Assembly: GCA_036000865.1 (NCBI GenBank)
Contig: DASYUV010000002.1
Span: 4,431-68,430, forward strand
Direction: 5' to 3'
Source: Candidatus Binatia bacterium
Lineage (GTDB): Bacteria > Desulfobacterota > Binatia > UBA9968
Length of the DNA: 64,000 nt
Shown here: positions 1 through 64,000 of the stretch, piece after piece
Layout: every line of letters begins with the position of its first letter
Numbering within the stretch: position 1 is the first letter of the stretch
Program-made: the position numbers and the translations under genes
The notes under the pieces: model-generated
Seen by the model: the letters and a program-made list of their open reading frames with translations, nothing else
Told to the model about the DNA's origin: nothing
Database searches by the model: none

Positions 1-1026
1 CCGGAAATGAAAGAGCCGCCCGGCTCCGGCGGGGTCAACGGTGCAACCATCAAGTTGGAAAAGAACGGTACGCTGACCCTGCACCTGGGCTCGCCCAACT
101 GCGGCCAGGCCCACGAAACAACGACGGCGCAGGTCGCCGCCGAGATTCTCGGCACGACTCCGGAACAGATCAGCACGAGCATTCCCTTCGACAGCGATCT
201 CTCTCCGTGGGGCGTCGCCGCGGCCAACAGCGGCAATAATTTTCATCTGTACGACATCGGAGCAATTCACGGCGCGGCGACCAAGCTCAGAGAAAAAGTT
301 TTGCAGCTCGCCGCCCATGTCTTGAACACCGATCCGAAGGGATTGACGATCGAGAACGCTGTCGTGCAGGTGCCGGGATCTGCGACCAAGAAAGTAACTT
401 TCTCCGAGCTCGGACGGATCGCCTACAACAACCAGCATCTAATCCCGGATGGCATGGAAGCCGGTCTGCAGGCGACGTACTATTACATGTTTCCGCATGC
501 CAAGCCGAACATTATCCCAGGCGCCGATCGCCTGGTGCGCGCGCAATTTACTTTCTCCGCGGGCGCTCACGCTGCGGTCGTGGAAGTCGATAAAGCGACC
601 GGTAAAGTGCACGTGCTGCGTTATCTGATCGTCGGCGACAATGGCACTGTGATCAATCCTGATGTCGTCAATGGCCAGGTCTATGGCTCCGCCGCACATG
701 GGATCGCCGTGGCTCTCGGCGAAGGCTTCATGTACAGCCCGGAAGGACAGCCGTTAACCATAACTTACCTCGATTATGGCAAGTGCTCGACCGAGGAGAC
801 GCCCCGCGTCGAGGTCATTCATCGGCCTTCCCCATCGCCGTATACGTCGCTCGGCCAAAAAGCCGCCGGCGAAGGCGCCGCAATTCCCTCACCGGCGGCA
901 ATCGCCAGCGCGGTCGAAGACGCGCTCAAACCGTTCGGCGTAAAAGTGTGCGATCTGCCTCTCACGCCTGAAGTGGTGTGGCGTTTAGCGCATCATAATC
1001 CCGAGGCCGAGCGGAGGTCGTATTAG
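1..1026 (+). CDS. Xanthine dehydrogenase / aerobic CO dehydrogenase family molybdopterin-binding large subunit, C-terminal part (5' end outside window)
   Basis: Frame 1 is open from base 1. The translated sequence (GAHAAVVEVDKATGKVHVLRYLIVGDNGTVINP ... SLGQKAAGEGAAIPSPAAIASAVEDAL) is the conserved C-terminal Mo-cofactor domain of CoxL/XdhA-type enzymes. The FAD-subunit gene starts 2 nt after the stop. Confidence 0.85.
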   Translation, partial: PEMKEPPGSGGVNGATIKLEKNGTLTLHLGSPNCGQAHETTTAQVAAEILGTTPEQISTSIPFDSDLSPWGVAAANSGNNFHLYDIGAIHGAATKLREKVLQLAAHVLNTDPKGLTIENAVVQVPGSATKKVTFSELGRIAYNNQHLIPDGMEAGLQATYYYMFPHAKPNIIPGADRLVRAQFTFSAGAHAAVVEVDKATGKVHVLRYLIVGDNGTVINPDVVNGQVYGSAAHGIAVALGEGFMYSPEGQPLTITYLDYGKCSTEETPRVEVIHRPSPSPYTSLGQKAAGEGAAIPSPAAIASAVEDALKPFGVKVCDLPLTPEVVWRLAHHNPEAERRSY

Positions 1027-1028
1027 CG

Positions 1029-1886
1029 ATGATTCCCGGTGCCTTCGAATATTACGCCCCGCGCTCGCTCAACGATGCGGTGAAATTTCTTGCCGAACAC
1101 AGAGACGATGTGAAAATCCTCTCCGGTGGTCAAAGCCTGCTGCCGTTGATGAAAATGCGCCTATCGAAGCCCGGCTTTATTGTCGATATCGGCCGCATTC
1201 CGCATCTCGATAGGATCACCGAAGAGAATGACAGCTTGGTCATCGGTGCATTGGTCACCCATGAGCAGATCGAGTTTTCTGACTTGCTCAAATCCAAGTG
1301 TCCGCTTTTGCCTCAGACAGCGACGACCATAGCGGACATCCAGGTGCGCAACCGTGGCACTCTTGGCGGCAGTATCGCTCACGCCGACCCTGCGGGAGAT
1401 TGGCCCGCTGCCGTTATGGCTCTCGACGCAGAAATCAAAATCGTCGGTCCCACCGGCGAGCGTTGGGTGAAGTGCGGAGAATTCTTTCTCGGACTTTTGA
1501 TGAGCGTGCTCGAGCCGGATGAAATCGTCACCGCGATCAAGGTGCCGATTACCGCCAGCGACAAGACGGCTTATTTGAAGGCCGCGCCGCGATCCTCCGG
1601 CTTCGCCGTCGTCGGCGTCGCCGTGCGCCTGGCGCTCGACGGCAACGGCATCTGCAACCGAATTGCAGTGGGAATCACCGGCGTTGGCGACAAAGCCTAT
1701 CGCGCCGAATGGGTCGAACAAATGCTTAATGGCAAGAAACTGGATGCATCAGCGATCGAACAAGCGGCGCGCGAGGCGACGCGCAACATCGAGGTCATCG
1801 AAGACATCAATGGCTCGTCGGAATATCGCAAGCACCTGACCGAAGTGTATGTGATCCGCGCGATCGAATCCGCGCTGAAGGGATAA
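1029..1886 (+). CDS. FAD-binding medium subunit of a molybdopterin dehydrogenase (CoxM/XdhB-like)
   Basis: 285 aa. It has the FAD_binding_5-type N-terminus (ILSGGQSLLPLMKMRL) and a CO-dehydrogenase flavoprotein C-terminal domain (SSEYRKHLTEVYVIRAIESAL). It is tightly coupled to the large-subunit gene. Confidence 0.85.
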   Translation: MIPGAFEYYAPRSLNDAVKFLAEHRDDVKILSGGQSLLPLMKMRLSKPGFIVDIGRIPHLDRITEENDSLVIGALVTHEQIEFSDLLKSKCPLLPQTATTIADIQVRNRGTLGGSIAHADPAGDWPAAVMALDAEIKIVGPTGERWVKCGEFFLGLLMSVLEPDEIVTAIKVPITASDKTAYLKAAPRSSGFAVVGVAVRLALDGNGICNRIAVGITGVGDKAYRAEWVEQMLNGKKLDASAIEQAAREATRNIEVIEDINGSSEYRKHLTEVYVIRAIESALKG

Positions 1887-1918
1887 TCACCATCCATCGC
1901 TGCCGCCGATTATTGTAG

Positions 1919-1938
1919 AGGCACGGCATGCCGTGCCT
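1919..1938 (+). terminator. GC-rich perfect palindrome downstream of the CoxM-like gene (possible terminator or repeat hairpin)
   Basis: aggcacggcatgccgtgcct is a perfect 20-nt palindrome about 30 nt after the stop, followed by tattgtctgt. The T-tract is weak. Confidence 0.4.
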
Positions 1939-2011
1939 TATTGTCTGTGAAGCAGCGGTGACCCTAAACCAGATTACCCTACGTCGGAATCCGTCATCAG
2001 ACGCGGCAAAG

Positions 2012-2896
2012 TCAGCTGATTTTGCGGCGTAAATAAGCGCTTAGATAATCGACGATCGTGACCAGGATATAGATCGCAAGAATCAACGTCAGTAACTGAT
2101 TTTCCAGGAACAAGCTGATAGCGATATGTATTCTCTGGCCGAGGCCGCCCGCGCCCACCAGACCGAGCACCGCGGCGACGCGGATATTCACTTCCCAGCG
2201 ATAAAGCGTGTAGGAAACAAATTGCGGCAGCACTTGAGGCAGGATGCTGTAAAATAGGATCTGTAGGCGGCTCGCGCCGGTGCTCTGCAGCGATTCGATG
2301 GGTTGCGAGTCCACGTCCTCCAAAACTTCGCCGAAGAGCTTGCCAAGCACACCGCCGGTGTGAACCCCAAGCGCCAGCACGCCTGGAAACGGCCCCAGAC
2401 CGACGAGAAACACGAAGATCAACGCCCAAACCATTTCCGGAATCGTGCGCAGGATATTGAGCACGCTCTTAGCGGCCAGATACGGGATCATGCGTGCCGA
2501 TCTCTTCCATCCCTGCCTGGGCTCCATTTCGTAGAGCAAGCCTGAATAGATCAGATTGCGCGAGGCGAAAAATACAATCGGCAGCGCAACGGCCACGGCC
2601 AGCAATGTCCCCATGAACGAGATGGCGAAGGTTTCGATCGTGCCCCTCCATGCCTCTCGCAAGACATTCGGCGAAAAATCGGGCGGCACGAGCTTCGCGA
2701 GGTAAATCAAAATCTGTCCCAAACCGTCGCGACTGAAGAGCTGCGAAAGATCGATCTCCGCGCCGCGATAGCTCCAGACCAGAAACGCGACAACGGCGAC
2801 GAGGAGAAACAGGTTCTTGGCCGTCGACTTCTCACGGGACGCCCCAGCTCGCGATGGGATCATCTCGCAACTATTTTTTGCTGCCGTTGGGCTCAT
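2012..2896 (-). CDS. phnE: Phosphonate ABC transporter permease PhnE (copy 2)
   Basis: Polytopic membrane protein with the PhnE-type conserved loop (LQSTGASRLQILFYSILPQVLPQFVSYTLYRWEVNIR). ATGA start/stop overlap with the upstream phnE copy. Confidence 0.8.
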   Translation of the reverse strand: MSPTAAKNSCEMIPSRAGASREKSTAKNLFLLVAVVAFLVWSYRGAEIDLSQLFSRDGLGQILIYLAKLVPPDFSPNVLREAWRGTIETFAISFMGTLLAVAVALPIVFFASRNLIYSGLLYEMEPRQGWKRSARMIPYLAAKSVLNILRTIPEMVWALIFVFLVGLGPFPGVLALGVHTGGVLGKLFGEVLEDVDSQPIESLQSTGASRLQILFYSILPQVLPQFVSYTLYRWEVNIRVAAVLGLVGAGGLGQRIHIAISLFLENQLLTLILAIYILVTIVDYLSAYLRRKIS

Positions 2897-3747
2897 AGCA
2901 TGGCCCGTACCTTGGCGCTCAAGTAATCCACCGCCGCCACCATCACGAAGAGAATGATCAAGATTGTCAGCACTTCGTTAAAATTAAACATTCGCATCGA
3001 GATCTCGATCTGTTGGCCCAGGCCGCCCGCCCCAACCAACCCCAAGATCGCCGAGGCGCGCACCGCGCATTCCCAACGGTACAAGGTATAGGAAACGAAA
3101 TTGGGCAGCGCCTGGGGGAACCAGCCGTAGAAAAAAATCTGTAACTTGTTAGCACCGGTCGCCTGCAAAGCTTCCAGCGGGCGGAAATTCACCGACTCGA
3201 AAATTTCCGAATAGACTTTGCCGAGCATCCCGCCGTAGGCTACGCCGATGGCCAAGACCCCAGGAAAGGGCCCCAACCCCACCGCGCGCACGAACATGAA
3301 CGCCCAGACAAACTCGGGAATGCAGCGGAAAAGACTCAAGAGACCCCGGGCGAAGAGATAAACGGCGTAGCGTATACCGCGGCGCACGGGTCTACCTTGC
3401 AACTCGGCGTCGTTAAGGATGCCGCGAACAGCGAGAGTATGAGTTCCCAAAAGCCCGAGCGGAAAGCCGATCAGAACGGCGATCACCGTTCCCCAAAACG
3501 AGATCTGAATCGTTTCCAGCGCCGGTCGAAGCATGAGCGAGAGAAAGTTCCATGAAGTATCGGGTGGAAACATGCCGGTGAGGAACTTCCACAAAGAATC
3601 CCGGCCCCTTGGCTCGAAGAAAACCGCAGGATCGATCGCTGCCCTTTTCCAGCTGTCGATGAATGCGAGGACAAAGAACGCGGTAAAAAGATAGGGGAAT
3701 AGAGATTTAGCTGACTCACGGGTAAGCGATGGGTTGGACTCTTTCAC
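2893..3747 (-). CDS. phnE: Phosphonate ABC transporter permease PhnE (copy 1)
   Basis: Paralog of the downstream permease (LQATGANKLQIFFYGWFPQALPNFVSYTLYRWECAVR). Its position directly after phnC is typical of phnCDEE operons. Confidence 0.8.
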   Translation of the reverse strand: MKESNPSLTRESAKSLFPYLFTAFFVLAFIDSWKRAAIDPAVFFEPRGRDSLWKFLTGMFPPDTSWNFLSLMLRPALETIQISFWGTVIAVLIGFPLGLLGTHTLAVRGILNDAELQGRPVRRGIRYAVYLFARGLLSLFRCIPEFVWAFMFVRAVGLGPFPGVLAIGVAYGGMLGKVYSEIFESVNFRPLEALQATGANKLQIFFYGWFPQALPNFVSYTLYRWECAVRASAILGLVGAGGLGQQIEISMRMFNFNEVLTILIILFVMVAAVDYLSAKVRAML

Positions 3748-4531
3748 TCGTGGCCTCGGTCACGGCATGATCGCGAAAATTACCGCTGTACAGGTCGTCT
3801 AACATATCGTCGCTGATTTTGTCAGGGGACGAATCGAAAACGGCCTTTCCCTGTTTTACACCGACAACCCGGGGAAAATAGGCGAGGGCAAGATCGACGC
3901 TATGGAGACTGACGAGCAGGGTCTTCTGTGTAGTTCGGCTAATCTCGATGAGCAGGCGAACGATGCTTGACGCTAACGTCGGATCGACGGACGACACCGG
4001 CTCATCAGCGAGGATTACCTCAGGGTCTTGCACCAAAACCCGTGCGATCGCGACCCGCTGCTGCTGGCCGCCTGACAGTTCATCGGTCCTGTCAAATAGC
4101 TTTTCCGCGATTTCCACTCGGCTCAGCGCTTGATAGGCCAGGTCCACGTCAGCGGGCTTAGCAAGTGAAAACAACGATCCAAAGGTCGGCCAGCGTCCCA
4201 ACTGCCCCGCCAGCACGTTGTGAATCACGCGTAGGCGAGAAACCAGATTGTGCTGTTGGTAGACGCTGCCGATCCGTCGCCGCGCCTGGCGAAGACGCTG
4301 GCCGTGAAGGGTTTCAACATCTTCACCGTCGATCCAGAGCGTTCCCGAGGTCGGTCTCAGCGTGCAATTGAGCAGACGAAACAACGTCGTCTTGCCCGCC
4401 CCGCTGGGTCCGATCAGGGCGACTCGTTCGCCTCGATCGACGTTCAATGTGATGCCATCGAGCGCTACCTGCTGGCGTCCGAAGAGCTTGCGGACATTCT
4501 CAAGGCGATACTGAAACTCGGAGTAGCTCAC
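3716..4531 (-). CDS. phnC: Phosphonate ABC transporter ATP-binding protein PhnC
   Basis: Walker A GPSGAGKTT, signature LSGGQQQRVAIARVL, Walker B ILADEP. The ORF-track start is a TTG at 4585 that overlaps phnD by 55 nt. A GTG at 4531 overlaps the phnD stop by 1 nt and is preferred. Confidence 0.85.
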   Translation of the reverse strand: MSYSEFQYRLENVRKLFGRQQVALDGITLNVDRGERVALIGPSGAGKTTLFRLLNCTLRPTSGTLWIDGEDVETLHGQRLRQARRRIGSVYQQHNLVSRLRVIHNVLAGQLGRWPTFGSLFSLAKPADVDLAYQALSRVEIAEKLFDRTDELSGGQQQRVAIARVLVQDPEVILADEPVSSVDPTLASSIVRLLIEISRTTQKTLLVSLHSVDLALAYFPRVVGVKQGKAVFDSSPDKISDDMLDDLYSGNFRDHAVTEATSERVQPIAYP

Positions 4532-5391
4532 TAGTTTAATTTGAGAAGCCCGGCGGCGATCGCTGCTTCTTCTATGCCTTTCCAATCTTCGTCTTTGGCG
4601 GCGATGTAACCCTTGGTGCGGTGCAGATCGAGGAGCTTCTTATCGTCAGGCTTATTATAGTCGAGCTTTAAGAATGCCTTGACGATCTTGTCGACGGTCG
4701 CCTTATCGACGCCCGCCCTGATGGTCCAAACGTAATCGACATAGGCGGGAGTCGTCCAAAAAATCGAAACCTTATTGGTGTCCACTTTCTTGGTTTCAAC
4801 CAGTTTGTCCCAAACCAGAAAGTTGAGCGCTCCCGCGTCCACCTGTCCCGCCTCGACCCAGGCGGCCGTCGCGTCGTGAGCGCCACTGAAGCTAAACTTC
4901 GAGAAGTCCTTCTCTGGATTGATCCCGCCTTTGAGCAAAAAATAACGCGGCATGAGATGTCCCGAGGTCGAACTGACGCTGCCGAAGGCGAAGGTCTTCC
5001 CCTTGAGATCCTTCAGATCCTTGATGCCGGTTTCCTTGCGGGTGATGAAGTAACTCTTAAACTGGGCGTCTTCCTTGCGCATGATAATTCTCCGCGCGCC
5101 TTTGGCCTGTTTTGCCGCCTGAACCGAAGTTAGGCCGCCGTACCACACCATCTCTAACCGGTTGGCCGCCAGTCCCTCCACGGTCGCCGCATAGTCAACG
5201 ACGGGAGTGAACTTGACTGGAATGCCGATTTCCTTGCTCAGATAGTCGGCAAATGGACTGTAGATCCGCAACATCTCCTGAGGATTTTCGTCGGGAATCG
5301 CCGATATTCTGAATTCATTGATCGTTTGAGCCGACGCCCAGCCGGCCAGCCAGAAAAGCAGCGCGCTTACCAACAATGCCAGTTTGTTCAT
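4531..5391 (-). CDS. phnD: Phosphonate ABC transporter periplasmic substrate-binding protein PhnD
   Basis: PhnD-like sequence (FRISAIPDENPQEMLRIYSPFADYLSKEIGIPVKF, SGHLMPRYFLL). ATG 5391 has GGAGG 7 nt upstream and yields the signal peptide MNKLALLVSALLFWLAGWASA. Confidence 0.85.
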   Translation of the reverse strand: MNKLALLVSALLFWLAGWASAQTINEFRISAIPDENPQEMLRIYSPFADYLSKEIGIPVKFTPVVDYAATVEGLAANRLEMVWYGGLTSVQAAKQAKGARRIIMRKEDAQFKSYFITRKETGIKDLKDLKGKTFAFGSVSSTSGHLMPRYFLLKGGINPEKDFSKFSFSGAHDATAAWVEAGQVDAGALNFLVWDKLVETKKVDTNKVSIFWTTPAYVDYVWTIRAGVDKATVDKIVKAFLKLDYNKPDDKKLLDLHRTKGYIAAKDEDWKGIEEAAIAAGLLKLN

Positions 5392-5573
5392 TGGAGACCT
5401 CCGTGGGTGCATTTGGACACTACACCTATATATCAAATCTATCGATAAGGTAAATCGCTTTTGCCTATCGCATAGCTCAAATCCTTTACTTCTGAGTGGT
5501 GCAGCGCCGATGGATTTCTAGGATTTCGACCCGAGAGCGGTCCCAGGACAGGCGCGGAAAATACCAGGCCATA

Positions 5574-6047
5574 CTACGAATGGTTTTTCAGAAATTCCAC
5601 AACCTCGTCCGGATGTTCTGCGGCTTTCTTCACCGTCGGCCAGTGCTTGATCACATTGCCCTTCGAATCGATCACCACGGTAGAGCGAATCGTGCCCTCG
5701 ACCTCTTTGCCGTACATCATTTTTTTGCCAAAGGCGCCGTATTTCTTCATGACTTCGGCCTTCGGGTCGGATAGGAGCATAAACGGCAATTTGTATTTGC
5801 CGGCGAACTTGTTGTGCGATTCGATGCTGTCTTTGCTTACGCCCAATACAACCGCATCGCTCTTTTTTAAGGACGCACCCAGGTCGCGAAAGCCGCATGC
5901 CTCCTTGGTGCAACCGGGCGTGTCGTCTTTAGGATAGAAGTAAAGCACGACCGTCTTACCCTTGTAGTCTTCGAGCGAATGAGTTTTGCCGTCGTTACCC
6001 TCCAAGTTGAATGCCGGAGCCTTCTGGCCTTCGACGAGACTCTTCAT
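5574..6047 (-). CDS. bcp: Thiol peroxidase Bcp / PrxQ (Cys form)
   Basis: Motif FYPKDDTPGCTKEACGFRD (peroxidatic and resolving Cys). ATG 6047 is preceded by AGAGG. Confidence 0.9.
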   Translation of the reverse strand: MKSLVEGQKAPAFNLEGNDGKTHSLEDYKGKTVVLYFYPKDDTPGCTKEACGFRDLGASLKKSDAVVLGVSKDSIESHNKFAGKYKLPFMLLSDPKAEVMKKYGAFGKKMMYGKEVEGTIRSTVVIDSKGNVIKHWPTVKKAAEHPDEVVEFLKNHS

Positions 6048-6084
6048 GATTTTACCTCTTGCGTAGTGAGCCACATGGAAAGCT

Positions 6085-6366
6085 CTATTCGCTCACCTTG
6101 ACGCCGCGCCAAAAGGCGATGTAATTTTTAATCTGTTTAGCGGCCTCCTTCGGTTCCGGGTAATACCAGGCAGCATCTTGATTCACTTTTTCGTCGACTT
6201 GAACGTGATAGTAGCTGGCAAGCCCTTTCCAGGGGCAAGTGCTATGTTTTTCGCTCGTGCGAAAATATTCTTGCTTGACCGACTCCGGCGGGAAGTAATG
6301 ATTTCCCTCAACGACGATCGTCTTGTCCGATTCCGCCAACAGCGTATTTTCCCAAGTGGCTTTCAT
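6085..6366 (-). CDS. DUF427 domain protein
   Basis: 93 aa with the DUF427 pattern (VVEGNHYFPPESV, STCPWKGLASYY, AAWYYPEP). Confidence 0.8.
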   Translation of the reverse strand: MKATWENTLLAESDKTIVVEGNHYFPPESVKQEYFRTSEKHSTCPWKGLASYYHVQVDEKVNQDAAWYYPEPKEAAKQIKNYIAFWRGVKVSE

Positions 6367-6392
6367 GACCGTACCTCCTTGATCGCTTGATT

Positions 6393-6596
6393 AACTACCC
6401 ACAGCAAGCTGCGAGGTATCGACAGTCCTTTGTGACAATTTTCCTCAAAGTTGTCACCCCCGAATGTTTTTATCGGGGGTCCAGTCAGAGTTCGCCTGTG
6501 GTGAGCCCCGTCGAATCACCGCTATATAGAAGCATGCGGGAATGACGGACTGTAAGAGGACTACAAATCGCCTAACGCAGCAAAGATTAAACTGAC
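6393..6596 (+). repeat. Composite structured intergenic repeat, family A, copy 1
   Basis: Modules in order: aactaccc-ACAGCAAGCTGCG hairpin, GTCACCCCCGAATG..ATCGGGGGTCCAGTC hairpin, ..GCATGCGGGAATGACGG, then ..acgcagcaa..attaaact. The same modules recur in the same order and orientation at 18403, 38705 and 50011. This copy carries an extra insert (gtggtgagccccgtcgaatcacc). Confidence 0.8.
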
Positions 6597-7958
6597 ACGC
6601 AGCGAAACTTTGCAAACACATAAGGATAATGAGCTTGATACCAGTTGCGAAAGCTCGAGCGTAGCAAATCCGTGCCGGTCGCCCACGACCCGCCTTTCAA
6701 AACAAAATGTTTGCTGTCAAAAAAATCCTGCGAGTAATCGGGGTAGCTTTTCATGTAAGGTGAAAACCCCGGCAGCGGCGCGAATTCAGTGTCCGTCAGT
6801 TCCCAGCCATTACCGACCAGCTCGGCGACGCCCCAGCGGCTGTTTCCAGCCGGATTGGCGCCGACGGGCAGCGGGGACCAACGGTTGAAATCGAAATTGC
6901 CATGGCATTTTTCCGGAGTGGCGTCCCCCCACGGATACGCAGACTTCCGTCCGTCAGGCCCGTAAAACGCCGCCCGATGAAACTCGGCTTCCGTCGGCAG
7001 CCGCTTCCCGCGCCAGCCAGCGTAAGCGCGCGCTTCGGCGAGGCACACATATACCGGCCAACTCGACACACCCGCCAGCGGCAAAACGTCGAACATCGCT
7101 CGATACAACCAATCATCATCCCGCCTGGTCCAGCAAGTTGGATGCGTTTTATCTTCGAGCATCTTCCAGCGCCAATCTTCCGGTCGCCAATAGCGCTCAT
7201 CGTCGTAAGCTCCCGAATCCACGAAGTCGAAAAATTCTCCGTTGGTTACGGGTAGACAGTCGATATTGAAAGACGGCACGTCGACGACCTGCTCACCAAA
7301 CTCGTTGTCCCAACCAAAAAGGCTATCTGTAAATTTGGCGCCCAAACGCGCTTTCCCGGCAGGGATCGCAATTTGTCGTTGATGCGCGCGGGATTGAAAG
7401 GAATAGCGCGGTAACGAGTCGGGGCGCCGTTTCTTGTCGAGCGACAACTGCTGCATCGTATAGAGCAAGGTTTCCTGGTGCATGTACTCATGCTCGAGTG
7501 CCATATGAAAAACTCGCCCGCGCTGTGCCATCACGTCGGTTGAACCGCGGTGCGCCATCGCTCAAGGGAATCCAAAATCGCGCCGCGCACGTTGTCACGA
7601 TAGGCCACGACGTCGCCCAACCTCGGCCATTCCTCGGGGACTTCGGGATGCCAATGACATTCGCCGGTATCGACACCCGGGTCGATGCCGCGGCAAAAAA
7701 GATCGTCGAAATAGGGATTGAACGACTTCCGTTTAAGTATAGCGCCACAAGTCTGATTCCACGAAAACGCCGGCAGATGACCGACGTAGAAGATAAGACG
7801 TAGAAGATAAATGGATGGCGCCAAACAATTGGCTTGGACAACATTGCGGTCGTCGGAACGATCGCGAAAATCTCATCGGTTCGCGCCCACGCCGCGATAA
7901 ACCTGTCTCGCAGAAGCTCGATTTTGCTCGGTTCAAAGCGTCTCAACGGCAATGCCAT
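6587..7958 (-). pseudogene. EgtB/OvoA-like sulfoxide synthase (DinB_2 + FGE-sulfatase domains), frame-disrupted twice
   Basis: Three successive frame segments (7958-~7800, ~7800-~7560, 7558-6587) together give about 455 aa. Motifs include RHPFIFYVGHLPAFSWNQ, ALEHEYMHQETLLY and a C-terminal SUMF1-type domain (GNGWELT, LKGGSWAT). The frame is broken by a 14-bp tandem duplication and by a second 1-nt shift near 7535-7565. Confidence 0.75.
7783..7810 (-). repeat. 14-bp perfect tandem duplication inside the EgtB-like gene
   Basis: gacgtagaagataa occurs twice back to back (7783-7796 and 7797-7810). Removing one copy restores ...RHPFIFYVGHLPAFSWNQTCGAIL... Confidence 0.95.
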
Positions 7959-8055
7959 AGCGTCTCCGCTGAAATTTCGTTACGGGCTATATACTAAATA
8001 GGATTAACCTATGGGAAGGCCGAAACCAAGCCCCTGGAGCGAAAAAATGGTGCGT

Positions 8056-8967
8056 CTACCCCTGTTTTAGGAATTCTCGAAAAGCTTGGGCGATGGGATG
8101 TAAGGGGCGGCGGGTGTGGTGCACCTCGTAGAACTCGCGTTGCATGGTCAAGCCGCGAATCGGGATTTCGACGAGATTTCCGGCCGTGAGCTCGCGCCTG
8201 ATGGAAATGCGCGACAAAATAGACATGCCGTATCCGGCTATTATCGCTTCCTTGATGGCTTCGGTGCTACCGAGCTCCATGGAAATGTTGAGCAGCTCAT
8301 TTGAGGATTGCTTGTTCTTGCTCAAAAGGCGTCGCAAGGAATCCAAAGTCCCCGAGCCGCGCTCCCTTGATATAAATTTTTCGGTTCGCAGATCGGCAAG
8401 CTGGACAAATTGTCGCCGGGTCCAAGCATGATCCTTCGGCACCACCAAGATCATCTCGTCATCCCATATCTTCTCGAAGGCAAGTCTGGCGTCTTCCGCT
8501 TTGAAACCGACAAACCCCAGTTCAACTTTGCCATCCAGCAGGTCGTCTATGATTCCCGCCGAATCACCGATTCTCAGTATCGGGCGGATGGCGGGATACT
8601 TCTCCGTAAAAGCGCCGAGTCTTTGAGGTAAAAGATATTCCCCAGGCACGTTGCTGCCGCCGACCCATAGCTCACCGCTCAGCGTGCCGTGAAATAGCTC
8701 GACCGCTGCGACGGTTTCTCGTTTAAACGCCAGAAGATTTTTCGCCCGTTCTGATAGAAGCTCACCCAGAGGCGTCAAGCTGACTCGGCCGCGGATGCGG
8801 TAAAGAAGCTTGCCGCCAACCAACTTCTCCAACTCCTGGACATGAGCGCTGACCGTGGGTTGGCGTAGTGACAGCAGCTCCGCCGCCTGAGAGAAACTCC
8901 GCAACTCGGCGACCCAGTAGAAAATTTCTAATTTGTGCAGGTCGAGATCGGCTTTTATTTTGCCCAT
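8056..8967 (-). CDS. LysR family transcriptional regulator
   Basis: N-terminal winged HTH (FSQAAELLSLRQPTVSAHVQELE) plus a LysR substrate-binding domain. The protein has no Cys. It lies immediately downstream of the Sec-Bcp gene. Confidence 0.9.
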   Translation of the reverse strand: MGKIKADLDLHKLEIFYWVAELRSFSQAAELLSLRQPTVSAHVQELEKLVGGKLLYRIRGRVSLTPLGELLSERAKNLLAFKRETVAAVELFHGTLSGELWVGGSNVPGEYLLPQRLGAFTEKYPAIRPILRIGDSAGIIDDLLDGKVELGFVGFKAEDARLAFEKIWDDEMILVVPKDHAWTRRQFVQLADLRTEKFISRERGSGTLDSLRRLLSKNKQSSNELLNISMELGSTEAIKEAIIAGYGMSILSRISIRRELTAGNLVEIPIRGLTMQREFYEVHHTRRPLHPIAQAFREFLKQG

Positions 8968-8973
8968 CAGAAG

Positions 8974-8997
8974 TGGTGAGTGGGTGGGCTTCGAACC
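8974..8997 (-). other. tRNA 3'-end-like fragment (T-loop + acceptor strand + CCA), not a complete tRNA
   Basis: The minus strand reads GGTTCGAAGCCCACCCACTCACCA. No matching T-stem 5' strand, anticodon arm, D arm or 5' acceptor strand can be paired upstream. Confidence 0.3.
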
Positions 8998-9080
8998 TTG
9001 ACTTTAAGCGGTAAAAAAACCAATGGCGCCGCCGGAGCGTGGCTAGCCCTGCCACGCTGCCTGACGACGCCATTGAACGA

Positions 9081-9548
9081 TTACTTCTTCAAAAATTCCA
9101 AAACTTCGGCCGGATGCGCTTCCGGATTGGTGACGGGAATCCAATGTTTCTTGATCGTACCATCAGGCCCGATCAAGGCCGTGGAGCGGATCGGTCCTTC
9201 GACCGTTTCGCCTTGGGCGTTCTGACGCGGTCCCCAGGCACCATATATTTTCATGACCCCTACTTGCGGGTCAGACAAGAGTACAAACGGTAAGTTAAAC
9301 TTGGCGACGAACTGGTTGTGCGAATCGATATTGTCCCGGCTCACACCTACAACCACGGTATTGGATTGCGTTACGTTTTCAATAGCGTCGCGGAACCCGC
9401 ACGCTTCCTTGGTTCAACCAGGTGTGTCGTCCTTCGGATAAAACCAGAGTATTACGCTTTTCCCGGCGTAGTCGGATAGCGAATGCTTCTTGCCATCGCT
9501 CCCCTCCAAAGTAAATGCCGGGGCCTTTTGACCTTCAAGACCTGCCAT
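9081..9548 (-). CDS. bcp: Selenocysteine-containing Bcp/PrxQ peroxiredoxin (in-frame UGA at 9416-9414, codon 45)
   Basis: One frame runs from ATG 9548 to the stop at 9081 with a single TGA. The translation [54 protein letters not shown] aligns residue-for-residue with the Cys paralog (..[19 protein letters not shown]). The UGA replaces the peroxidatic Cys codon. The ORF track shows only the 3' part (9081..9356). Confidence 0.8.
9384..9405 (-). promoter_or_regulatory. Candidate bacterial SECIS hairpin of the Sec-Bcp mRNA
   Basis: The mRNA, starting 8 nt after the UGA, reads AGCG-U-GCGG-GUU-CCGC-GA-CGCU. This is a stem with a bulged U and a G/U apical loop about 17-20 nt downstream of the UGA. 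Confidence 0.5.
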
Positions 9549-9707
9549 TGCGCCACCTCCGTCATGTTTAATGTGACCTTTTGTTTATCACACCCGCAAA
9601 CGATCAATCAAATCTAACTTTGCCTGGTCGCAGGATTTAGCTCTGGACGAACGCCTTGCGCTGGTTTGGGCCACCGTTTGGTGCGCTTTTGATATTCGAA
9701 GATTGCT

Positions 9708-9752
9708 GATCGAGGATAGAAGATCGCGATCCTCAATCGTCCATCCTCGATC
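9708..9752. repeat. GA-rich/CT-rich palindromic repeat, family C, copy 1 (closed hairpin)
   Basis: gatcgaggatagaagatcgc / gcgatcctcaatcgtccatcctcgatc form an imperfect long hairpin. It uses the same GAGGAT/ATCCTC word set as the copies at 27574, 28105 and 29086. Confidence 0.7.
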
Positions 9753-9820
9753 ATCGGCTATTCCGCGACCACGCGACCACGTTGTCAACGCGAAATGTTG
9801 ACGGTATATTTCACTTACGA

Positions 9821-10909
9821 ATGGCGAAGCAATCTTCCTTAGCGGACTTTCACAAAGGCAACGGCGCTATTTTTTCCGAGCGCGACGGCTGGCTGTTGCC
9901 AAGCCACTTCGGCAACCCCGCTGCCGAATACACAGCCGTGCGCTCTACTTGCGGCTTCATCGATCTGTCACACCGCGGCTTGCTGCAATTGACCGGCCCG
10001 GACCGCCTGTCTTTCCTGCAGGGCTTGCTATCGAACGATCTCAAGCTCTTGAAACCTTTCGAGGGCCAGTACGCGACTCTGTTAACACAGCAAGGAAAAG
10101 TTATTGCAGACGTTCGGGTGCTCTGCTCACTCAATTCTTTTTATCTGGATTTTTGGGAAAACCTGAAAGACCGGGTGATCGAGCATCTCAACCGCTATTT
10201 GGTCGCCGATGAAGTCGAGATCGCCGACCGCTCGGATGAATATGCGACGCTGTCAGTCCAAGGGTCACAGTCCGAAGCGCTCCTGCAAAAACTCTTTGGC
10301 ACAACTGAATTGCCTGCAAAGCCTATGCATCACGCCATGGTCAATGTTGATGGAACGGCGATTTGCGTGGTCCGCGCCAGCCATACCGGCGAAGCGGGGT
10401 TCGATCTCATTGCGCCAAAAGCCGATCAAAGAAATCTGGCGACGCGATTGACGGAAAGTGGTACGCCATTTTCCGCGGCGTGGGTCGGCGAGGACGCGCA
10501 CAATGTTCTCCGCGTTGAGGCCGGAATTCCACGCTACGGCGTCGACTTCTCCGACGATAACTTGCTCTTGGAAGTCGGTATAGAAGATGCCTACAGCTAC
10601 ACCAAAGGTTGCTATTTGGGCCAGGAGGTCGTCGAGCGTATCCGCTCGCGCGGCCATGTCAACAAAAAGCTCTGCGGGTTGATGCTAGAAGAATCTCAGC
10701 CCGCCAAATCTGGCGCGCCACTGTACGCAGCCGAAAAGGAAGTCGGCCAAATCACCAGTTCAGTCGTTTCTCCGCGTGTGCGCCGAGTGATCGCTCTCGG
10801 TTATGTGCACAAGGATTTTTGGCAACCGGGCACGGAGCTTTCGATCCACCGGGAGGGCAACAAGGCCGGCGCGATTGTGACGCCCGTGCCGTTCACAACG
10901 TCCCCTTGA
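9821..10909 (+). CDS. Folate-binding YgfZ / aminomethyltransferase (GcvT)-family protein
   Basis: GcvT-family N-terminus (FIDLSHRGLLQLTGPDRLSFLQGLLSNDL) and C-terminal barrel. ATG 9821 is preferred over the TTG at 9782 given by the ORF track. Confidence 0.8.
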   Translation: MAKQSSLADFHKGNGAIFSERDGWLLPSHFGNPAAEYTAVRSTCGFIDLSHRGLLQLTGPDRLSFLQGLLSNDLKLLKPFEGQYATLLTQQGKVIADVRVLCSLNSFYLDFWENLKDRVIEHLNRYLVADEVEIADRSDEYATLSVQGSQSEALLQKLFGTTELPAKPMHHAMVNVDGTAICVVRASHTGEAGFDLIAPKADQRNLATRLTESGTPFSAAWVGEDAHNVLRVEAGIPRYGVDFSDDNLLLEVGIEDAYSYTKGCYLGQEVVERIRSRGHVNKKLCGLMLEESQPAKSGAPLYAAEKEVGQITSSVVSPRVRRVIALGYVHKDFWQPGTELSIHREGNKAGAIVTPVPFTTSP

Positions 10910-10971
10910 ATCCCCTTTTCAAATCCGTATATTAATCGGAACTTTCGCGGGTAAATGAAAGGAACTACGGA

Positions 10972-11280
10972 ATGGCCAATTTTGTCAAGATTTGTAAGAC
11001 CAGCGACGTCAAAGCCGGCTGCGGCAAAAGCGTTGAGATCGATGGTAAAGCGGTCGGGGTATTCAATGTCGACGGCAAGTTTTACGCGATCAACGACGTA
11101 TGCGGCCATCGTGGTGGCCCGCTGGGCGAGGGCGAACTGGACGGCACCACGGTGATCTGCCCCTGGCATGGCTGGCGCTACAACGTTACCAGCGGCGAGA
11201 ACGAGCTCGTACCCAATCTCCCGACGGAAAAATACGAAGTGAAAGTGGAAGACGACGAGATTCTGGTCGAGCTGCCCTAA
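10972..11280 (+). CDS. Rieske [2Fe-2S] domain protein (NirD-like small ferredoxin)
   Basis: 102 aa with Rieske ligands CGHRGGPL ... CPWHGWRY. Confidence 0.85.
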   Translation: MANFVKICKTSDVKAGCGKSVEIDGKAVGVFNVDGKFYAINDVCGHRGGPLGEGELDGTTVICPWHGWRYNVTSGENELVPNLPTEKYEVKVEDDEILVELP

Positions 11281-11303
11281 CTGGGCACACGCTAAATGCA
11301 AAA

Positions 11304-11339
11304 GGGCCCGCTGTCTCGGTCGAGGCAGCGGGCCTTTTT
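11304..11339. terminator. Bidirectional rho-independent terminator between convergent genes
   Basis: aaaa-GGGCCCGCTG-tctcggtcgag-GCAGCGGGCC-ttttt. A GC stem is flanked by an A-tract and a T-tract, and sits between the Rieske (+) and NUDIX (-) genes. Confidence 0.75.
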
Positions 11340-11351
11340 CGCTTTTCGACC

Positions 11352-11906
11352 TTATGATTTTAGATAAAGTTTAATGTAATCGTTGAGCGCGTCTTTGGTG
11401 CTGTCAAAGGCAAGATCGCGCCACGGCACTTCATTGGGCGGGAAAATGCGCGCTTCAATAGATTCATCGGCGGCAGCGAGCTCGCCGCCCATCACTTCGG
11501 CTGTGTAGACTACGATCACATTCGGCGAGCGGGAATAGGAATAGATGTTGAGCAGCGGTCCAAGCTTTACATCCAGTTGCGATTCTTCCTTGGTCTCGCG
11601 CACGGCCGCATCCGGGACGCTCTCGCCGCGATCGACGTAGCCACCCGGGAATACCCACTTGCCCAGCGCCGGCTCGACGCCTCGTTTAAGCAAAACAATA
11701 CCACCGTTCAGCATAAACACAGTACCCGCAACGACTTTGGGATCCTGATAGAATATGAATGAGCAAGCTTGACAAACCAGCCGCTTGGGTTCGTGGGACT
11801 TTACCAATCGGTGTTCCAGTCCGCCGCCACAGCGTGGGCAGAAGCGATATTCGATTTGTCCATGCGCGTGGGCTTCGTGATGGTGGCGATGATGGTCTGA
11901 TGTCAT
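11352..11906 (-). CDS. NUDIX hydrolase with N-terminal zinc ribbon
   Basis: Nudix box GGYVDRGESVPDAAVRETKEESQL. N-terminal CPRCGG...CQAC zinc-ribbon motif. Confidence 0.85.
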   Translation of the reverse strand: MTSDHHRHHHEAHAHGQIEYRFCPRCGGGLEHRLVKSHEPKRLVCQACSFIFYQDPKVVAGTVFMLNGGIVLLKRGVEPALGKWVFPGGYVDRGESVPDAAVRETKEESQLDVKLGPLLNIYSYSRSPNVIVVYTAEVMGGELAAADESIEARIFPPNEVPWRDLAFDSTKDALNDYIKLYLKS

Positions 11907-11965
11907 GGTTTTCTTTTTATCCCATATTCGGTTGAAACAAAAGGATATTTCTGCAATCGTGAAGC

Positions 11966-12643
11966 ATGCTTCGCGCCGTGATTTTCGATTTCAATGGCAT
12001 CATCGTTAACGATGAGCCGATCCATTTCAAGCTGTTCCAACGGGTCCTCGGCGAGGAAGGAATCATCCTTACCGAAGACGCCTACTACGCGCGTTATCTG
12101 GGCTTTGACGATCGCGGCGCATTCATCGCCGGATTTCGCGACAATGATCGCTCTTTGACGGACCAAAAGCTATCCGAATTGATCGATCGCAAGGCGCTGT
12201 ATTATCAGGACGCGATAAGGAATCACGTAGTCATTTTTCCAGGAGTCAAAACCTTGGTATACGAGCTGGCTCCAAGCGTCCCTCTCGCGGTCGCTTCTGG
12301 AGCTTTGCGCCACGAGATCGCAACAATTCTCACAACTGCGGGATTGTTAAATTACTTTCAAGTAATCGTCAGCGCCGAAGACGTCAAGCAAGGCAAGCCC
12401 GAGCCAGAAATTTTTTTGAGGGTCCTGGCGAAGCTCAATGCGAGCGCCAGCCCGCAGATCGAAGCGGCTAATTGCGTCGTGATTGAAGATTCGAAAGAAG
12501 GTATCCGCGGCGCCCGCGCCGCCGGCATGAAATGCTTGGCGGTAACGAATTCACATCCAGCCGAGTTGCTCGGTGAAGCAAACGCAGTCGTGAAGAGCCT
12601 CGAAGAAGTCACGCTGCCCCTGCTGCAAAAGCTCTGCGAATAA
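11966..12643 (+). CDS. HAD-superfamily hydrolase (beta-phosphoglucomutase-like subfamily IA)
   Basis: Motif I VIFDFNGII, motif II ASGA, and the C-terminal motifs KPEPEIF and VIEDSKEGIRGARAAGM. Confidence 0.85.
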   Translation: MLRAVIFDFNGIIVNDEPIHFKLFQRVLGEEGIILTEDAYYARYLGFDDRGAFIAGFRDNDRSLTDQKLSELIDRKALYYQDAIRNHVVIFPGVKTLVYELAPSVPLAVASGALRHEIATILTTAGLLNYFQVIVSAEDVKQGKPEPEIFLRVLAKLNASASPQIEAANCVVIEDSKEGIRGARAAGMKCLAVTNSHPAELLGEANAVVKSLEEVTLPLLQKLCE

Positions 12644-12720
12644 CAATTTGTCTTCGGCGTAATTCGAAATTCCTGAACAGTGCATCCCAGCCACCTGTAA
12701 TGACTCGGGGACGGAATCGG

Positions 12721-12753
12721 ATGTAGGGGCAGGTTTCAAACCTGCCCCTACAT
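12721..12753. repeat. 33-nt perfect palindrome, family D, copy 1
   Basis: ATGTAGGGGCAGGTTTCAAACCTGCCCCTACAT. A near-identical hairpin is at 36595-36623. Flanking ..ggaatcgg / ..ggaatgacgg motifs are shared with other repeat families. Confidence 0.8.
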
Positions 12754-12824
12754 GAAATGGCCACGCCTCGATGGAATGACGGCAATTGGTCAGCCATTGA
12801 CGCGCGCGTTTTTTAGTTAAGACG

Positions 12825-13544
12825 TTACCGATACGGCGACCTTTGCGGCCGCACCGTGATTTCCACCGGACAACTCGTGCTGGGCGAACTTAGAACGTAA
12901 TGAACCGCCAGCGCGATATCGTCGGCCTGAATCATTTTACTGCGATCGAGCTGTCGGTTGGGGGGGATAAGCGGCGTGTCGACGAAGCCGGGCAAAATCA
13001 CTGAAACTTTGATGCCCTGCTCCCGCACTTCATCGTAGAGGGACTGCGTGAAACCGATCAGGCCAAACTTTGACGCGGAGTAGGCTGCGCCGTTGGCTTC
13101 ACCGGTCTTGCCGGAAACCGAACCGATATTGATCACCGCCCCTTCGCCCTTGGCGATCATCGCCGGTAATAATTTTTGCGCGAGAATCATCGGCGCGCGC
13201 AGATTGAGACGCAACGTTCGATCCCAGTCCTCGACATTTGCGCGGATCACCGCCGCCCGTTTGCCCCAGCCTGCGTTGTTGATAAGAATATCGACGCTCC
13301 CCCACTCCTTAGAACTCTTCTCCACGAGGCGCTCGATTTCGTCGTCCCGCGTTAGATCCGTCGGTATTGCGACCGCCGCACCGCCATTTGTGTGGATTGT
13401 TTCTCGGACCACGTCGAGTTGTTCGCGCGTTCGCGCCGCCAAAATTACCCGGCAACCGGATTTCGCGAGTGAAATGGCGATTGCCCTACCGATGCCTCTG
13501 CCGGCTCCGGTAACGAGGGCAACTTTTCCGTTGAGACTGGTCAC
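12825..13544 (-). CDS. SDR family oxidoreductase
   Basis: TGAGRGIGRA cofactor motif, NNAG, and catalytic YSASK. Confidence 0.9.
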   Translation of the reverse strand: MTSLNGKVALVTGAGRGIGRAIAISLAKSGCRVILAARTREQLDVVRETIHTNGGAAVAIPTDLTRDDEIERLVEKSSKEWGSVDILINNAGWGKRAAVIRANVEDWDRTLRLNLRAPMILAQKLLPAMIAKGEGAVINIGSVSGKTGEANGAAYSASKFGLIGFTQSLYDEVREQGIKVSVILPGFVDTPLIPPNRQLDRSKMIQADDIALAVHYVLSSPSTSCPVEITVRPQRSPYR

Positions 13545-13562
13545 TGCTCCTGTGTGAATTGC

Positions 13563-13985
13563 CTAGTGAACCGTGGGGGTCTCGTCGTCAGGCGGCGATT
13601 GCGCTACGGTGGAACCGTGGTGATGAATCATGCGCCAACCGTCGCTGCTTTTCTGGAAAATATTGGTCGCAAGGATGCTCGCCGAGACCTTTTGGCCTTC
13701 GACGATGCTATTGAGGTTTTCGTATAGCGTCACCCAGGCCAGCTCACCATGAATTTCAATCTTGACATCGGTCAAGGTGAAGTGGATCGACGGGGTATTC
13801 TCGAAGATGCGCCGCCAGCTCTCCATAACTGGTTTCCACCCGCGCAAGATGCGCCAGCCCGGATGGCCGCACTGAATTTCGCCGTCTTTGACCCAAAGCG
13901 ACTCCATGCGTTTGATATCAAGGCTTTCAAACGCCCGATAAAAGGCCAGATTAGCATTCGCGACGTCTTGTTCATCGGCAGTCAT
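13563..13985 (-). CDS. NTF2-like (SnoaL/DUF4440) family protein
   Basis: 140 aa. The pattern ANLAFYRAFESLDIKRMESLW ... WRMIHHHGS is typical of DUF4440/SnoaL-like proteins. Confidence 0.7.
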   Translation of the reverse strand: MTADEQDVANANLAFYRAFESLDIKRMESLWVKDGEIQCGHPGWRILRGWKPVMESWRRIFENTPSIHFTLTDVKIEIHGELAWVTLYENLNSIVEGQKVSASILATNIFQKSSDGWRMIHHHGSTVAQSPPDDETPTVH

Positions 13986-13990
13986 AGGAT

Positions 13991-14317
13991 CTAATGCTGC
14001 GGCTTGGGAGTGACGAACACCAGTGTCACCAGTCGCTGCTGGGCGCGATTGAACACGCCGTGATTTTGCCCGGCGGGCGCAAGTGCGATTTCGCCCGGAC
14101 CGAGTTCCCGCTCTTCATCGCCGACCGTAAACACGCCTCGCCCCTCGATCACGTAATAAACCTTATCCTGACCGTTATGCGTGTGCGGACTCTGCTCTTG
14201 TCCCGGCTCGAAGCAGTAGGTGTCGCAAAAAAATCTATCGGTTTCGAACACGCCATTTTTCTTCATCTTATCCGATGAAAACTGCCTTGCATCCGCAAGC
14301 GTCTTGAAGTTACTCAT
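13991..14317 (-). CDS. Cupin domain protein
   Basis: Cupin motifs GQEQSPHTHNGQDKVYYVIEG and GEIALAPAGQNHGV. Confidence 0.8.
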   Translation of the reverse strand: MSNFKTLADARQFSSDKMKKNGVFETDRFFCDTYCFEPGQEQSPHTHNGQDKVYYVIEGRGVFTVGDEERELGPGEIALAPAGQNHGVFNRAQQRLVTLVFVTPKPQH

Positions 14318-14407
14318 AGCGACTCACTCCCATCTGCGATCATATCCCGGATACTACCACAGGCCCAACGGCATGCAAAAGCGCGGCATTTTTGTTATCT
14401 GTAAGTG

Positions 14408-15607
14408 ATGGATTCCGTGCTGATCCGTTACCACGAAATCGCGCTCAAGAAAGGCAATCGTCAATATTTCACCGAGTTGCTCAAGCGCAATCTGCTCGCC
14501 GCAGTCAAGGACCTCGGCCCAAAGGAGGTTCGCAGTTTACCCGCTCGCTTGTTGCTAACCTTCAAAAAAGACATCGATGCGGAAATCGCGATTCAGCGCA
14601 TCCGCACGGTGTTTGGCGTTGCGAATTTTTCACTTGTCGAGCGCACCGCCAGAGATATCAATGCACTGCGGACACGAATATTGGAATCGCTCAATGGCGC
14701 GCAGTTCGAATCTTTTCGCATCGAGACCCAACGGGGCGATAAAACATTTCCACTCACTTCTCCCGAGATCAACCGCCAGCTCGGCGCCGCGGTGAAAGAA
14801 AAGTCCCGCGCGCGCGTGGACCTGATGAACGCGGAATTTACCGTGACGGTGGAGATCCTGCCGCGCGACGCTTTTTTTGGCTTCAACAAAATTGCCGGAG
14901 CCGGCGGTTTGCCGGTTGGGGCCAGCGGGCGATTGATCGCTTTGATCTCCGGCGGCATCGACTCCCCTGTGGCGTCTTATCGAATGATGCAGCGTGGCTG
15001 CCGGGTGATTTTCGTTCACTTCCACAGCGCGCCTTATCAGGATAACACGTCCCAGGAAAAAGTACGGCAGCTGATAACCACTTTGACCCGCCATCAATTT
15101 CTTTCGCGTCTCTATCTCGTGCCGTTCGGCGAGATTCAACGCCAGATCGTCGCATCGGTCACGCGGCCGCTGCGCGTGATTCTGTACCGGCGCATGATGC
15201 TGCGCATCGCCGAGGCGATCGCCCGAAAGGAAAAAGCCAAAGCGTTGGTGACCGGGGAAAGCCTCGGCCAGGTGGCTTCACAGACTCTCGATAATATGGT
15301 GGTGGTTCAACAGGCGGCGCGCCTGCCGATCCTGCGACCGCTGGTCGGCATGGACAAGCAGGAAATCATCGATCAAGCGCGCCGCATCGGCACGTTCGAT
15401 ATTTCGACGATTCCCGATCAGGACTGCTGCCAACTGTTCGTGCCCAAGCATCCGGCGACCAAAGCCCGCTTTGCTGACGTGGAGCAGGACGAAACGAAAT
15501 TCGATGTAAACGAATTAATACGTCATGGTATCGACAACGCGACGGAGGAAGAATTCACCTTTCCGCCCCACTCTAAAGCCGACGCAACCGCGAAGCAAAG
15601 TTTTTAG
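14408..15607 (+). CDS. thiI: tRNA 4-thiouridine(8) synthase ThiI (no rhodanese domain)
   Basis: THUMP-type N-terminus (IRYHEIALKKGNR), PP-loop SGGIDSPVA, and the conserved LVTGESLGQVASQTL motif. ATG 14408 lies one codon inside the GTG given by the ORF track. Confidence 0.9.
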   Translation: MDSVLIRYHEIALKKGNRQYFTELLKRNLLAAVKDLGPKEVRSLPARLLLTFKKDIDAEIAIQRIRTVFGVANFSLVERTARDINALRTRILESLNGAQFESFRIETQRGDKTFPLTSPEINRQLGAAVKEKSRARVDLMNAEFTVTVEILPRDAFFGFNKIAGAGGLPVGASGRLIALISGGIDSPVASYRMMQRGCRVIFVHFHSAPYQDNTSQEKVRQLITTLTRHQFLSRLYLVPFGEIQRQIVASVTRPLRVILYRRMMLRIAEAIARKEKAKALVTGESLGQVASQTLDNMVVVQQAARLPILRPLVGMDKQEIIDQARRIGTFDISTIPDQDCCQLFVPKHPATKARFADVEQDETKFDVNELIRHGIDNATEEEFTFPPHSKADATAKQSF

Positions 15608-15626
15608 TGCATCGTTCGATACTTCT

Positions 15627-15743
15627 GTCGTCATGCCGGCGCATGCCGGCATCCAGGTCAGTCCTGTTTAAACAAAGCGCAAACAAAAGACTGGATTCCA
15701 GCCGGAGTCTATCCTGAGCGAAGTCGAAGGGCCGGAATGACGG
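15627..15743 (+). repeat. MITE-like intergenic repeat, family B, copy 1
   Basis: cgtcATGCCGGCgcatGCCGGCATccagg ... ctggattccagccggagtctatcctgagcg..gtcgaagggccggaatgacgg. The ends are imperfect inverted repeats (CGTCATGCCGG / CCGGAATGACG). Other copies are at 26269, 37568, 56383 (reversed) and 40960 (partial). Confidence 0.8.
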
Positions 15744-15766
15744 AAAAGAAAACGTCGATTAGCTGA

Positions 15767-16738
15767 TCACACGTAGTGTTGTATTTTCTGTAAACTCGGA
15801 GGAAAAAATAAATCTGCCGGCTCCGGCTTCTTCTTGATCATCCCCTGCTCGTATTCGTACCGAATAACCGCCTCTAAAGCTTTCCGATTGTCTTCCAAAT
15901 TGTACGGCCAAGGATCCGGGCCGAAAATTTCTTGCTGTTCGCGGATGAGGTCTTGTACCCACACGAGCGCAAAGCTGCGCGGGTCGCTGTTGCGCGCGTA
16001 ACAGATTTCTTTTGCTCTCTGGAAAGCCTGCACTAAACTCATGCCCACCCACGGATGCGTTTCCAGAATTTCATTCTTTACGACAACCGTGTGCATGATC
16101 GGGAAGAAGCCGCCGTTTTTGTAGTAGTCGATCTCGGCTTTCTTGGGATCAGGAAAGAGCAACGCCACTTTCGGATTGCCGCTGCGAATCGATGGCAGCG
16201 TTTCCGGGTACAGCGCGGCTTCCAACTCGCCATCTAAAAGCATCTGATCGACGTTTTTGCCTTGCCGCACCACTCGAACCTTCATCCATTTGGCCGGCTC
16301 GAACGGGATGTCCTCCTCTTCCTGACAGCACCACTCGATAGTCTTTAGATCGACGCCATAATGATCTTGCAAGATGCCGCGCATCCACAGGCCGGCGGAA
16401 TTCTGCAGGGTATCCAGCCCGACGCGCTTGCCGTTGAGATCGGACGGTTTGTCAATGCCGCAACCGGTTCTTTTCACCATATACTGATGGCGAAAACGGC
16501 GGTGGGGAAATACCGGAATAGCGTTGTAGTTGCATCCCCTGTCCCGCGCCACGAGATAGCCCACCAGCGACAACTCGCACACGTCGAACTCTTGATGGCG
16601 CAGCATTCGTCCATGTCGCTCCGGCGAGGGCATAGTCAGCACGTTCAGATCGATCCCCTGCGGCTGGATTTCGCCGTTGATCAGCGGGCGCAGAAAATCG
16701 TAATCGCCGCAGGCGAGGGTCAAGTTTAGCTTCGCCAT
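15767..16738 (-). CDS. 4,5-dihydroxyphthalate decarboxylase-like protein (cytoplasmic periplasmic-binding-protein fold)
   Basis: N-terminus MAKLNLTLACGDYDFLRPLINGEIQPQGIDLN with ...FDVCELSLVGY...AIPVFPHRRFRH matches the Pht5-type family. No signal peptide. Confidence 0.7.
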   Translation of the reverse strand: MAKLNLTLACGDYDFLRPLINGEIQPQGIDLNVLTMPSPERHGRMLRHQEFDVCELSLVGYLVARDRGCNYNAIPVFPHRRFRHQYMVKRTGCGIDKPSDLNGKRVGLDTLQNSAGLWMRGILQDHYGVDLKTIEWCCQEEEDIPFEPAKWMKVRVVRQGKNVDQMLLDGELEAALYPETLPSIRSGNPKVALLFPDPKKAEIDYYKNGGFFPIMHTVVVKNEILETHPWVGMSLVQAFQRAKEICYARNSDPRSFALVWVQDLIREQQEIFGPDPWPYNLEDNRKALEAVIRYEYEQGMIKKKPEPADLFFPPSLQKIQHYV

Positions 16739-17329
16739 CTATTTTCCTTTAACGTGCTGTCGATATAATTCCGGCGTGTCGATATCGACGGTAATTCCCC
16801 GTTCGTCCGTCTCAATTTCCAATGTCTCAGCGCCGTGCGAATTCACGACCGCCTTGGCGCCTTGATCCACAGGCGCATCCAGTAGTTCGCCAAAGAGCTT
16901 CCGTGAGAATAGTACGGGATGTCCCCTTTTATCCTGGTAACGCGGCACGACGATGAGCTTCGTCGATTCGTAGAATCGCTGGATCATCAGATCCACCAAT
17001 GTGCCATCAATGTAGGGGTGATCGACGAGATGAACGAGCATGCCGTCGCAATGCTCGTCCGATTGCAAGTGGCGCACGGCCGTTTGCAGCGACGACAACT
17101 GCCCCAGTGAGTAATCAGGATTGATTAATATTTCGACCGGCAGATGCGCGATTTTCGGACTGATCTCTTCCGCCTGATGGCCGATCACGACGATGATTTT
17201 TCCGAGCTGCGTCCGTCTCAATTCACTGACGATTCTTTCAAGAAAGGTTTGGCCCTCGATCGGCAGCAGCGCTTTTGGCTGACCCATGCGGCTCGATTCA
17301 CCCGCAGATAGAACGACGCCGACTATCAT
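16739..17329 (-). CDS. MobA-like NTP transferase (molybdenum cofactor cytidylyltransferase MocA-like)
   Basis: N-terminus VVLSAGESSRMGQPKALLPIEG is typical of the MobA/MocA family. Confidence 0.8.
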   Translation of the reverse strand: MIVGVVLSAGESSRMGQPKALLPIEGQTFLERIVSELRRTQLGKIIVVIGHQAEEISPKIAHLPVEILINPDYSLGQLSSLQTAVRHLQSDEHCDGMLVHLVDHPYIDGTLVDLMIQRFYESTKLIVVPRYQDKRGHPVLFSRKLFGELLDAPVDQGAKAVVNSHGAETLEIETDERGITVDIDTPELYRQHVKGK

Positions 17330-17352
17330 AGTTTAGCAACTTGATTCGGTAA

Positions 17353-18341
17353 TTACTTGTAGACTTTGTCGATGAATCCGCTCTTCTCGAGCTCTCTCAC
17401 GATGCTGTCGTCGACTATATCTTCGACCTTAAGGGTCGCGCCGGGCTTGCGCGCCAGCGCCTCCTTGATTTGCACTTCGGTTCCCTCCCGCGTGACTAAG
17501 GGCACACGGTCATGCAGTTTTACGTTCGCCATGTAGGATGCTTCTAAATATTGAGGATCGTTCTGGTGGGTGTACTTGGCGATGTACTTCTTAGTTTCTT
17601 CTTTGCGGGTTTTTAAAAAATGCGTCGCTTCAATCAATGCCATCGTCAGTCTTCTCACCGTGTCCCGTTTCGTTGCCAAATACGGTTTCGTCGTGGTCGA
17701 GCAAATGTAGGGGAAATCGAAGCGTTTCTGAAAGTCCGCCGTGCTGATCATGATGCGGTGCGGCATGCCCTTGGCCAAGTGAATCGTTCCCGGCGGTGAC
17801 GGAAACCCGACGATTCTCCCGGTACGGAATGCCGCCGCTCGCTCCGACGGGCCGCCCACCTGAATGATCGGCACGTCCTTCACCGGCTCCAACCCGAGTC
17901 CCTTGATGAGCACTCGCGCCGCGACATCCGAAGCGCTTCCTACACGGCTGATGCCGACACTTTTCCCTTTGAGATCCTCTACCGATTTCACCGACTCTTG
18001 GACAATCAATTCGTAGGGTAGCGTGTTGATATAGCAGGCGGTCATGATTAGATTGGCGCCGCCGACAACGGCGCTTGCGACCGCACCGCCTGAGGTGTTC
18101 GCCACTTGAATGTCGCAACGACGCTGGAAACGCTCGTGGTCGAGCTTTGAATAAAAACCAACTCGACATCCAGCCCATGCTTTCGATACAGGCCGGCATC
18201 GAGCGCGAGGAACCATACGGCGTTCGAAGCATCAGCCGAACTGTAGGCAATCTTGACCCGCTCCTGAGCATCGACTTCCGCGCTACACCACAAAGCGCTA
18301 AAGAACAGCGAAAATAATACAAACCTTAGCCGCTTGTCCAT
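17353..18341 (-). pseudogene. NMT1/THI5-like ABC substrate-binding protein, frameshifted near 18110-18125
   Basis: The signal peptide and N-terminus (MDKRLRFVLFSLFFSALWCSAEVDAQE...GLDVELVFIQSSTTSVSSVVA) are in one frame. The remainder (DIQVANTSGGAVASAVVGG...EKSGFIDKVYK) is in another. The junction GTCGTTGC-GACATT lacks 1 nt (or 4) relative to the paralogs. Confidence 0.75.
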
Positions 18342-18402
18342 CCTTCTCTGACCTCCCCGACCCGATCTGACCACGACACAGTTACGATCTCGGCGTGCAA
18401 TG

Positions 18403-18615
18403 AACTACCCGCAGCAAGCTGCGGAGTATCGATAGACCGTTACGATAATTTTCCAAGGTTGTCACCCCCGAATGTTTTTATCGGGGGTCCAGTCAGTTTT
18501 TTCGCCTGGATTCCCGCTAAAGGCATGCGCGAATGACGGACTTTCATAGGACTAGGAATCGCCATTACGCAGCAAGCTGCGGGAAAATTAACCCGCGAAT
18601 ATTAAACTCGATGTT
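18403..18615 (+). repeat. Composite structured intergenic repeat, family A, copy 2 (most complete)
   Basis: gaactacCCGCAGCAAGCTGCGGagtatc ... gtCACCCCCGAatgtttttaTCGGGGGTccagtc ... cgcctggattcccgctaaaggcatgcgcgaatgacgg ... ttacgcagcaagctgcggg ... attaaactcg. Confidence 0.8.
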
Positions 18616-18676
18616 GATGAACGAATCAACAGAAACGGTTAGAGCTAGATATAGAGTGACAAGTCGCGTCGCTTGG

Positions 18677-19780
18677 TTATCTTTCCGTCGGCAGCGCCAT
18701 GCAGTCTCCCGGCGGTAGTTCAATCCAGACCGGCTCGCCTCGGCGCACTAGTAGGGTATGGCGCTGGTGTGTTTGCAGGACATTCGTTCCGAGTTCCACC
18801 GTGCAGTCCACATATTCGCCCAAGAACATCGCGGCGCCGATCTTTCCTTCGATCAGATTGCAGGTGCTCGAGGGTCTCTGCGTGTGAAGATTGATGCTCT
18901 CGGGCCGGATTACGACGACCGCATTGCTGCCGACCGTCAGTCCTTCGAGGAGTTGACAGGAGATTTCTCCGTCATCGGTTTTGACCGAGCCGATGCCGTC
19001 GTTATCGACCTTGGTGACGCGTCCGGCGAGCTGATTTGTCGAGCCAATAAAGTTGGCGACGAACTTGCTCTTCGGCTGCATGTACACTTCACGCGGACCG
19101 CCTTCTTGAACGATCACTCCCGCATTCATCACGGCGATCACGTTGGACATCGACAAGGCTTCAATTTGGTCGTGGGTGACGTACAGAGTCGTGATCCTGA
19201 GGCGCCGCTGCAATTCACGCAATTCGAAGCGCATGCGCTCGCGCAGTTTGGCGTCTAGATTGCTCAAGGGTTCGTCCAAGAGCAGCACCTGCGGCTCGCG
19301 CACCAGTGCCCGGGCAAGCGCCAGGCGCTGTTGTTGCCCGCCGGAAAGCTGCGTGGCCATGCGCTCTTCGTAGCCGTTCAATTCCACCTGGGCCAGCGCA
19401 GCTTCAACTTTTTTCTTTATATCGTTACCGCTGAAACGCTGCTTACCGACCCGTAAGGGGAACGCAACATTTTCGAAAACCGTCAGATGGGGCCAGATCG
19501 CGTAGCTCTGAAAGACCATCCCAATGGGACGGCGATAGGCTGGCACGAAGGTGCCATGGGTCGCCGAATACACTCTCGTGCCGGCGACAAGGATTTCCCC
19601 GCCGTTGGCTTTCTCGAGACCCGCGATGCAGCGTAGCGTCGTCGTCTTTCCACATCCCGACGGTCCCAGAAGCGTGTAGAAGCGTCCTTCTTCGACGGTG
19701 AAGGAAATATCGTTCACGGCCGTTACCCCGGCGTTGTCGCCGTCGGCGTAGATCTTGACTAACGACTTGACTTCAATCAC
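18677..19780 (-). CDS. ABC transporter ATP-binding protein (FbpC/PotA type, with C-terminal TOBE-like domain)
   Basis: Walker A GPSGCGKTT, signature LSGGQQQRLALARAL, Walker B LLLDEPLSNLD. Confidence 0.9.
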   Translation of the reverse strand: MIEVKSLVKIYADGDNAGVTAVNDISFTVEEGRFYTLLGPSGCGKTTTLRCIAGLEKANGGEILVAGTRVYSATHGTFVPAYRRPIGMVFQSYAIWPHLTVFENVAFPLRVGKQRFSGNDIKKKVEAALAQVELNGYEERMATQLSGGQQQRLALARALVREPQVLLLDEPLSNLDAKLRERMRFELRELQRRLRITTLYVTHDQIEALSMSNVIAVMNAGVIVQEGGPREVYMQPKSKFVANFIGSTNQLAGRVTKVDNDGIGSVKTDDGEISCQLLEGLTVGSNAVVVIRPESINLHTQRPSSTCNLIEGKIGAAMFLGEYVDCTVELGTNVLQTHQRHTLLVRRGEPVWIELPPGDCMALPTER

Positions 19781-19807
19781 GGAGAGTTCCTCTTAACCGT
19801 TCAAGCA

Positions 19808-19840
19808 CAACACTCCCATACTCCAACACTCCAACTCCCC
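19808..19840 (-). repeat. ACTCC/GGAGU short-word repeat in an intercistronic spacer
   Basis: The plus strand reads caacactcccatactccaacactccaactcccc, giving several GGAGU words on the minus-strand mRNA just upstream of the ATPase start. A similar tract is at 30401-30432. Confidence 0.5.
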
Positions 19841-19849
19841 TGCGTTTCT

Positions 19850-21580
19850 CTACGTCTGGATTCCCACTCGGCCGCTAACTTTGTAAAACAGCGCTACGAT
19901 CGCCAGCAAGGTAGCGATCATCAGCACACCGATCGCCGCGACGACCGTCACCTGCCCCTGTTCAAACATGGTAAAGAGCAAAATTGACAACACCCGGCTT
20001 TCGCCGGTGGCGAGCAAAACCGACGTGGAAAATTCGCGAAACGACACGATACAGATATAGATCCAACCCGCGGCGAATCCCGGTCGCAAAAGCGGCAACG
20101 TGACGCGCTTAAACGTTTCCCACCAGGAAGCGCCGGAGGCCGCCGCCGCTTCTTCCAACTCGCTGTGGATTTGCAGGATCGATCCCGAAGCCGAGCGCAT
20201 ACCATAGGGAATGAACCGGGTCACGTAGGCGATCAGCAGCAACCAGATCGTCCCGTAAATCGGCAGTGGAAAAGCGACGTACAGCAAGATGAGCGACATT
20301 CCCATCACGATGCCCGGAATCGTAATCGGCACGAAGGCGAGAAAGTCGAGCAGCCATGCCCCACGCAGGCGACTCTTGTAGACGATCCAAGCGACCAATG
20401 AAGTGAGAACCATCGCGACCGTCGCCGTCAACGTCGCCAGCAGAATGCTGTTCTTCATGGCCTCCCAAAATGGCCTGAAGCCGGACAAATAGCGATAATT
20501 ATCGAGACTCAGCTTGTTTAATGCATTCAAGCTTGGCGCCGCGAAAAAGGGCAGGAACGACGCCCAAAACAGCACCAAGAAGGGCAACAGCACGACGAAT
20601 AAAAAGTACGTCATCAGAAAACCAAGACCGAGCCAACGCCACGGCCCGAGATCAAACTGCCGCGGCCTGAACGCTTTTCCGGTTACAGTTTGAAACTTCT
20701 TTCCTTCCTTCGTCGCCCGCGTGTAGAGCCATACGCCTATGGCGCTCAACAAGAGCAGCCCGACCGCCAAGGCACCGCCGCGGCCGTAGTCCGGCGGATA
20801 CTCGTTGAACGCCAGAAAAATCTCGCTGGTGTAGACGTAAATCCGCGCCGGGATTCCGATCAACGCCGGTGTTTCAAACGACTCGAGGGTACGGACGAAA
20901 AGGATCAACAGCACGGATCCCGCGGTAGGCATCAGTAAACGTAGAGTGATGCGCTTAAACGTTTGCCAGGTGCGGGCTCCTGACATCATCGCCGATTCTT
21001 CCAAAGACGGGTCCATGGATTTGAAGGCCGCCACCATCATGAGGAATGCCAAAGGAACTTGGCCTACCGAATGAACCCAAATCATCCCGGGAAGTGAGAA
21101 CACATTGAACGGCGGCGACTTCACGCCGAATAGATTCATCAGCCAGACATTGAGGTAACCGAATTTCGGGCTCAGCAAAAATATCCACGCGATGGATTCC
21201 AAGACACCCGGTAAAATCAGCGGGACGACAGCAAGAGGAACGAAAAGCCCGCGCAACGGCGTGTTCGTACGCTCGGTAAGCCAGGCGAGCAACGTGCCAA
21301 TAATAAAGCTGAGGCCGGCTGAGCCGGAAGCGAAAATCAGCGAGTTCATGAAAGTCGAGTAGGTGTACTCGCTGGCATACGCCGCCTGATAATTCTTCAG
21401 GGTGTAAACAAACTCTCGCGGCGCTACCTCCGCTTGAAAGCTGCCGATCAAAAGCATGAGGAGCGGCAAAACGGCAAGATAAATGAGCACGCCGGCGCCG
21501 ACAACCGGAATCAGCAACGCCGGATCGCGGAACGACGGAAGAGACGCGCTCGCGGGTCTAGGGATTGCGGCGGTAGCCAT
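19850..21580 (-). CDS. Fused two-domain ABC transporter permease (FbpB-like iron/polyamine type)
   Basis: 576 aa and about 12 TM segments. Two EAA-type loops are present (EESAMMSGARTWQTFKRITLRLL and EEAAAASGASWWETFKRVTLPLL). Confidence 0.9.
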   Translation of the reverse strand: MATAAIPRPASASLPSFRDPALLIPVVGAGVLIYLAVLPLLMLLIGSFQAEVAPREFVYTLKNYQAAYASEYTYSTFMNSLIFASGSAGLSFIIGTLLAWLTERTNTPLRGLFVPLAVVPLILPGVLESIAWIFLLSPKFGYLNVWLMNLFGVKSPPFNVFSLPGMIWVHSVGQVPLAFLMMVAAFKSMDPSLEESAMMSGARTWQTFKRITLRLLMPTAGSVLLILFVRTLESFETPALIGIPARIYVYTSEIFLAFNEYPPDYGRGGALAVGLLLLSAIGVWLYTRATKEGKKFQTVTGKAFRPRQFDLGPWRWLGLGFLMTYFLFVVLLPFLVLFWASFLPFFAAPSLNALNKLSLDNYRYLSGFRPFWEAMKNSILLATLTATVAMVLTSLVAWIVYKSRLRGAWLLDFLAFVPITIPGIVMGMSLILLYVAFPLPIYGTIWLLLIAYVTRFIPYGMRSASGSILQIHSELEEAAAASGASWWETFKRVTLPLLRPGFAAGWIYICIVSFREFSTSVLLATGESRVLSILLFTMFEQGQVTVVAAIGVLMIATLLAIVALFYKVSGRVGIQT

Positions 21581-21624
21581 ACAGCATCATGCTTGGATCA
21601 AGCGCATTACAAAATCCCGGATTG

Positions 21625-21745
21625 CTACCGGAGCTTGAAGATTTCCTTCCAAGGCTTTGGTACTTAGGAAATTCCTTGAGGTCCGCGGCGGTAATACAGT
21701 CCTGGCGAATCTTCTGATCAAAAAAACCTCCGACTATTCTCACCA
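21625..21745 (-). pseudogene. 3'-terminal relic of a third copy of the adjacent substrate-binding-protein gene
   Basis: The minus strand encodes ..FFDQKIRQDCITAADLKEFPKYQS, then, after a frame slip, WKEIFKLR-stop. This matches the C-termini of the two upstream paralogs (..EIKEWRKYEKIWKEIFKLR and ..DLKQYDKYEKIWKEVFKLR). Confidence 0.55.
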
Positions 21746-21808
21746 GCAGCGTGTAAAGTTGATATCAACTTAAAACGCCGAGTCAATACGCCGTGACTGC
21801 CGCCGCGC

Positions 21809-22834
21809 TTAGCGGAGCTTGAAGATTTCCTTCCAGATCTTTTCGTACTTGCGCCATTCCTTTATTTCATCGGTGCCGATGGGATAAATCGTCGCCGGGC
21901 GAATTTTTTCCACTGGTTCCACCTTGGGATGCGGCGGCAAGCGTCCTCCCGCCGCGTAAGCTTTCTGCCCTTCCTCGCTGGCGGACCATCGGTAGAAGAG
22001 CCACGCCGAGTTGGGATGTGGCGCGTCTTTGGCCAACGCGTCGGCGGTGATCGTGGCGATCCCTTCGGTCCGCATATATCCGAGCGGAGCGCCCTTCTTG
22101 ATCCGCGGCGGATAGTGGTGCGCGTAACAGGTGAGACATGCGGCAGCCTGCCCGGCGACGAGAAACTCTGCCAGCTCCGAGTGGCCTTTATGGAATTCAA
22201 TATTGTTGGCCGCGATCTTTCGGAGAAAGTCGAAGGCTTTCTCATCGTTTTTATACTTGTGCTTGGCCAAGCCGATCAATAATTCGACATCGCGCCCTTC
22301 GCCGATCAATTTTCCCTTCCATTTGGGATCGGCGAAGTCATCGAACTGCTTGGGTTCATCTTCTTTCTTAACCAGGTTCGTGTTCCAAGCGCCGATAATG
22401 ATCACCAAGTCCGCCGCCAACCAATTCGGACCCTTGAGACTAGCCGGATAAGCCGCCGCTTCGGGCGGGAGCCGATCGACCACCAGCTTTTGGTCGACCA
22501 ATTGCAAAACGTTCTCCAAGGCCATTTGAAATACGTCGGCCAGCACCCTCCCACCTCTTGCCTCGGTAATGGCGCGGGCCGCAAGCTTGTCTGCGGTGGC
22601 GTCCACATGATTCACTTTGATTCCCGGAAAGCGTTTTTCGAATACCGGCAGTATTTTCTCGGCATTGATCTGTGCTAGAGTGCCGTAGAAATTGAGTGTC
22701 CCGCCTTCTTTCAATGCCAGTTTGTGAAGTTCGTCCAGCGATTGCGCCGCGGCGGGCGTCGAAGTCGCGCCGAGCATGACGCCGGCAACAAAAATCGCAA
22801 TCGTCAAGGACGCTTTTCGTTTTACTCGCAACAT
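21809..22834 (-). CDS. ABC transporter periplasmic substrate-binding protein (family 1, Fe3+/polyamine type), tandem copy B
   Basis: Signal peptide MLRVKRKASLTIAIFVAGVMLGATSTPAAAQ. GGAGG lies 5 nt upstream of the ATG. It is colinear and highly similar to 22889..23902. Confidence 0.85.
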   Translation of the reverse strand: MLRVKRKASLTIAIFVAGVMLGATSTPAAAQSLDELHKLALKEGGTLNFYGTLAQINAEKILPVFEKRFPGIKVNHVDATADKLAARAITEARGGRVLADVFQMALENVLQLVDQKLVVDRLPPEAAAYPASLKGPNWLAADLVIIIGAWNTNLVKKEDEPKQFDDFADPKWKGKLIGEGRDVELLIGLAKHKYKNDEKAFDFLRKIAANNIEFHKGHSELAEFLVAGQAAACLTCYAHHYPPRIKKGAPLGYMRTEGIATITADALAKDAPHPNSAWLFYRWSASEEGQKAYAAGGRLPPHPKVEPVEKIRPATIYPIGTDEIKEWRKYEKIWKEIFKLR

Positions 22835-22888
22835 GTTTCCTCCGATGACGTAAGAATTGCCTATCCGATTTTGATCGCTGGATGCTGA

Positions 22889-23902
22889 CTATCTTAACTT
22901 GAAAACTTCCTTCCATATTTTTTCGTATTTATCGTACTGCTTCAGATCTTCCACCCCCACCGGGTAAATCACTTTCGGTCGAATTGGCTCGGTGGGTTCG
23001 ACTTTTGGGTGAGCTGGAGTCCTGCCGCCCTTAGAATATACCGTCTGTCCTTCTTCGGAGGCCGCCCAGCGGTTAAAAAGCCACGCCGTATTCGGGTGCG
23101 GCGCATTTTTCATCACGGCCACTGCGATGATTCCCGCGGCACCCTCCGTCAACATATAGTCGACGGGCGCGCCTTTTCGCTTGCGCTCCGGATAATGATG
23201 CGAATAGCAGGTGAAACATGCCGCGGCCTGTCCGGCCACCAAAAATTCCGCGAGCTGCGAATGGCCTTTGTGGAATTCGACATTGTTCGCAGCGATCCGA
23301 GCCAGCACAGCCCGAGCCTTTTCCAAGCTCTTATGCTTATGGGTGAGTCCGATGAGAATCTCATAGTCTCTTGGTTCGGCGATCAAGCGCCCCTTCCATC
23401 GGGGATCGCCGAAATCGTCCAGCGCTTTCGGTTCCTCCTCTTTCTTGACCTTATCCGTGTTCCACGCGCCGACAAAAAAAATCAGGTTGTTAGCAGCCCA
23501 AAATGATCCTCTCAAGTTGGCCGGGTAAGCTGTCGTTTCGGGCGGAACTTTTTCCAGGATCAACCCCTGGGCGTGAATTTTGCTGATATCTTCCAACCCG
23601 AATTCAGCAACGTCGGCGATGGTTTTACCGCCGCGAGCTTCGGTAATCGCGCGAGCCGCCAGTTTGTCCGAGGTCGCGTCGACGTGGTTGATTTTGATTC
23701 CCGGAAAACGTTTTTCGAACACCGGATAAATTTTCTCCGCGTTGATCTGCGCCAACGAGCAATAACAATTCAGTACCCCTTCTTCTTTCAGAGCTTTCTT
23801 GTACAGCTCCTCGATCGTTTCGGTCTGCGCCATCGTTGGCGCGGCCATTAACAACGCGAAGAACAGAGCTATCAGGCCGATCACATTGGATTTAGACTGC
23901 AT
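22889..23902 (-). CDS. ABC transporter periplasmic substrate-binding protein (family 1, Fe3+/polyamine type), tandem copy A
   Basis: Paralog of 21809..22834 (shared blocks INAEKI.PVFEKRFPGIK.NHVDAT.DKLAARAITEARGG, VAGQAAAC.TCY.HHYP). ATG 23902 has GGAGGTG upstream. The ORF-track start is a TTG at 23917. Confidence 0.85.
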   Translation of the reverse strand: MQSKSNVIGLIALFFALLMAAPTMAQTETIEELYKKALKEEGVLNCYCSLAQINAEKIYPVFEKRFPGIKINHVDATSDKLAARAITEARGGKTIADVAEFGLEDISKIHAQGLILEKVPPETTAYPANLRGSFWAANNLIFFVGAWNTDKVKKEEEPKALDDFGDPRWKGRLIAEPRDYEILIGLTHKHKSLEKARAVLARIAANNVEFHKGHSQLAEFLVAGQAAACFTCYSHHYPERKRKGAPVDYMLTEGAAGIIAVAVMKNAPHPNTAWLFNRWAASEEGQTVYSKGGRTPAHPKVEPTEPIRPKVIYPVGVEDLKQYDKYEKIWKEVFKLR

Positions 23903-23934
23903 TGTCTTCACCTCCAAAGCTGAAATAAGAACAA

Positions 23935-25002
23935 TTATTTTTTTCCGCCCTTCAGCGCTGTCTGCAATTTATTCTTCAGTTCCGGGCTCATGCCCAAGAA
24001 CTCGACAACGAGTTTGTGGATCTCCTCGCCGAACATAGGATCGATTTCCAGCTTGCCTTTGTTGGCGTCCACGTGCAATTCTTTGTCGGCGAACACTTTT
24101 TCAAAGGCTTTTTCGAGCGCCATGGCGCGATCGGGTGGCGTTCCGGGCGGCACGACGTAGACTTTGCCGAAATCGTTGGGCGTGCTGGTGCCGAATTTCA
24201 GCAACTGGCGGTGCTCGTTGCTCTTTGCGATCTGCGTGATGGTCGGCACGTTCGGCACGATCAAGTCCTTGATCGGCTTTTCCGATAGCTGCGCCAACAC
24301 CAGCCATTCACCGTTTTTCATCTTTTCGAAGGAGGTTATTTTCAATGAAGTGTACGAATTGAATAGTCCGTCGACTTCACCCGATTCGATGGCCATCCTC
24401 ACATCCGCGGTGCCTTTATAACCTAAGACCACCTTCAAATTGGCACCCATAACGTCGCGAGCTATGACCGGCGCGTGCTCCACCGTCGAACCGGGAATAC
24501 CGCCGACGGTAATTTGTTTCGCGTTGGGACCAATAAGCTCTTCAAATTTGCTCACACCCGGTTTGCGGGTGACGACAAAAACATAAGTTTCACTCACCGG
24601 CACGGCGAGATAACGGAACTTTGCCATATCGAACTGAATAGCGGGATTAGCGAACAATTGCTCCAGGATAATCGGCCCCGAGATGTTTCCGACCACGGTT
24701 CCATCCTTCAGCGCCGCATTGTAGACGTGGTTGGCGGCGATAATGCTTCCCGCCCCAGCCATGTTGTCGACAATGACGTTGGGCTTCCCTGGAATATACT
24801 TAGAAAGATGGCGTCCAATGAGCCGTGAATACTGGTCGTAACCGCCACCTGCCGTGAAGCCGACGATAATTCGCAAGGTCTTGTTGCGATAAAAGTTGGC
24901 CACCGCCTTTTCATCGAAGGTTCCAGATTGGCCTGCCAGCCCCGTCGCGGTGTAGCCGAGTAAAAATAAGAAAACTAAGAACCAATGGCGCCAGTACCGC
25001 AT
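23935..25002 (-). CDS. Tripartite tricarboxylate transporter substrate-binding protein (TctC/Bug family), orphan
   Basis: Bug-family pattern (RIIVGFTAGGGYDQYSRLIGRHL...VDNMAGAGSIIAAN). ATG 25002 has GAGGAGG upstream and gives a signal peptide. No tctA or tctB is nearby. Confidence 0.85.
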   Translation of the reverse strand: MRYWRHWFLVFLFLLGYTATGLAGQSGTFDEKAVANFYRNKTLRIIVGFTAGGGYDQYSRLIGRHLSKYIPGKPNVIVDNMAGAGSIIAANHVYNAALKDGTVVGNISGPIILEQLFANPAIQFDMAKFRYLAVPVSETYVFVVTRKPGVSKFEELIGPNAKQITVGGIPGSTVEHAPVIARDVMGANLKVVLGYKGTADVRMAIESGEVDGLFNSYTSLKITSFEKMKNGEWLVLAQLSEKPIKDLIVPNVPTITQIAKSNEHRQLLKFGTSTPNDFGKVYVVPPGTPPDRAMALEKAFEKVFADKELHVDANKGKLEIDPMFGEEIHKLVVEFLGMSPELKNKLQTALKGGKK

Positions 25003-25123
25003 AGCCCCTCCTCGATCTTTAGTAAAAACGCCCATCTCGAACCCTGCTAATGACCCCTCGCGCACCCTATTCCTTAGACGTGAATGGTGGTGTCGAACTT
25101 CAGTCTTTCCCGGCGCGATTGGC

Positions 25124-26095
25124 CTATAAGTTCTCTAGTCTCTTGAGCGTCGCGCCGTAGTCTTCCACTGCCTTTTCGATCGTATAGTCCGGTTCATAGC
25201 CGAGTTGCTCCTTGGCGCGGGAAAAATCGCTGGCAGCGCGGGATTCTGGGTACGGCATAGGGTTGTTTCCTTTGATCAATTGTATGTCCGATCCGGGAAA
25301 CTTTTTGCGGATCGCGTCGGCAATATCGTCGCCACTAACCATCTTGCCGTTGCCGATGTGAAAAAGCGTGTCTTTGAATTTGTCCTTGAGCACCGCCAAA
25401 ACCGTCCCCTTGGCGGCGTCTTTACCGTAAAGTATTTCCGCTGGACCGTAGGGCCAGTTGATCTTGGCCGGCTCACCCTTTACCGCCGCGCGAATCATCT
25501 GTTGAATGGCAATTTCCCTCGTCGCTTTGAGCGCGGCCGGCGAAGGACCGTAAAGGCCGCCGGTATAGCGGAGACAAATAAACTCGAACCCATAACGCTT
25601 TGCGTAGGCGCGCCCCATGAACTCGCAGCTTGCCTTCGTCGCCGCATAGACCGACGGCGGATTCATGGGAATGCTTTCATCGACTTTAGACAGCCCTTCG
25701 CCAAGTGATCCCAAGTAAACGGTTCCCGAGCTCGGAAACACGACGCGCGACACCTTCTCCAGCCGGGCCGCTTCGAAGACGTTGACTGTGCCCATGAAGT
25801 TCAAGCGTACGCCGCTGTAAGGACGCCGCTGGACTTCTTCGCCCAGGAAAGCCGCTAGGTGAATGATGCGATCGCACTCGTTGTCACGAATCGCTGAAAT
25901 AATCGCCGGCAGATCCATCATATCGCCGCGGATCAGCGTGACTTTAGCGGTATCGACGCCGACGGCATTGAGCAATCGCTCGTTGAGCGCGACGTCGAAT
26001 ACCAGCGGCCTTTCGCCACGCTCGAGCAACATCGCAACCGCGTAAGCGCCAACCAAGCCGGAGCCGCCGGTTACAAGAATCCCCTTGTTAGCCAT
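25124..26095 (-). CDS. NAD-dependent epimerase/dehydratase family protein
   Basis: Rossmann motif ILVTGGSGLVGAY and catalytic YAATK. Confidence 0.85.
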   Translation of the reverse strand: MANKGILVTGGSGLVGAYAVAMLLERGERPLVFDVALNERLLNAVGVDTAKVTLIRGDMMDLPAIISAIRDNECDRIIHLAAFLGEEVQRRPYSGVRLNFMGTVNVFEAARLEKVSRVVFPSSGTVYLGSLGEGLSKVDESIPMNPPSVYAATKASCEFMGRAYAKRYGFEFICLRYTGGLYGPSPAALKATREIAIQQMIRAAVKGEPAKINWPYGPAEILYGKDAAKGTVLAVLKDKFKDTLFHIGNGKMVSGDDIADAIRKKFPGSDIQLIKGNNPMPYPESRAASDFSRAKEQLGYEPDYTIEKAVEDYGATLKRLENL

Positions 26096-26268
26096 AATAG
26101 CTTTCCCCCATTGCAGAGACGTGCCTCTACTATATCAAACGGTATGTCGAGTCAACGCAGCGCGGCGCGTTTTCCCTAGTACCAATTCTACCGACGGGCG
26201 AAGCAGTCGCTGGAACGAGCAACAAGGGATGAGGGGTCATATTTATTATCCACGCGAAAGTGGAACCT

Positions 26269-26450
26269 CGTCATGCCGGCGCACGCCGGCATCCAGGTTC
26301 GTCCTGCTTGTACCAGGCGCGAAAAGGACTGGATTCCGGCTGGAGTCTATCCTGAGCGCCGTCGAAGGGCCGGAATGACGGACTAGAATGTCGACTTCTA
26401 GTCGACGATGCTGGAACCCGCTCGGCTTCGAGCCGAGATTGTTGATTGAA
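26269..26450 (+). repeat. Family B repeat, copy 2, with an additional 3' module
   Basis: The B core spans 26269-26381. It is followed by ..gtcgacttctagtcgac..ggaacccgCTCGGCTTcgAGCCGAGattgttgattg, a module that also accompanies the reversed copy at 56306-56382. Confidence 0.8.
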
Positions 26451-26574
26451 GCCGAGAGGATTTCAACTATCCCCGCGTGGGACATGGATTGCGCCCACGT
26501 GTGTCTTGACCTGACTATTTTTTCGCGCATTATGTCAGCCTGCGCGTCTAAGAATTGCAGAGGAGGAACCGGCC

Positions 26575-27564
26575 ATGGCGTATCGTTTGGCGCTTGCGAT
26601 TCTAAGCTTCTTAACCCTTTTCGCGGCGAATTCGCCTGCGAGGGCTCAAGAAAAACTCCGGCTCGCCTGGGCCGGCTTTAGCCCGACCAATAGCGCTATC
26701 TGGGTCATCGAAGATCGCAAGCTCATGCAAAAACAGGGAGTCCAGCCGGAAATCATCGCCATCAGTGCCAGCCCGACCGTGCTCCAGGCACTGCTGGCGA
26801 ACGAAATCGACGCCGCCAGTATTTCAGTGACGACACTTACCAGCTCGCGCCTCGCCGGCGCCGATACGGTGATGATCGTCGGCGTGGTTCCGACATTCGT
26901 CGACCACATCGTTTCATTGTCGAATGTTACTGCAGTCGAGCAGCTCAAGGGCAAAACGGCTGGGGTCAACCGCTTAGGCAGCACGTCTGACCTAGGATTA
27001 CGGCTAGCGCTAAGAAAACTTGGCGTTGACCCGGAAAAGGATGTAAAGATCATCCCCACAGGCGGCACCGCAGAAAGATTTGCGGCGCTTTCAAAAGGCA
27101 TAACTCAGTTCACGATCATCCCGGAACCCTTCTTGACCCAGGCGGAAAAACTCGGCTTCCGAAATCTTTACAACATCAGCGACCTCAAGATTCCATTCTG
27201 GTGGAATGGTATCCTGAGCCGGGAAGCAATCATCAAGAGCAAACGGCCGTTGATACAAAAACTCACCCGCGCAATGGTTGAAGCGATCCACATCATCAAG
27301 ACCGAGAAGGAATACGCAAAATCGCTTATCAAAAAGAATCTAGGAGTGGCTGATCCGGAAGGTCTCGAAAGAGCGTACAAGGACTACTCGAATGCCTTTC
27401 CGGAAGTTCCCTATCCAACCCCGGACGGGGTCAAAACCATGCTCGATGACTTGGCGCGCGCAAATCCCAAGGCCGCGAGTGCGGATCCGAGAACCTATGT
27501 CGACCTCAGTCTCGTCGCCGAGCTGGAAAAATCGGGATTTATTAAACAATTATACCGCAAGTGA
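26575..27564 (+). CDS. NMT1/THI5-like ABC substrate-binding protein (nitrate/sulfonate/bicarbonate type), orphan
   Basis: Signal peptide MAYRLALAILSFLTLFAANSPARA. The C-terminal ELEKSGFIKQLYRK is shared with three paralogs in the window. Confidence 0.85.
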   Translation: MAYRLALAILSFLTLFAANSPARAQEKLRLAWAGFSPTNSAIWVIEDRKLMQKQGVQPEIIAISASPTVLQALLANEIDAASISVTTLTSSRLAGADTVMIVGVVPTFVDHIVSLSNVTAVEQLKGKTAGVNRLGSTSDLGLRLALRKLGVDPEKDVKIIPTGGTAERFAALSKGITQFTIIPEPFLTQAEKLGFRNLYNISDLKIPFWWNGILSREAIIKSKRPLIQKLTRAMVEAIHIIKTEKEYAKSLIKKNLGVADPEGLERAYKDYSNAFPEVPYPTPDGVKTMLDDLARANPKAASADPRTYVDLSLVAELEKSGFIKQLYRK

Positions 27565-27573
27565 AGGTAAGGG

Positions 27574-27660
27574 GCCGAGAATGGCCGATCGAGAATGGAG
27601 GATCGAAAGTGCTGAGTAAAGCTAAACCGAGGATAGAGGATTGAAGATCGAGGATGGATA
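27574..27660. repeat. Family C repeat, GA-rich arm (left arm flanking the four-helix-bundle gene)
   Basis: gccgagaatgg..gatcgagaatggaggatcg...ccgaggatagaggattgaagatcgaggatgg. It is complementary in word content to the CT-rich arm at 28105-28140. Confidence 0.7.
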
Positions 27661-27673
27661 ATCCGCGAAGCGC

Positions 27674-28063
27674 TCACTGCCGACTGGCTGAGCGACAGAA
27701 GTCATCCGAGCGCTGGATCATACGATTGAGCATTGCACCGACCTTTTGCCAAGAATCGTCCAGAGAACGATATTGATTTCGGTCCAGATAGCCACAATCA
27801 AATGCGTGATCGAGCCACGCTTGCGTCTCCATTGCCTCACCTAACGCCTCGTCGATCTTGTTGATAAACGCCGCTGGATATCTTCGTCGAGCCCATGCTT
27901 CGGCGATCATTGCGTTGACGGCGCGCGACGAGCGGCGTATCTGATCCGTTAAAGAGAACCTTTCTTCCGGCGGAAAGCTCTTGGAGAACACGAAGATATT
28001 TCTTGCCTGTTCGCGAGCCAACTTATAAACCCCCAAGTCTCGGAAGCTCCTTATTTCGGCCAT
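27674..28063 (-). CDS. Four-helix-bundle protein (23S rRNA intervening-sequence protein family)
   Basis: 129 aa. MAEIRSFRDLGVYKLAREQARNIFVFSKSFPPEERFSLTDQIRRSSRAVNAMIAEAW... is the characteristic TIGR02436/PF05635-type sequence. Confidence 0.85.
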   Translation of the reverse strand: MAEIRSFRDLGVYKLAREQARNIFVFSKSFPPEERFSLTDQIRRSSRAVNAMIAEAWARRRYPAAFINKIDEALGEAMETQAWLDHAFDCGYLDRNQYRSLDDSWQKVGAMLNRMIQRSDDFCRSASRQ

Positions 28064-28104
28064 CGTGATTTGTCCCCTCCTAATACGCTGCAGCTCAGTG
28101 TCTT

Positions 28105-28140
28105 ACTCGATCCTCTATCCTCTATTCTCAATCCTCGACC
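28105..28140. repeat. Family C repeat, CT-rich arm (right arm flanking the four-helix-bundle gene)
   Basis: actcgatcctctatcctctattctcaatcctcgacc. Confidence 0.7.
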
Positions 28141-28234
28141 CGTTAATTCGAGTTTGGATTTTTTCTCCTGTTACGATAAGTGAAGATTTTCCAATCTCAC
28201 TTTACAATCAGTGAAGTCAAGGGAGGCAATACCC

Positions 28235-29068
28235 ATGGCAGACATAGTCTTGAAAGACGAGCACGAGCTACTACGACCCGGGCTCGGTCGTCTCAAAGGC
28301 AGAGTGGCGATTATCACCGGAGCCAATAGCGGCATCGGCCGCGCCACCGCGCGGCTGTTCGCGCGCGAAGGCGCCAAGGTCGTTTGCTGCGACATTCAAG
28401 AAACCATCTCACCGCGGATCGACCACCTCATTAAGGATAAAGAAGGCGGAGAAGCGGTCTTTGCCACCATCGACGTCATCAAGCAGGAGGACTGCGACCG
28501 CATGGTCAAAACGGCGCTCGACAACTTCGGTGACGTCGATATTCTGTACAACAACGCCGGCGCCGGCATTCGCAAGAAGCTGCACGAGCATACAGACGAG
28601 GAATGGAACTTCGTCCTGAATACCAATTTGAATGCGATGTTTCGCGGCGCGCGCGCGGTGCTGCCCCACTTCATCAAGAAACAAAGCGGCAACATCATCA
28701 CCACCGCCTCGACCTTTGGGCTGTTAGCCTCTCCGGAATATCCCGGTTACTGCGCGACAAAAGCGGCGATCATTAACTTAACTCGCGAGATGGCGCTCGA
28801 CTACGGCCCGCTCGGAATCAGAATCAACTGCGTCTGCCCCGGCGCCATCGAAACGCCGCGCTTCAGGGGTTTTCCGCCGCGGGCGACTTTAGGCGAAGGC
28901 ATGACGGAAGAGCAACGAAAAACCATGGGTGGGACCAACAAGGCGCTGCTGCGCATGGGACGCCCAGAAGAGATCGCCTACGGCGTGTTGTTCTTAGTTT
29001 CGGACGAAGCGTCGTTCGTGACGGGACACGCGTTGGTCGTCGACGGCGGACAGACGATCGATGCGTAG
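28235..29068 (+). CDS. SDR family oxidoreductase
   Basis: TGANSGIGRA, NNAG and YCATK motifs. ATG 28235 has GGGAGG 8 nt upstream. The ORF track starts at GTG 28211. Confidence 0.9.
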   Translation: MADIVLKDEHELLRPGLGRLKGRVAIITGANSGIGRATARLFAREGAKVVCCDIQETISPRIDHLIKDKEGGEAVFATIDVIKQEDCDRMVKTALDNFGDVDILYNNAGAGIRKKLHEHTDEEWNFVLNTNLNAMFRGARAVLPHFIKKQSGNIITTASTFGLLASPEYPGYCATKAAIINLTREMALDYGPLGIRINCVCPGAIETPRFRGFPPRATLGEGMTEEQRKTMGGTNKALLRMGRPEEIAYGVLFLVSDEASFVTGHALVVDGGQTIDA

Positions 29069-29085
29069 CGCCGCGGCGCGGAATA

Positions 29086-29150
29086 ACCGAGGATGGAAGA
29101 TAGAGGATGGAGAATCGCGATCTTCTATCCTCTATCCTCTATTCTCGACC
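29086..29150. repeat. Family C repeat, copy 4 (closed ~30-bp-stem hairpin)
   Basis: ccgaggatggaagatagaggatggagaatcgc / gcgatcttctatcctctatcctctattctcg. Confidence 0.8.
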
Positions 29151-29179
29151 ATCTTCGCCAGCGCGATTCACTACTCCAG

Positions 29180-30262
29180 TTATTTTCGGACGACGTACCA
29201 ATTGTTCTGTATGTCGTGCGCGAGCTCGTGCTTCTCGATCGACCTAAAACCCGCCTTGGCGAGGTATTCGCGCGTTTTCTCTTCTCCCCACATCGCTCCC
29301 AGCCCTTCACCGCCCTGCGCTAACGACACGGTCATGCAGTGCATGCATGAAACAGTATAGAGAAAAGTGCCCAGTGGATGATCAAGATTCTTGTGCACGT
29401 CGCTCGATCCCTTGATGTCCTGCATGAGGTAAACGCCGTCGCGGCGCAAAGTGCGATGTATACCCTTGAGGACATTCAAAGGTTTGGCTTGGTCGTGGAT
29501 AGCGTCAAAAGTCGTGACCAAATCGTAGGCATCTATTTCGGCGGTTTCGGCGAAATTGCTCAGGTCGGCAACGATGAATTCGACGTTACGCAACTTCTTC
29601 GCAGAAGCCCCCCGCCAAGCGGATAAAATCGCTTCGCTCGACAAATCCATACCGGTAAAGCGGCTTTTTGGATAAAGCTCGGCAAGTCGGTTGATAATCC
29701 GTCCACTGCCGCAGCCGACATCGAGCATATGAATCCCCGAACTGAGTTTGTCACCTAAGTTGGGCACCAGCAGCACGATGTGCGATTCGAGCGAAGAAAG
29801 TACCGACTGTCCGCTGTCCTCAGCCATGACTTCATGGAAACGCGGAAAATTGGCATATGGGACGCCACCGCCCTTTTTGAAGCACTCGACAATCTCGTCT
29901 TCAACACTGGCGAGAAGCGGAATGTACTGCGCGAACACACCGATGTTGTCAGCCTCGGCGGCGCGGGTGAGAAAAGCTGCATGCTCCGCGGGCAAGGAAA
30001 ACTGACCTGTCGAGGGATCGACATCAACAATTCGACCGGTGACCATCGCGCCGAGCCATTCGCGCACGTAACGTTCATTGAGTTTAGCCTTCGCCGCAAT
30101 ACCAGCAGACGTCGCGGGGGCTAAATCGCGCATGGTGTCGAACAAGCCGGTCCGGTGACCGATGGAAATCATCAAACACAGCGCGCCATGGTTGAGCGTA
30201 GCTAACAATCGCTCGGCGAAGGCGCCAGCTTTATCCGAGTCAAAAGGCGATTCAACAGCCAT
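29180..30262 (-). CDS. Class I SAM-dependent methyltransferase with N-terminal winged-helix domain (Rv2258c-like)
   Basis: SAM motif I MLDVGCGSGRI. The N-terminal ~150 aa is wHTH-like. ATG 30262 has GGAGGG 8 nt upstream. Confidence 0.85.
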   Translation of the reverse strand: MAVESPFDSDKAGAFAERLLATLNHGALCLMISIGHRTGLFDTMRDLAPATSAGIAAKAKLNERYVREWLGAMVTGRIVDVDPSTGQFSLPAEHAAFLTRAAEADNIGVFAQYIPLLASVEDEIVECFKKGGGVPYANFPRFHEVMAEDSGQSVLSSLESHIVLLVPNLGDKLSSGIHMLDVGCGSGRIINRLAELYPKSRFTGMDLSSEAILSAWRGASAKKLRNVEFIVADLSNFAETAEIDAYDLVTTFDAIHDQAKPLNVLKGIHRTLRRDGVYLMQDIKGSSDVHKNLDHPLGTFLYTVSCMHCMTVSLAQGGEGLGAMWGEEKTREYLAKAGFRSIEKHELAHDIQNNWYVVRK

Positions 30263-30400
30263 TCTCTGTCCCTCCGAATCAAATGACGTGCGCTGCTTAG
30301 CCGAATACACGTCTCACTTCTGTTTCGACTTCTTCGTGGGCACGATTCCGACATAGCCGGCCGTGCGCGCTGCGGGATCAAACGTCGACTCTGCCATCAG

Positions 30401-30432
30401 TCCATCACTCCAAGACTCCAGTACTCCATCAC
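30401..30432 (-). repeat. ACTCC/GGAGU short-word repeat
   Basis: tccatcactccaagactccagtactccatcac, the same word family as 19808-19840. Confidence 0.45.
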
Positions 30433-30450
30433 GCCAAATATTTTCTTTGT

Positions 30451-31092
30451 TCACTCCCAGCTTGGGAAATTCCCTTCGCCCGCCAACTGCTTCATCCGTT
30501 CGTCAAGCTGTCGCATGTAACTTCGCCGATCGCCCGTCCAGGGCAAGGGTTCGCCGACGAACACATCACAGAAAAAAGGCACCAATATCGTCTCGCCTTT
30601 AGGCAACGCCTTGCCTAGCCCGTGTAGAAACACCGGAATTACGGGAACCGTTGGGTTGCTCTCGGCCAACCGCGCGATGCCGCCTTTAAAGCTCTGCATC
30701 TGCTCCGGCTCGCCTCGGCTGCCCTCAGGAAAAACAATGAGCACTTGGCCATCGGCGAGAGCTTGATTGCACGGTGCCAGCGGATTATCGTCACCTCGCG
30801 AAACGGTTCGTTTGATCGGCAAAATACCCACTACTCTCAGAGTGAACCATGAAAATAGCCGGGAGGTCATGAAATAATCCACCGCAGCGACCGGGTGAAC
30901 CTTCGGCAGGAATCTGAGCGGAAACAGGCTCATTAACACCATCGTGTCGAGGTGACTGTTGTGGTTGGCGACGATGATCGCAGGTCCTAATTTAGGAAGT
31001 CGCTCTCGATGGCGCACGTTCAGACCGAGAATGATCAGCACAATCAAGCGAATGAACGCCCCGTAGAACAAGAAGCGCAGGAACGAATTCAT
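30451..31092 (-). CDS. Lysophospholipid (1-acyl-sn-glycerol-3-phosphate) acyltransferase, PlsC family
   Basis: HX4D motif NHNSHLD and the FPEGSRG motif. Confidence 0.85.
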   Translation of the reverse strand: MNSFLRFLFYGAFIRLIVLIILGLNVRHRERLPKLGPAIIVANHNSHLDTMVLMSLFPLRFLPKVHPVAAVDYFMTSRLFSWFTLRVVGILPIKRTVSRGDDNPLAPCNQALADGQVLIVFPEGSRGEPEQMQSFKGGIARLAESNPTVPVIPVFLHGLGKALPKGETILVPFFCDVFVGEPLPWTGDRRSYMRQLDERMKQLAGEGNFPSWE

Positions 31093-31093
31093 C

Positions 31094-32035
31094 TCAGTAG
31101 TAGAGATAATAAATGAAATGAAAAAATAGCGGCGCGGTGTAAGTCAAGCTATCGATCCGATCGAGGATGCCGCCATGCCCTGGCAATATGCTGCCGCTGT
31201 CCTTGAGACCGATGTCACGTTTCAAAGCCGAGATCGTCACGTCGCCGATGAAACCGGCGTTGCTGATCAACAAGCCGGCCGCTATCGCAACCATCCAAGT
31301 CATCGGCGTAAGCCACTCTGCGAGCAGTACCGAAAGCAATGTGGTCGTCACCATGCCGCCGAGAAAACCTTCCCAGGTCTTGTTCGGACTCACTTTGGGA
31401 ATGATTCTTTTTCGGCCCAACATTTTTCCCCAGACGTATTGCGCCACGTCGTTGAACTCGGTCAGAAAAACCAGAAACAGGACCAAGCCGGCGCCTCGCG
31501 CGCTTGGATTGTTGGCCTCCGGTAAGACCAAAAGATAAGCGATGTGGCTGATCCCGAACACCATCGTCATGATGCCCCAATGAAGCGTTCCCGCCGCGCG
31601 CAGAAATTCCTTGGTCTCACCGATGATGACCATGCGCATCGGTAGTAAGAGAAACACGTACACGGGAATGAAGATGATAAACATTCCATACCAGGCTTGA
31701 GCGACCCAGTAATACTGCACAGGGATCGATAGATACGCCCAGAACAGCACGCGCCTGTCGGCGCGCCGCGTCGGCACAATCGAAAGATACTCTTTGAGAG
31801 CCAAAAAACTGACGAACGCGAAGAAAGCCACCGAGACGTTGCGGCTCATGATGATGACGAGAGTGAATATAGAAACGATGAGCCACCAGGAGCGGATTCG
31901 TTGAACCAACTCGGTGCGATCCTTCTCAGGTGCGCGCCAACGCAGCATCGTGACCCAGGCCGATGCAACGACGAGAATGGCATAGAGACCGCCGAGCGAC
32001 CATAAAACACGCGAGCTGACTTGAAACTGAATCAC
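31094..32035 (-). CDS. cdsA: Phosphatidate cytidylyltransferase (CDP-diglyceride synthase)
   Basis: CTP_transf_1 C-terminal signature (SALKRDIGLKDSGSILPGHGGILDRIDS). The preferred GTG at 32035 forms a GTGA overlap with the upstream stop. The ORF-track start at 32158 would overlap by 127 nt. Confidence 0.85.
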   Translation of the reverse strand: MIQFQVSSRVLWSLGGLYAILVVASAWVTMLRWRAPEKDRTELVQRIRSWWLIVSIFTLVIIMSRNVSVAFFAFVSFLALKEYLSIVPTRRADRRVLFWAYLSIPVQYYWVAQAWYGMFIIFIPVYVFLLLPMRMVIIGETKEFLRAAGTLHWGIMTMVFGISHIAYLLVLPEANNPSARGAGLVLFLVFLTEFNDVAQYVWGKMLGRKRIIPKVSPNKTWEGFLGGMVTTTLLSVLLAEWLTPMTWMVAIAAGLLISNAGFIGDVTISALKRDIGLKDSGSILPGHGGILDRIDSLTYTAPLFFHFIYYLYY

Positions 32036-32637
32036 CCAACCTCCGCCAGTGCGCGCCGCGCACGATTGACGATCGTCACAAGCAACAGACCAAGGGTAAT
32101 CAACAAAATGGCATCGACCCAGTACACCGGTTGGATGCCGATGCCCAAGAGCAAGCACAGCAAGCCGAATGCGAACGCCCGGTCGCTCTTGCCCATCGGC
32201 CCGTCATAGCGCCGCTGCGCGCCGATCTGTACCGCGATCACGCCGGTCATTTCGCTGACGATGGCTAGTATGGTAATTGCGACGATGTAGATCGAATTGA
32301 CTCCCGGAACCAGCCCTAGCGGCAAGTATAGTGCCGTATCCGATAGCACGTCGCCAAGCTCGTTCAAGATCGCGCCAAGCGAACTCTTCATTCCGTACTC
32401 GCGCGCCAACATGCCGTCGATGGCGTTGAGCGCCATGCGAACGAACAGCACCAGCGGCATCAACAACAGCGGCCACTTTTCTGCGGGAAACAAAGCAATC
32501 AACGCGCCGACGATGAATGATAGGACTAGCGCTGTAACCGTCACGTGGTTGGCCGTGACTCCGGCTTCGGCTAGGGACTTGACCAACGGTCGCAGGAGAG
32601 CTTGGAAGCGTGGTTTGAGGTCATAGATGGAGGGCAT
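32032..32637 (-). CDS. CDP-alcohol phosphatidyltransferase family protein
   Basis: Family motif DG..AR...........G..LD...D is present (DGMLAREYGMKSSLGAILNELGDVLSD). Confidence 0.8.
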   Translation of the reverse strand: MPSIYDLKPRFQALLRPLVKSLAEAGVTANHVTVTALVLSFIVGALIALFPAEKWPLLLMPLVLFVRMALNAIDGMLAREYGMKSSLGAILNELGDVLSDTALYLPLGLVPGVNSIYIVAITILAIVSEMTGVIAVQIGAQRRYDGPMGKSDRAFAFGLLCLLLGIGIQPVYWVDAILLITLGLLLVTIVNRARRALAEVG

Positions 32638-32651
32638 TTGGCAACGCAACG

Positions 32652-33073
32652 CTATGCTGGCGACCAGAGCAATCCTATGAGTTCTCCGACACTTTTGACC
32701 AGCTGGCCGCGACCATGACCCAAGTAAAGTCCAAACTGAGCAATCAGCGAGTACGCGATGGCGAATTGGGCGACTGCATATCCCGCAATCGTAAACTGTG
32801 AAATGCTGACCAAACCCACACCAAACTGTGAGAAACCAAACCGCCGCAGGCGAATTGGCCGATGGCGATGATGCCCTTCGCCGAAACTGGCACGCGGTTC
32901 GGCCGATATTTGAACGATATATGCAGCAGCGGCCAACTTAAAAATGCCAGCTTCGACTTGTATTCAAAGCCGAAACCGTCCCACTTTTCGCGCGCCGGAA
33001 ATGGCGTACCACAGTGGGGACAGGCCATCGCCTGTTCGGAAATCTCACGCCGGCATTCTCGACAAGCTTTCAT
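32652..33073 (-). pseudogene. Zinc-ribbon membrane protein with (A/S)xxQF(A/G)xG repeats, frameshifted near 32828-32845
   Basis: MKACRECRREISEQAMACPHCG...GIIAIGQFACGG is in one frame. It continues as SQFGVGLVSISQFTIAGYAVAQFAIAYSLIAQFGLY in another. The shift lies in the GGTTTGGTTTC tract. ATG 33073 has GGGAGGG upstream. Confidence 0.6.
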
Positions 33074-33119
33074 TTGCCCTCCCACTAGAGATACGAGAGC
33101 TGGTTCCAGCCTTTCGTCC

Positions 33120-33947
33120 TCACCTGGTCGCGAGGAGATACTGTCGCGCGAAAACAGCGATCGAATCGGCAAGATCGATTGCCATTCGATCCAACTTCGC
33201 ACGCGCTCGCAGATTGCTCCCGATCTCCAATTGAATCGCATCGATCAGAGTGCCGCGATGACTACCGTAGGTTCGCGTAGTGTAACCGCCGGTATAGCGC
33301 TGCTCTCGTGCCTCGCCGGCGCCATTTGGAATAACTTTGTAACCTTTCAATGCCAGCTGCCCAACAATGCTTTTTGCTCCGGTAAGCGCTTCGTTGCCAA
33401 ACTTTTGCTGTAATGACGAGACACTTCTGCCGTTGTCCGTGCCGCGAAAAATAGTATCAGCCTCGGCGCCCTGCCCATGAATATCGAGCAACAAACCGCC
33501 CATCCAGCGCTGACGCACACGCTCAGAGGCGTCTTCGAGCGCCCGGTGATAGGCCTCGTAATAAGCCTTCGCCGCCGCGGACTCATAGGCCGCGGCGTGC
33601 GGCCGATTGGCATCGACATACTTTCGCTCGAAACGGGCGACAATCAGAAACGGCTTGGCATCCAATCGATCGCCGAGTGCACGGCCAATCGCTTCGGCAA
33701 GTTCGGCAGTGTTGCTGTCTCGTTCTGTAGTGAATTGCGGCACGCCGATGCCACGCCGGACCGGTACTCCCGGGATCGACTCGCGGCCGCCGTGAGGTGC
33801 GGAGAGAATAATCGGCAACATCCCCGCCCAGACGGTCAGCAGCTTCGCCGGTCCTTGCTCCTCCTGCGCAGAGAGGAGTCCATGGAGAAGAACGCCGATC
33901 GCGACCAGACCGACCTTCGCCAAGGCGCTCGTTCGAAAATTGCGCAT
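33120..33947 (-). CDS. N-formylglutamate amidohydrolase-family protein with signal peptide
   Basis: FGase-family blocks (ILSAPHGGRE, ERDSNTAELA, RKYVDANR, LLDIHGQ). Starting at M66 (33947) gives the signal peptide MRNFRTSALAKVGLVAIGVLLHGLLSA. Confidence 0.7.
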   Translation of the reverse strand: MRNFRTSALAKVGLVAIGVLLHGLLSAQEEQGPAKLLTVWAGMLPIILSAPHGGRESIPGVPVRRGIGVPQFTTERDSNTAELAEAIGRALGDRLDAKPFLIVARFERKYVDANRPHAAAYESAAAKAYYEAYHRALEDASERVRQRWMGGLLLDIHGQGAEADTIFRGTDNGRSVSSLQQKFGNEALTGAKSIVGQLALKGYKVIPNGAGEAREQRYTGGYTTRTYGSHRGTLIDAIQLEIGSNLRARAKLDRMAIDLADSIAVFARQYLLATR

Positions 33948-33996
33948 GTGATGCATCAAGAGCGAAAGCACAAAATCAAACTGTGTCGGCTTTCCA

Positions 33997-34842
33997 TCAA
34001 CCAGATTCCGGCGGCCCGAGTTGCTCGATGACATATCCCTCTGGATAACTGGGGTGGCGCATTTCGGAGCGCAGCCGAGGATGACGACGGGACGGTAACA
34101 AACCACCAAGCGCGCCACGGAGACGCAGCACTCGAGGCACAACGTAGCGCATAAAGCGCGACGGTCGTGAAAAACCGAAAGCCTCGATCAGGGAAGCGTC
34201 CAGCAGCGAATAAATCGTCGAACGTACCAGCGGTGAGAGAAATCGGGGAAACCAACTCACGAACAGCTCTCGGGTGGCGGCGCCGACGCGCCGGTTCGCT
34301 TCCGTGAAGCGATAGTGTTGCCTTTCGTAGTCGCGGTTGAACTGTTCAAACGTCGTGTAATCCGACGGGATGTCTTTGATATTCATGCGCCGACCCACTT
34401 CACACCAAAAGTAAAAGTAGGCGAGCCGTTCGGTCTCGCACATGAGACGCCAGCCGAAACGCGCGTTCCAGCGGATCGGCTCGTAAATAAACGTCGACAA
34501 GACGTAGAGAAAATCTTCGTTCGCGATCGTGAAGCGTCCATGTTGTTGGTTCAGGCGCCGAAGCGCGCGCTTGCCTCGATCGCTATCGTATCCCCACTCC
34601 ATAAGCTCGCTAATTATAATGTCCGTGTCGTCGTACCTTTTTTGAGGCCGTTTTTGAAATTCCCCGGTGCGGTCCAGCAGCGCCGCAATACTGGGCACGC
34701 AAAAAGTCCGAAACAGCGCGAACTCTAATGCTCGCGTCGTATCAAACGGAAAGTCGTAGCACGAGGAGAGAAAAACGATGCGTTGGTGGTCCTTGTCGGG
34801 ATCAAGCTGTTGAATGGCGTGGTAAACGGCGTAGCGAGACAT
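33997..34842 (-). CDS. MpaB/DUF2236-family oxygenase-like protein
   Basis: The pattern LFRTFCVPSIAALL...YDDTDIIISELMEWG...ALRRLNQQHG...FLYVLSTFI matches DUF2236. Confidence 0.7.
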   Translation of the reverse strand: MSRYAVYHAIQQLDPDKDHQRIVFLSSCYDFPFDTTRALEFALFRTFCVPSIAALLDRTGEFQKRPQKRYDDTDIIISELMEWGYDSDRGKRALRRLNQQHGRFTIANEDFLYVLSTFIYEPIRWNARFGWRLMCETERLAYFYFWCEVGRRMNIKDIPSDYTTFEQFNRDYERQHYRFTEANRRVGAATRELFVSWFPRFLSPLVRSTIYSLLDASLIEAFGFSRPSRFMRYVVPRVLRLRGALGGLLPSRRHPRLRSEMRHPSYPEGYVIEQLGPPESG

Positions 34843-34888
34843 GTTGCGGATAATTGGCCCTGGCGCGGCAATAAGACTTAACGCAGCA

Positions 34889-35656
34889 TTATTTCGGCTC
34901 TGGTGCCTTCGCTGTGAGCTTCTTTAGAAACTCCGGCGGAAAAGGCTCGGCTTGGAGCTCCCTTGCCTGTTTCACCTTGACCCAAGCTTCCGAGTATCTC
35001 TCTTGATCGTACAACGACATGGCCCACTCGCGCCAGCTTGGCGCGTATTTCGGATTGAGTTCCAAGCTCTCGGTAAAACGATTATTGGCAACCACGAAGT
35101 GATGGGCGCGATCCAACTGCTTATCGGCTGGCAGCCGCGCGGCATATTCCGAGTGAAGGGTACCCAGATCGCATAGGAGCGCGACCCGCTGGTTCGAATC
35201 GTCGATCAGCTCGCGGGCTGATTCCAGCTGTTCGATAGCGTCGGCCAATTTTCCTCTTTCGCTGAGCACTGCGCCAAAACCCCAATAGACGCTATAGTTC
35301 TTGGGATTCAGCAGCCACGCTTGATTGAAACGTTGCATTGCCACATCGCCTTGCTTTGCTCGGATCGCCGCCCAGCCTTGCGTCGCGAGCGCGTTGCTGG
35401 CAGCCTGCCGGCTACCATATCTGAGTGTCGTATCGCGGATAAACGCCTCGTCCGCATGCTTGAGATTATCCGGTCGCGCGATCTTTGGCTGGCCAAACAT
35501 CGGCAGCATCTCCGAGCCATCGCTCTGCCCGTGCGCTGAATTACTCGCGATCAAAAGAGCGATCACCAAACACGTCAAGCCTAAACGTATCTTCCGTGAC
35601 GCTTGCCCGTCAATTCGTAAACCAGAACTTACTTTCATCAATAAAAATCTACCCAT
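34889..35656 (-). CDS. Tetratricopeptide-repeat protein, secreted
   Basis: Signal-anchor LTCLVIALLIASNSAHG followed by several TPR-like helices (AMQRFNQAWLLNPKNYSVYWGFGAVL, etc.). Confidence 0.7.
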   Translation of the reverse strand: MGRFLLMKVSSGLRIDGQASRKIRLGLTCLVIALLIASNSAHGQSDGSEMLPMFGQPKIARPDNLKHADEAFIRDTTLRYGSRQAASNALATQGWAAIRAKQGDVAMQRFNQAWLLNPKNYSVYWGFGAVLSERGKLADAIEQLESARELIDDSNQRVALLCDLGTLHSEYAARLPADKQLDRAHHFVVANNRFTESLELNPKYAPSWREWAMSLYDQERYSEAWVKVKQARELQAEPFPPEFLKKLTAKAPEPK

Positions 35657-35759
35657 GACGCATCATAACACGGGATTTTTCCCAGTGCCCCAATTGTTAC
35701 CTTGACACTTCAAAAGTTCTAGGGCTATTTTGGCAACAAATCAAATCGAGGGAGTTCCA

Positions 35760-36530
35760 ATGATCGAAGGACTGAAAGACAAAGTGGTCATCGTTACCGG
35801 AGGCGGCCACGGCATCGGGCGGGCGTATTGCCATGGCTTTGCCGAAGCGGGCGCCAAAGTCGTCGTCGCCGATATCGACGCACCGGCCGCGGAAAAGGTT
35901 GCCGGCGAAGTGATCAAGCAGTTCGATGCCAAAGCGCTGGCTGCAAAGGTCGACGTGGCGGGCGAACAATCGACTAAAGACATGGCCAAACTCGCGCTCG
36001 ATAAGTTTGGACAAATCGACATCCTGATCAATAATGCTGCTATCTTTGCAACCATTCCGATGAACCGCGGCGGTATCGACAGCATCGACCCGGCCGAATG
36101 GGACCGCATGATGGCGGTGAATTTGAAAGGCTTGTTCTTCTGCTGCCGCGCCGTGCTGCCCACTATGCGCCGCCAGAAAACAGGCAAGATCATTAATATT
36201 TCATCCGGCACGGTATTAAACGGCAGCGCCGGGCGCATTCATTACGTGACTTCGAAGGCCGGTGTCATCGGCTTTACCCGCACCCTCGCCCGCGAAGTCG
36301 GCGACGACAACATCAACGTCAATGCCATCGCGCCCGGTTCGACTCTTTCGGAGGACAATCCGTCCGAAGAGGTACTTAAAATGCGCGGCGCGCGGGTCGG
36401 CGACCGCTGCTTGAAGCGCGTCCAATTACCTAAGGATCTGGTCGGCACAGTGCTCTTCCTCGCATCGCCGCTTAGCGATTTTATGACCGGCCAAACCGTC
36501 GCCGTGGACGGTGGCACGGCATTTCTATAA
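35760..36530 (+). CDS. SDR family oxidoreductase (FabG-like)
   Basis: TGGGHGIGRA, NNAA and YVTSK motifs. ATG 35760 has GAGGGAG upstream. Confidence 0.9.
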   Translation: MIEGLKDKVVIVTGGGHGIGRAYCHGFAEAGAKVVVADIDAPAAEKVAGEVIKQFDAKALAAKVDVAGEQSTKDMAKLALDKFGQIDILINNAAIFATIPMNRGGIDSIDPAEWDRMMAVNLKGLFFCCRAVLPTMRRQKTGKIINISSGTVLNGSAGRIHYVTSKAGVIGFTRTLAREVGDDNINVNAIAPGSTLSEDNPSEEVLKMRGARVGDRCLKRVQLPKDLVGTVLFLASPLSDFMTGQTVAVDGGTAFL

Positions 36531-36567
36531 TGCGGTGTTTGGGAAACTTGTTAAGGGCTATCCCTAT

Positions 36568-36660
36568 CCGTCATGCGGTGAAAACCGATATCCAGTAGGG
36601 GCGGGTTTGAAACCCGCCCCTACGCTCGGATTCCGGGTCACGCCGGCTCGCGAAATGACG
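36568..36660. repeat. Family D hairpin, copy 2, with flanking B-like ends
   Basis: ccgtcatgcgg..ccaGTAGGGGCGGGTTTGAAACCCGCCCCTACgctcggattccggg..cgcgaaatgacg. Confidence 0.75.
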
Positions 36661-36694
36661 ATCGAAATCTACTAAAAACTTCTTAGAGCCACCA

Positions 36695-37516
36695 ATGACT
36701 GAATACGAACACCGAACGATTATCGCCGGCGATGTCAAGACCCATTTTTTGGAGGCGGGCAGCGGGCCCGATTTAATTTTGCTTCACGGTGGCGAGTACG
36801 GTGCTTCGGCCGAGATCACGTGGCGCCATAACATCGCTGCGCTTGCCGAACGGTTTCACGTCATCGCTCCCGACATTCTCGGTTGGGGACAAACAGAGAA
36901 GATTTACAGCTTTTCAGATCCAGCTGGATTGCGCATCCGACATCTGCAGAGATTCCTGGAAACCCTGGGAATCGGCAAAGCATTCTTCGTCGGCAATTCC
37001 GCCGGTGGTGGACTGGTTCTCAGAAGCGCTGTGCGCCATCCGCTGCCTTTGCAAATCCAAAAAATGGTGACCATCTGCGGCAACGCCAGTGTGTTCAAGA
37101 CAACGTCGCAAGCAGATCTGGATAACTACACACCGTCGATGGAGAACATGAAAAAAATCGTCGCGCTGCTTTACCACGATCCCAAGTGGCAAACCGAAGA
37201 AAACATCCGCGAGCGTTACGAAAGCTCGATCATTCCCGGCGCCTGGGAGGCATTGTCGGCGGCCCGTCTAAGGAGTCCGGTTCACCAAGTGCGCTCGACC
37301 ACCGAGGCATTCGTCAAGCAGCTTTCACAGCTCAACATCCCGCTGCTCATCATGTCCTGCGAGCACGACCCGCTCAATCAGCGCGATTGGGACGTCAACT
37401 TTCAGAAAATTATCCCCGGCTCCAAAGTGCATCGCTTCATGAACTCGGCCCATGAACCGCAGGTCGAAGAGACCGAGGAGTTTAACCGCGTGCTGGTCGA
37501 GTTCCTCCTGAGTTAG
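36695..37516 (+). CDS. Alpha/beta hydrolase (meta-cleavage-product hydrolase, BphD-like)
   Basis: HG oxyanion motif LILLHGG, nucleophile elbow GNSAGG, and a C-terminal His region (NSAHEPQVE). Confidence 0.85.
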   Translation: MTEYEHRTIIAGDVKTHFLEAGSGPDLILLHGGEYGASAEITWRHNIAALAERFHVIAPDILGWGQTEKIYSFSDPAGLRIRHLQRFLETLGIGKAFFVGNSAGGGLVLRSAVRHPLPLQIQKMVTICGNASVFKTTSQADLDNYTPSMENMKKIVALLYHDPKWQTEENIRERYESSIIPGAWEALSAARLRSPVHQVRSTTEAFVKQLSQLNIPLLIMSCEHDPLNQRDWDVNFQKIIPGSKVHRFMNSAHEPQVEETEEFNRVLVEFLLS

Positions 37517-37567
37517 ATTTGAATACGTCGGGACTGATTGAGCCGCTCTTGTCGCACCGTGAAGTTA

Positions 37568-37678
37568 CGAATCGGCATACCGGCGAAAGCCGGTATCCAG
37601 GTACGTTTCGTTAAACATAAAATGATTGGATTCCGGCAGGAGTCTATCCTGAGCAAAGTCGAAGGGCCGGAATGACGG
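37568..37678 (+). repeat. Family B repeat, copy 3
   Basis: cgaatcggcatACCGGCgaaaGCCGGTatccaggt...ttggattccggcaggagtctatcctgagcaaagtcgaagggccggaatgacgg. Confidence 0.8.
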
Positions 37679-37692
37679 CTCTGGAGATGTTA

Positions 37693-38694
37693 ATGACCGT
37701 ATCTTTTGTAACACGCGGCTTCATCGTAATTTCCGCACTGCTTCATCTCTCGAGTACCCCATCTGCGTTCGCGCAGCTAACCCGTCTAAAAACTTCGTAC
37801 AGCGCCCTCACCGCCAACATGGCGGCCTATTGGCTGGCGAAGGACGCGAAGATTTTTGAAAAGCATGGGTTAAGCGTCGATGTTGTTCTGATCGAAAGCG
37901 GCGTCACCACGGTCCAGGCGTTGACCGCCGGTGAAACCCAGATCGCCATGGGAGGCGGCACAGTCGCGGTCAGCAGCAATCTTGCCGGCAGCGATATCGT
38001 ATCGATCGCCAGCATCGAAAGCCGCCTCCCCTACGCGCTGCTCTCGCAAAAAGACATCAAGACCATCGATCAGTTAAAAGGCAAACGGCTGGCGATTTCC
38101 CGCTTCGGCAGCGCTTCTGATTTGGCCGCGCGCCTGATCTTGCAGCGCTACGGATTGGTCGCCGACAAAGACGTAACGATCCTTCAGACCGGCGGCACGA
38201 GCACGCGCCTTTCCGCTCTACACAAGCGCAGCGTGGACGCAACGATCCTCACGCCGGAGTTTTTCACGCTTGCCAAGAAAGCCGGCTTCACGATCCTCGC
38301 CGATCCGACGCAATATGATATTCCGTTCCCCCAGCTGGAAGTCATCACTAGCCGCGCGTTTCTTAAAGCCAATGCCGACGTCGCGACGAGATATCTGCGC
38401 GCGATTATCGAAGGCATCTACGCGGTCAAAAATAACCCCGAACCAAGCATCCGCGCCCTTGGAAAATATCTCAAGATCGATGATCGAGAGGCTCTGGAAG
38501 AAGTCTATCGCCTGTACCGCGAGATCTATCCAGCAATACCGCATGTCTCACCCGCGGCCATTCAAACCCAGCTCACCTGGATGGCGGAACGCGATCCGCG
38601 GGCGAAAGCAGCCAAACCGGAACAATTCATCGACGGGACGATTTTGAAGGAGATCGAAAAGAGCGGGTTTGTTTCGCGGCTCTATCAAAAATGA
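37693..38694 (+). CDS. NMT1/THI5-like ABC substrate-binding protein, orphan
   Basis: Paralog of 26575 and 61266 (C-terminus EIEKSGFVSRLYQK). The ORF-track ATG at 37672 lies inside repeat B3. ATG 37693 has GGAG 6 nt upstream and gives a signal peptide. Confidence 0.85.
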   Translation: MTVSFVTRGFIVISALLHLSSTPSAFAQLTRLKTSYSALTANMAAYWLAKDAKIFEKHGLSVDVVLIESGVTTVQALTAGETQIAMGGGTVAVSSNLAGSDIVSIASIESRLPYALLSQKDIKTIDQLKGKRLAISRFGSASDLAARLILQRYGLVADKDVTILQTGGTSTRLSALHKRSVDATILTPEFFTLAKKAGFTILADPTQYDIPFPQLEVITSRAFLKANADVATRYLRAIIEGIYAVKNNPEPSIRALGKYLKIDDREALEEVYRLYREIYPAIPHVSPAAIQTQLTWMAERDPRAKAAKPEQFIDGTILKEIEKSGFVSRLYQK

Positions 38695-38704
38695 ATTGGT
38701 TGAC

Positions 38705-38870
38705 GAACGACCACGCAGCAAGCTGCGGGGCACAAAAGACATTGATGAGAATTTTTTCAAAAGTTGTCACCCCCGAATGTAGTAATCGGGGGTCCAGTCG
38801 GAGTTTCGCCTGGATTCCCGCGAAAAACATGCGGGAATGACGAACTTTTTGCGGCACAGCACGCTGTGTG
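38705..38870 (+). repeat. Composite structured intergenic repeat, family A, copy 3
   Basis: ..cCACGCAGCAAGCTGCGGGG.. gtCACCCCCGAatgtagtaaTCGGGGGTccagtc..cgcctggATTCCCGCgaaaaacatGCGGGAATgacg. Confidence 0.8.
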
Positions 38871-38949
38871 GAATCGAACCTGCCGTGATTTAAAAAGGCT
38901 GGGCATACTTCGACTCTCGCGCTCGAATTGATAACTGTCGAACTTAAGG

Positions 38950-39335
38950 TTAGGTGGGCGTGTCAGCATACGGTTCCGCGGCGATCTGATACGAGTCTTC
39001 ATAAACAATAAGCCAGGCCTAGTAGTCGCAATCATTTCGGTATGAATTCCATGGCCTTCCAGGATTACCATAATCTCCCTCATTTTGGCGATGTGTTCGG
39101 ATGCGGACTCCTTGAACCAGCTGATAGCTACTTTTTTCGCATGCGGTTTTGAGGACCGGGTGAAAGTTGTCGGACGCCGGAGATTTTTTTGAAACCATTT
39201 ATAGATTTCACGATAGACCTCTTCCTCGTGATGAACCAAATCACCTCTCGCCTCCAGTTCAGTCATGGCCTGAAATATCCCCTGTCGCCGGCTTGAGTCT
39301 CGGTCCACTTGTTGAATTACAAATCGGACGTACAC
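38950..39335 (-). pseudogene. Conserved hypothetical protein, frameshifted near 39008-39013
   Basis: MYVRFVIQQVDRDSSRRQGIF...ISWFKESASEHIAKMREIMVILEGHGIHTEMIATTRPG continues, after a 1-nt slip, as (x)IVYEDSYQIAAEPYADTPT-stop (TAA at 38950). Without correction the ORF runs on into repeat A3. Confidence 0.55.
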
Positions 39336-39435
39336 AAAATTCGAAACTTTTTCGAAGCGTTGCTCAAGCCCGGAGCGTGAGGCCTAAAATACCACGTCTA
39401 TCAATGGCACACCGATTAACAACCAAAGATATCTA

Positions 39436-40944
39436 TCACCGCTCCTGCGTGATTTCCGGCCGCTTATTTCCGAACCCGGTTGCCTGCTGGAATGCGTGAG
39501 CTATCTGTAGCACTCCGAAATCATTGCGATGCCGGCCGACGATCTGGATGCCGACCGGCAACCCATCGGCGGTAAAACCCGCGGGCACCGAAATCGCCGG
39601 ACAAAAGGTCGGCGTGATCCAATACGCGCTCTTCATCCACGCGATGTAGTGCTCCATTTCCACGCCTTCGATTTCGCGGGGCCAGCTCATTGTCGCATCA
39701 AACGGCGCCACTTGATTCACCGCGCAGACAAGAAATTCATATTTTTCCTGGAACACACGCATGCGCTCCATCAGTTCGCCATGCCGTGTCATAGCATTGG
39801 CCACGTCGGCTCCCGTGAGCCTGCTTCCGGATTCGATCTGCCAGATCGCTTCCGCCTTCATTTGATGCCGATGTTTCTCTAGCAACGGGCCGAGTGTGTG
39901 CCAGTAATTCCATGCGCGAAGAGTAATAAATATCTCATCGGCGGCGCGCAGATCGGGACAGGCATCTTCGACGATGCATCCAAGATCAATAAAAGTTTTC
40001 CGCTGCGCTTCCAAGACCGATCGAACGCGGCGGTCGAGCGGCAGGCCACCGAGATCAAGACACCAGGCAACTCGCACATCCTTAAAGTCGCGATCCAATG
40101 GTTTGGCAAAGATCGAAGGCTCAGACGGATAAACCGCCGGATCACGCGGATCGACCCCGGCCATGGCACTGAGCAAGAAGGCAACATCGATCACCGAACG
40201 CGCCATTGGACCCTTGACGCTAAATCCCAAGAACGGCAGCAGCGTCGGCGCGGTCGGCACTAGCCCGACAGTAGGGCGAAAAGCGACGATGTTGTTGAAG
40301 TTGGCCGGATTCCTCAATGAACCGCCGAGGTCGCTTCCACTGGCCAGCGGTAACAAACCCGCGGCAAGCGCCGCGCCAGCGCCTCCGCTCGAACCACCCG
40401 CACTCTTCTTGAGATCGTAAGGATTGAGTGTCGTGCCATAGACTTCGTTGTAGGTGTGCGAGCCCATGCCGAATTCAGATACGTTGGTCTTGCCGATAGG
40501 GATCACGCCGGCGTGCTTCAACCGCTCAACAAGAACTGAATCCTCCGCGGGCATGAAATCTTTGAAGATCGGCGACCCGCGCGTCAAAGGAAAACCGACC
40601 GCCGCGTCCAAGTCCTTAAAGGCGAACGGCAACCCATGGAGCGGTCCCACATCGTCGCCTCGCGCCAAACGCCTATCAGCCTCGTCCGCGAGAACAAGGC
40701 ATTTATCATCGGGAAGTTTGGCGACTATCGCATTGATCTTTGGATTGACCCGCTCGATCTGGGCGAGGAACGCGGTCATGACTTCGCGCGCGGAAATGCC
40801 ACGCGCGCGGATCACCTGTGCCAGCTCGCAAGCACTCATGAAGCATATTTCGCGGTCTGCGTCTGCGCGGGAGTTCATGCACTTTGCAATTCTAGTGTCG
40901 TACTTCCAAAATCCATTTAATAATTCAGGCATTCCGAACGACAC
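39436..40944 (-). CDS. Amidase (amidase-signature family)
   Basis: AS-family signature GGSSGGAGAALAAGL and the catalytic-region blocks (KDLDAAVGFPLTRGS, GSDLGGSLRNPA). The start is uncertain (GTG 40944, ATG 40932 or ATG 40878). Confidence 0.85.
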   Translation of the reverse strand: MSFGMPELLNGFWKYDTRIAKCMNSRADADREICFMSACELAQVIRARGISAREVMTAFLAQIERVNPKINAIVAKLPDDKCLVLADEADRRLARGDDVGPLHGLPFAFKDLDAAVGFPLTRGSPIFKDFMPAEDSVLVERLKHAGVIPIGKTNVSEFGMGSHTYNEVYGTTLNPYDLKKSAGGSSGGAGAALAAGLLPLASGSDLGGSLRNPANFNNIVAFRPTVGLVPTAPTLLPFLGFSVKGPMARSVIDVAFLLSAMAGVDPRDPAVYPSEPSIFAKPLDRDFKDVRVAWCLDLGGLPLDRRVRSVLEAQRKTFIDLGCIVEDACPDLRAADEIFITLRAWNYWHTLGPLLEKHRHQMKAEAIWQIESGSRLTGADVANAMTRHGELMERMRVFQEKYEFLVCAVNQVAPFDATMSWPREIEGVEMEHYIAWMKSAYWITPTFCPAISVPAGFTADGLPVGIQIVGRHRNDFGVLQIAHAFQQATGFGNKRPEITQER

Positions 40945-40959
40945 GGTGAAGGGCGGGGC

Positions 40960-41011
40960 GAGCCGGAATCCAGGGAAGAGGCCTGGATGCCGGCATTCGC
41001 CGGCATGACGG
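40960..41011 (-). repeat. Family B repeat, partial reversed copy
   Basis: ccggaatccag...cctggATGCCGGCattcGCCGGCATgacgg. This is the hairpin half of family B in reverse orientation. Confidence 0.6.
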
Positions 41012-41103
41012 CGAATAGACGAATAACTTATTTGATCAACTTTAGTTCCACTCCCGCAGCATGGAGAGAGATATGCCCGATATGGCCGGAAAGGAAATCC
41101 AAT

Positions 41104-41649
41104 CTAAATCCCCGGCTCCTTTACACCGATCGGCGGCTTGGCAATGTTTTTAGAAATTTCGCCCACATCCCAAAGTCTGGAGAACTTCAGCGCGCGCGGG
41201 CAGTGGCTGTAGGACTCTTCAACGTCGAGCAGCAAGCCTTGAAGGACTTCCGCTTTTTCGTCGGGGTCAAAGACTTCAAGCTTGGCATCGCTCAACTGCG
41301 ACCTATCGACGACCGTCACCCGCCCATTGATTCTGACCGTTGAATTGTGCCCGGGGATTAAAAAGATCAGGCCGACTTTCGGATTGTGTTCGATATTCCC
41401 GTAGCCGTGGAATAGCTTATTCCCAGCAACATCTGAAATGAACAACTGCTTGTCGTTCAGGATTTTGACAAACCCGGGCGTGCCGCCCTTGGGTGAAGCG
41501 TCACAATCGCCCGCTGCATTGCTCGTCGCCATGACACAAAATGGCGAGTGTCGAATAAAATCTTGTACCCACGGAGCCATGTGCGGCCTGACTTTTCCCG
41601 CGGTGCGTTCCACCGGATAGCCGAATTTGTCTTGATACTTTGTACTCAT
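41104..41649 (-). CDS. Pyridoxamine 5'-phosphate oxidase-family FMN-binding protein (MSMEG_1061-like)
   Basis: The pattern FIRHSPFCVMATSNAAGDCDASPKGG.PGFVKILNDKQLFISDVAGNKLFHGYGNI and RINGRVTV is typical of this PPOX subfamily. Confidence 0.75.
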   Translation of the reverse strand: MSTKYQDKFGYPVERTAGKVRPHMAPWVQDFIRHSPFCVMATSNAAGDCDASPKGGTPGFVKILNDKQLFISDVAGNKLFHGYGNIEHNPKVGLIFLIPGHNSTVRINGRVTVVDRSQLSDAKLEVFDPDEKAEVLQGLLLDVEESYSHCPRALKFSRLWDVGEISKNIAKPPIGVKEPGI

Positions 41650-41719
41650 TGGTCACTCCCTGAATCCGCCCTCACAAGTGGCTAACCCACGGAAAGCCGG
41701 AACTTTCAAAGTTTCTTAA

Positions 41720-42421
41720 TCATCGTCTCCTGCTGAGCTCGGATAACACTTCAAGTTGTATTTCTTGAATCTGCGCCAGACGCTCCCACTGATGCGACAG
41801 CAGATGATCGACTTTCTCATGAAGATGTCTGATTTCCAATTCGGCCTTGAGGTTGACCTGGTAATCGTGCTGCGAGCGGACCCGGTCTTTTGCCTCCTGG
41901 CGGTTCTGGCTCATCATGATGATCGGCGCCTGAATTGCAGCGATGCACGATAGAATCAAATTCAGCAAAATATACGGATACGGGTCGATCGGCCGGGAGT
42001 AGAGCACGAAAGTGTTTAGACCAATCCACAATGCGAGAAACGCGCCGAATGAGATCAAAAACGTCCAACTGCCGCCGAACGTAGCGATCCGATCCGCTAG
42101 CCGTTCGCCGAATGTCCAGTCTCCCTCAAATTCCGTATCGACATCCTTTGAAAGCGTTTCGTGTTCGCGAAGACTGTGCAGCACTTCATGCTCAAGGGAA
42201 CTTAGATCGCCTTTTTCGGATTCCAGGAGTGTATGGACGTATTTGGAACGATAGTGGTTGAGATCAGGTCGACAAATAAGCTGATCCTGCGACCATTTCG
42301 GATGCTCGCGCAGAATCTCGTTGGCAATCACATCGCGCACCGCGATTCCTGGCACTAGATCGCGCAAGTGAAAACTCTTGCCGCAGACAGCACAGGTTTT
42401 GGATTCTTTGGCGTTGGCCAT
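41720..42421 (-). CDS. DUF1003 membrane protein with N-terminal zinc-ribbon-like CxxC
   Basis: DUF1003 core: GSWTFLISFGAFLALWIGLN...PYPYILLNLILSCIAAIQAPIIMMSQNRQEAKDR...DYQVNLKAELEI. Confidence 0.8.
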   Translation of the reverse strand: MANAKESKTCAVCGKSFHLRDLVPGIAVRDVIANEILREHPKWSQDQLICRPDLNHYRSKYVHTLLESEKGDLSSLEHEVLHSLREHETLSKDVDTEFEGDWTFGERLADRIATFGGSWTFLISFGAFLALWIGLNTFVLYSRPIDPYPYILLNLILSCIAAIQAPIIMMSQNRQEAKDRVRSQHDYQVNLKAELEIRHLHEKVDHLLSHQWERLAQIQEIQLEVLSELSRRR

Positions 42422-42459
42422 GACGCTATTGAGAGTTGAGTGGGATATGTAACAAAGGA

Positions 42460-43014
42460 TTATTTTTTGTCTAAAAAAGTCAGGCGCTCGGCCATGGGCG
42501 TTTCGGGAAAAACATAGCCGCAGGCGCGGCAGGTGCGGAGCTTTTCGTCGGCGTTGAATTCGGCATAGACCGCGGAAACCTGCGAAGGGATATTTCCCTG
42601 GTTGACCATGCGCGACAGCACCAGATCATCGCATTCCTCGCAAAACCAGGCGAATTCTTCTTTCTCTTCCTCGCGCCGCTTGCGCTCAATCACCAAACCC
42701 CAGGTATTCTCGAAACGGCGCGGTGAGTGTGCCAAGCCGCCGGGACAAACAAATATCTCTCCTTCTTTGATCGTCACCGCCTGCCGACGTTCGCCTTCGG
42801 GCTTGAGCACGAGCTCCATGTCGCCTTGGACCTGGTAAAAAAACTCGTCTCCGGGTTCGATGTGAAAATCGAGCCGAGTATTCGGTCCGCGCAAAATCAT
42901 GACAAGAAAATCCTTGTGATGAACAAGAAGCTGGTTCGTTCTAAAAGGCGGGTTGAAGTAAGACTGGTTTTCCTCGACCCATTTTTTGAGATGGTAGGTA
43001 GATAGCAAGTCCAT
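42460..43014 (-). CDS. 3-hydroxyanthranilate 3,4-dioxygenase
   Basis: Cupin core (DFHIEPGDEFFYQVQGDMEL, IFVCPGGLAHSPRR) plus the C-terminal rubredoxin-like CEECD...CRACG site typical of HAAO/NbaC. Confidence 0.85.
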   Translation of the reverse strand: MDLLSTYHLKKWVEENQSYFNPPFRTNQLLVHHKDFLVMILRGPNTRLDFHIEPGDEFFYQVQGDMELVLKPEGERRQAVTIKEGEIFVCPGGLAHSPRRFENTWGLVIERKRREEEKEEFAWFCEECDDLVLSRMVNQGNIPSQVSAVYAEFNADEKLRTCRACGYVFPETPMAERLTFLDKK

Positions 43015-43015
43015 A

Positions 43016-43789
43016 TCACACCTTCTTCGCGCATTCTCTGGCGACTCCGTCGGTCAGTGCCCACCAGATCGCCAAGCCTTTACGCAGTGCTTTGAGCACG
43101 CGAATCTGTAACTCATTTGTTGTCGCGAATTGTTCCACTAACTCGTAGCCGATGTTGCTGTGCTCGGTGTCGGCTTCGCCATGCTCCGCGAAGAATTCGA
43201 TATCGTGCGGCTTCAAACCGTAATGATCCCGGAATGCTCGGAAGAACTTGCCGCCGGTCAATTGATTGGAAAACTCGTTGCAGCAATTGGTCGAAGCCAC
43301 CTGTTCGAGAATGTGGTTGCTTCTGAGCGCAATGTCGAGCCAGCCGACGCGCGCCAGAACCGTCGTCGGCAAAAAATCTTCTTCGGCCTCGCAGCGCTCC
43401 AATTCCTTGGCGGGAATGCCGATGCTTTCACCGAATCGGAGAAAAAGCGCGCGGTGGCCCAAAACCGGACGCGGCGAACCTTCGAAGTATTTGTAACCGA
43501 CTTCGGAATGAATAATGTCGACGAATTTCTTATGGATCTCAGGATCGTGGATGCCGGACAATTGGCAGCGCACCAACTTCGCCGTATTGATCGCGACGTT
43601 GTAGGCAAATATCCCCCATGCCTCTTTCGCCCAAACTCGAATCGCCGCCAACGGCAGCTTGCCTTCGTATAGATCGAGATAGAACGGGTGATGCAAACGC
43701 GCGTGGCCGTTCTTTACTTCGTCCACGAGTACATCGCAAAATTCCTTCGGCGACAGCGTCTTTCCACTCAAAACTGCCTCAGCAGACAT
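43016..43789 (-). CDS. Heme-oxygenase-like (TenA/PqqC/CADD-type) putative diiron enzyme
   Basis: All-helical protein with HHPFYLDLYEGKL... and ...FFAEHGEADTEHSNIG motifs typical of the iron-containing redox enzyme family. ATG 43789 has GAGGTG upstream. There is a 1-nt gap to the HAAO gene. Confidence 0.7.
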   Translation of the reverse strand: MSAEAVLSGKTLSPKEFCDVLVDEVKNGHARLHHPFYLDLYEGKLPLAAIRVWAKEAWGIFAYNVAINTAKLVRCQLSGIHDPEIHKKFVDIIHSEVGYKYFEGSPRPVLGHRALFLRFGESIGIPAKELERCEAEEDFLPTTVLARVGWLDIALRSNHILEQVASTNCCNEFSNQLTGGKFFRAFRDHYGLKPHDIEFFAEHGEADTEHSNIGYELVEQFATTNELQIRVLKALRKGLAIWWALTDGVARECAKKV

Positions 43790-43837
43790 GTTCACCTCGA
43801 ACAACCGTTGAGTTGTGAAGCCGCAGTTGGAACCACC

Positions 43838-44275
43838 CTATGGTTTACGTTTCCTGCGCTCGTCAAACTTGAACTTGTTGGCGTTGCAAGCAATCTCGAC
43901 GCGATTGCCGTCGGGATCGAGAAAACTAATCGACCGATTACCGGCGACTACTAACGTCTCCGGTCCACTCACGATGGGAATCTTGTGCCGTTTCAAGACG
44001 GGATGGATCTTATCGATGATATCGTTCGAGTCGACGTAGATGCAGAAATGATGCAGCTTGGGTACGCCATTTTCTGCCGCGTGTTTCGTGCCCTTCGGCA
44101 AAGCCTGCAATGCAATATCGTGATGTTCCTTGCCGTAACTCAAAAAGATCATCTTCGTTCGAAGATTGCGAGCGGACACTTTCAGTCCGAGAATCGAACG
44201 GTAAAACCGTGCCGATTTTCTAAGATCCGCCACATTGAGAACGATATGTCCCAGCGCGCCGTTTTGTATGTTCAT
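43838..44275 (-). CDS. VOC (glyoxalase/bleomycin-resistance/extradiol dioxygenase) family protein
   Basis: LGHIVLNVADLRKSARFYRSILGLKV ... HHFCIYV ... DPDGNRVEI. Confidence 0.8.
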   Translation of the reverse strand: MNIQNGALGHIVLNVADLRKSARFYRSILGLKVSARNLRTKMIFLSYGKEHHDIALQALPKGTKHAAENGVPKLHHFCIYVDSNDIIDKIHPVLKRHKIPIVSGPETLVVAGNRSISFLDPDGNRVEIACNANKFKFDERRKRKP

Positions 44276-44320
44276 AGGAGGCTCAATAAATAACGACGCT
44301 CACTGCCTGTCAAGTCGCAT

Positions 44321-44472
44321 CCAGATCGGGTAGTGGTTCAGTTAGAGTGCGCTACGAATCTTCAGGTCGAGAAAGATTCCTCGCTTCCGCTCGGAATGAC
44401 AGCAAACCAACTAATTTGTCATCTCGGACGAAGTGAGAGATCTTGAGCTAACTGAACCACTACCCCAGATCG
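44321..44472. mobile_element. 136-bp MITE with 17-bp perfect terminal inverted repeats and 8-bp target-site duplication
   Basis: The direct repeat CCAGATCG (44321-44328 and 44465-44472) flanks the inverted repeats GGTAGTGGTTCAGTTAG (44329-44345) and CTAACTGAACCACTACC (44448-44464). There is no ORF inside. Confidence 0.75.
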
Positions 44473-44548
44473 ATTGGCTAATTCATTTGACAACGGTTTC
44501 GTAAATACGACATATTCCGCGCGGACACATAGAAAAGAGGCACGAGAA

Positions 44549-45256
44549 ATGAAACTCATAGTCGTGATGGGCGAATACCCGCCCGAAGAAGACGAGCGAC
44601 GCAGACAGGCCGTATTGAAATGCGCTTCTCCAGGCACGGAGATCGGCTTCGGTGTAATCAAAGCGACGTTCTTTCGCCGCTCCAACTCCCAAGTCAATTC
44701 CCTTTCCGCGGGACCTCTCGTAGCCGAAGTCGCTCAAAAGGCGGAAGCCGACGGCTACCATGCCGTGGTGCCATTCGGAACCCTAGATGCCGGAGTTGAG
44801 CTGGCAAGGAATTTGGTCCGCATTCCCATCGTAGGCGCGGGACAGTCCGTTCTGCATCTTGGCGCGCAGCTAAGCAGCCGTTTGGGTGTGATCGCCTATG
44901 AAGACAAAAGCATTCCTTTCATGCGCGAGCAGATGCACGCGTGGCGGGTCGCCGATTCGGTCGTCGCCATTCGCGGCATCGGAATCCCGCTCCCTGAAAG
45001 CACAAAGAGCCGCGACATCATGCGTGAGCGATTTATCCAAGTGGCCCGTGACCTGATCGACAATCACGACGCCGAGGTCATCGTGCCCATGGGCGTTACC
45101 ATGGTGCCCGTGCAATATTCACCGCAAGAGTTCGCAGAGGAGCTCGGCGTACCGGTGATGGACGCGCTTAAGACCAGCATTCAGACGGCGGAGATGATGG
45201 TGCGCATGGGGCTGACTCACAGTACCAAGACGTATCCGCGGCCGACAGCGAAATGA
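44549..45256 (+). CDS. Asp/Glu/hydantoin racemase-family protein (apparently lacking the catalytic Cys pair)
   Basis: Overall family pattern (MKLIVVMG..., GYHAVVPFGTLDAG, IPIVGAGQS, AEVIVPMGVTM). Only one Cys is present in the protein, and it is not at a catalytic position. ATG 44549 is preceded by AAGAGG. Confidence 0.7.
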   Translation: MKLIVVMGEYPPEEDERRRQAVLKCASPGTEIGFGVIKATFFRRSNSQVNSLSAGPLVAEVAQKAEADGYHAVVPFGTLDAGVELARNLVRIPIVGAGQSVLHLGAQLSSRLGVIAYEDKSIPFMREQMHAWRVADSVVAIRGIGIPLPESTKSRDIMRERFIQVARDLIDNHDAEVIVPMGVTMVPVQYSPQEFAEELGVPVMDALKTSIQTAEMMVRMGLTHSTKTYPRPTAK

Positions 45257-45359
45257 TCGGGAATCGGCATCTTTGTGGCAATCCCCCCGTCGCTCCGGCC
45301 GAGATTTCTCATGTCCTTGATGGTGTCCTCCCTATGACGTCAAAATCTCCTGGAACGAA

Positions 45360-45600
45360 TCACTCTTTGCCGCTCCGATAGAACCGAATCTGCACTCTTT
45401 CCACCGTCGCCATCCCGTCTCTGATCGCGTTGTCGATGACGGGAAGGAAGGCGTCGATTTTTTCCGCCGTGTCGACGATTTCAACGTGATGGGTTGGAAA
45501 AATGAGGAAATGCAATTAAGGCATATGGCGCCGGAGATCGTATATCCGAGCCCGCGAAACCCTAGAATAGACTACCGAAAAGGTCTAGGATCATTCCCGG
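45360..45600 (-). pseudogene. Degraded remnant of a DUF190 (PII-like, CrcB-associated) gene
   Basis: The minus strand encodes ..PTHHVEIVDTAEKIDAFLPVIDNAIRDGMATVERVQIRFYRSGKE-stop, the typical DUF190 C-terminus. Upstream sequence has stops and frame changes (..GFRGLG.. in another frame). Confidence 0.4.
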
Positions 45601-45664
45601 GAGAAGCACAGCTTCTATTCTCACGCGCTAACTTGGTGGTTCATCCGATCGGATCGAGGTGGCC

Positions 45665-46396
45665 ATGAAAATCTTCCTCGGGAAAAACATCGTAAGGACG
45701 AGCTGTTTTGCGGTTATCCTATCCGGCGCCGTGTCGACAGCGATGGCGCAAACAGCCGGAAAGGTTCCCGGCGAGGTAATCGATCACGCGCTCGCTCATG
45801 GAACCGTGTTGGTGCTCGTTGGTTTGAACACGCCGTGGAAAATGGAGTCAACATTGAGCGAAGATCAAGTCAACGCTCAGCGCGACGCCATCGCATCCAT
45901 CCAGAAGAATCTGCTCACCGAATTGGAAGGAAGAACCTACAAGGTTATTCGTCGCTACGATCGCATTCCCGGTATTGCCTTAGAGGTCGGCGCGGATGCT
46001 CTGGCGGAGTTGGCGCGTTCGGTCAACGTAACGAACGTATTGCTCGACCGTCCTGCGGCAAATGAGGAGAGCGTGTCGGCGGAAAAGGTACCGGCGCAAC
46101 TGTTCAAGCGGGTGGCAAACGACGGCACCATTCTCGTGCTGGCGGGATTACGAACCCCGTGGCAGCGCGAAGATCAACTAAGTGAGGAACTGATTGCGTT
46201 GCAACGAAAGGCGATCTTGAGCGCGCAAAGCTATGTCCTGGCGGAGTTGGGTGGCACGCAGTTCAGAGTCACGCGCCTCTATCGGAGCATACCAGGCATC
46301 GCGCTCCGCGTCGGTTTGGATGCTCTGCAAGTGCTGCAAAATTCCCCCGCGGTAACGAACGTAGTACAGGATCGTCCTGCGACGAGGTCGCGCTAG
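45665..46396 (+). CDS. Secreted protein made of two tandem ~95-aa repeats (protease-propeptide/inhibitor-I9-like?)
   Basis: Signal peptide MKIFLGKNIVRTSCFAVILSGAVSTAMA. Repeat 1 is GTVLVLVGLNTPWKMESTLSEDQV...RRYDRIPGIALEVGADALAELARSVNVTNVLLDRPA. Repeat 2 is GTILVLAGLRTPWQREDQLSEELI...RLYRSIPGIALRVGLDALQVLQNSPAVTNVVQDRPA. Confidence 0.7.
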   Translation: MKIFLGKNIVRTSCFAVILSGAVSTAMAQTAGKVPGEVIDHALAHGTVLVLVGLNTPWKMESTLSEDQVNAQRDAIASIQKNLLTELEGRTYKVIRRYDRIPGIALEVGADALAELARSVNVTNVLLDRPAANEESVSAEKVPAQLFKRVANDGTILVLAGLRTPWQREDQLSEELIALQRKAILSAQSYVLAELGGTQFRVTRLYRSIPGIALRVGLDALQVLQNSPAVTNVVQDRPATRSR

Positions 46397-46748
46397 CGTT
46401 GCACGCTCTCTGCCTTCAGCGACGTAGGATCTCTGCGTGGTCGACATCGGGCGAATTAGTTGCGATCTTAAGTCTCCGACTCCCGCCTTCAAATAAAATT
46501 CCTTGACTCAACCCCCTTGAGTTGGCGCGCCTCAACTCGCAATGCCGAATGCATGAAACGAGAACGGTCTCCCTCTAATGGGTTTGCCGTATTGAGTCCA
46601 TAAACGCCGAGTCGAGCAAGTGGACAGAATGAATCGAGCTTGCTGAAAAATTGTTGCCGTCATTTGCCGCTACGCTTATACCTGAATATACTCAGGCGAC
46701 CCGACACGGTGGATTGTCGCTGACAGGAGGGACAAAGGGAAAACAGCC

Positions 46749-47759
46749 ATGATGGTGAGAACAATTTTATGGACAGGCGCTTTGGCGCTTCTCTGCACGA
46801 CAAGCGCGCAGGCGGGGGCGACGGCCGACGCGGCCGTAAAAAAGGGTTTTCTTCGCTGCGGCGTGAACACCGGCATTGTTGGGTTCGCGCAGCCGGACAG
46901 CAACGGCGAATGGCGCGGCGTCGACGTCGATTTTTGCCGCGTCGTCGCCGCCACATTATTTGGCGATGCGCGGAAGGTTCGCTATACGCCGCTGACCACG
47001 CAGCAACGCTTCACCGCTTTGCAATCGGGCGAAGTCGACATTCTTTCGCGCAATACCACATGGACGATGACGCGCGATGCCAGCCTCGGGGTGAATTTTG
47101 TCGGCATCAATTTTTACGACGGCCAGGGATTCATGGTGACGAAAAAGCGCAATGTGAAGAATGCGACACAGCTGAGCGGCGCGACGATTTGCGTGCAACC
47201 AGGTACCACCACGGAGGTCAATCTTGCTGACTATTTCCGCGCCAACAGCATGAAATTCAAGCCCGTGGTGATCGAAAAGTTAGAAGAAGTGCTCAACGCT
47301 TACTTTTCCGGACGGTGTGATGTTTACACCACCGACGTGTCTGGGTTGATCTCGGCGCGCGCCGCGCGCGCCGCCAATCCCGCCGACCACGTGATCCTCC
47401 CTGAGGTCATTTCGAAAGAGCCGTTCGGACCTGCGGTGCGACATGGCGACGATCACTGGTTCGACGTCGTGAAATGGTCGCTGTTCGCCACGATCGAGGC
47501 CGAGGAACTTGGCCTGACCTCAAAGAACATCGATCAGCAAGCAAAAAGCACGAATCCGGTGATTCAACGCTTCGTCGGCGCCAAGGGCGAATTCGGCAAG
47601 ATGCTCGGCTTGGACAATCGCTGGGCGTACAACATCGTCAAACAGGTGGGCAACTACGGCGAGAGCTTCGAACGCCACCTGACACCCTTGGGACTCGATC
47701 GCGGCCTGAACAAACTTTGGAATCGGGGCGGACTCATGTACGCTCCCCCAATACGCTGA
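46749..47759 (+). CDS. aapJ: General L-amino-acid ABC transporter substrate-binding protein (AapJ/BztA-like)
   Basis: Signal peptide, then KKGFLRCGVNTGIVGFAQPDSNGEWRGVDVDFCRVVAA... and ..GLNKLWNRGGLMYAPPIR, characteristic of AapJ. Confidence 0.85.
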   Translation: MMVRTILWTGALALLCTTSAQAGATADAAVKKGFLRCGVNTGIVGFAQPDSNGEWRGVDVDFCRVVAATLFGDARKVRYTPLTTQQRFTALQSGEVDILSRNTTWTMTRDASLGVNFVGINFYDGQGFMVTKKRNVKNATQLSGATICVQPGTTTEVNLADYFRANSMKFKPVVIEKLEEVLNAYFSGRCDVYTTDVSGLISARAARAANPADHVILPEVISKEPFGPAVRHGDDHWFDVVKWSLFATIEAEELGLTSKNIDQQAKSTNPVIQRFVGAKGEFGKMLGLDNRWAYNIVKQVGNYGESFERHLTPLGLDRGLNKLWNRGGLMYAPPIR

Positions 47760-47791
47760 ACGCGGCAGTCGCCAAGTTTTCCTGACCTTCG

Positions 47792-48832
47792 ATGCCGCCC
47801 CTCGAATCTCGTCGCGCCGGCCGGACCGCCGGCGATAACAAATTTATGGGCCCTTTCGATCCGCCGCGCGTCCGTTCCATGGTTTACCAAGCGTTAGTCG
47901 CGGCGGCCATCACACTTACCGCCTGGTACCTGATCGCCAATGCTATGGACAATCTCCTGGCTCGGCGGATCGCCAGCGGCTTCGGCTTCTTGTCCCGTGA
48001 AGCCGGTTTCGAAATCGGCGAGACGACATTGCTGTTCTACGACGCGGGCGACACCTATCTGAGAGCTATCGCAGTCGGCTTTCTCAATACATTTCGTGTC
48101 GCCTCGCTGGCTATCATTTTTTCGACTGTGCTCGGCGTATTGATCGGTTTGGCGCGCTTGTCGCCCAACTGGTTACTCGCGAAGCTTGCCTCAGCATACG
48201 TCGAAACGCTTCGCAACGTGCCACTGATCGTGCAACTATTCTTTTGGTACTCGGTCATTACGGAGAGACTCCCCGCGCCAGCAGAGGCCCTGAATCCGCT
48301 GCCAGGCATTTTCCTCAGCAACCGCGGCTTCGCATTCCCTGTTCTCGTCCCCGGAGCGCCGATCGCGCTGGAGCACCCAGTCCTAAGTGGTTTCAATTTT
48401 TCCGGCGGCGGTCTGCTGTCGCCCGAATTCGCCGCGCTCCTTCTTGGTCTCTCGCTTTACACGGGAGCTTTCATTGCGGAAATCGTCCGCGCCGGAATCC
48501 TCGCGGTGGACCGTGGACAATTCGAGGCGGCCTATTCGCTCGGCTTGAGCCGCCGTCAAGTTACGCGCTTTATCGTCCTGCCGCAGGCACTCCGCGTCGT
48601 CGTGCCGCCAATCAGCAGTCAATATTTGAACTGCACCAAAAACAGCTCTCTCGCGGTGGCGATCGGTTATCCGGATCTGGTTTCCATCGTAAACACGACA
48701 ATCAATCAGACCGGTCAGGCGATCGAAGGAATCGGCATCATCATGCTGGTGTATTTGACGATCAGCCTGACCATCTCCGGTATCATGAATTGGTACAACC
48801 GCCGGTATGCGCTGCGAGGAATGAACCCATAA
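47792..48832 (+). CDS. aapQ: Amino-acid ABC transporter permease (AapQ/BztB-like)
   Basis: Polytopic protein. EAA loop GQFEAAYSLGLSRRQVTRFIVLPQALRVVVPPISSQYLNCTKNSSLA. The exact start is uncertain. Confidence 0.85.
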   Translation: MPPLESRRAGRTAGDNKFMGPFDPPRVRSMVYQALVAAAITLTAWYLIANAMDNLLARRIASGFGFLSREAGFEIGETTLLFYDAGDTYLRAIAVGFLNTFRVASLAIIFSTVLGVLIGLARLSPNWLLAKLASAYVETLRNVPLIVQLFFWYSVITERLPAPAEALNPLPGIFLSNRGFAFPVLVPGAPIALEHPVLSGFNFSGGGLLSPEFAALLLGLSLYTGAFIAEIVRAGILAVDRGQFEAAYSLGLSRRQVTRFIVLPQALRVVVPPISSQYLNCTKNSSLAVAIGYPDLVSIVNTTINQTGQAIEGIGIIMLVYLTISLTISGIMNWYNRRYALRGMNP

Positions 48833-48834
48833 TC

Positions 48835-49917
48835 ATGCCGCACATCGACTCCTGGTCCCAATGGTGGCGCGCCCGATTATTTTCAAGTTGGCTCAATTCG
48901 CTTGCGACTCTCACGATCCTTTATCTCGGTTGGAAGATTATCCCATCGCTAATCGAGTGGGCATTCGTCCACGCCGTCTGGGCTCCTCGAAACGCCGCTC
49001 TTTGCCGGGCTGTGATAGGCGCTGGCGCCTGTTGGGCATTTATCGCGGAGAAGTACCGTTTCATTTTGTTCGGCACTTTTCCCGCCGACCAGCACTGGCG
49101 GCCGGCCTTGGCCATCGCAATACTGATGGTGCTCTATCTGCTCAGCGCCTTACGCAACATGAAACGATCGCGCCTCGCTTACTTTTGGTTAGCGGGTCTG
49201 GCAGCGATCGGCGTACTCATGTGGGGCGGAGTGTTTGGCTTGAGCTACGTTGAAAACGAACGCTGGGGTGGACTGACGTTGACGCTCTTGCTCGCCACTT
49301 TTGGCCTGGCATTCGCGTTTCCACTCTCGATATTGCTCGCGCTCGGGCGACGGTCGGCAATGCCTGTCGTTCGTTGGCTCGCCATCGCCTACATCGAGTT
49401 GATCCGCGGCGTTCCGTTAATATCCGTTCTGTTTATGGCTTCGGTTATGCTGCCGCTTTTCCTGCCCCCTGGGGTATCCATCGACAAGCTCTTGCGCGCC
49501 CAGCTCGCCATGATTCTTTTTGCCGCCGCTTATCTCGCTGAAGTGGTGCGCGGCGGACTCCAGGCCATACCGCGCCAGCAAGAAGAAGCGGCCCAAGCCC
49601 TTGGACTGAGTTATTGGCAACGGACCTCCTACGTCATCCTGCCTCAAGCGCTGCGGATCGCGATTCCGCCTTTGGTCAATACCTTCATCGGCTTTTTCAA
49701 GGACACCTCCCTCGTTGTCATCATCGGCCTTTTCGACTTTCTGACGACGATCAAAGTTTCCCTCACGGAGCCGGCCTGGACCGGATTCGGCGTTGAAGCC
49801 TATTTGTTCGCAGCACTCGGCTATTTCTTCTTTTGTTATCCGATGTCGCGTTACAGCCAGATTATCGAGCGGGAGACGGCTCCCGACAGACGGATATCCA
49901 TTCTCAGGGAGAATTGA
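48835..49917 (+). CDS. aapM: Amino-acid ABC transporter permease (AapM/BztC-like)
   Basis: ATG 48835 lies 2 nt after the aapQ stop. EAA loop QQEEAAQALGLSYWQRTSYVILPQALRIAIPPLVNTFIGFFKDTSLV. The 557-aa ORF in the track is this gene plus an out-of-frame 5' extension. Confidence 0.85.
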   Translation: MPHIDSWSQWWRARLFSSWLNSLATLTILYLGWKIIPSLIEWAFVHAVWAPRNAALCRAVIGAGACWAFIAEKYRFILFGTFPADQHWRPALAIAILMVLYLLSALRNMKRSRLAYFWLAGLAAIGVLMWGGVFGLSYVENERWGGLTLTLLLATFGLAFAFPLSILLALGRRSAMPVVRWLAIAYIELIRGVPLISVLFMASVMLPLFLPPGVSIDKLLRAQLAMILFAAAYLAEVVRGGLQAIPRQQEEAAQALGLSYWQRTSYVILPQALRIAIPPLVNTFIGFFKDTSLVVIIGLFDFLTTIKVSLTEPAWTGFGVEAYLFAALGYFFFCYPMSRYSQIIERETAPDRRISILREN

Positions 49918-50010
49918 GCTGAGGGTCGGAATGATTTCCCTATGCCTACATGACGCTAACCTGCGGAAGCGTATGTCGCCGCGAATATCCCTCCTCCCCA
50001 GTGGCTAAAT

Positions 50011-50185
50011 GAACTACCCCGCAGCAAGCTGACCGGATATCAGAAGATAGCGATGAGAACTTACCCCAAAGGCGTCACCCCCGAATGTTTTAATCGGGGG
50101 TCCAGTTCCGGTCTCGCCTGGATTCCCGATAGAAGCATTCGGGAATGACGGACTCTATGAGGTCTGGGAATAGCTCTTCACGCCC
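50011..50185 (+). repeat. Composite structured intergenic repeat, family A, copy 4
   Basis: gaactaccCCGCAGCAAGCTGaccgg...gtCACCCCCGAatgttttaaTCGGGGGTccagt..cgcctggATTCCCGAtagaagcaTTCGGGAATgacgg. Confidence 0.8.
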
Positions 50186-50256
50186 GATTCCCCTATTGCT
50201 CGCTGCTCGTCTCTGTCACAAACTCGCGCGAAATTAGTAAACGCATTCGGGTCATC

Positions 50257-51390
50257 TCATTTGGGTTTGCGCAACTCTTCGAGCAGGCTCTGAATGGGTT
50301 TGAAATCCATCCACTCAGGTCGGTTGATCCAGAGGTATTCCTTGTCCTTTCTCCTCTTTGCAAGGGGCGGCAAAATTTCCTGGGGCAAATCCTCCCTGAG
50401 TGAGCCGACCCTCAGCTCGTCTGTATTCGCTTGACGAAAGGCAATTTGTCCCTCCAAAGAGAGAAACCAGTTAAGGAAAACTTTTGCGCCATTGGGATTT
50501 GGATGACGGTTCATCAAAGCCAACGCTCCGGAACCGGACCCAAGCCCAGGTTTCTCTTCGACTTGGTAGGGGTTTAGCTCAGCTACGGGAAGGCCTTGCA
50601 TGGCGGCCCGGTCGATTCGCCGGCACATGAAACAGAGCGGAAACTTTCCCTGAGATAACCAGTCGGTACCCTGGCGCAGTTCGCGAAACATCGTCGGCTC
50701 CATGTCGCGGTAAACCCGCTCGATAAATTTTGGCCCCAGCTGAGGATGATAGTAAACGTAGGTCAGTGCGGTTGAGCCCTGGTTCGCGCCCACTTGGAGT
50801 GCCGCATACTTTCCCTTCCATTGCGGCTGGACTAAATCCCATGCCGATTTGATTTCTTTCTCATTGATGAGGTTCGTGTTGAACGAGATCGGCGGGCCAT
50901 AGAGAGCGCTCTCGTACATGAAAATAAACTGATTCTCGGGCTCGATATAGTGGTGCTTGCCCATCCACCATTTCGACAAGTCGGTCACACCCGGATGAAC
51001 TAACATCGGCGGAATTGGCTCGATGATTTTAGCGCGATAAAGGTTTTGATAGATCGCGGTCGGCGCGCCTAAGAACACGTCGGTGAGAAACTTGCCGGCT
51101 CGACGTTCGGCGAAGAGCTTTGGGAACAGGTCGCTGCCGCGCCCCATCGAAGTGCCTATGAGCTTGATTTTAGGGTAACGCTTTTGAAAGGCGGCCCAGA
51201 TCATCTGGGCATTGCCGATAGAATCGGTGGCATAAACACTAACCTGCCCTTCCTCTTCGGCTTTTTTTACAACCGCATCCCATTCTTGGGAAGTGAACGG
51301 GCGAAGCTCGGCCGAAAACACGACATCGGCCAACATAAACACCAGCATGACAGTGTAGACAAAACACGCGGACCAAAATCTGATCATCAT
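50257..51390 (-). CDS. ABC transporter periplasmic substrate-binding protein (family 1), orphan
   Basis: ATG 51390 has GAGGAAAG upstream and gives a signal anchor MMIRFWSACFVYTVMLVFMLADVVFSA. Family-1 SBP blocks are present (VSVYATDSIGNAQMIWAAFQKRYPKIKL). Confidence 0.8.
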   Translation of the reverse strand: MMIRFWSACFVYTVMLVFMLADVVFSAELRPFTSQEWDAVVKKAEEEGQVSVYATDSIGNAQMIWAAFQKRYPKIKLIGTSMGRGSDLFPKLFAERRAGKFLTDVFLGAPTAIYQNLYRAKIIEPIPPMLVHPGVTDLSKWWMGKHHYIEPENQFIFMYESALYGPPISFNTNLINEKEIKSAWDLVQPQWKGKYAALQVGANQGSTALTYVYYHPQLGPKFIERVYRDMEPTMFRELRQGTDWLSQGKFPLCFMCRRIDRAAMQGLPVAELNPYQVEEKPGLGSGSGALALMNRHPNPNGAKVFLNWFLSLEGQIAFRQANTDELRVGSLREDLPQEILPPLAKRRKDKEYLWINRPEWMDFKPIQSLLEELRKPK

Positions 51391-51648
51391 GATTCTTTCC
51401 TCAATCGCCAACCATTTCGAAGGAGGTTGCGTTGCGACTATCACTGCCGAGTCAAAAAGCACGAAAGTAATTCCACCAGGAGACTAGCCGATAGCAACAT
51501 CGGTGGTCAATAAAGTTGCGGTGGTCTGTTAGAGCGAAGCTTTGGTCACGCAGGATCGAAGTCTCTTAGCGACCATTTATGTGCTTCCGTCTGCTCGTGC
51601 CGCGAAACTCGTTGTCATGCTGTCCTCTCTTCGCTACCATGCGCATCC

Positions 51649-52217
51649 ATGCTAAGTTGGCTATTCGGAAAAAGAGATCAAGCGACGCGCGGTGAAGATT
51701 CCGTCTGGATGTCCGGCGCCGCCAGGCTGAAGGGCATTGGCCGCGAGGTTGAGCGACTCGCCAAAGACGGCCATTGCCTGGTAGTGGTCGCGTGGACGCT
51801 TGTCACATTCGACGAACTGGTTCGCGAACTCGAACGATGTAAACCATTGCTGTGCAGGGACTTGTTTGGCTTCGATGCATTGCGCGGTCAGTTGACCGTA
51901 TCCGGTTCAGTTGCGATTGCATTGGCTAACATTCTTTACACTGATGTAAAGCCGCTAACCAGCGTCCCTGTCGATATTCTCGTCCATGGTCGAAACGATT
52001 CCCGCGCAGTCGACGACGCTATCGTTCGCTTTGTGATCTAATCGGTCCAAATGCCCGCATAGCTTTTCATCTGTCGTTGGATGACGCGCTCCTCAAGGAT
52101 TATATCAGTACGCTTAAGCAACTTCTTACCCGCCTGGACGTCCCGGAAAACGAAGCGATATCGAGTCCTATGGTGACCCGAGCCATCGCCCGGGCGCAGG
52201 CAAAAAAGAGCCCATGA
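51649..52217 (+). pseudogene. Hypothetical protein, apparent -1 frameshift at ~52035
   Basis: The frame-1 ORF ends ..DDAIVRFVI-stop at 52041. The adjacent frame continues open as DLIGPNARIAFHLSLDDALLKDYISTLKQLLTRLDVPENEAISSPMVTRAIARAQAKKSP-stop (52217). I recognise no family. Confidence 0.4.
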
Positions 52218-52352
52218 CCCGTCCACAAGTCAGGATCGAAAAGGTTGTCGAGAAATCCAGCCAGGCCCATAATCGCCAAAGTTTAGTTTTATCAAGATTG
52301 AGATGTCTTACCCGGATCCCCACCATGGACTTCTACAGCTTCACCAGATTGC

Positions 52353-52381
52353 TTGACACCTGAAGCAACCCCGCGATAAAC
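52353..52381 (+). promoter_or_regulatory. Possible sigma-70-type promoter upstream of the grdE-like gene
   Basis: TTGACA (52353-52358), 16-nt spacer, GATAAA (52375-52380), about 28 nt before the ATG at 52409. This is a pattern match only. Confidence 0.3.
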
Positions 52382-52408
52382 GGAGCCTGATCCCTTAAAG
52401 GATTTTCG

Positions 52409-53695
52409 ATGGAACTGGAACTGTTCGATTACTCGATCGACGAGCTTCGATGGGGAGAGCGCACCGCCCTCACCGGCAAGTCTTTATCCGTCCATGCGCC
52501 CGATCTCCGGGAATTGCTGAAAGACTTATCCCACGGCATTCACGTCGATTACGAGATCGCGCGTCCCGGCGAGTCGAAACGCGTCGTGCACGTTTTGGAT
52601 ACGGTGCTGCCGATCGCAAAGCTATCCGGCCACGCTACAACCTTCCCGGGGTTTGACGGTCCCGCGCAACTCGTTGGTACTGGGAAAACAATTCGTATCA
52701 GAAATCTTCTTGTGACCGTTGCCGGGCGTTTCCCCAACGTTGAAGCGCTGACCCCGATCGAAAAGCCGCGGGAAGGCATCCTCGACATGGGGGGCGTCGG
52801 CGCGCCCTTTTCCTATGGCTCGGACCGTTTCCATCTCATCCTTTCGCTCACACCCGATTCATCGGTCTCCAACACCGCCTTCGACCAGTCGCTTAGAAAT
52901 ATGGCCCTCCGCTGTGCGCGCTATCTGGCGCAGGTGGAGAAGACGAACATCGAACCCGAAAAGCAGGTCATTTCATTGAAGCCGGTCAGCGAACACTTGC
53001 CCAGAGTGGTGCTGATCTATCAGGTGCAGAGCCAGCTCTGCTGCGCCCGGACCTTCTATTACGCTGAAGAAGTCTCGAAAACTTTGCCGACTTTCGTGCA
53101 CCCCGCCGAATTCTTTGACGGCGCCGTGGTTAGCGGCAACTATAAAAGCGAGCGGAAGATCCCGACCTCCCAGCACTGCGCCAACCCTTTCATCGCGGAG
53201 CTGCTTGAACGCCACGGCAAAACCATAAACTTCCTCGGCGTCATTCTATCGCGCGGCTACAACGACAGTTTCGAACAGAAAAAAAAGATGGGTCTATGGG
53301 CGGCGCGCTTGGCGCGCAATCTCGGCGCCGAGGGAGCCGTCGCAATCATGGAAGGGACCGGCAATGGTACCGTCGATTTCATGCAAACGGTGAAGGCCTG
53401 CGAAGACGAAGGTATCAAGACCGTTGCCGTGCTGCATGAATCCAACGGCCCCAAAGGTTACGAGCGACCCCTCGTTGACCATCCCAAAGAGGCCGATGGC
53501 ATGATCAGCCGGGGCAACGTATCGGAAAGAATATATATTCCACCGCTCACGACGGTGATCGGCGGGTCTGAGATCGATCTCCACTTAAAGGCAAGTCAGG
53601 ATCCACGCCTGCCATTCCTCTTTGACCCGACGATCTTTTTCGGCTCTTACGGCAAAATGGGCAGCAGCGGCTTTCGTGCCGAGTATGAGAATTAA
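52409..53695 (+). CDS. GrdE/GrdI-like component-B subunit of the glycine/sarcosine/betaine reductase family
   Basis: 428 aa. Blocks EIARPGESKRVVHVLDTV, FFDGAVVSGNYKS..., NPFIAELLERHGKTINFLGVILS and EDEGIKTV resemble GrdE-family proproteins (PF09338), as far as I recall those sequences. The gene is followed 12 nt later by the selenoprotein-B gene. Confidence 0.8.
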   Translation: MELELFDYSIDELRWGERTALTGKSLSVHAPDLRELLKDLSHGIHVDYEIARPGESKRVVHVLDTVLPIAKLSGHATTFPGFDGPAQLVGTGKTIRIRNLLVTVAGRFPNVEALTPIEKPREGILDMGGVGAPFSYGSDRFHLILSLTPDSSVSNTAFDQSLRNMALRCARYLAQVEKTNIEPEKQVISLKPVSEHLPRVVLIYQVQSQLCCARTFYYAEEVSKTLPTFVHPAEFFDGAVVSGNYKSERKIPTSQHCANPFIAELLERHGKTINFLGVILSRGYNDSFEQKKKMGLWAARLARNLGAEGAVAIMEGTGNGTVDFMQTVKACEDEGIKTVAVLHESNGPKGYERPLVDHPKEADGMISRGNVSERIYIPPLTTVIGGSEIDLHLKASQDPRLPFLFDPTIFFGSYGKMGSSGFRAEYEN

Positions 53696-53707
53696 GGAGA
53701 TACTGAG

Positions 53708-55012
53708 ATGATCAAAGTGCTCCACTATTTGAACCAGTTTTTTGCGGGTATCGGCGGTGAAGACAAGGCCGGCCACGAAGTGCTTTTCCTGCCCCACGCA
53801 GTGGGCGTGGGGGCGGTGATCGAAAATGCAGTCAAAGTTCATGCCGTAGAATACGCAACGATCCTCTGCGGCGACAACTATTTTCACGAAGAGGAAGAAA
53901 AAGCTTTGCAAGCGATTCGCGCATCGATCGATCAATTTCAACCTGACCTTTTCCTTGCCGGCCCAGCCTTCAACGCCGGCAGATACGGTCTCGCCTGCGC
54001 CAAGCTGTGCAGTTGGGTGCAGGATAACTGGCGGATACCCGCAATCACCGGAATGCACGAAGGCAATCCGGGAATCCGAGAGGTCGGCCGGCGGCTGTTC
54101 GTTATTCAAACCGGCGCCTCCGCCGCGTCGATGCCAGAAACCTTAAAGCGTTTTTCGCTGCTCATCGAAAGATTGATATCGGGAGACACAAAGGCCATCG
54201 AAGATTTCCGCGCCGAGCACTGTTTACCGATCCCGAGGCGCTTCACCATTAAAACTGACACCCCGGATTATGTCCGTGCCGTGGATCTCTTGCTTGCCAA
54301 GCTCAACGGCCAACCGTACGAAAGCGAGATCCCGCGCATCGAAGCGCAACAGGATCCGATTCCCAATTTGACCGGCAGGTTAAAAGACGCCACCGTCGCG
54401 CTGGTCACTGAAGGCGGTTTGGTGCCGAAAGGAAACCCCGATCATTTGGAAAGTTCTCGAGGCACCAGATATTTCAAATACGCGATCGGCGATCGTGACG
54501 ATCTGAAGCGCGGTGAATTCCAAGCGATGCACACCGGGTACGACACCTCCACGGTCGATGAAGATCCCGATCGTATCGTCCCCCTCGACGCCATGCGTGT
54601 GCTGGAGAAAGTCGAACGGTTCAAAAAGCTCCACGATCACTATTTCGTCACCACCGGCACCGGGGCCATGCCGAGCAAGATGGCGGAGATCGGCGCCGGA
54701 ATCGCTGACGAGCTCGCCGGCTCCGGCATCAACGCGGTCATTTTAACCGCCACGTGAGGAACCGGTACTCGTAGCGGCGCTACGATCGCCAAAGAAATCG
54801 AGAAGAGGGGAATTCCCGTGGTGCTAATCACCTGTCTCGCCAACGTCGCGTCCCAAGTTGGAATCGGCAGGATCATGGCAGGAAATAAGTTTCACTATCC
54901 GGTCGGACAGCCCCAGCTGCCCCCCGCAGAAGAGCTGCGCTGGCGCGTCGCCCTCATCGAAAAGGCCCTCGTCTCGCTGGAAACAGCGGTCGAAGAGCCC
55001 AAGATTTTCTAA
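53708..55012 (+). CDS. Selenoprotein B of the glycine/sarcosine/betaine/D-proline reductase family (GrdB/GrdH-like), UGA-Sec at codon 350 (54755-54757)
   Basis: The 349-aa ORF ending at TGA 54757 and the 64-aa ORF 54818..55012 are in the same frame. Read-through gives 434 aa with a GrdB-type N-terminus MIKVLHYLNQFFAGIGGEDKAG and the Sec region AVILTAT-U-GTGTRSGATIAKEIEKRGIPVV. Length and Sec position match GrdB-type proteins. Confidence 0.85.
54764..54790 (+). promoter_or_regulatory. Candidate bacterial SECIS hairpin of the selenoprotein-B mRNA
   Basis: A perfect 6-bp stem CGUAGC-GGC-GCUACG (54770-54784) starts 12 nt after the UGA. It can be extended by GGU/GCC pairing across a 3x3 internal loop. 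Confidence 0.5.
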
Positions 55013-55240
55013 ACCAAGGCGAACGTTATGGTCAAAAAACGCGCCTAGCACTTGTAATTTTGTGGCCAAAGCAAAGCAGGCAGGATAACTGGCAAATCAA
55101 GTGTATTTGCGTCTATTCGACAACGCCTTAATTTTCAGGATCTAAAAATTTGATAGCCGAATTTGTTTGGTGAGAGCCAGCGGTGTTCCGCGGGACAGCA
55201 ATGTTGTATCCCAATGAGGGTGGATAGTTTTCTGTAACTA

Positions 55241-55363
55241 CTATCGAAAGTTCTTAACAGGCCGTCTATGTCTTCTTTTCTTGGCTATACCGAGAAAACT
55301 TATTGCCGCAAAAATCGGTATAGCGACGGCGATTAACAACATGATTATGACGTCAAGATACAT
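55241..55363 (-). CDS. Possible 40-aa single-pass membrane peptide in an AT-rich patch
   Basis: MYLDVIIMLLIAVAIPIFAAISFLGIAKKRRHRRPVKNFR. GAGAGGAAAC lies just upstream of the ATG. It is too short for the ORF track and has no homology support. Confidence 0.3.
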   Translation of the reverse strand: MYLDVIIMLLIAVAIPIFAAISFLGIAKKRRHRRPVKNFR

Positions 55364-55663
55364 GGCGTTTCCTCTCTAACATCAGCCGTGAGCAACAGCG
55401 ATGCCAGCGACGAAATTACAGCAGATCCATTAGTTAGCTTGTGTCTATCGCCAGAAAGCGCCTGTCGAGTCACGGTGTCGATGCCAGAATTGACATGACG
55501 CACACCGAAGAATTCTTTGCGTGTAAAAAAAATAAAGGCTCTAGGCCCCGATTGCCACCCAAGTCCCCCAATTGCATTCACTCGGACGCATGTAGTATTC
55601 GAAATAAGCGTTAGGGCACAGAAGGCTAGGCCAAGGCGCAGGCAAAGAAACCGGAGGTGGACA

Positions 55664-56068
55664 ATGGCACGGATTCGGCACATTGCGATAGGCACACGGG
55701 ACCCAGAGGCGACGGCGCGGTTCTACATCGAGGGCCTCGGCTTGAAGCAAGTGGGTAAGGTCAACACGCCAACCTCTGAGGGCTATTACCTCAGCGACGG
55801 CCACGTAAACCTCGCGATCCTGAAATTCAAGTACGACGACCCCGCTACGACAGAGGGTGCGCCCAGGTACACTGGCTTGCACCATTTCGGCGTCGAAGTA
55901 GAGGACATGACGGAGGCACGGGCACGAATCGAGAAGGCCGGTGCCGTGCATCGCCCTTACCCGGGAACGGATGAGATGGCGAAGCGAGGCAACGTCGAGG
56001 TCAAGTTCACGGTGCCGGACGGCGTGACGGTTGACCTCTCCGAGCACGGCTGGCTCGGCACCAAGTAA
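55664..56068 (+). CDS. VOC (glyoxalase) family protein
   Basis: MARIRHIAIGTRDPEATARFYIEGLGLK...LHHFGVEVEDM. ATG 55664 has GGAGGTGG upstream. The ORF track starts far upstream at 55517. Confidence 0.8.
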   Translation: MARIRHIAIGTRDPEATARFYIEGLGLKQVGKVNTPTSEGYYLSDGHVNLAILKFKYDDPATTEGAPRYTGLHHFGVEVEDMTEARARIEKAGAVHRPYPGTDEMAKRGNVEVKFTVPDGVTVDLSEHGWLGTK

Positions 56069-56305
56069 TCAGCGGCTCGCGCGGCCAGCTCCTACCACGA
56101 TCACCGCGAGGATCAAATGTTTATTGTCGATCCTCGCGGCTCGAAGTAGTCAGCGGCGAGCCGATAATGCTCACACATGAAGATTCCGACTCCCACATCA
56201 CTAATCTCCCGGTGGATGACGCGCTTGATGATGTATCCACTGAATTTCTACATCCATTAAGAATTGCCCTTCGTCCATCTACCGCATAGATATGATTCCT
56301 ACTTC

Positions 56306-56517
56306 GCAGCAATCGAACTGAACCGCCCTCGGCTCCAAGCCGAGGGGTTCCTCAATGGTCGAGTGGAAGTCGATTCTTGTCCCCGTCATTCCGGCCCTTC
56401 GACTGCGCTCAGGATAGACTCCAGCCGGAATCCAGGCGGTTTTTGCACTCGAACTGAAAACGAATCTGGATGCCGGCGAGAGTTTATCCTGAGCCCATCG
56501 AAGGACCGGCATGATGA
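56306..56517. repeat. Family B repeat, reversed copy with extra module and a nested forward partial copy
   Basis: 56306-56382 is the reverse of the 26382-26450 module (..ccCTCGGCTccaAGCCGAGggg..). 56383-56478 is the reversed B core (ccgtcattccggcccttcgac..ctcaggatagactccagccggaatccag..ctggatgccggcg). 56480-56517 is a forward partial copy (agtttatcctgagcccatcgaaggaccggcatgatg). Confidence 0.75.
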
Positions 56518-56729
56518 ACTTTCACTTCGCCTGAAGGCGAGGGATTTTATACGATCCCCGAGAGGGACATCAGGGTCATCCGCTTGTCTGACCGGCGAGC
56601 CGGCCTCGTCATTCCGCCCGTCAAAGCGATTCCTTTTCGCCTAATCACCGCGTTACGTCGCGGGCTTTTGCTTACAGGCATAAATCGTTATTTTGGTGCA
56701 CTGCATCATAGCCACGATGGGAGGCCTGC

Positions 56730-57599
56730 ATGAAAATGGATTCCGACGATTTCCGCGTACCCGAGGACAAACAAGTGAACCTTGGAAAATGGCCGACCGA
56801 GATGCAACCCTATTACAAATCAAAAAAGCACCTAAAAACTTTACTCCGCGAGCGAATCGATAAGATGAGCGATCTGCAAACTCTTCTCTACGCATCAGAT
56901 CGTTACGCGGTACTGCTAATTTTTCAGGCGATGGACGCCGCCGGTAAGGACAGCGCAATCAAGCATGTGATGTCGGGAGTCAACCCACAAGGCTGCCAGG
57001 TCTTCAGTTTCAAGCATCCGAGCGGCGAGGAATTGGATCATGATTTTCTCTGGCGCACGGCACGGGCCCTCCCCGAAAGAGGGCGCATCGGTATTTTCAA
57101 CCGTTCGTACTATGAAGAGGTCTTGATTGTTCGGGTTCATCCCGAGCTTCTTCACGCGGAGAGACTTCCCGATGAAGCTCTCAACGAAAAGACCATTTGG
57201 CGTGAGCGCTTTCGTTCGATCCGCCACTTCGAGGCGCATCTGCATCGCAACGGGACACGGATCGTCAAGTTCTTTCTCCATCTGTCGAAAGAGGAACAGC
57301 GCAAGCGTTTTCTCGCCCGCATTGACGAGCCAGATAAAAATTGGAAATTCAACCAAACGGATGTCGAGGAAAGGAAATATTGGAACGAGTATATGAAAGC
57401 GTATCAGGCCTGCCTGAGCGCCACCAGTACCGCCGATTCGCCGTGGTACGCGGTTCCTGCGGACGACAAAAGGAATGCCCGGCTGATCATCTCGCAGATC
57501 ATCGTAGATACTCTGCAGAGTTTAAAGATGGAATACCCGCAACTCACGAAAGAACAGCGGAACGAACTGCAAGCGCTACGTAAGTTGCTCGCAAAGTAA
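56730..57599 (+). CDS. ppk2: Polyphosphate kinase 2 family protein
   Basis: PPK2 Walker-A-like block [16 protein letters not shown], then [24 protein letters not shown] and the lid region. GGAGG lies upstream of the ATG. Confidence 0.9.
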
Positions 57600-57618
57600 C
57601 TTTTGCGGACAACCCCCG

Positions 57619-57909
57619 CTACTTTATCTCATATCGTTTTACTGTCGCGCTTCCGCCCTGCAACCCGCGCGCGTGTTTCTGAATTTCCGAATGCGCTTCA
57701 CTTGCCCGGTACTTATCGATGTTCGCCTGGCTATCCCATTCCGAGTACGAGATGAATTCGCCCGGCGCGTCGACGCATTCCAAAAGTTTCTCCGACAGGC
57801 AACCGGGCTGTTTAATCATCAACGGAGCACAATGATTCTTCCACAGATTGACCGCATCGTTAACCTGGTTGGGTTTTACCGTTACGTATATGAGTCTGAC
57901 GATCGACAT
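57619..57909 (-). CDS. Antibiotic-biosynthesis-monooxygenase (ABM) domain protein
   Basis: 96 aa with a ferredoxin-like ABM pattern (IVRLIYVTVKP...FISYSEWDSQANIDKYRASEAH). Confidence 0.75.
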   Translation of the reverse strand: MSIVRLIYVTVKPNQVNDAVNLWKNHCAPLMIKQPGCLSEKLLECVDAPGEFISYSEWDSQANIDKYRASEAHSEIQKHARGLQGGSATVKRYEIK

Positions 57910-58105
57910 GAGAACCTCCTTCTAACGAGTAGAAAGTAGCACTGCCAATCCGGAATTGGAAGTTTTAATTTCCAAGTGACATTGAAAATTGAGCGTTAGA
58001 CGAGACCACACTTAATTGGCGACAGTAGGTCGGAAAAATCGACAGCGGGTAGCCAGACGCGGCCCGATATTCGGCTGGGATCTGGCAGATTTGGATACGC
58101 CGATT

Positions 58106-58146
58106 CCCCGGCGTCATGCGACCTCAATCGACCATGACGCCGAGGG
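58106..58146. terminator. Long hairpin downstream of the PepSY-like gene pair
   Basis: CCCCGGCGTCATG-N14-CATGACGCCGaGGG, a 13-bp stem with one bulge, followed on the plus strand by tttatccgttttgtt. Confidence 0.4.
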
Positions 58147-58162
58147 TTTATCCGTTTTGTTA

Positions 58163-58456
58163 TTAGCGTCGCGCTTGTCGCTGCTGCTCTAATGCTTTTT
58201 CAGTGGCGTCGGTCTTCCACGCGTTGGTCACAACATCGACTTTGGTGGATTTGTGACTATTTTTATCAAGATCGATTTGAACCTCGTATGAAGTGTCGTT
58301 CTTCACGATCTCGTATTCGACATAGTCCGGCCTATCGTAGTTAACCGAAGTGATTTTCCAGCCCATCTTTTCCAGCTCGCGACGGTAAAAAGCCTTCTCT
58401 TCGCCTGTTTTCAACACCTGCTCGATCTTTTCCTTTTCATTTTTCGAAGACTTCAT
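58163..58456 (-). CDS. Small PepSY-like domain protein (copy 2, no signal peptide)
   Basis: KEKIEQVLKTGEEKAFYRRELEKMGWKITSVNYDRPDYVEYEIVKNDTSYEVQIDLDKNSHKSTKVDVVTNAWKTDATEKAL. It is a tandem paralog of the upstream gene. ATGA overlap. Confidence 0.6.
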   Translation of the reverse strand: MKSSKNEKEKIEQVLKTGEEKAFYRRELEKMGWKITSVNYDRPDYVEYEIVKNDTSYEVQIDLDKNSHKSTKVDVVTNAWKTDATEKALEQQRQARR

Positions 58457-58915
58457 CCGGTCTCGGTCACTGAAACGCTCCGGATTGGCAGTAGTTCGCT
58501 CGGGTATTCGACCCGTGCCTCTCGCTTTTTCAGAGCTTGTTTGGTCGCGTCAGTCTTCCAGGCGTTCGTCGTGACGTCGACTTTGGTGGACTTATGACTG
58601 TTCTTGTCCACATCGATTTGAACTTCAAAGCTCTGATCGCCTTTGACGATCTCGTATTCCAGATAATCAGGCTTGTCGTAATTGACCGATGTGATTTGCC
58701 AACCCATTTTTTTCCAACTCACGGCGGTAGAATGCTTTCTCCTCGCCCGTTTTTAGCGCCTGTTCGAGTTTTTCTTTGTCATCTTTCGCTGACTTCATCC
58801 GATCTCTGTCACTATACTTGCTGTTATCATCGGCTGCGGCGCTCGGAACGGTCACGGGGATTGATACCAGCATACCGCCTACAACGATACTCAATAGGAC
58901 CCTTTCTAATCTCAT
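58453..58915 (-). pseudogene. Small PepSY-like domain protein (copy 1, with signal peptide), frameshifted in an A7/T7 run
   Basis: MRLERVLLSIVVGGMLVSIPVTVPSAAA...KAFYRRELEK is in one frame. MGWQITSVNYDKPDYLEYEIVKGDQSFEVQIDVDKNSHKSTKVDVTTNAWKTDATKQAL is in the next. The shift lies in the 7-T run at 58707-58713 (GAAAAAAATGG; with six A it reads EKMGW as in copy 2). Confidence 0.6.
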
Positions 58916-58972
58916 GGCTTCTGCCTCCTTAAATGACTACTTACTGTTAGTTCCTGGTTCTGAGAAAATCCG

Positions 58973-59137
58973 CTAACTCATTCGTCCGCGGCCCATGAAC
59001 AGACTGGCGACGAACAGCACAATGAAGATGACGAATAGCGCCCACGCAATCTGAGTCGCAGCGCCAGCGATGCCGGTGAACCCGAGAACGGCCGCGATAA
59101 GACCTATAACGAGAAACGTTATCGACCAACTCAGCAT
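58973..59137 (-). CDS. DUF1328 (UPF0391/YtjA-like) small membrane protein
   Basis: 54 aa: [62 protein letters not shown] lies upstream. It is below the ORF-track length cut-off. Confidence 0.8.
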
Positions 59138-59533
59138 GATCCGTGTCCTCCTTTCTACATAGTGACTACGCTACCTACTAGGGGAGCAACTCATATGCCA
59201 TCTGTCGCCGCGAAAAAGGCATCCGCCGAAAATCCGACTATTTAAGTCTCCTCGATGGTAACACCCGCACCACAAACGGATGGTCTAATCAAAATGTCGT
59301 TCGGTGTTTTACGACATGAAGTCAGGACCAGCGTGCGCAAAATTCCATACAGCTCGATCCGCGAAGGCAAGTCTGTTGATCCTCATGGGTGGAATTCTTT
59401 GCCTGCTGTCGTATTCGCGCCGGTCAACCGCTATAAGAAGATAACTCTCGGTCGGGTTATCCGATCCCGTGATCTAACGGCATCAGGAAGCAATCAATCG
59501 TTGATGAACGAATTTACCAAGGTCGGGGAACGG

Positions 59534-60613
59534 ATGCCCGGCATATTAAAGGCACTGGCTCTAGGTATCCCGGCGGGCTACTTGTTTCATCGTCTGCACA
59601 CGCCGATTCCTTGGATGATTGGCCCGATGGTGGCGGTCGCGACGCTTAATTTACTGGGCGTGCAAATGCACTCGCCACCTTATGCTCGGCAAATGGGCCA
59701 GGTGATCCTCGGTTCGGCGGTGTCGCTCTATTTTACGCCGACGGTGGTGAAAGCATTAGCCGCCAACTTGCCGGCGATTATGGCGGCGACCGTCGCGGTC
59801 TTCTTAGTCGCGGGGCTCGGCGCGCTCATCTTGAGCCGGGCCTCGGGAGTGGACGGTAAGTCCACTTTCTTCGCTTCTGTGCCGGGTGGCGCCATGGCGA
59901 TGGCCGTATTGGCGGATCGTTACGGTACTCAGATCGCGCCCGTCGCGGTTGCGCATAGCCTGCGCGTCTCGGTGGTCGTCATTCTGATCCCTTTCGCTCT
60001 GGCCTACGGTGGCTTTCCGCTGGAGGCATCCGCGTACCGGCCGAGTGTGCCGCTCGATTATTCGTTACTGGCCCCGTGGCTGGCCGTCGGCTGTGTATTG
60101 GGCGAGGTCTCGGAGCGGTTCCGGTTTAACAATGGCTATCTGCTGATGCCGATTTTTTGCGGCGCGGCGCTCACAGTGAGCGGCTTTCAGATTTCTGCCG
60201 TACCGCGCTGGATGACGGAGTTCGCGCAACTGATGTTTGGCCTGGTGTTAGGAGCGCGTTACGACCGCGCCTTCTTCGCCCGTTACAAGTTATTTATCCC
60301 GTTCGCGCTGCTGAACTCTTTTTTTATACTGGTCGCTTCGGTCGCGGCCGGTGCCTTTCTCGCGTGGTTCTTTGACCTGCCTATCGCCACCATGATCATC
60401 GCCACATCGCCCGGCGGCTTGGCCGAAATGACCATCACCGCGCAAGCGCTGCAGATCAGCGTGCCCTTGGTCGTCGCCTTCCATTTGTTCCGCGTCGTCG
60501 TCGTCAACATCGGCACGCAATATATTTACTCGTTCGGCGCGGCATTGCTGGACAGACGTCCGAGCCGCGTAAAGAAGCAGGCGCGCGGGCCGACGTCAAC
60601 GACTCAACTTTGA
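59534..60613 (+). CDS. AbrB-family (AbrB_dup, putative ammonia-monooxygenase-like) membrane protein
   Basis: About 10 TM segments with an internal duplication. The pattern IPAGYLFHRLHTPIPWMIGPM...SPGGLAEMTITA is typical of PF05145. The start is uncertain (ATG 59534 or 59504; ORF track 59255). Confidence 0.75.
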   Translation: MPGILKALALGIPAGYLFHRLHTPIPWMIGPMVAVATLNLLGVQMHSPPYARQMGQVILGSAVSLYFTPTVVKALAANLPAIMAATVAVFLVAGLGALILSRASGVDGKSTFFASVPGGAMAMAVLADRYGTQIAPVAVAHSLRVSVVVILIPFALAYGGFPLEASAYRPSVPLDYSLLAPWLAVGCVLGEVSERFRFNNGYLLMPIFCGAALTVSGFQISAVPRWMTEFAQLMFGLVLGARYDRAFFARYKLFIPFALLNSFFILVASVAAGAFLAWFFDLPIATMIIATSPGGLAEMTITAQALQISVPLVVAFHLFRVVVVNIGTQYIYSFGAALLDRRPSRVKKQARGPTSTTQL

Positions 60614-60750
60614 TCCGGGATTTGTTTTTGGGCGGTGTCTCCCGGAATGAAGGCACTGGTTGCGGTGGAAAGAATGACGGTTCGTGCCGGCGTAAAACTA
60701 GGCGATAGAGAGAACCGCAATGCGGGCCGCCGCGCTCATTGTTTCATACT

Positions 60751-60890
60751 AGTGAACTGTAACAGTTGATTGGCATCAGAGTTTTAAAGACCCTTTGACG
60801 AGCTCAGGGCGAACGGCCAAAGGATTGATCGTTCGTGGTGAGGCTGTCGAATCATGAACGGTAGACGCTATCTGAGCGCTACAGTTCACT
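60751..60890. repeat. MITE-like element bounded by an 11-bp inverted repeat (family F)
   Basis: AGTGAACTGTA (60751-60761) and TACAGTTCACT (60880-60890) flank ..ccctttgacgagctcagggcgaacggccaaagg..gttcgtggtgaggctgtcgaatcatgaacgg.. A related gtggtgagccccgtcgaatcacc insert occurs in repeat A1. Confidence 0.5.
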
Positions 60891-60895
60891 GTGCC

Positions 60896-61243
60896 TCACA
60901 CCGGCCAGCCATGCTGCGACAGGTCGATCAGGTTGCCGTCTGGGTCGGCGACGCGGTATTCCGCTTCGCGGTTCGGCGGCCGCTTTTGAATTTCCGTAGC
61001 GGCGCCCAGTTCCTTACATACCGATTTTAAAGCTTCGACATCGTCGACCTCAATGCCAAAATGATAGAGTCCCTCTTTGTAATGCGGCCGCTTCTCGATA
61101 ATGGCGAGATTGATGTAGCCGTCGGTTAGATAAATTGCCGGACCCACGCCGTCGATTACCTTCATGCCAAAAGCTACCGTATAAAATTTGACCAGACGCT
61201 CGCGATTTTCCGAAACGATCGCCAAGTGGCGGATACGTGCCAT
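60896..61243 (-). CDS. VOC (glyoxalase) family protein
   Basis: MARIRHLAIVSENRERLVKFYTVAFGMKV...LYHFGIEVDDV...DPDGNLIDL. It is a paralog of 55664..56068. Confidence 0.8.
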   Translation of the reverse strand: MARIRHLAIVSENRERLVKFYTVAFGMKVIDGVGPAIYLTDGYINLAIIEKRPHYKEGLYHFGIEVDDVEALKSVCKELGAATEIQKRPPNREAEYRVADPDGNLIDLSQHGWPV

Positions 61244-61265
61244 GAACAAAGTCTCCTTTCACGAT

Positions 61266-62237
61266 TTACTTGTACAACCGATCAATGAATCCTTCATCCC
61301 TTAAACGTTGAATCGAACCGAAATAAAGATACTTCTTGATATCGAGGCCAGCGAGCTTGGGCGCGATACGATAGGTGATCTCAAGGGTGTTTTGAATGGC
61401 CTTATCGTTGGGGATCGGCACCCGGTCGAGCCCGTTGGCGTAGCCCTCATAGGCACTTTCTATCGTCTTCGTGTCTACCGTCCTCATGTACTTGCGCAGC
61501 GCTCCAATCGTCTTCGGCCGGTCCTTTATAATGGCAGCAATGGCGGCGACGTACGACCGCACGACACGGTAGATCAGCGTGGGATTATCCTCGGCGTATT
61601 TGCGCGTAGTCCATAGGGCATCGATGATCAGCGGGATGGGCTCGACTTCGATGATATTGAGACCCTTTTCCTGGGCTGTTGGCACCATCCCTTTGGAGAT
61701 GGGCGCCGCCTGAACCCTTCCTCCCGAAAGCGCCGCCAAGCGCGACATAGTGCCGCCGACGGCGAGATAGATTACGTCCTTGTCCGGGTCCAAGCCGTTG
61801 TTCTTGACCACCATGCGCGCGATCTCGCCGGCTCGCCCGCCGATTTGCGAGATGCCGACGATCTTGCCCTTGAGATCTTGAATTCGCCTGATCTCTTTGG
61901 CAACCGCAAAAACATAAGGCAAAATATTTTTTGCCGACGCAACCAAAACGATGTCGGCTCCACCGCCCACTGCGGCAAGAGCCGAAACGGCGTCCCCCGC
62001 CATGAACTGAGTATGACCCGAGAGCAGACTTTGGATCGACAATCGGCCACCTTCCATGTAGATAAGCTTTGCGTCGACGCCGTTCTCCTTAAAAAAGCCG
62101 CCTTCTCGCGCCAGCCACAAGCTCGACGACTCCCCGGTCAAACCTGGATACGAGATCGCGATCTCCTCGGCACCGAGCTGCCTGTACCAAAAGCAGATAA
62201 CGACAACCGCGAGGCAGAGGCACAGCCACTTTTTCAT
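61266..62237 (-). CDS. NMT1/THI5-like ABC substrate-binding protein, orphan
   Basis: Signal peptide MKKWLCLCLAVVVICFWYRQLGA. The C-terminus RDEGFIDRLYK is shared with the paralogs. ATG 62237 is preceded by GAGGAG. Confidence 0.85.
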   Translation of the reverse strand: MKKWLCLCLAVVVICFWYRQLGAEEIAISYPGLTGESSSLWLAREGGFFKENGVDAKLIYMEGGRLSIQSLLSGHTQFMAGDAVSALAAVGGGADIVLVASAKNILPYVFAVAKEIRRIQDLKGKIVGISQIGGRAGEIARMVVKNNGLDPDKDVIYLAVGGTMSRLAALSGGRVQAAPISKGMVPTAQEKGLNIIEVEPIPLIIDALWTTRKYAEDNPTLIYRVVRSYVAAIAAIIKDRPKTIGALRKYMRTVDTKTIESAYEGYANGLDRVPIPNDKAIQNTLEITYRIAPKLAGLDIKKYLYFGSIQRLRDEGFIDRLYK

Positions 62238-62245
62238 GACGCCGA

Positions 62246-62488
62246 TCACTCCTCTTTCCACACACTTTCCGGGTGCTGTTCGATCAGCTCATGAATGAAT
62301 TGGGCAAACTGTCCGTTCGCGACGGAACCGTCCGCTTGGATACCGCCATCATGGGTTCCCAAGAGACACATGACACGACCGTCGTTCTCGGTTATTTCGA
62401 CAAAAGAATTCGCTCCAAAAAGAACTTGGACTCTTTTGTATCCGCGCTGCCGATCCCCTTCGATGACAACGGCTCTGATTTTCGCCAT
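62246..62488 (-). CDS. Hypothetical 80-aa protein between two SBP genes
   Basis: GGAGAGG lies 6 nt upstream of the ATG. It is compactly placed (23 nt after the upstream stop, 8 nt before the next start). I recognise no family. Confidence 0.5.
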   Translation of the reverse strand: MAKIRAVVIEGDRQRGYKRVQVLFGANSFVEITENDGRVMCLLGTHDGGIQADGSVANGQFAQFIHELIEQHPESVWKEE

Positions 62489-62511
62489 CTTCGACCTCTC
62501 CGACTGAAGCT

Positions 62512-63597
62512 CTAACGATTGAGTAAAAACTCCTCGCGCAACTGCTGATATGGCTTCTCGTATTGAACCGCATCGTCCGGTGTTAACAGCAAAACCTTAA
62601 TTCCCTTTGCCTCGATATCGATGTCGGGATATCGCGGACGAATGCCCCGCCGCGCCGAGATCCTGCCGCCTTCGGAAAAAATTCTTTGCGCCGGCTCGGA
62701 GAGAATATAATCGAGCAACAATGCCGCGGCGTATGGACGCGGCGTCTTTTTGATAACGCCGACGGGGCTCGGAGTCGCCGGGGTCGGATCGGGATAGGAG
62801 ATCTCCACCGGGCAGCCTCGGGTATGTTTTAAGTCGGCCAATCGGTACGCGTACAAATCGATGGCCGCCTTGAACTCGCCCGCGCACAACAATTGTGCGA
62901 GAAGCGTGTGGCCCTTGCGGATCATGACTTCATTTTTGCTGATCGCCTGCATGTATTTTCGTGTGCGCTCCGGCCCCCAGGTTTTGAACCAGCCCATGAT
63001 CGATTTGTCAGGGTCCATGTCGAGTGCGAAATGACCTTTCCATTTTGGCTCCAAAAAGTCGTCGTATTTTTTCGGCACATCTGCTGCCGCGACTAGACGG
63101 GTATTGTAGGCGATTACCGCGACGTTATAGTCGTAAGCGGACCAGTACCCTTGTCGGTCCTTGTGCGTCTCCGGAAACGCCACTCGCTCGGGAGAATTGT
63201 AACGTCCCGCGATGCCGGCTTTGATCAATGCAGGGATGTGCTCATTGCTGGGCGCCATCACGTCGGCGTCGAGCTTGCCGCCTCGCGCTTCGGTCAATAA
63301 TCGATTGGCAACTCTTTCGCCTGACGCGCGATACCCATCGAGCTTCACGCCATAGCGCTTATCGAAATCGATCCGCAGTCGTTCCAGATGATCGGCGCTC
63401 ACGTTGCCGTACAAGATCGCCTTGCCTTCAGTGCGCGCGCCCGCGACCAGCCTCTTTTGTCGTTCGTCATTCGGCAATTTGCCCAATTCTTGCCAAATCT
63501 CTTCGGGATCCTTCGCGGCGGCGCTAAAGCCTTCAGTCGCACGAACAACCAGGAGCAGCATCGATAGAATGCCCAGCAAACAAATTCTGGTAATCAT
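62512..63597 (-). CDS. ABC transporter periplasmic substrate-binding protein (family 1, Fe3+/polyamine type), orphan
   Basis: ATG 63597 (GGGAG upstream) gives the signal peptide MITRICLLGILSMLLLVVRATEG. It resembles the SBPs at 21809 and 22889 (LTEARGGKLDADV, LLCAGEFKAA). Confidence 0.8.
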   Translation of the reverse strand: MITRICLLGILSMLLLVVRATEGFSAAAKDPEEIWQELGKLPNDERQKRLVAGARTEGKAILYGNVSADHLERLRIDFDKRYGVKLDGYRASGERVANRLLTEARGGKLDADVMAPSNEHIPALIKAGIAGRYNSPERVAFPETHKDRQGYWSAYDYNVAVIAYNTRLVAAADVPKKYDDFLEPKWKGHFALDMDPDKSIMGWFKTWGPERTRKYMQAISKNEVMIRKGHTLLAQLLCAGEFKAAIDLYAYRLADLKHTRGCPVEISYPDPTPATPSPVGVIKKTPRPYAAALLLDYILSEPAQRIFSEGGRISARRGIRPRYPDIDIEAKGIKVLLLTPDDAVQYEKPYQQLREEFLLNR

Positions 63598-63786
63598 CTT
63601 CTTGACTCCCTTTCCCGCGCGAGCGCTCAAAGGAGAATTATGGGATGGGTGCAGCGCAGCAATACCCATCGCCTTTGAGCCCGCCTCCAAAAACCTGGAT
63701 TCCTCACTAGCCTCCTTGACCACCATATGGTCTTGCCCTTAGCCGCAGCAAATCGTTCAAGTTTCGCCTTCCTCGCCAATTCGACA

Positions 63787-64000
63787 CTAGGAACCGCTGA
63801 CGCGCACCCATTCCGGAGGAAACTTGTTGAGACAGCGCGGACCCTGTTCTTCGATGGCAAAGAAATCGCCCAGAAAAACTCCCCTCGTGTGCTTTTTGTC
63901 GACGACGTGCATCTGCAGCGTAAAAACATGACCCACCTGATAAACCAGCCGCCCATCGGGACCGTACAAATAGCGGTCCTCGGCGCTCTGCACGCGGTCG
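63787..64000 (-). CDS. M24-family peptidase/creatinase-like protein, C-terminal part (5' end outside window)
   Basis: The frame is open to the window edge. The C-terminus ..GVFLGDFFAIEEQGPRCLNKFPPEWVRVSGS resembles the end of Xaa-Pro aminopeptidase/creatinase-fold enzymes. Confidence 0.55.
   Translation of the reverse strand, partial: DRVQSAEDRYLYGPDGRLVYQVGHVFTLQMHVVDKKHTRGVFLGDFFAIEEQGPRCLNKFPPEWVRVSGS

Follow-up and report, generated by a model that had tools for sequence, protein, structure and literature searches.

Does a reading frame for a peroxiredoxin that is interrupted by a single TGA, in a genome of the Binatia, represent a broken gene, or is the TGA a codon for selenocysteine (Sec)? 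The locus that raises this question lies in a 64-kb stretch of DNA, the whole of which was analyzed and is termed here the window; all coordinates given below are positions within it, and those of the main features are collected in Table 1. As pointed out in an initial annotation of this DNA, the list of open reading frames shows only a 91-aa fragment (9081..9356, minus strand), and translation bears out the accompanying proposal that the frame runs upstream to an ATG at 9548 through one TGA (9416-9414), which is the sole internal stop of the frame 9548..9081 (-) and forms its codon 45. What can be observed directly for this gene, designated Sec-bcp, is its integrity, the conservation of its UGA, purifying selection, a conserved hairpin and the family assignment of its neighbors. 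Judged from these sequence features, 9548..9081 (-) is very probably an intact gene for a selenocysteine-containing peroxiredoxin of the Bcp/PrxQ (atypical 2-Cys) type, whose UGA is decoded as Sec.

Table 1. Coordinates of Sec-bcp, its flanking signals, its neighbors and a second TGA-containing gene in the 64-kb window
Feature	Position	Strand	Details
Sec-bcp CDS	9548..9081	-	155 codons; ATG 9548-9546; stop TAA 9083-9081; predicted to encode a Bcp/PrxQ-type peroxiredoxin
In-frame UGA	9414..9416	-	predicted Sec codon 45; peroxidatic Cys position of the P-x3-T-x2-C motif
bSECIS-like hairpin	9405..9384	-	9 bp; 8-nt spacer after UGA; GUU apical loop 9396-9394; bulged G 9389
Promoter-like element	9584..9611	-	TTGATT 9611-9606, 16 nt, GATAAA 9589-9584 preceded by TG
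Shine-Dalgarno GGAGGT	9555..9560	-	ends 6 nt before ATG; conserved in upstream alignment
Intrinsic terminator	9013..9076	-	after Sec-bcp; long hairpin 9076-9020, then U7 9019-9013
LysR regulator, selenium-metabolism-associated (LysR_Se type)	8056..8967	-	HTH_1 and LysR_substrate domains; 0 Cys
EgtB/OvoA/SenA-like sulfoxide-synthase pseudogene	6587..7958	-	14-bp tandem duplication and 1-bp deletion
DUF427 protein (PF04248)	6085..6366	-	116 bits vs cut-off 22.1
Cys-bcp twin	5574..6047	-	C46 peroxidatic, C51 resolving; NF006960 140.2 bits vs cut-off 140
PhnCDE-type ABC transporter	2012..5436	-	binding protein 4531..5436; ATPase 3716..4585; permeases 2893..3747, 2012..2896
GrdB-family 'selenoprotein B' gene	53708..55012	+	434 codons; in-frame TGA 54755-54757; hairpin 14 nt downstream

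The predicted protein matches the AhpC/TSA thioredoxin-fold family over residues 6-134 (PF00578, 124 bits against a cut-off of 26; Redoxin, 77 bits), and its best relatives of solved structure are the BCP proteins 3drn and 5enu. The active-site motif is present as P38-KDD-T42-PG-U45, and the conserved active-site Arg of the peroxiredoxins is found in the segment ..IRST.., which aligns with ERST of the BCP 5enu. U45 and C50 are the only Sec or Cys residues of the protein; C50 occupies the position of the resolving Cys, at +5 from U45 as in the E. coli type of BCP, and the spacing U-TKEA-C is kept in the Binatia orthologs. With Cys substituted for Sec, the protein falls below the NCBIfam equivalog cut-offs for both BCP (NF006960, 113.4 vs 140 bits) and PrxQ (NF053650, 154.5 vs 260 bits), so that membership in the BCP/PrxQ group is claimed at the subfamily or fold level only; against the PrxU model (NF040737) it scores 45.2 bits, with a cut-off of 270, and it is not filed as PrxU. 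The same Cys-substituted sequence is 61% identical to the Cys-bcp product over 151 residues (E 1e-70). In this alignment the TGA stands opposite Cys46 of the twin, in agreement with the original proposal that the UGA falls on the peroxidatic Cys codon and that a Cys paralog is encoded 3 kb away.

Sec-bcp heads a Binatia-specific cluster in the order Sec-bcp, selenium-type LysR, EgtB-like gene, DUF427 and Cys-bcp, with the transporter next in this genome; outside Binatia, no conservation of the Sec-bcp neighborhood was found. In the Binatia loci Cys-bcp is kept 3-4 kb from Sec-bcp, the DUF427 gene is kept between the EgtB-like gene and Cys-bcp, and the LysR gene adjoins Sec-bcp in 29 of 31 cases (L001-L031), the contigs of the two exceptions (L016 and L029) ending right after Sec-bcp. 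The regulator had been described at the outset as lying directly downstream and lacking Cys, which is the case, and the accompanying suggestion that it might belong to a selenium-associated LysR subfamily is borne out by an HMM comparison: it passes NF040786 ('selenium metabolism-associated LysR') with 266.2 bits where 250 are required, residues 8-302 aligning with positions 1-296 of the 298 in the model, and the LysR model in second place falls far short of its own cut-off. The published LysR_Se subfamily, to which the window protein probably corresponds, has been reported solely from organisms that contain SelD, most of them Sec-decoding, and is marked by a Pro of its own in the effector domain (PMC5322559).

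The description of these flanking genes as a small redox island needs correcting for the EgtB-like member, which in this genome is a frameshifted pseudogene, with identical lesions in three other assemblies. An intact 452-aa ortholog of this gene in a relative (L002) remains under the curated cut-offs for OvoA_Nterm (270/400), EgtB (229/360) and SenA (225/420). The island is as much one of selenium as of redox functions, because a putative selenate ABC transporter adjoins the Cys twin. The binding protein of this PhnCDE-type system scores 343.5 bits against the putative selenate-type model TIGR04553 (cut-off 250), a 'hypothetical equivalog' model for which selenate is a putative substrate, and the PhnC and PhnE models are passed as well; among relatives, the transporter is found in some only.

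A Sec-decoding genome is indicated by two of the window's genes, the LysR gene passing NF040786 and a GrdB-like gene with a conserved TGA. The GrdB-like protein matches TIGR01918 with 372.8 bits (cut-off 65.45), its residues 3-434 covering model positions 1-430 of 431 and thus spanning the TGA, and 118 of its 120 closest database homologs stop exactly at ..LTAT. Where GrdB is listed with a U-x-x-C motif (table in PMC13188914), the window protein has U-G-T-G..TRSG, as do the relatives P0193 and P0147; no relative was found in the PDB. Among the candidates for TGA read-through across the window, only Sec-bcp and this gene look real. Searches for selA, selB, selC and selD yielded none in the 64-kb window or in 1.18 Mb of related loci, and neither the window nor the 37 loci examined contained a tRNA-Sec; for SelD, an approximate E. 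coli query sequence gave no tblastn match in the 1.18 Mb.

A SECIS-like stem-loop with a bulged U had been described 3' of the UGA in the initial annotation. Its GUU loop and 8-nt spacing are as stated, and the bulge is a G (9389), located on the 3' side of the hairpin. The hairpin reads AGCGUGCGG-GUU-CCGC-G-ACGCU from 9405 to 9384, and the resolving-Cys codon TGC (9401-9399) lies within its 5' arm. Folding, the check proposed at that time, recovers the structure. The hairpin is short, and its stability in the single source sequence is non-significant, whether set against dinucleotide shuffles, with z = -0.42, or against resampled synonymous codons, with p = 0.10; over 71 sequences, the mean z against the latter is -1.0. 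The argument that it is more than a chance fold comes from comparison across sequences, not from the single sequence. In an alignment of 20 sequences 100% of the cells are paired, two pairs showing double changes from GC to AU. The version of the hairpin found in Acidobacteriota is 98.6% paired and shows a CG<->UA switch in seven sequences, and Vulcanimicrobiota and Dormibacterota have hairpins of their own at the same place, with GC, AU and CG variants; in all, the compensatory changes represent few events. Averaged over 164 non-redundant Sec sequences, the MFE of 36-nt segments is the lowest of the whole profile, at -11.2 kcal/mol, for segments starting at +3..+9, vs -6.9 to -7.6 kcal/mol for 20 Cys homologs at the same positions, and in the Cys twin of the window the lower stem is destroyed by synonymous differences. 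Rfam returned no family at gathering score in the 64-kb window and, at E<=10 in the interval 8800-9700, nothing but chance miRNA/snoRNA matches on the terminator.

Could the TGA nevertheless have arisen by nonsense mutation, or be an artifact of sequencing or of assembly, so that Sec-bcp is a truncated Bcp pseudogene beside a functional Cys copy? Gene callers do report separate products of 44 and 91 aa, the window does contain one truly broken gene, the EgtB-like one, and some relatives assembled from long reads (the MAGs L031 and L034) carry frameshifts in Sec-bcp. However, the same TGA and hairpin are present in three further independent JGI assemblies (L199-L201) of the population from which the source derives, and the count of Cys vs Sec at this column, suggested as a test when the locus was first described, gives TGA at codon 45 in 73 of 78 related genome loci. 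The hosts of the TGA loci are Binatia, Planctomycetota, Acidobacteriota, Vulcanimicrobiota, Dormibacterota, Gemmatimonadota, Latescibacterota and Polyangia, that is, at least seven phyla besides Binatia, and the TGA form occurs in addition on at least 120 metagenome contigs; among the 120 listed, 118 read on in frame as Bcp. A further sign of a pseudogene named in the initial annotation was an N-terminal part that is non-conserved in relatives, and codons 1-44 are instead under purifying selection (dN/dS 0.01-0.15), as likewise are codons 46-155, while dS is ~1 or saturated in all comparisons except those with the two closest relatives (L001 and L002). With strong selection on both sides of the TGA and a Sec-specific hairpin downstream, a pseudogene or an error is an exceedingly improbable explanation. 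A Trp preceding FYPKDDTPG, which at first looked like a signature of the Sec form (W in 73 of 73 TGA loci, Y in Cys forms), was discarded, as an unbiased metagenome scan gave W 47 times, Y 40 times and F 33 times among the contigs listed; the apparent signature arose because the search pattern used was WFYPKDDT.

It is also conceivable, though very unlikely in our judgment, that the UGA is read through as an amino acid other than Sec, by Cys/Trp near-cognate suppression or a reassigned code, which would result in an ordinary thiol or an inactive peroxiredoxin. This would accord with the lack of Sec machinery in the window and the loci scanned, and with rare database relatives (P0001 and P0008) that have CGA (R) or TGG (W) at the codon 45 position. 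However, TGA is the ordinary stop of 19 of the 54 window genes, from which it follows that the code is not reassigned; the UGA coincides exactly with the codon of the redox-active Cys, the place where Sec and Cys are classically exchanged; the UGA forms have a hairpin at a specific position that the Cys forms lack; the GrdB-like gene of the window also carries a UGA, at the known Sec site of its family; and both the LysR of selenium type and the putative selenate transporter are encoded close by. The hairpin itself might simply follow from the conserved peptide ..EACGFRDA.. and the GC-rich codons that encode it, with recoding dependent on another signal. Synonymous resamples already reach about -9 kcal/mol, only ~1 sd short of the real sequence, six of the eight pairs are invariant within Binatia, and register and loop vary among phyla, all of which would fit such an origin. 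Little credence can be given to it, however, when the weakly folding Cys homologs (-6.9 to -7.6 vs -11.2 kcal/mol) encode the same peptide (TKEACGFRD), when double changes keep the pairs in several clades, and when the hairpin stays in place where the peptide differs (EACSFRD, EASQFRD, IEAQGFRD). An intact gene with UGA decoded as Sec is thus the reading retained here.

Sec-bcp adds a new member to an already known selenoprotein family. Peroxiredoxins with a TxxU motif are established and abundant among bacterial selenoproteins (PMC1794560, PMC2398784), with 253 members of the Prx family in the GOS metagenome (PMC2398784) and an entry for the family in PMC13188914, and Sec-bcp is therefore not a new kind. 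The statement in the initial annotation that a Bcp/PrxQ-type Sec enzyme is 'uncommon' does not hold in view of this abundance, of the many phyla concerned and of the metagenome contigs. With the Prx (pfam00578, T-x-x-U) family the window protein shares the PF00578 domain, a Sec substituted for the peroxidatic Cys within the motif P-x3-T-x2-U, which reads PKDDTPGU in the window, numerous Cys homologs, Sec<->Cys exchange, exemplified by a Cys ortholog in the relative L008, and a hairpin in the coding region after the UGA. It differs in being specifically of the BCP/PrxQ type, with a resolving Cys at +5, whereas the family is presented without a subfamily split in PMC1794560, PMC2398784 and PMC13188914, and in its hosts, which are mainly soil bacteria (Binatia, Acidobacteriota, Vulcanimicrobiota, Dormibacterota) as opposed to the anaerobes and marine samples of the published members. 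PrxU of Eubacterium acidaminophilum, a biochemically characterized Sec-peroxiredoxin according to its citation in PMC13188914 (Sohling et al. 2001), likewise combines the thioredoxin fold with a peroxidatic Sec, but belongs to another Prx subfamily (the NF040737 model has 233 residues) and to a strict anaerobe. Closer in fold, length (~155 aa) and type of active-site loop are E. coli BCP, plant PrxQ and the structures 3drn, 5enu, 3gkk and 5iiz, and E. coli BCP also has its resolving Cys five residues past the peroxidatic one; the window protein departs from this group in its peroxidatic Sec and in equivalog scores below the NCBIfam cut-offs. A literature search turned up neither a description of a 'peroxiredoxin Q/BCP' that contains Sec nor one of selenoproteins in Binatia.

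As to expression, Sec-bcp would be transcribed with its own conserved promoter-like element, Shine-Dalgarno sequence and strong terminator. An alignment of 30 upstream regions shows that the promoter-like element is kept in front of Sec-bcp among the Binatia loci; the element is absent from the list produced by a consensus promoter scan, and we infer from its sequence that it may act as a promoter. No T-N11-A LysR box shared by the regions upstream of Sec-bcp and Cys-bcp was evident, only the promoter-like element and the Shine-Dalgarno sequence being conserved. The terminator has an MFE of -44.3 kcal/mol (z = -5.6). A tRNA-Leu(UAA) called by ARAGORN at 8973..9057 (+) was rejected and is really the terminator hairpin: it has no Rfam tRNA match, and at the same spot ARAGORN gives another anticodon in the closest relative and makes no call in other relatives.

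During translation, the UGA of codon 45 would be read as Sec by SelB.GTP.Sec-tRNASec, with SelB recruited by the hairpin within the coding sequence (9405..9384), which starts 8 nt 3' of the UGA. In BCP of the E. coli type, a resolving Cys at +5 implies an intramolecular bond that is reduced by thioredoxin. In the Sec enzyme, the selenolate of U45 would attack the peroxide and be converted to a selenenic acid, which would condense with C50; as the peroxidatic residue is Sec, the oxidized form would be an intramolecular selenenylsulfide, U45-C50, and this would in turn be reduced by thioredoxin. Sec insertion, SelB binding, the Se-S cycle and thioredoxin dependence are all proposed here by analogy with known bacterial Sec decoding and with BCP/PrxQ chemistry.

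The arrangement of the cluster also suggests a mode of regulation. HrsM of Methanococcus is a selenium-responsive LysR-type regulator (Quitzke et al. 2018, cited in PMC9312934) and offers a parallel: the window LysR passes the selenium LysR model and, like HrsM, sits with a gene pair for Sec and Cys isoenzymes. HrsM controls archaeal Sec/Cys hydrogenase isogenes, whereas the candidate targets in the window are two bacterial peroxiredoxins and a transporter. We tentatively suggest, as an idea that is more speculative than probable, that the Binatia cluster is a bacterial, HrsM-like Sec/Cys Bcp switch and that few selenoproteins of the aerobic soil phyla are as widespread as Sec-Bcp. If this were true, the Cys-less LysR_Se-type regulator would sense selenium status, perhaps via selenophosphate, and would toggle between Sec-Bcp and its Cys twin as well as control the adjacent putative selenate transporter; peroxide defense would be upheld once selenium runs out; and Bcp-type Sec-peroxiredoxins, which are almost never annotated, would rank among the commonest selenoproteins of these phyla.

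The finding of Sec-bcp leaves knowledge of Sec decoding and of peroxiredoxin chemistry unchanged. Its bearing is in part on annotation: the gene is systematically mis-annotated, being called as 44-aa and 91-aa fragments in four assemblies (the source and three others), and none of the best 120 homologs from a collection of 5.8 billion proteins has Sec (U) at the codon 45 position. The Sec form is nevertheless a common one in metagenomes from soil and aquatic samples, so that selenoproteome surveys of Binatia, Acidobacteriota, Vulcanimicrobiota and Dormibacterota undercount it. To our knowledge, experimental proof of selenium-dependent isoenzyme switching has so far been obtained for archaeal hydrogenases only. 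The combination of Sec-bcp, a selenium-type LysR and Cys-bcp, with or without the selenate-type transporter, would provide a compact, testable system for such switching in bacteria.

The mechanical ORF list holds a single, 91-amino-acid piece of Sec-bcp, a Bcp/PrxQ peroxiredoxin gene. The initial annotation had proposed that the same frame stays open upstream through one TGA, and it does: from its ATG the frame comprises 155 codons, of which codon 45 is the sole stop. With Cys placed at codon 45, the product shares 61% identity (E 1e-70) with the Bcp encoded by the Cys twin, Cys-bcp, whose Cys46 aligns with the TGA, in agreement with the earlier placement of the UGA on the peroxidatic Cys codon; C50 is the single Cys of the Sec-bcp protein. 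The original observation is confirmed and, minor corrections aside, its interpretation is supported: Sec-bcp is very probably a genuine gene for a selenocysteine (Sec)-containing Bcp peroxiredoxin.

Coordinates of the features discussed (window positions)
Feature	Coordinates	Strand	Remarks
Imperfect palindrome	~9700..9745	-	GAGGATGGACGATTGAGGATCGCGATCTTCTATCCTCGATC
Promoter-like element	9611..9584	-	TTGATT-16-(TG)GATAAA
Shine-Dalgarno	9560..9555	-	GGAGGT
Sec-bcp	9548..9081	-	
Sec-bcp piece in ORF list	9081..9356	-	
TGA of Sec-bcp	9416-9414	-	
Hairpin after the UGA	9405..9384	-	AGCGUGCGG-GUU-CCGC-G-ACGCU
Intrinsic terminator	9076..9020	-	hairpin, then U7 (element 9013..9076)
LysR	8967..8056	-	passes NF040786 'selenium metabolism-associated LysR', 266.2 vs 250; no Cys
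EgtB/OvoA/SenA-like sulfoxide synthase	7958..6587	-	broken
DUF427	6366..6085	-	
Cys-bcp	6047..5574	-	
PhnCDE-type ABC transporter	2012..5436	-	binding protein passes TIGR04553 'putative selenate ABC transporter substrate-binding protein', 343.5 vs 250
GrdE/GrdG-like	52409..53695		
GrdB-like	53708..55012	+	
TGA of GrdB-like gene	54755-54757	+	

A LysR protein identical to that of the window is encoded on contigs of three further JGI metagenome assemblies (3300036860, 3300036863, 3300036864), which are at least 99.96% identical to the window and carry the same TGA and hairpin; there too, gene callers divide Sec-bcp into products of 44 and 91 aa. Scanning a single genome for each GTDB species yielded 78 related loci, the window being close to Candidatus Binatia MAGs, and a count of Cys versus Sec at this column, as had been suggested, gave TGA in 73/78, with TGC or TGT only in Cys orthologues (e.g. 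L008, L037, L038, L063, L073) and neighbouring Cys paralogs. The TGA form extends over Binatia, Planctomycetota, Acidobacteriota (Pyrinomonadaceae, Chloracidobacterium), Vulcanimicrobiota, Dormibacterota, Gemmatimonadota, Latescibacterota, Polyangia and others. An exact 12-residue protein pattern matches at least 120 metagenome contigs, and among the matches listed the Bcp C-terminal half continues in frame after the TGA in 118/120; the contigs L114 and L137 have another stop a few codons after it. Recurrence across assemblies, loci and metagenome contigs excludes a sequencing error. A pseudogene, which a non-conserved N-terminal part would have indicated, is excluded by the conservation of the TGA and by low dN/dS on either side of it: for the window gene against 21 Binatia orthologues, the ratio is 0.01-0.13 over codons 1-44 and 0.03-0.15 over codons 46-155 (dS ~1 or saturated in 19/21 comparisons, 0.13-0.20 only for the closest relatives, L001 and L002). 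Nor is the code reassigned, since TGA is the ordinary stop of 19/54 window genes; the code is therefore standard and the recoding site-specific.

The Binatia orthologue group includes Cys versions (L008:4614-5078, whose LysR gene lies upstream, not downstream), and in rare database sequences (P0001, P0008) the Sec codon is replaced by CGA (Arg) or TGG (Trp); such variants suggest Sec-Cys interconversion and occasional loss. Two relatives from 'MFD'-series MAGs (L031:10001-10467, L034:10001-10466) carry frameshifts within Sec-bcp, past the TGA, which may be indel errors or decay.

The SECIS-like hairpin reported earlier, here folded from the 61 nt past the TGA, has 9 pairs and retains its GUU loop and its start 8 nt after the UGA, while the bulged base, on the 3' side at 9389, is G rather than U. 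By itself the window fold is unremarkable (z = -0.42 vs shuffles). The Cys twin encodes the identical peptide TKEACGFRD, yet synonymous differences leave it without the lower stem. Across 20 Binatia, Latescibacterota and Gemmatimonadota sequences, 160/160 pair cells are standard, including GC->AU double changes at two pairs (5 cells), and pairing falls to 19-62% when partners are slid 1-3 columns. The hairpin of Acidobacteriota differs and lies a few bases further downstream (98.6% paired; CG<->UA switch in 7/18 sequences); read from the sequences, that of Vulcanimicrobiota (GCGUCGC-AGUUUC-GCGACGC) shows a GC/GU/AU series at one pair, and Dormibacterota-type hairpins show GC, AU, CG and GU at one pair. 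Thermodynamics by itself is weak: compared with synonymous-codon resamples, 71 Sec sequences have a mean z of -1.0 and 16 Cys sequences one of +0.3. Profiling by position is clearer: across 164 non-redundant sequences of Sec-bcp, mean 36-nt-window MFE reaches its global minimum (-11.2 kcal/mol) in windows whose start lies +3 to +9 from the UGA, where 20 Cys homologues average -6.9 to -7.6. Rfam has no family matching the hairpin; we take it as a predicted bacterial SECIS, with the reservation that compensatory events are few.

The Sec-bcp protein matches PF00578 (124 bits) and Redoxin (77 bits), and its nearest solved structures are BCP proteins (3drn, 5enu, 3ixr, the Xanthomonas BCP series). 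The top NCBIfam models, PrxQ (154, cut-off 260) and BCP (113, cut-off 140), both score below equivalog level, and the characterised Sec-peroxiredoxin family PrxU scores 45 against a cut-off of 270. The BCP active-site set is present: the P-KDD-T-PG-U motif, the Arg in IRST and, in the +5 position, C50. BCP/PrxQ chemistry is established, and by analogy the U45 selenolate would attack peroxide, pass to a selenenic acid and form a U45-C50 selenenylsulfide, which thioredoxin would reduce.

The promoter-like element and Shine-Dalgarno sequence upstream of Sec-bcp are conserved across Binatia loci. Downstream stands an intrinsic terminator (-44.3 kcal/mol, z = -5.6), and the gene is therefore probably monocistronic. 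On the opposite strand of this hairpin, an ARAGORN tRNA-Leu(UAA) call (8973..9057, +) is a false positive: Rfam finds no tRNA there, the closest relative gives a different anticodon and other relatives give none. The window shares the palindrome that separates Sec-bcp from a divergent gcvT-like gene only with its two closest relatives, L001 and L002; it is not kept across Binatia.

Every gene from 9548 down to 2012 lies on the minus strand. The LysR protein is Cys-less, as had been described, and its tentative assignment to the selenium-associated subfamily held against the curated model. The EgtB-like neighbour is present as well; here, however, a 14-bp tandem duplication (TTATCTTCTACGTC x2) and a 1-bp deletion disrupt it, as seen against the L002 orthologue, which is intact at 452 aa and itself falls below the OvoA, EgtB and SenA curated cut-offs. 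Both lesions recur in the three other assemblies, so in this population the gene is a genuine pseudogene. The order Sec-bcp, LysR, EgtB-like, DUF427, Cys-bcp is kept in Binatia loci, and neighbours differ outside Binatia. The putative selenate transporter lies between Cys-bcp and Xdh/CODH-family genes in the window, L006, L007, L019 and L025; L077 has a more divergent copy, and most other Binatia relatives have none.

No selA, selB, selC or selD was found in the 64-kb window or the retrieved related loci. Good indirect evidence for Sec-decoding capacity comes from the LysR_Se-type regulator and a second, unannotated selenoprotein gene of the GrdB family ('selenoprotein B'), whose frame runs through a TGA; these two genes, Sec-bcp and GrdB-like, are the only credible cases in a single-TGA read-through scan of the window. 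The GrdB-like protein matches TIGR01918 full length (372.8 bits), a hairpin begins 14 nt after its UGA, and 118/120 of its best 120 database homologues end exactly at ..LTAT, i.e. at the same TGA. Its upstream partner is GrdE/GrdG-like, no grdA was seen nearby, and its Sec context (U-G-T-G..TRSG) departs from the canonical UxxC motif in having no Cys there.

By the sequence-level features checked here, Sec-bcp belongs with the T-x-x-U peroxiredoxins of pfam00578, an already known, classical bacterial selenoprotein family. The initial description of a Sec Bcp as uncommon does not hold for this family, with 12 genes in a 2006 survey (PMC1794560), 253 members, among the most abundant, in the GOS metagenome (PMC2398784) and a further listing in 2026 (PMC13188914). 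Less familiar are the BCP/PrxQ subtype, whose resolving Cys is at +5, the breadth in soil phyla, the invisibility in annotation (in a collection of 5.8 billion proteins, the best 120 homologues are all Cys forms apart from rare R/W variants) and the conserved Sec-bcp/LysR_Se/Cys-bcp arrangement. The LysR_Se subfamily is described as restricted to organisms with SelD, nearly all of them Sec-decoding (PMC5322559), and its archaeal member HrsM as a regulator of Sec/Cys isogenes (PMC5322559, PMC9312934). The arrangement invites, and does not demonstrate, a selenium-dependent switch between Sec-bcp and Cys-bcp like that of Methanococcus HrsM. Because the kind of protein is known and its mechanism textbook, interest in Sec-bcp is modest, and only this regulatory hypothesis has real upside.

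What the first reader, a model, noticed from the sequence alone, without database searches (positions are those of the whole stretch)
27574..28140. 23S-IVS-type four-helix-bundle gene sitting between the two arms of a split GA/CT palindrome
Family C repeats occur as closed long hairpins at 9708-9752 and 29086-29150, with a GA-rich arm (ccgaggatggaagatagaggatgg..) directly followed by its CT-rich complement. Between the SBP gene (stop 27564) and the SDR gene (start 28235), the same word set is split. A GA-rich arm lies at 27574-27660 and a CT-rich arm at 28105-28140. The 129-aa four-helix-bundle ORF, the family first found inside 23S rRNA intervening sequences, sits on the minus strand between them. 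This mimics the architecture of rRNA intervening sequences, where a long stem carries the ORF in its loop, but here it is in a protein-coding intergenic region. It suggests the palindromes are empty and loaded versions of one small mobile or RNase III-processed element. An alternative speculative reading is that the arms, packed with GGA words, act as binding platforms for a CsrA-like protein.
Basis: partly seen in the sequence, partly recalled or inferred. Interest (0 to 1): 0.6.

Follow-up and report, generated by a model that had tools for sequence, protein, structure and literature searches.

The report
Heptamer-armed four-helix-bundle gene cassette
A small, strongly conserved gene of the "rRNA intervening-sequence protein" family sits between two mirror-image runs of the 7-base word GAGGATN; the same protein subfamily carries the same word in at least eight bacterial phyla, and the same word forms dozens of gene-less, fast-turning-over hairpins in this genome, so gene and hairpins look like one undescribed repeat system.

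Summary
ORF 27674-28063(-) is a PF05635/TIGR02436 four-helix-bundle (4HB) protein. It is bracketed by tandem heptamer arrays: (GARGATN)x4-5 at 27627-27663, an extra array at 27575-27606, and (NATCYTC)x4 at 28106-28140. The arms pair in the computed fold of either strand.

The genome holds about 45 closed GA/CT hairpins with the same word and the same handedness (47:0). All lie between tandem or convergent genes, none between divergent ones. Nine of its ten PF05635 genes are armed, each with its own word.

Among 19 congeners, 7 carry the cassette in the SBP-SDR gap and 12 do not; the tree needs at least 5 changes. The empty sites hold an unrelated octamer hairpin or nothing, not a closed GA hairpin. 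Two other Binatia carry the gene flipped in the same gap.

Of 74 homologues (61-84% identical, at least 8 phyla, many loci), 47 have GARGAT arms on both sides and 7 on one. Subclades switch to related words. Genomes with the gene often hold tens to hundreds of gene-less GA arrays; 243 of 251 sampled genomes of this phylum hold none.

The word is conserved, but the arms show no covariation. I therefore favour sequence-specific recognition, probably by the encoded protein, over a plain RNA stem. RNase III processing is untested, and the CsrA idea is unsupported.

The parts
26575..27564 (+). Upstream host gene: NMT1-like periplasmic substrate-binding protein (SBP). Its stop codon lies 10 nt before the first array.
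27575..27632 (+). Extra GA heptamer array (27575-27606, GAGAATG GCCGATC GAGAATG GAGGATC) plus a spacer. It has no partner of its own. The spacer resembles the 5' arm and leader of the co-directional cassette of another Binatia MAG (L031), so it is probably the relic of an earlier occupant of this gap.
   Evidence: shared with G024; local alignment score 27; 1 of 300 shuffles as high
27627..27663 (+). GA arm: ccGAGGATA GAGGATT GAAGATC GAGGATG GATAATC. On the gene's sense strand it reads as the 3' arm (NATCYTC)n. It starts 11 nt after the ORF's stop codon.
27674..28063 (-). 129-aa four-helix-bundle protein (PF05635 / TIGR02436), pI 9.1, under strong purifying selection.
   Evidence: PDB 2rld and 2gsc, five chains deposited in each; dN/dS about 0.065
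28064..28105 (-). 5' leader of the 4HB gene, with a Shine-Dalgarno AGGAGGGG (complement of 28073-28080).
   Evidence: read from the sequence
28106..28140 (+). CT arm: cTCGATCC TCTATCC TCTATTC TCAATCC TCGAcc. On the gene's sense strand it reads as the 5' arm (GARGATN)x4.
28235..29068 (+). Downstream host gene: short-chain dehydrogenase (SDR). In relatives a conserved promoter-like motif (GGTTGAAAT...GGGATAAGTGAAG) lies between the arm and this gene and marks the right edge of the variable gap.
29086..29150 (.). Closed gene-less GA/CT hairpin (4+4 units, -35 kcal/mol) between the convergent SDR and methyltransferase genes. The closest relative G024 has an octamer hairpin in this gap, and one octamer unit survives at the right edge in G000.
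9708..9752 (.). Short closed GA/CT hairpin of the same family.

Best explanation
Region 27627-28140 is one unit: a PF05635 four-helix-bundle gene with a 5' array (GARGATN)n and a 3' array (NATCYTC)n on its sense strand. It is the intergenic counterpart of an ORF-bearing 23S rRNA intervening sequence. It occupies a hairpin slot directly after the SBP stop codon.

Shown:
- Gene and arms are inherited and conserved together, in this genus and in at least 8 phyla.
- The 6-nt word stays the same while synonymous sites are saturated and the leaders are unalignable.
- Protein subclades carry shifted words.
- The genome's roughly 45 closed GA/CT palindromes share the cassette's word, handedness, four-unit preference and type of site.
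- Slots change occupant between genomes about 5% apart.
- The cassette was gained, lost or replaced at least 5 times in this gap and is flipped in two relatives.

Inferred:
- The word is a binding site read sequence-specifically, most likely by the basic 4HB protein itself (its relative Avd binds nucleic acid). Each paralogue would then have its own word.
- The closed hairpins would be gene-less members of the same system, analogous to REPINs around a RAYT gene.
- The inverted arms make a stem possible in DNA or in RNA of either strand, and they allow the gene to be inverted.

The enzyme that moves or copies the hairpins is unknown.
For: - Family and arms.
- Nine of 10 PF05635 genes in this genome are bracketed by inverted arrays, each with a different word. 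17 of 20 PF05635 genes checked in five congeners are likewise armed.
- An unbiased scan for inverted arrays that enclose one ORF recovers 4HB genes and a single PF13366 gene.
- Of 74 homologues at many different loci, 47 have GARGAT on both sides and 7 on one. Subclades carry GTGGAT, GTGATT or GTGAAT. The word classes cluster on the protein tree: 9 changes against 17.7 in shuffles.
- dN/dS is about 0.065 and dS is at least 1.4 or saturated, yet the word is kept.
- GA arrays: 98 hits in G000 and 0 in 243 of 251 genomes sampled from the phylum. Among 26 gene-bearing genomes of other phyla, 24 have hits, 16 have more than 10, and the maximum is 497. Genomes with the GTGATT or GTGAAT type give 0, 0, 0, 0, 0, 12 and 0 and carry GTG words instead.
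- Handedness is 47:0. The closed hairpins lie in 25 tandem, 10 convergent and 0 divergent gaps.
- Turnover. Flipped copies.
Against: - No binding or enzymatic activity is known for this family outside DGR Avd, and the protein has no catalytic motif.
- Within the genus, GA arrays persist without the gene: G016 has 68, G018 55 and G045 33. None of the 20 PF05635 genes checked in those genomes has GA arms. The in-genus link is weak (Mann-Whitney p = 0.02, not corrected for phylogeny).
- Verrucomicrobial carriers have few arrays beyond their own arms.
- The abundant octamer hairpin family has no enclosed gene in this assembly.
- The clustering of word and protein clade could reflect co-inheritance alone.
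- No matched gene-free controls were counted in Acidobacteriota or Planctomycetota.
- The loaded copy was never seen at a second locus within the genus.
Confidence: 0.55

Rival explanations
1. A pure RNA device, as in rRNA intervening sequences. The arms matter only as a long stem in read-through transcripts. RNase III cuts the stem and so separates or insulates the flanking messages. The word is the same everywhere only because gene and arms descend together.
For: - The stem forms in the computed folds of both strands.
- The Coxiella IVS has a 28-bp stem, is cut by RNase III and carries heptamers (PMC4990558).
- Most homologues sit co-directionally, directly after the stop codon of an upstream gene.
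- The closed hairpins lie only where at least one flanking gene's 3' end faces the gap: 25 tandem, 10 convergent, 0 divergent.
- A few orthologues show paired variants, GACGAT/ATCGTC and GATGAT/ATCATC.
Against: - A stem would tolerate compensatory drift, yet the 6-nt word is held while dS is saturated.
- Complementarity at variable positions is no better in the true register than after shifting by whole units: 0.75 against 0.73-0.79.
- Rare units do not co-occur between the two arms.
- There is no excess of G.U over A.C on the sense strand: 86 against 76.
- Here the gene is antisense to both neighbours.
Confidence: 0.2
2. The hairpins are mobilised by some other host enzyme, for example an IS200/RAYT-type or otherwise unknown ssDNA-hairpin transposase, or by replication template switching. 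The 4HB gene is a passenger, or a factor that acts after insertion, such as a nucleoid, RNA-stability or addiction function carried in the loop.
For: - GA arrays persist and remain numerous in congeners without the gene.
- The octamer family thrives without any loaded copy.
- A second, unrelated gene family (PF13366) uses the same packaging.
- Incoming hairpins replace the centres of other palindromic elements, which suggests structure-targeted insertion.
Against: - It does not explain why one protein subfamily keeps one word across phyla, or why subclades switch word together with their genome's arrays.
- No candidate transposase was identified, but none was sought either.
Confidence: 0.17
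3. Coincidence of two ordinary features. The hairpins are REP-like terminator or stabiliser elements, and a small stand-alone gene happens to lie between two half-sites.
For: The closed hairpins sit where terminators and REPs sit.
Against: - The same arms flank the gene in 6 congeners and 47 of 74 distant homologues.
- Nine of 10 paralogues in this genome are armed.
- The reversed-pattern control gives 0.
Confidence: 0.03
4. The GGA-rich arms are binding platforms for a CsrA-like protein.
For: Each unit contains GGA.
Against: - tblastn finds no CsrA homologue in a 95%-complete assembly (best E 0.024).
- The GGA motifs lie inside the stems.
- Sister cassettes use words without GGA, such as CGAAATC, ATGGCNN and CGTGNNN.
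Confidence: 0.02

Closest known systems
ORF-bearing 23S rRNA intervening sequences (Coxiella burnetii S23p IVS, Leptospira; Warrier et al. 2016, PMC4990558)
   Same: Both carry a PF05635-family ORF in the loop of a long stem formed by terminal inverted repeats. The unit is about 430-520 nt. Tandem heptamers lie beside the stem (GACAGAT in Coxiella). A mobile origin has been proposed, and the distribution is patchy.
   Different: - This one is not in an rRNA gene. It sits between protein-coding genes and, here, antisense to them.
- The arms are built entirely of phased heptamers.
- The ORF is under strong purifying selection, whereas the Coxiella ORF is decaying and not translated.
- It comes with dozens of gene-less hairpins of the same word.
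- RNase III cleavage is not shown.
REP/REPIN elements with their RAYT gene (Bertels and Rainey 2011, PMC3116915)
   Same: - A single-copy gene is flanked by inverted copies of a repeat that is also dispersed as intergenic hairpins.
- Each gene paralogue has its own repeat family.
- The gene stays at one chromosomal site while the hairpins turn over.
- Hairpin populations outlive loss of the gene.
   Different: - The protein is a four-helix bundle with no known nuclease or HUH motif.
- The repeat is a tandem array of a 6+1-nt word rather than a single REP palindrome.
- Dependence of the hairpins on the gene is not shown.
Dispersed four-unit heptamer arrays: GGGNATC in Xanthomonas and Nostoc (PMC4692102), GGACCGG and others in Geobacter metallireducens (PMC2700814), TAACTGA in Beggiatoaceae, cyanobacteria and Bacteroidetes (PMC4679880)
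   Same: They show the same period of 7, a preference for four units, enrichment between co-oriented genes with depletion between divergent ones, and a cross-phylum distribution of a given word.
   Different: Those papers do not link the arrays to PF05635 genes or to a hairpin-plus-gene cassette. The four-unit preference was attributed to G-quadruplexes, an explanation that does not carry over to G-poor heptamer words such as CGAAATC or TTTTGGA seen here.
DGR accessory protein Avd
   Same: It belongs to the same fold superfamily. The window protein matches PF22296 at 22.7 bits and NF033474 at 25.4 bits. Avd is a small, basic, nucleic-acid-binding oligomer.
   Different: Both scores are below the family cut-offs (40 and 80 bits). 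None of the four adjacent genes is a reverse transcriptase, and no template or variable repeats were looked for.

Membership tests
PF05635 / TIGR02436 four-helix-bundle protein | HMM score above the curated cut-off over the full domain | tested here: met
   PF05635 scores 100.8 bits against 33.8 and covers profile positions 1-105 of 106. TIGR02436 scores 91.4 bits against 24. PDB relatives are 2rld and 2gsc.
23S rRNA intervening sequence (IVS) | Inserted in a helix (9, 25 or 45) of the 23S rRNA gene | tested here: not met
   It lies between an SBP gene and an SDR gene. No Rfam family matches the region.
23S rRNA intervening sequence (IVS) | Terminal inverted repeats form a long stem with the ORF in the loop | tested here: met
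23S rRNA intervening sequence (IVS) | Excised from the transcript by RNase III | not testable with these tools
   Only two short metatranscriptome contigs without direction cover 27634-27873.
23S rRNA intervening sequence (IVS) | This organism's own 23S genes carry an IVS with the same arms | not testable with these tools
   The MAG has no 23S gene. Searches of congeners failed twice.
REPIN/RAYT system | The gene encodes an HUH (Y1) REP-associated tyrosine transposase | tested here: not met
   The protein is PF05635 and matches no transposase domain.
REPIN/RAYT system | The gene is flanked by inverted copies of a repeat that is also dispersed as intergenic hairpins, with one gene per repeat family | tested here: met
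REPIN/RAYT system | The repeat population co-occurs with the gene across genomes | tested here: inconclusive
   The link is strong across phyla. It is weak within the genus, where G016, G018 and G045 have arrays but no gene.
DGR Avd | Score above the NF033474 or PF22296 cut-off, and an adjacent reverse transcriptase with template and variable repeats | tested here: not met
   The scores are 25.4 bits against 80 and 22.7 bits against 40. The neighbouring genes are SBP, SDR and a methyltransferase.
MITE / IS-type transposon | Terminal inverted repeats plus a target-site duplication | tested here: not met
   No direct repeat lies outside the arms. Loaded and empty alleles differ by wholesale replacement of the segment between the stop codon and the SDR promoter.
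CsrA-binding RNA | A CsrA protein is present and the GGA motifs lie in loops | tested here: not met
   No CsrA homologue was found. The GGA motifs lie in the stems.

The most novel reading that the evidence does not exclude
PF05635 four-helix-bundle proteins are sequence-specific readers of 6+1-nt heptamer words. Each paralogue, together with its own population of inverted-array hairpins, forms a REPIN/RAYT-like replicator system that lacks any recognisable nuclease. The 23S rRNA intervening sequences are merely the copies that landed in rRNA helices. The word shift GAGGAT to GTGGAT/GTGAAT coincides with an Ile4-to-Ala change in two separate clades, which hints at a readable recognition code.
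Probability: 0.3. Interest if true: 0.9.

Novelty: new variant of a known kind. Interest (0 to 1): 0.72.

Why it matters
PF05635 is a very large family whose only described setting, apart from DGR Avd, is the puzzling intervening sequences of 23S rRNA. Dispersed four-unit heptamer arrays have been reported in several phyla without any associated protein. This locus ties the two together.

One protein subfamily keeps one heptamer word across at least eight phyla. Genomes that carry the gene tend to fill with gene-less hairpins of that word. These hairpins swap in and out of intergenic slots between genomes only about 5% apart.

That makes a concrete hypothesis testable: the protein reads its word. 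It would explain both the rRNA intervening sequences and a widespread class of bacterial repeats. It could also yield a small, re-targetable nucleic-acid-binding module.

Tried and rejected
- Sense-strand RNA selection: G.U against A.C mismatches in 30 oriented closed hairpins gave 86 against 76 (p = 0.48), so no signal.
- Unit-by-unit pairing: complementarity at variable positions is no higher in the true register than in shifted registers. Rare units do not co-occur between the two arms across 47 loci.
- "Every GA-rich genome has a GA-armed gene": rejected for G016, G018, G045, G019 and G044.
- "The empty site is a closed GA hairpin": rejected, because empty sites hold octamer hairpins or nothing.
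- A loaded version of the octamer family: none found.
- Rfam: only sub-threshold miRNA look-alikes on the closed hairpin.
- PADLOC: nothing meaningful.
- Promoter and terminator consensus scan: at chance level.
- 23S IVS check: the MAG lacks a 23S gene, and the searches in congeners failed.
- RNA-seq: only two short contigs from metatranscriptomes, with no ends or direction.
- The pattern GTGRWT was too loose, since it also catches GTGGTT arrays.
- My slot query was pasted incomplete, so only 8 of the 22 planned slots were examined.
- The whole-region fold z-score is not significant. Only the arm-to-arm duplex is.

Full report
**1. What is there**

An NMT1-like substrate-binding protein gene (SBP) ends at 27564, and a short-chain dehydrogenase gene (SDR) starts at 28235. 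Between them lies a 129-aa ORF on the minus strand, 27674-28063. It matches PF05635 (23S_rRNA_IVP) at 100.8 bits against a cut-off of 33.8, and TIGR02436 at 91.4 bits. It falls below the cut-offs for the DGR Avd models. Its nearest solved structures are the uncharacterised proteins 2rld and 2gsc, each deposited with five chains. Its pI is 9.1.

The flanking words are phased tandem heptamers:
- GAGGATA GAGGATT GAAGATC GAGGATG GATAATC at 27627-27663.
- A second, partnerless array at 27575-27606.
- TCGATCC TCTATCC TCTATTC TCAATCC TCGA at 28106-28140.

The arms are 81% complementary over 31 nt and 88% over 24 nt. The MFE and centroid folds of 27560-28150 contain the long-range stem on both strands.

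**2. The closed palindromes**

The genome holds about 100 strict arrays of at least three units. There are 44-47 closed GA-then-CT hairpins and roughly 30 lone or degenerate arms. Four units per arm is the clear mode: 31 arrays of four, against 13-19 of three and 3 of five.

The stems are 6-bp helices interrupted at every seventh base. The order is always GA then CT, 47 to 0. The hairpins lie between tandem genes (25) or convergent genes (10), never between divergent genes, and mostly 5-40 nt from a stop codon. Published heptamer arrays show the same pattern (PMC4692102).

Two tests for a selected RNA stem were negative:
- G.U against A.C mismatches on the sense strand gave 86 against 76.
- Complementarity at the variable positions is no better in the true register (0.75) than after shifting by whole units (0.73-0.79).

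The arms behave as independent draws of one degenerate word.

**3. The gene family in this genome and genus**

The genome has ten PF05635 genes. Nine are bracketed by inverted short-period arrays, each with its own word: GARGATN, GTRAGGG, TTTTGGA, CGAAATC, GAAGTCR, ATGGCNN, CGTGNNN, ATCTGAR, and the period-9 word TTGGAAC. The most abundant period-7 word families in the genome are those with a 4HB gene.

An unbiased scan looked for inverted arrays that enclose a single ORF. It recovered five PF05635 genes (C2, C72, C153, C155, C168) and one PF13366 nuclease-fold gene with period-9 CACGAAG arms; an ArsR-like ORF and one dubious ORF were the only other enclosed reading frames of about 100 aa or more. 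In five congeners, 17 of 20 PF05635 genes checked are armed in the same way, and orthologous paralogues keep their words.

**4. The orthologous gap**

Nineteen congeners have the SBP-SDR pair:
- Seven carry GA arm, 4HB on the minus strand, CT arm. The G012 copy is frameshifted and the G024 copy is C-terminally truncated.
- Eight carry a closed octamer hairpin, (TGGAGTNN)3-4 with its complement.
- Four carry no such hairpin.

On a tree of the flanking genes, the loaded state needs at least five changes. Three strongly supported sister pairs differ in state. Everything between the stop codon and the conserved SDR promoter-like motif is exchanged wholesale, without a target duplication.

In the genus, the GA-type gene occurs only in this gap. 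Two further Binatia MAGs (L039, L031) have it in the same gap but flipped, co-directional with SBP and SDR. In G000 and G024, the extra array plus spacer at 27575-27632 resembles the 5' arm and leader of that flipped form. This looks like the relic of an earlier occupant.

The orthologues give dN/dS of about 0.065, with dS at least 1.4 or saturated. The protein is functional, and neutral non-coding sequence should be scrambled at this distance. The heptamer word is not scrambled.

**5. Beyond the genus**

Seventy-four homologues, 61-84% identical (four from Bacteroidota at about 45%), were found. By record title they come from Binatia, Verrucomicrobiota, Acidobacteriota, Planctomycetota, KSB1, Rhodothermota, Calditrichota, Chloroflexota and others. 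They sit at many different loci, usually directly after the stop codon of a co-directional gene.

- 47 have GARGAT units upstream and their complement downstream.
- 7 have them on one side only. Several of these loci are cut short by contig ends (L049, L100) or had a partial protein match (L102).
- Small clades carry GTGGAT/GTAGAT (5), GTGATT (4) or GTGAAT (3).
- The Bacteroidota carry TTGGCA.

The word is always on the sense strand 5' of the gene. The leaders between arm and start codon are unalignable. Word classes cluster on the protein tree: 9 changes against 17.7 in shuffles. Both GTG clades share an Ile4-to-Ala change.

**6. Gene and gene-less arrays**

- Pattern GARGATN x3 gives 98 hits in G000 and none for the reversed control.
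- 243 of 251 genomes sampled evenly from the phylum have none, and the rest have at most 9.
- Of 26 gene-bearing genomes from other phyla, 24 have hits and 16 have more than 10. The highest counts are 260, 360, 185 and 497.
- Verrucomicrobial genomes whose homologue has GTGATT or GTGAAT arms give 0, 0, 0, 0, 0, 12 and 0. They carry GTG words instead.

Within the genus the link is weaker. Genomes with an intact gene have 98, 56, 173, 24, 24 and 1 hits. Those without have 68, 55, 33, 31, 28 and downwards. A one-sided Mann-Whitney test gives p = 0.02, uncorrected for phylogeny. None of the checked PF05635 genes in the array-rich, gene-free genomes has GA arms. Arrays can therefore outlive the gene.

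**7. Turnover of the closed hairpins**

The closed GA hairpin at 29086-29150 is replaced by an octamer hairpin in G024 (95% identical flanks), G018 and G012, and by a GTTCAAT hairpin in G017. One octamer unit survives at the right edge in G000.

Seven further G000 GA slots were examined. G024 keeps a GA hairpin in three and has a different palindromic element in four. G016 keeps GA in three and has an octamer hairpin in one. In one slot, three close genomes have three different occupants. In another, the GA hairpin replaces the centre of a MITE-like element.

The slots persist while their occupants change quickly. New hairpins seem to land in, or replace, existing palindromes.

**8. Reading**

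Three facts point to the word, rather than the stem, as the selected feature:
- The sequence is conserved at saturating divergence.
- There is no arm-to-arm covariation.
- Word and protein clade co-vary across phyla.

The simplest reader of that word is the encoded basic 4HB protein, which would make the system REPIN/RAYT-like. This step is inferred. No activity is known for the protein, arrays persist without the gene, and a different mobilising enzyme is not excluded.

The RNase III reading remains possible, particularly for co-directional copies. The CsrA reading is not supported.

**9. Literature**

Tandem heptamers in the Coxiella IVS, its RNase III excision and the proposal of a mobile origin are published (PMC4990558). 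Dispersed four-unit heptamer arrays are described in Xanthomonas and Nostoc, in Geobacter and in Beggiatoaceae, without any link to PF05635. Two full-text searches found no paper that describes PF05635 genes bracketed by inverted heptamer arrays outside rRNA. Earlier notes of this scan report the same layout in many other genomes. I treated those notes as leads only.

Noticed in passing
genome contig C95:8582-9031 (outside the window); gene-less copies at C27:2332-2568, C38:12324-12633, C255:7542-7863, C261:11542-11758 and others: A second kind of armed cassette. Inverted period-9 arrays (CACGAAGNN)x3 enclose a 120-aa PF13366 (PDDEXK_3, GxxExxY) gene at C95. Many shorter copies with the same arms enclose 160-260 nt and no ORF.
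   Followed up: partly
window 30405-30428 and 19818-19833; genome-wide 125 arrays: An octamer hairpin family, (TGGAGTNN)n with its complement. It is about as abundant as the GA family and has a handedness of 61:1. It occupies the SBP-SDR and SDR-methyltransferase gaps in relatives. No copy in this assembly encloses a gene.
   Followed up: partly
genome C30:20700-20870 (G000 and G016) against G024:C251:8095-8245 and G024:C246:4025-4245: A MITE-like element with ends GCAGGCTGCTGAAAAA...TTTTTGAGCAGCCTGC. In G000 and G016 its centre is replaced by a GA hairpin, whereas G024 has the intact element.
   Followed up: partly
L039 (DASTOD010000389.1) 1380-2020 and L031 (DASWHT010000226.1): These carry the same SBP-SDR gap and the same 4HB subfamily, but the gene is in the opposite orientation to the window. 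This fits either inversion between the inverted arms or a second insertion.
   Followed up: partly
window 28141-28234 and the orthologous gaps: A conserved motif, GGTTGAAAT-N17-GGGATAAGTGAAGCGAAGAACTTCACA, lies upstream of the SDR gene in most congeners. It looks like a promoter plus a small leader hairpin, and it marks the right edge of the variable gap.
   Followed up: no
G003, G010, G023 and L031 cassettes: The last 5' arm unit plus the leader reads TTGAGG-N17-TATAGG/TATACG. The arm may therefore supply the -35 box of the cassette's own promoter. In that case the cassette's own mRNA would lack the 5' arm, and only read-through transcripts would form the stem.
   Followed up: no
protein alignment column 4: Ile4 is present in 47 of 48 proteins with GARGAT arms. 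It is Ala in both the GTGGAT clade and the GTGATT/GTGAAT clade, whose words share the A-to-T change at word position 2.
   Followed up: no
L037, L047, L062, L069, L077: In some Acidobacteriota, Planctomycetota and Calditrichota the arms are expanded to 10-20 or more units. In L077 both flanks carry GA units in direct rather than inverted order.
   Followed up: no
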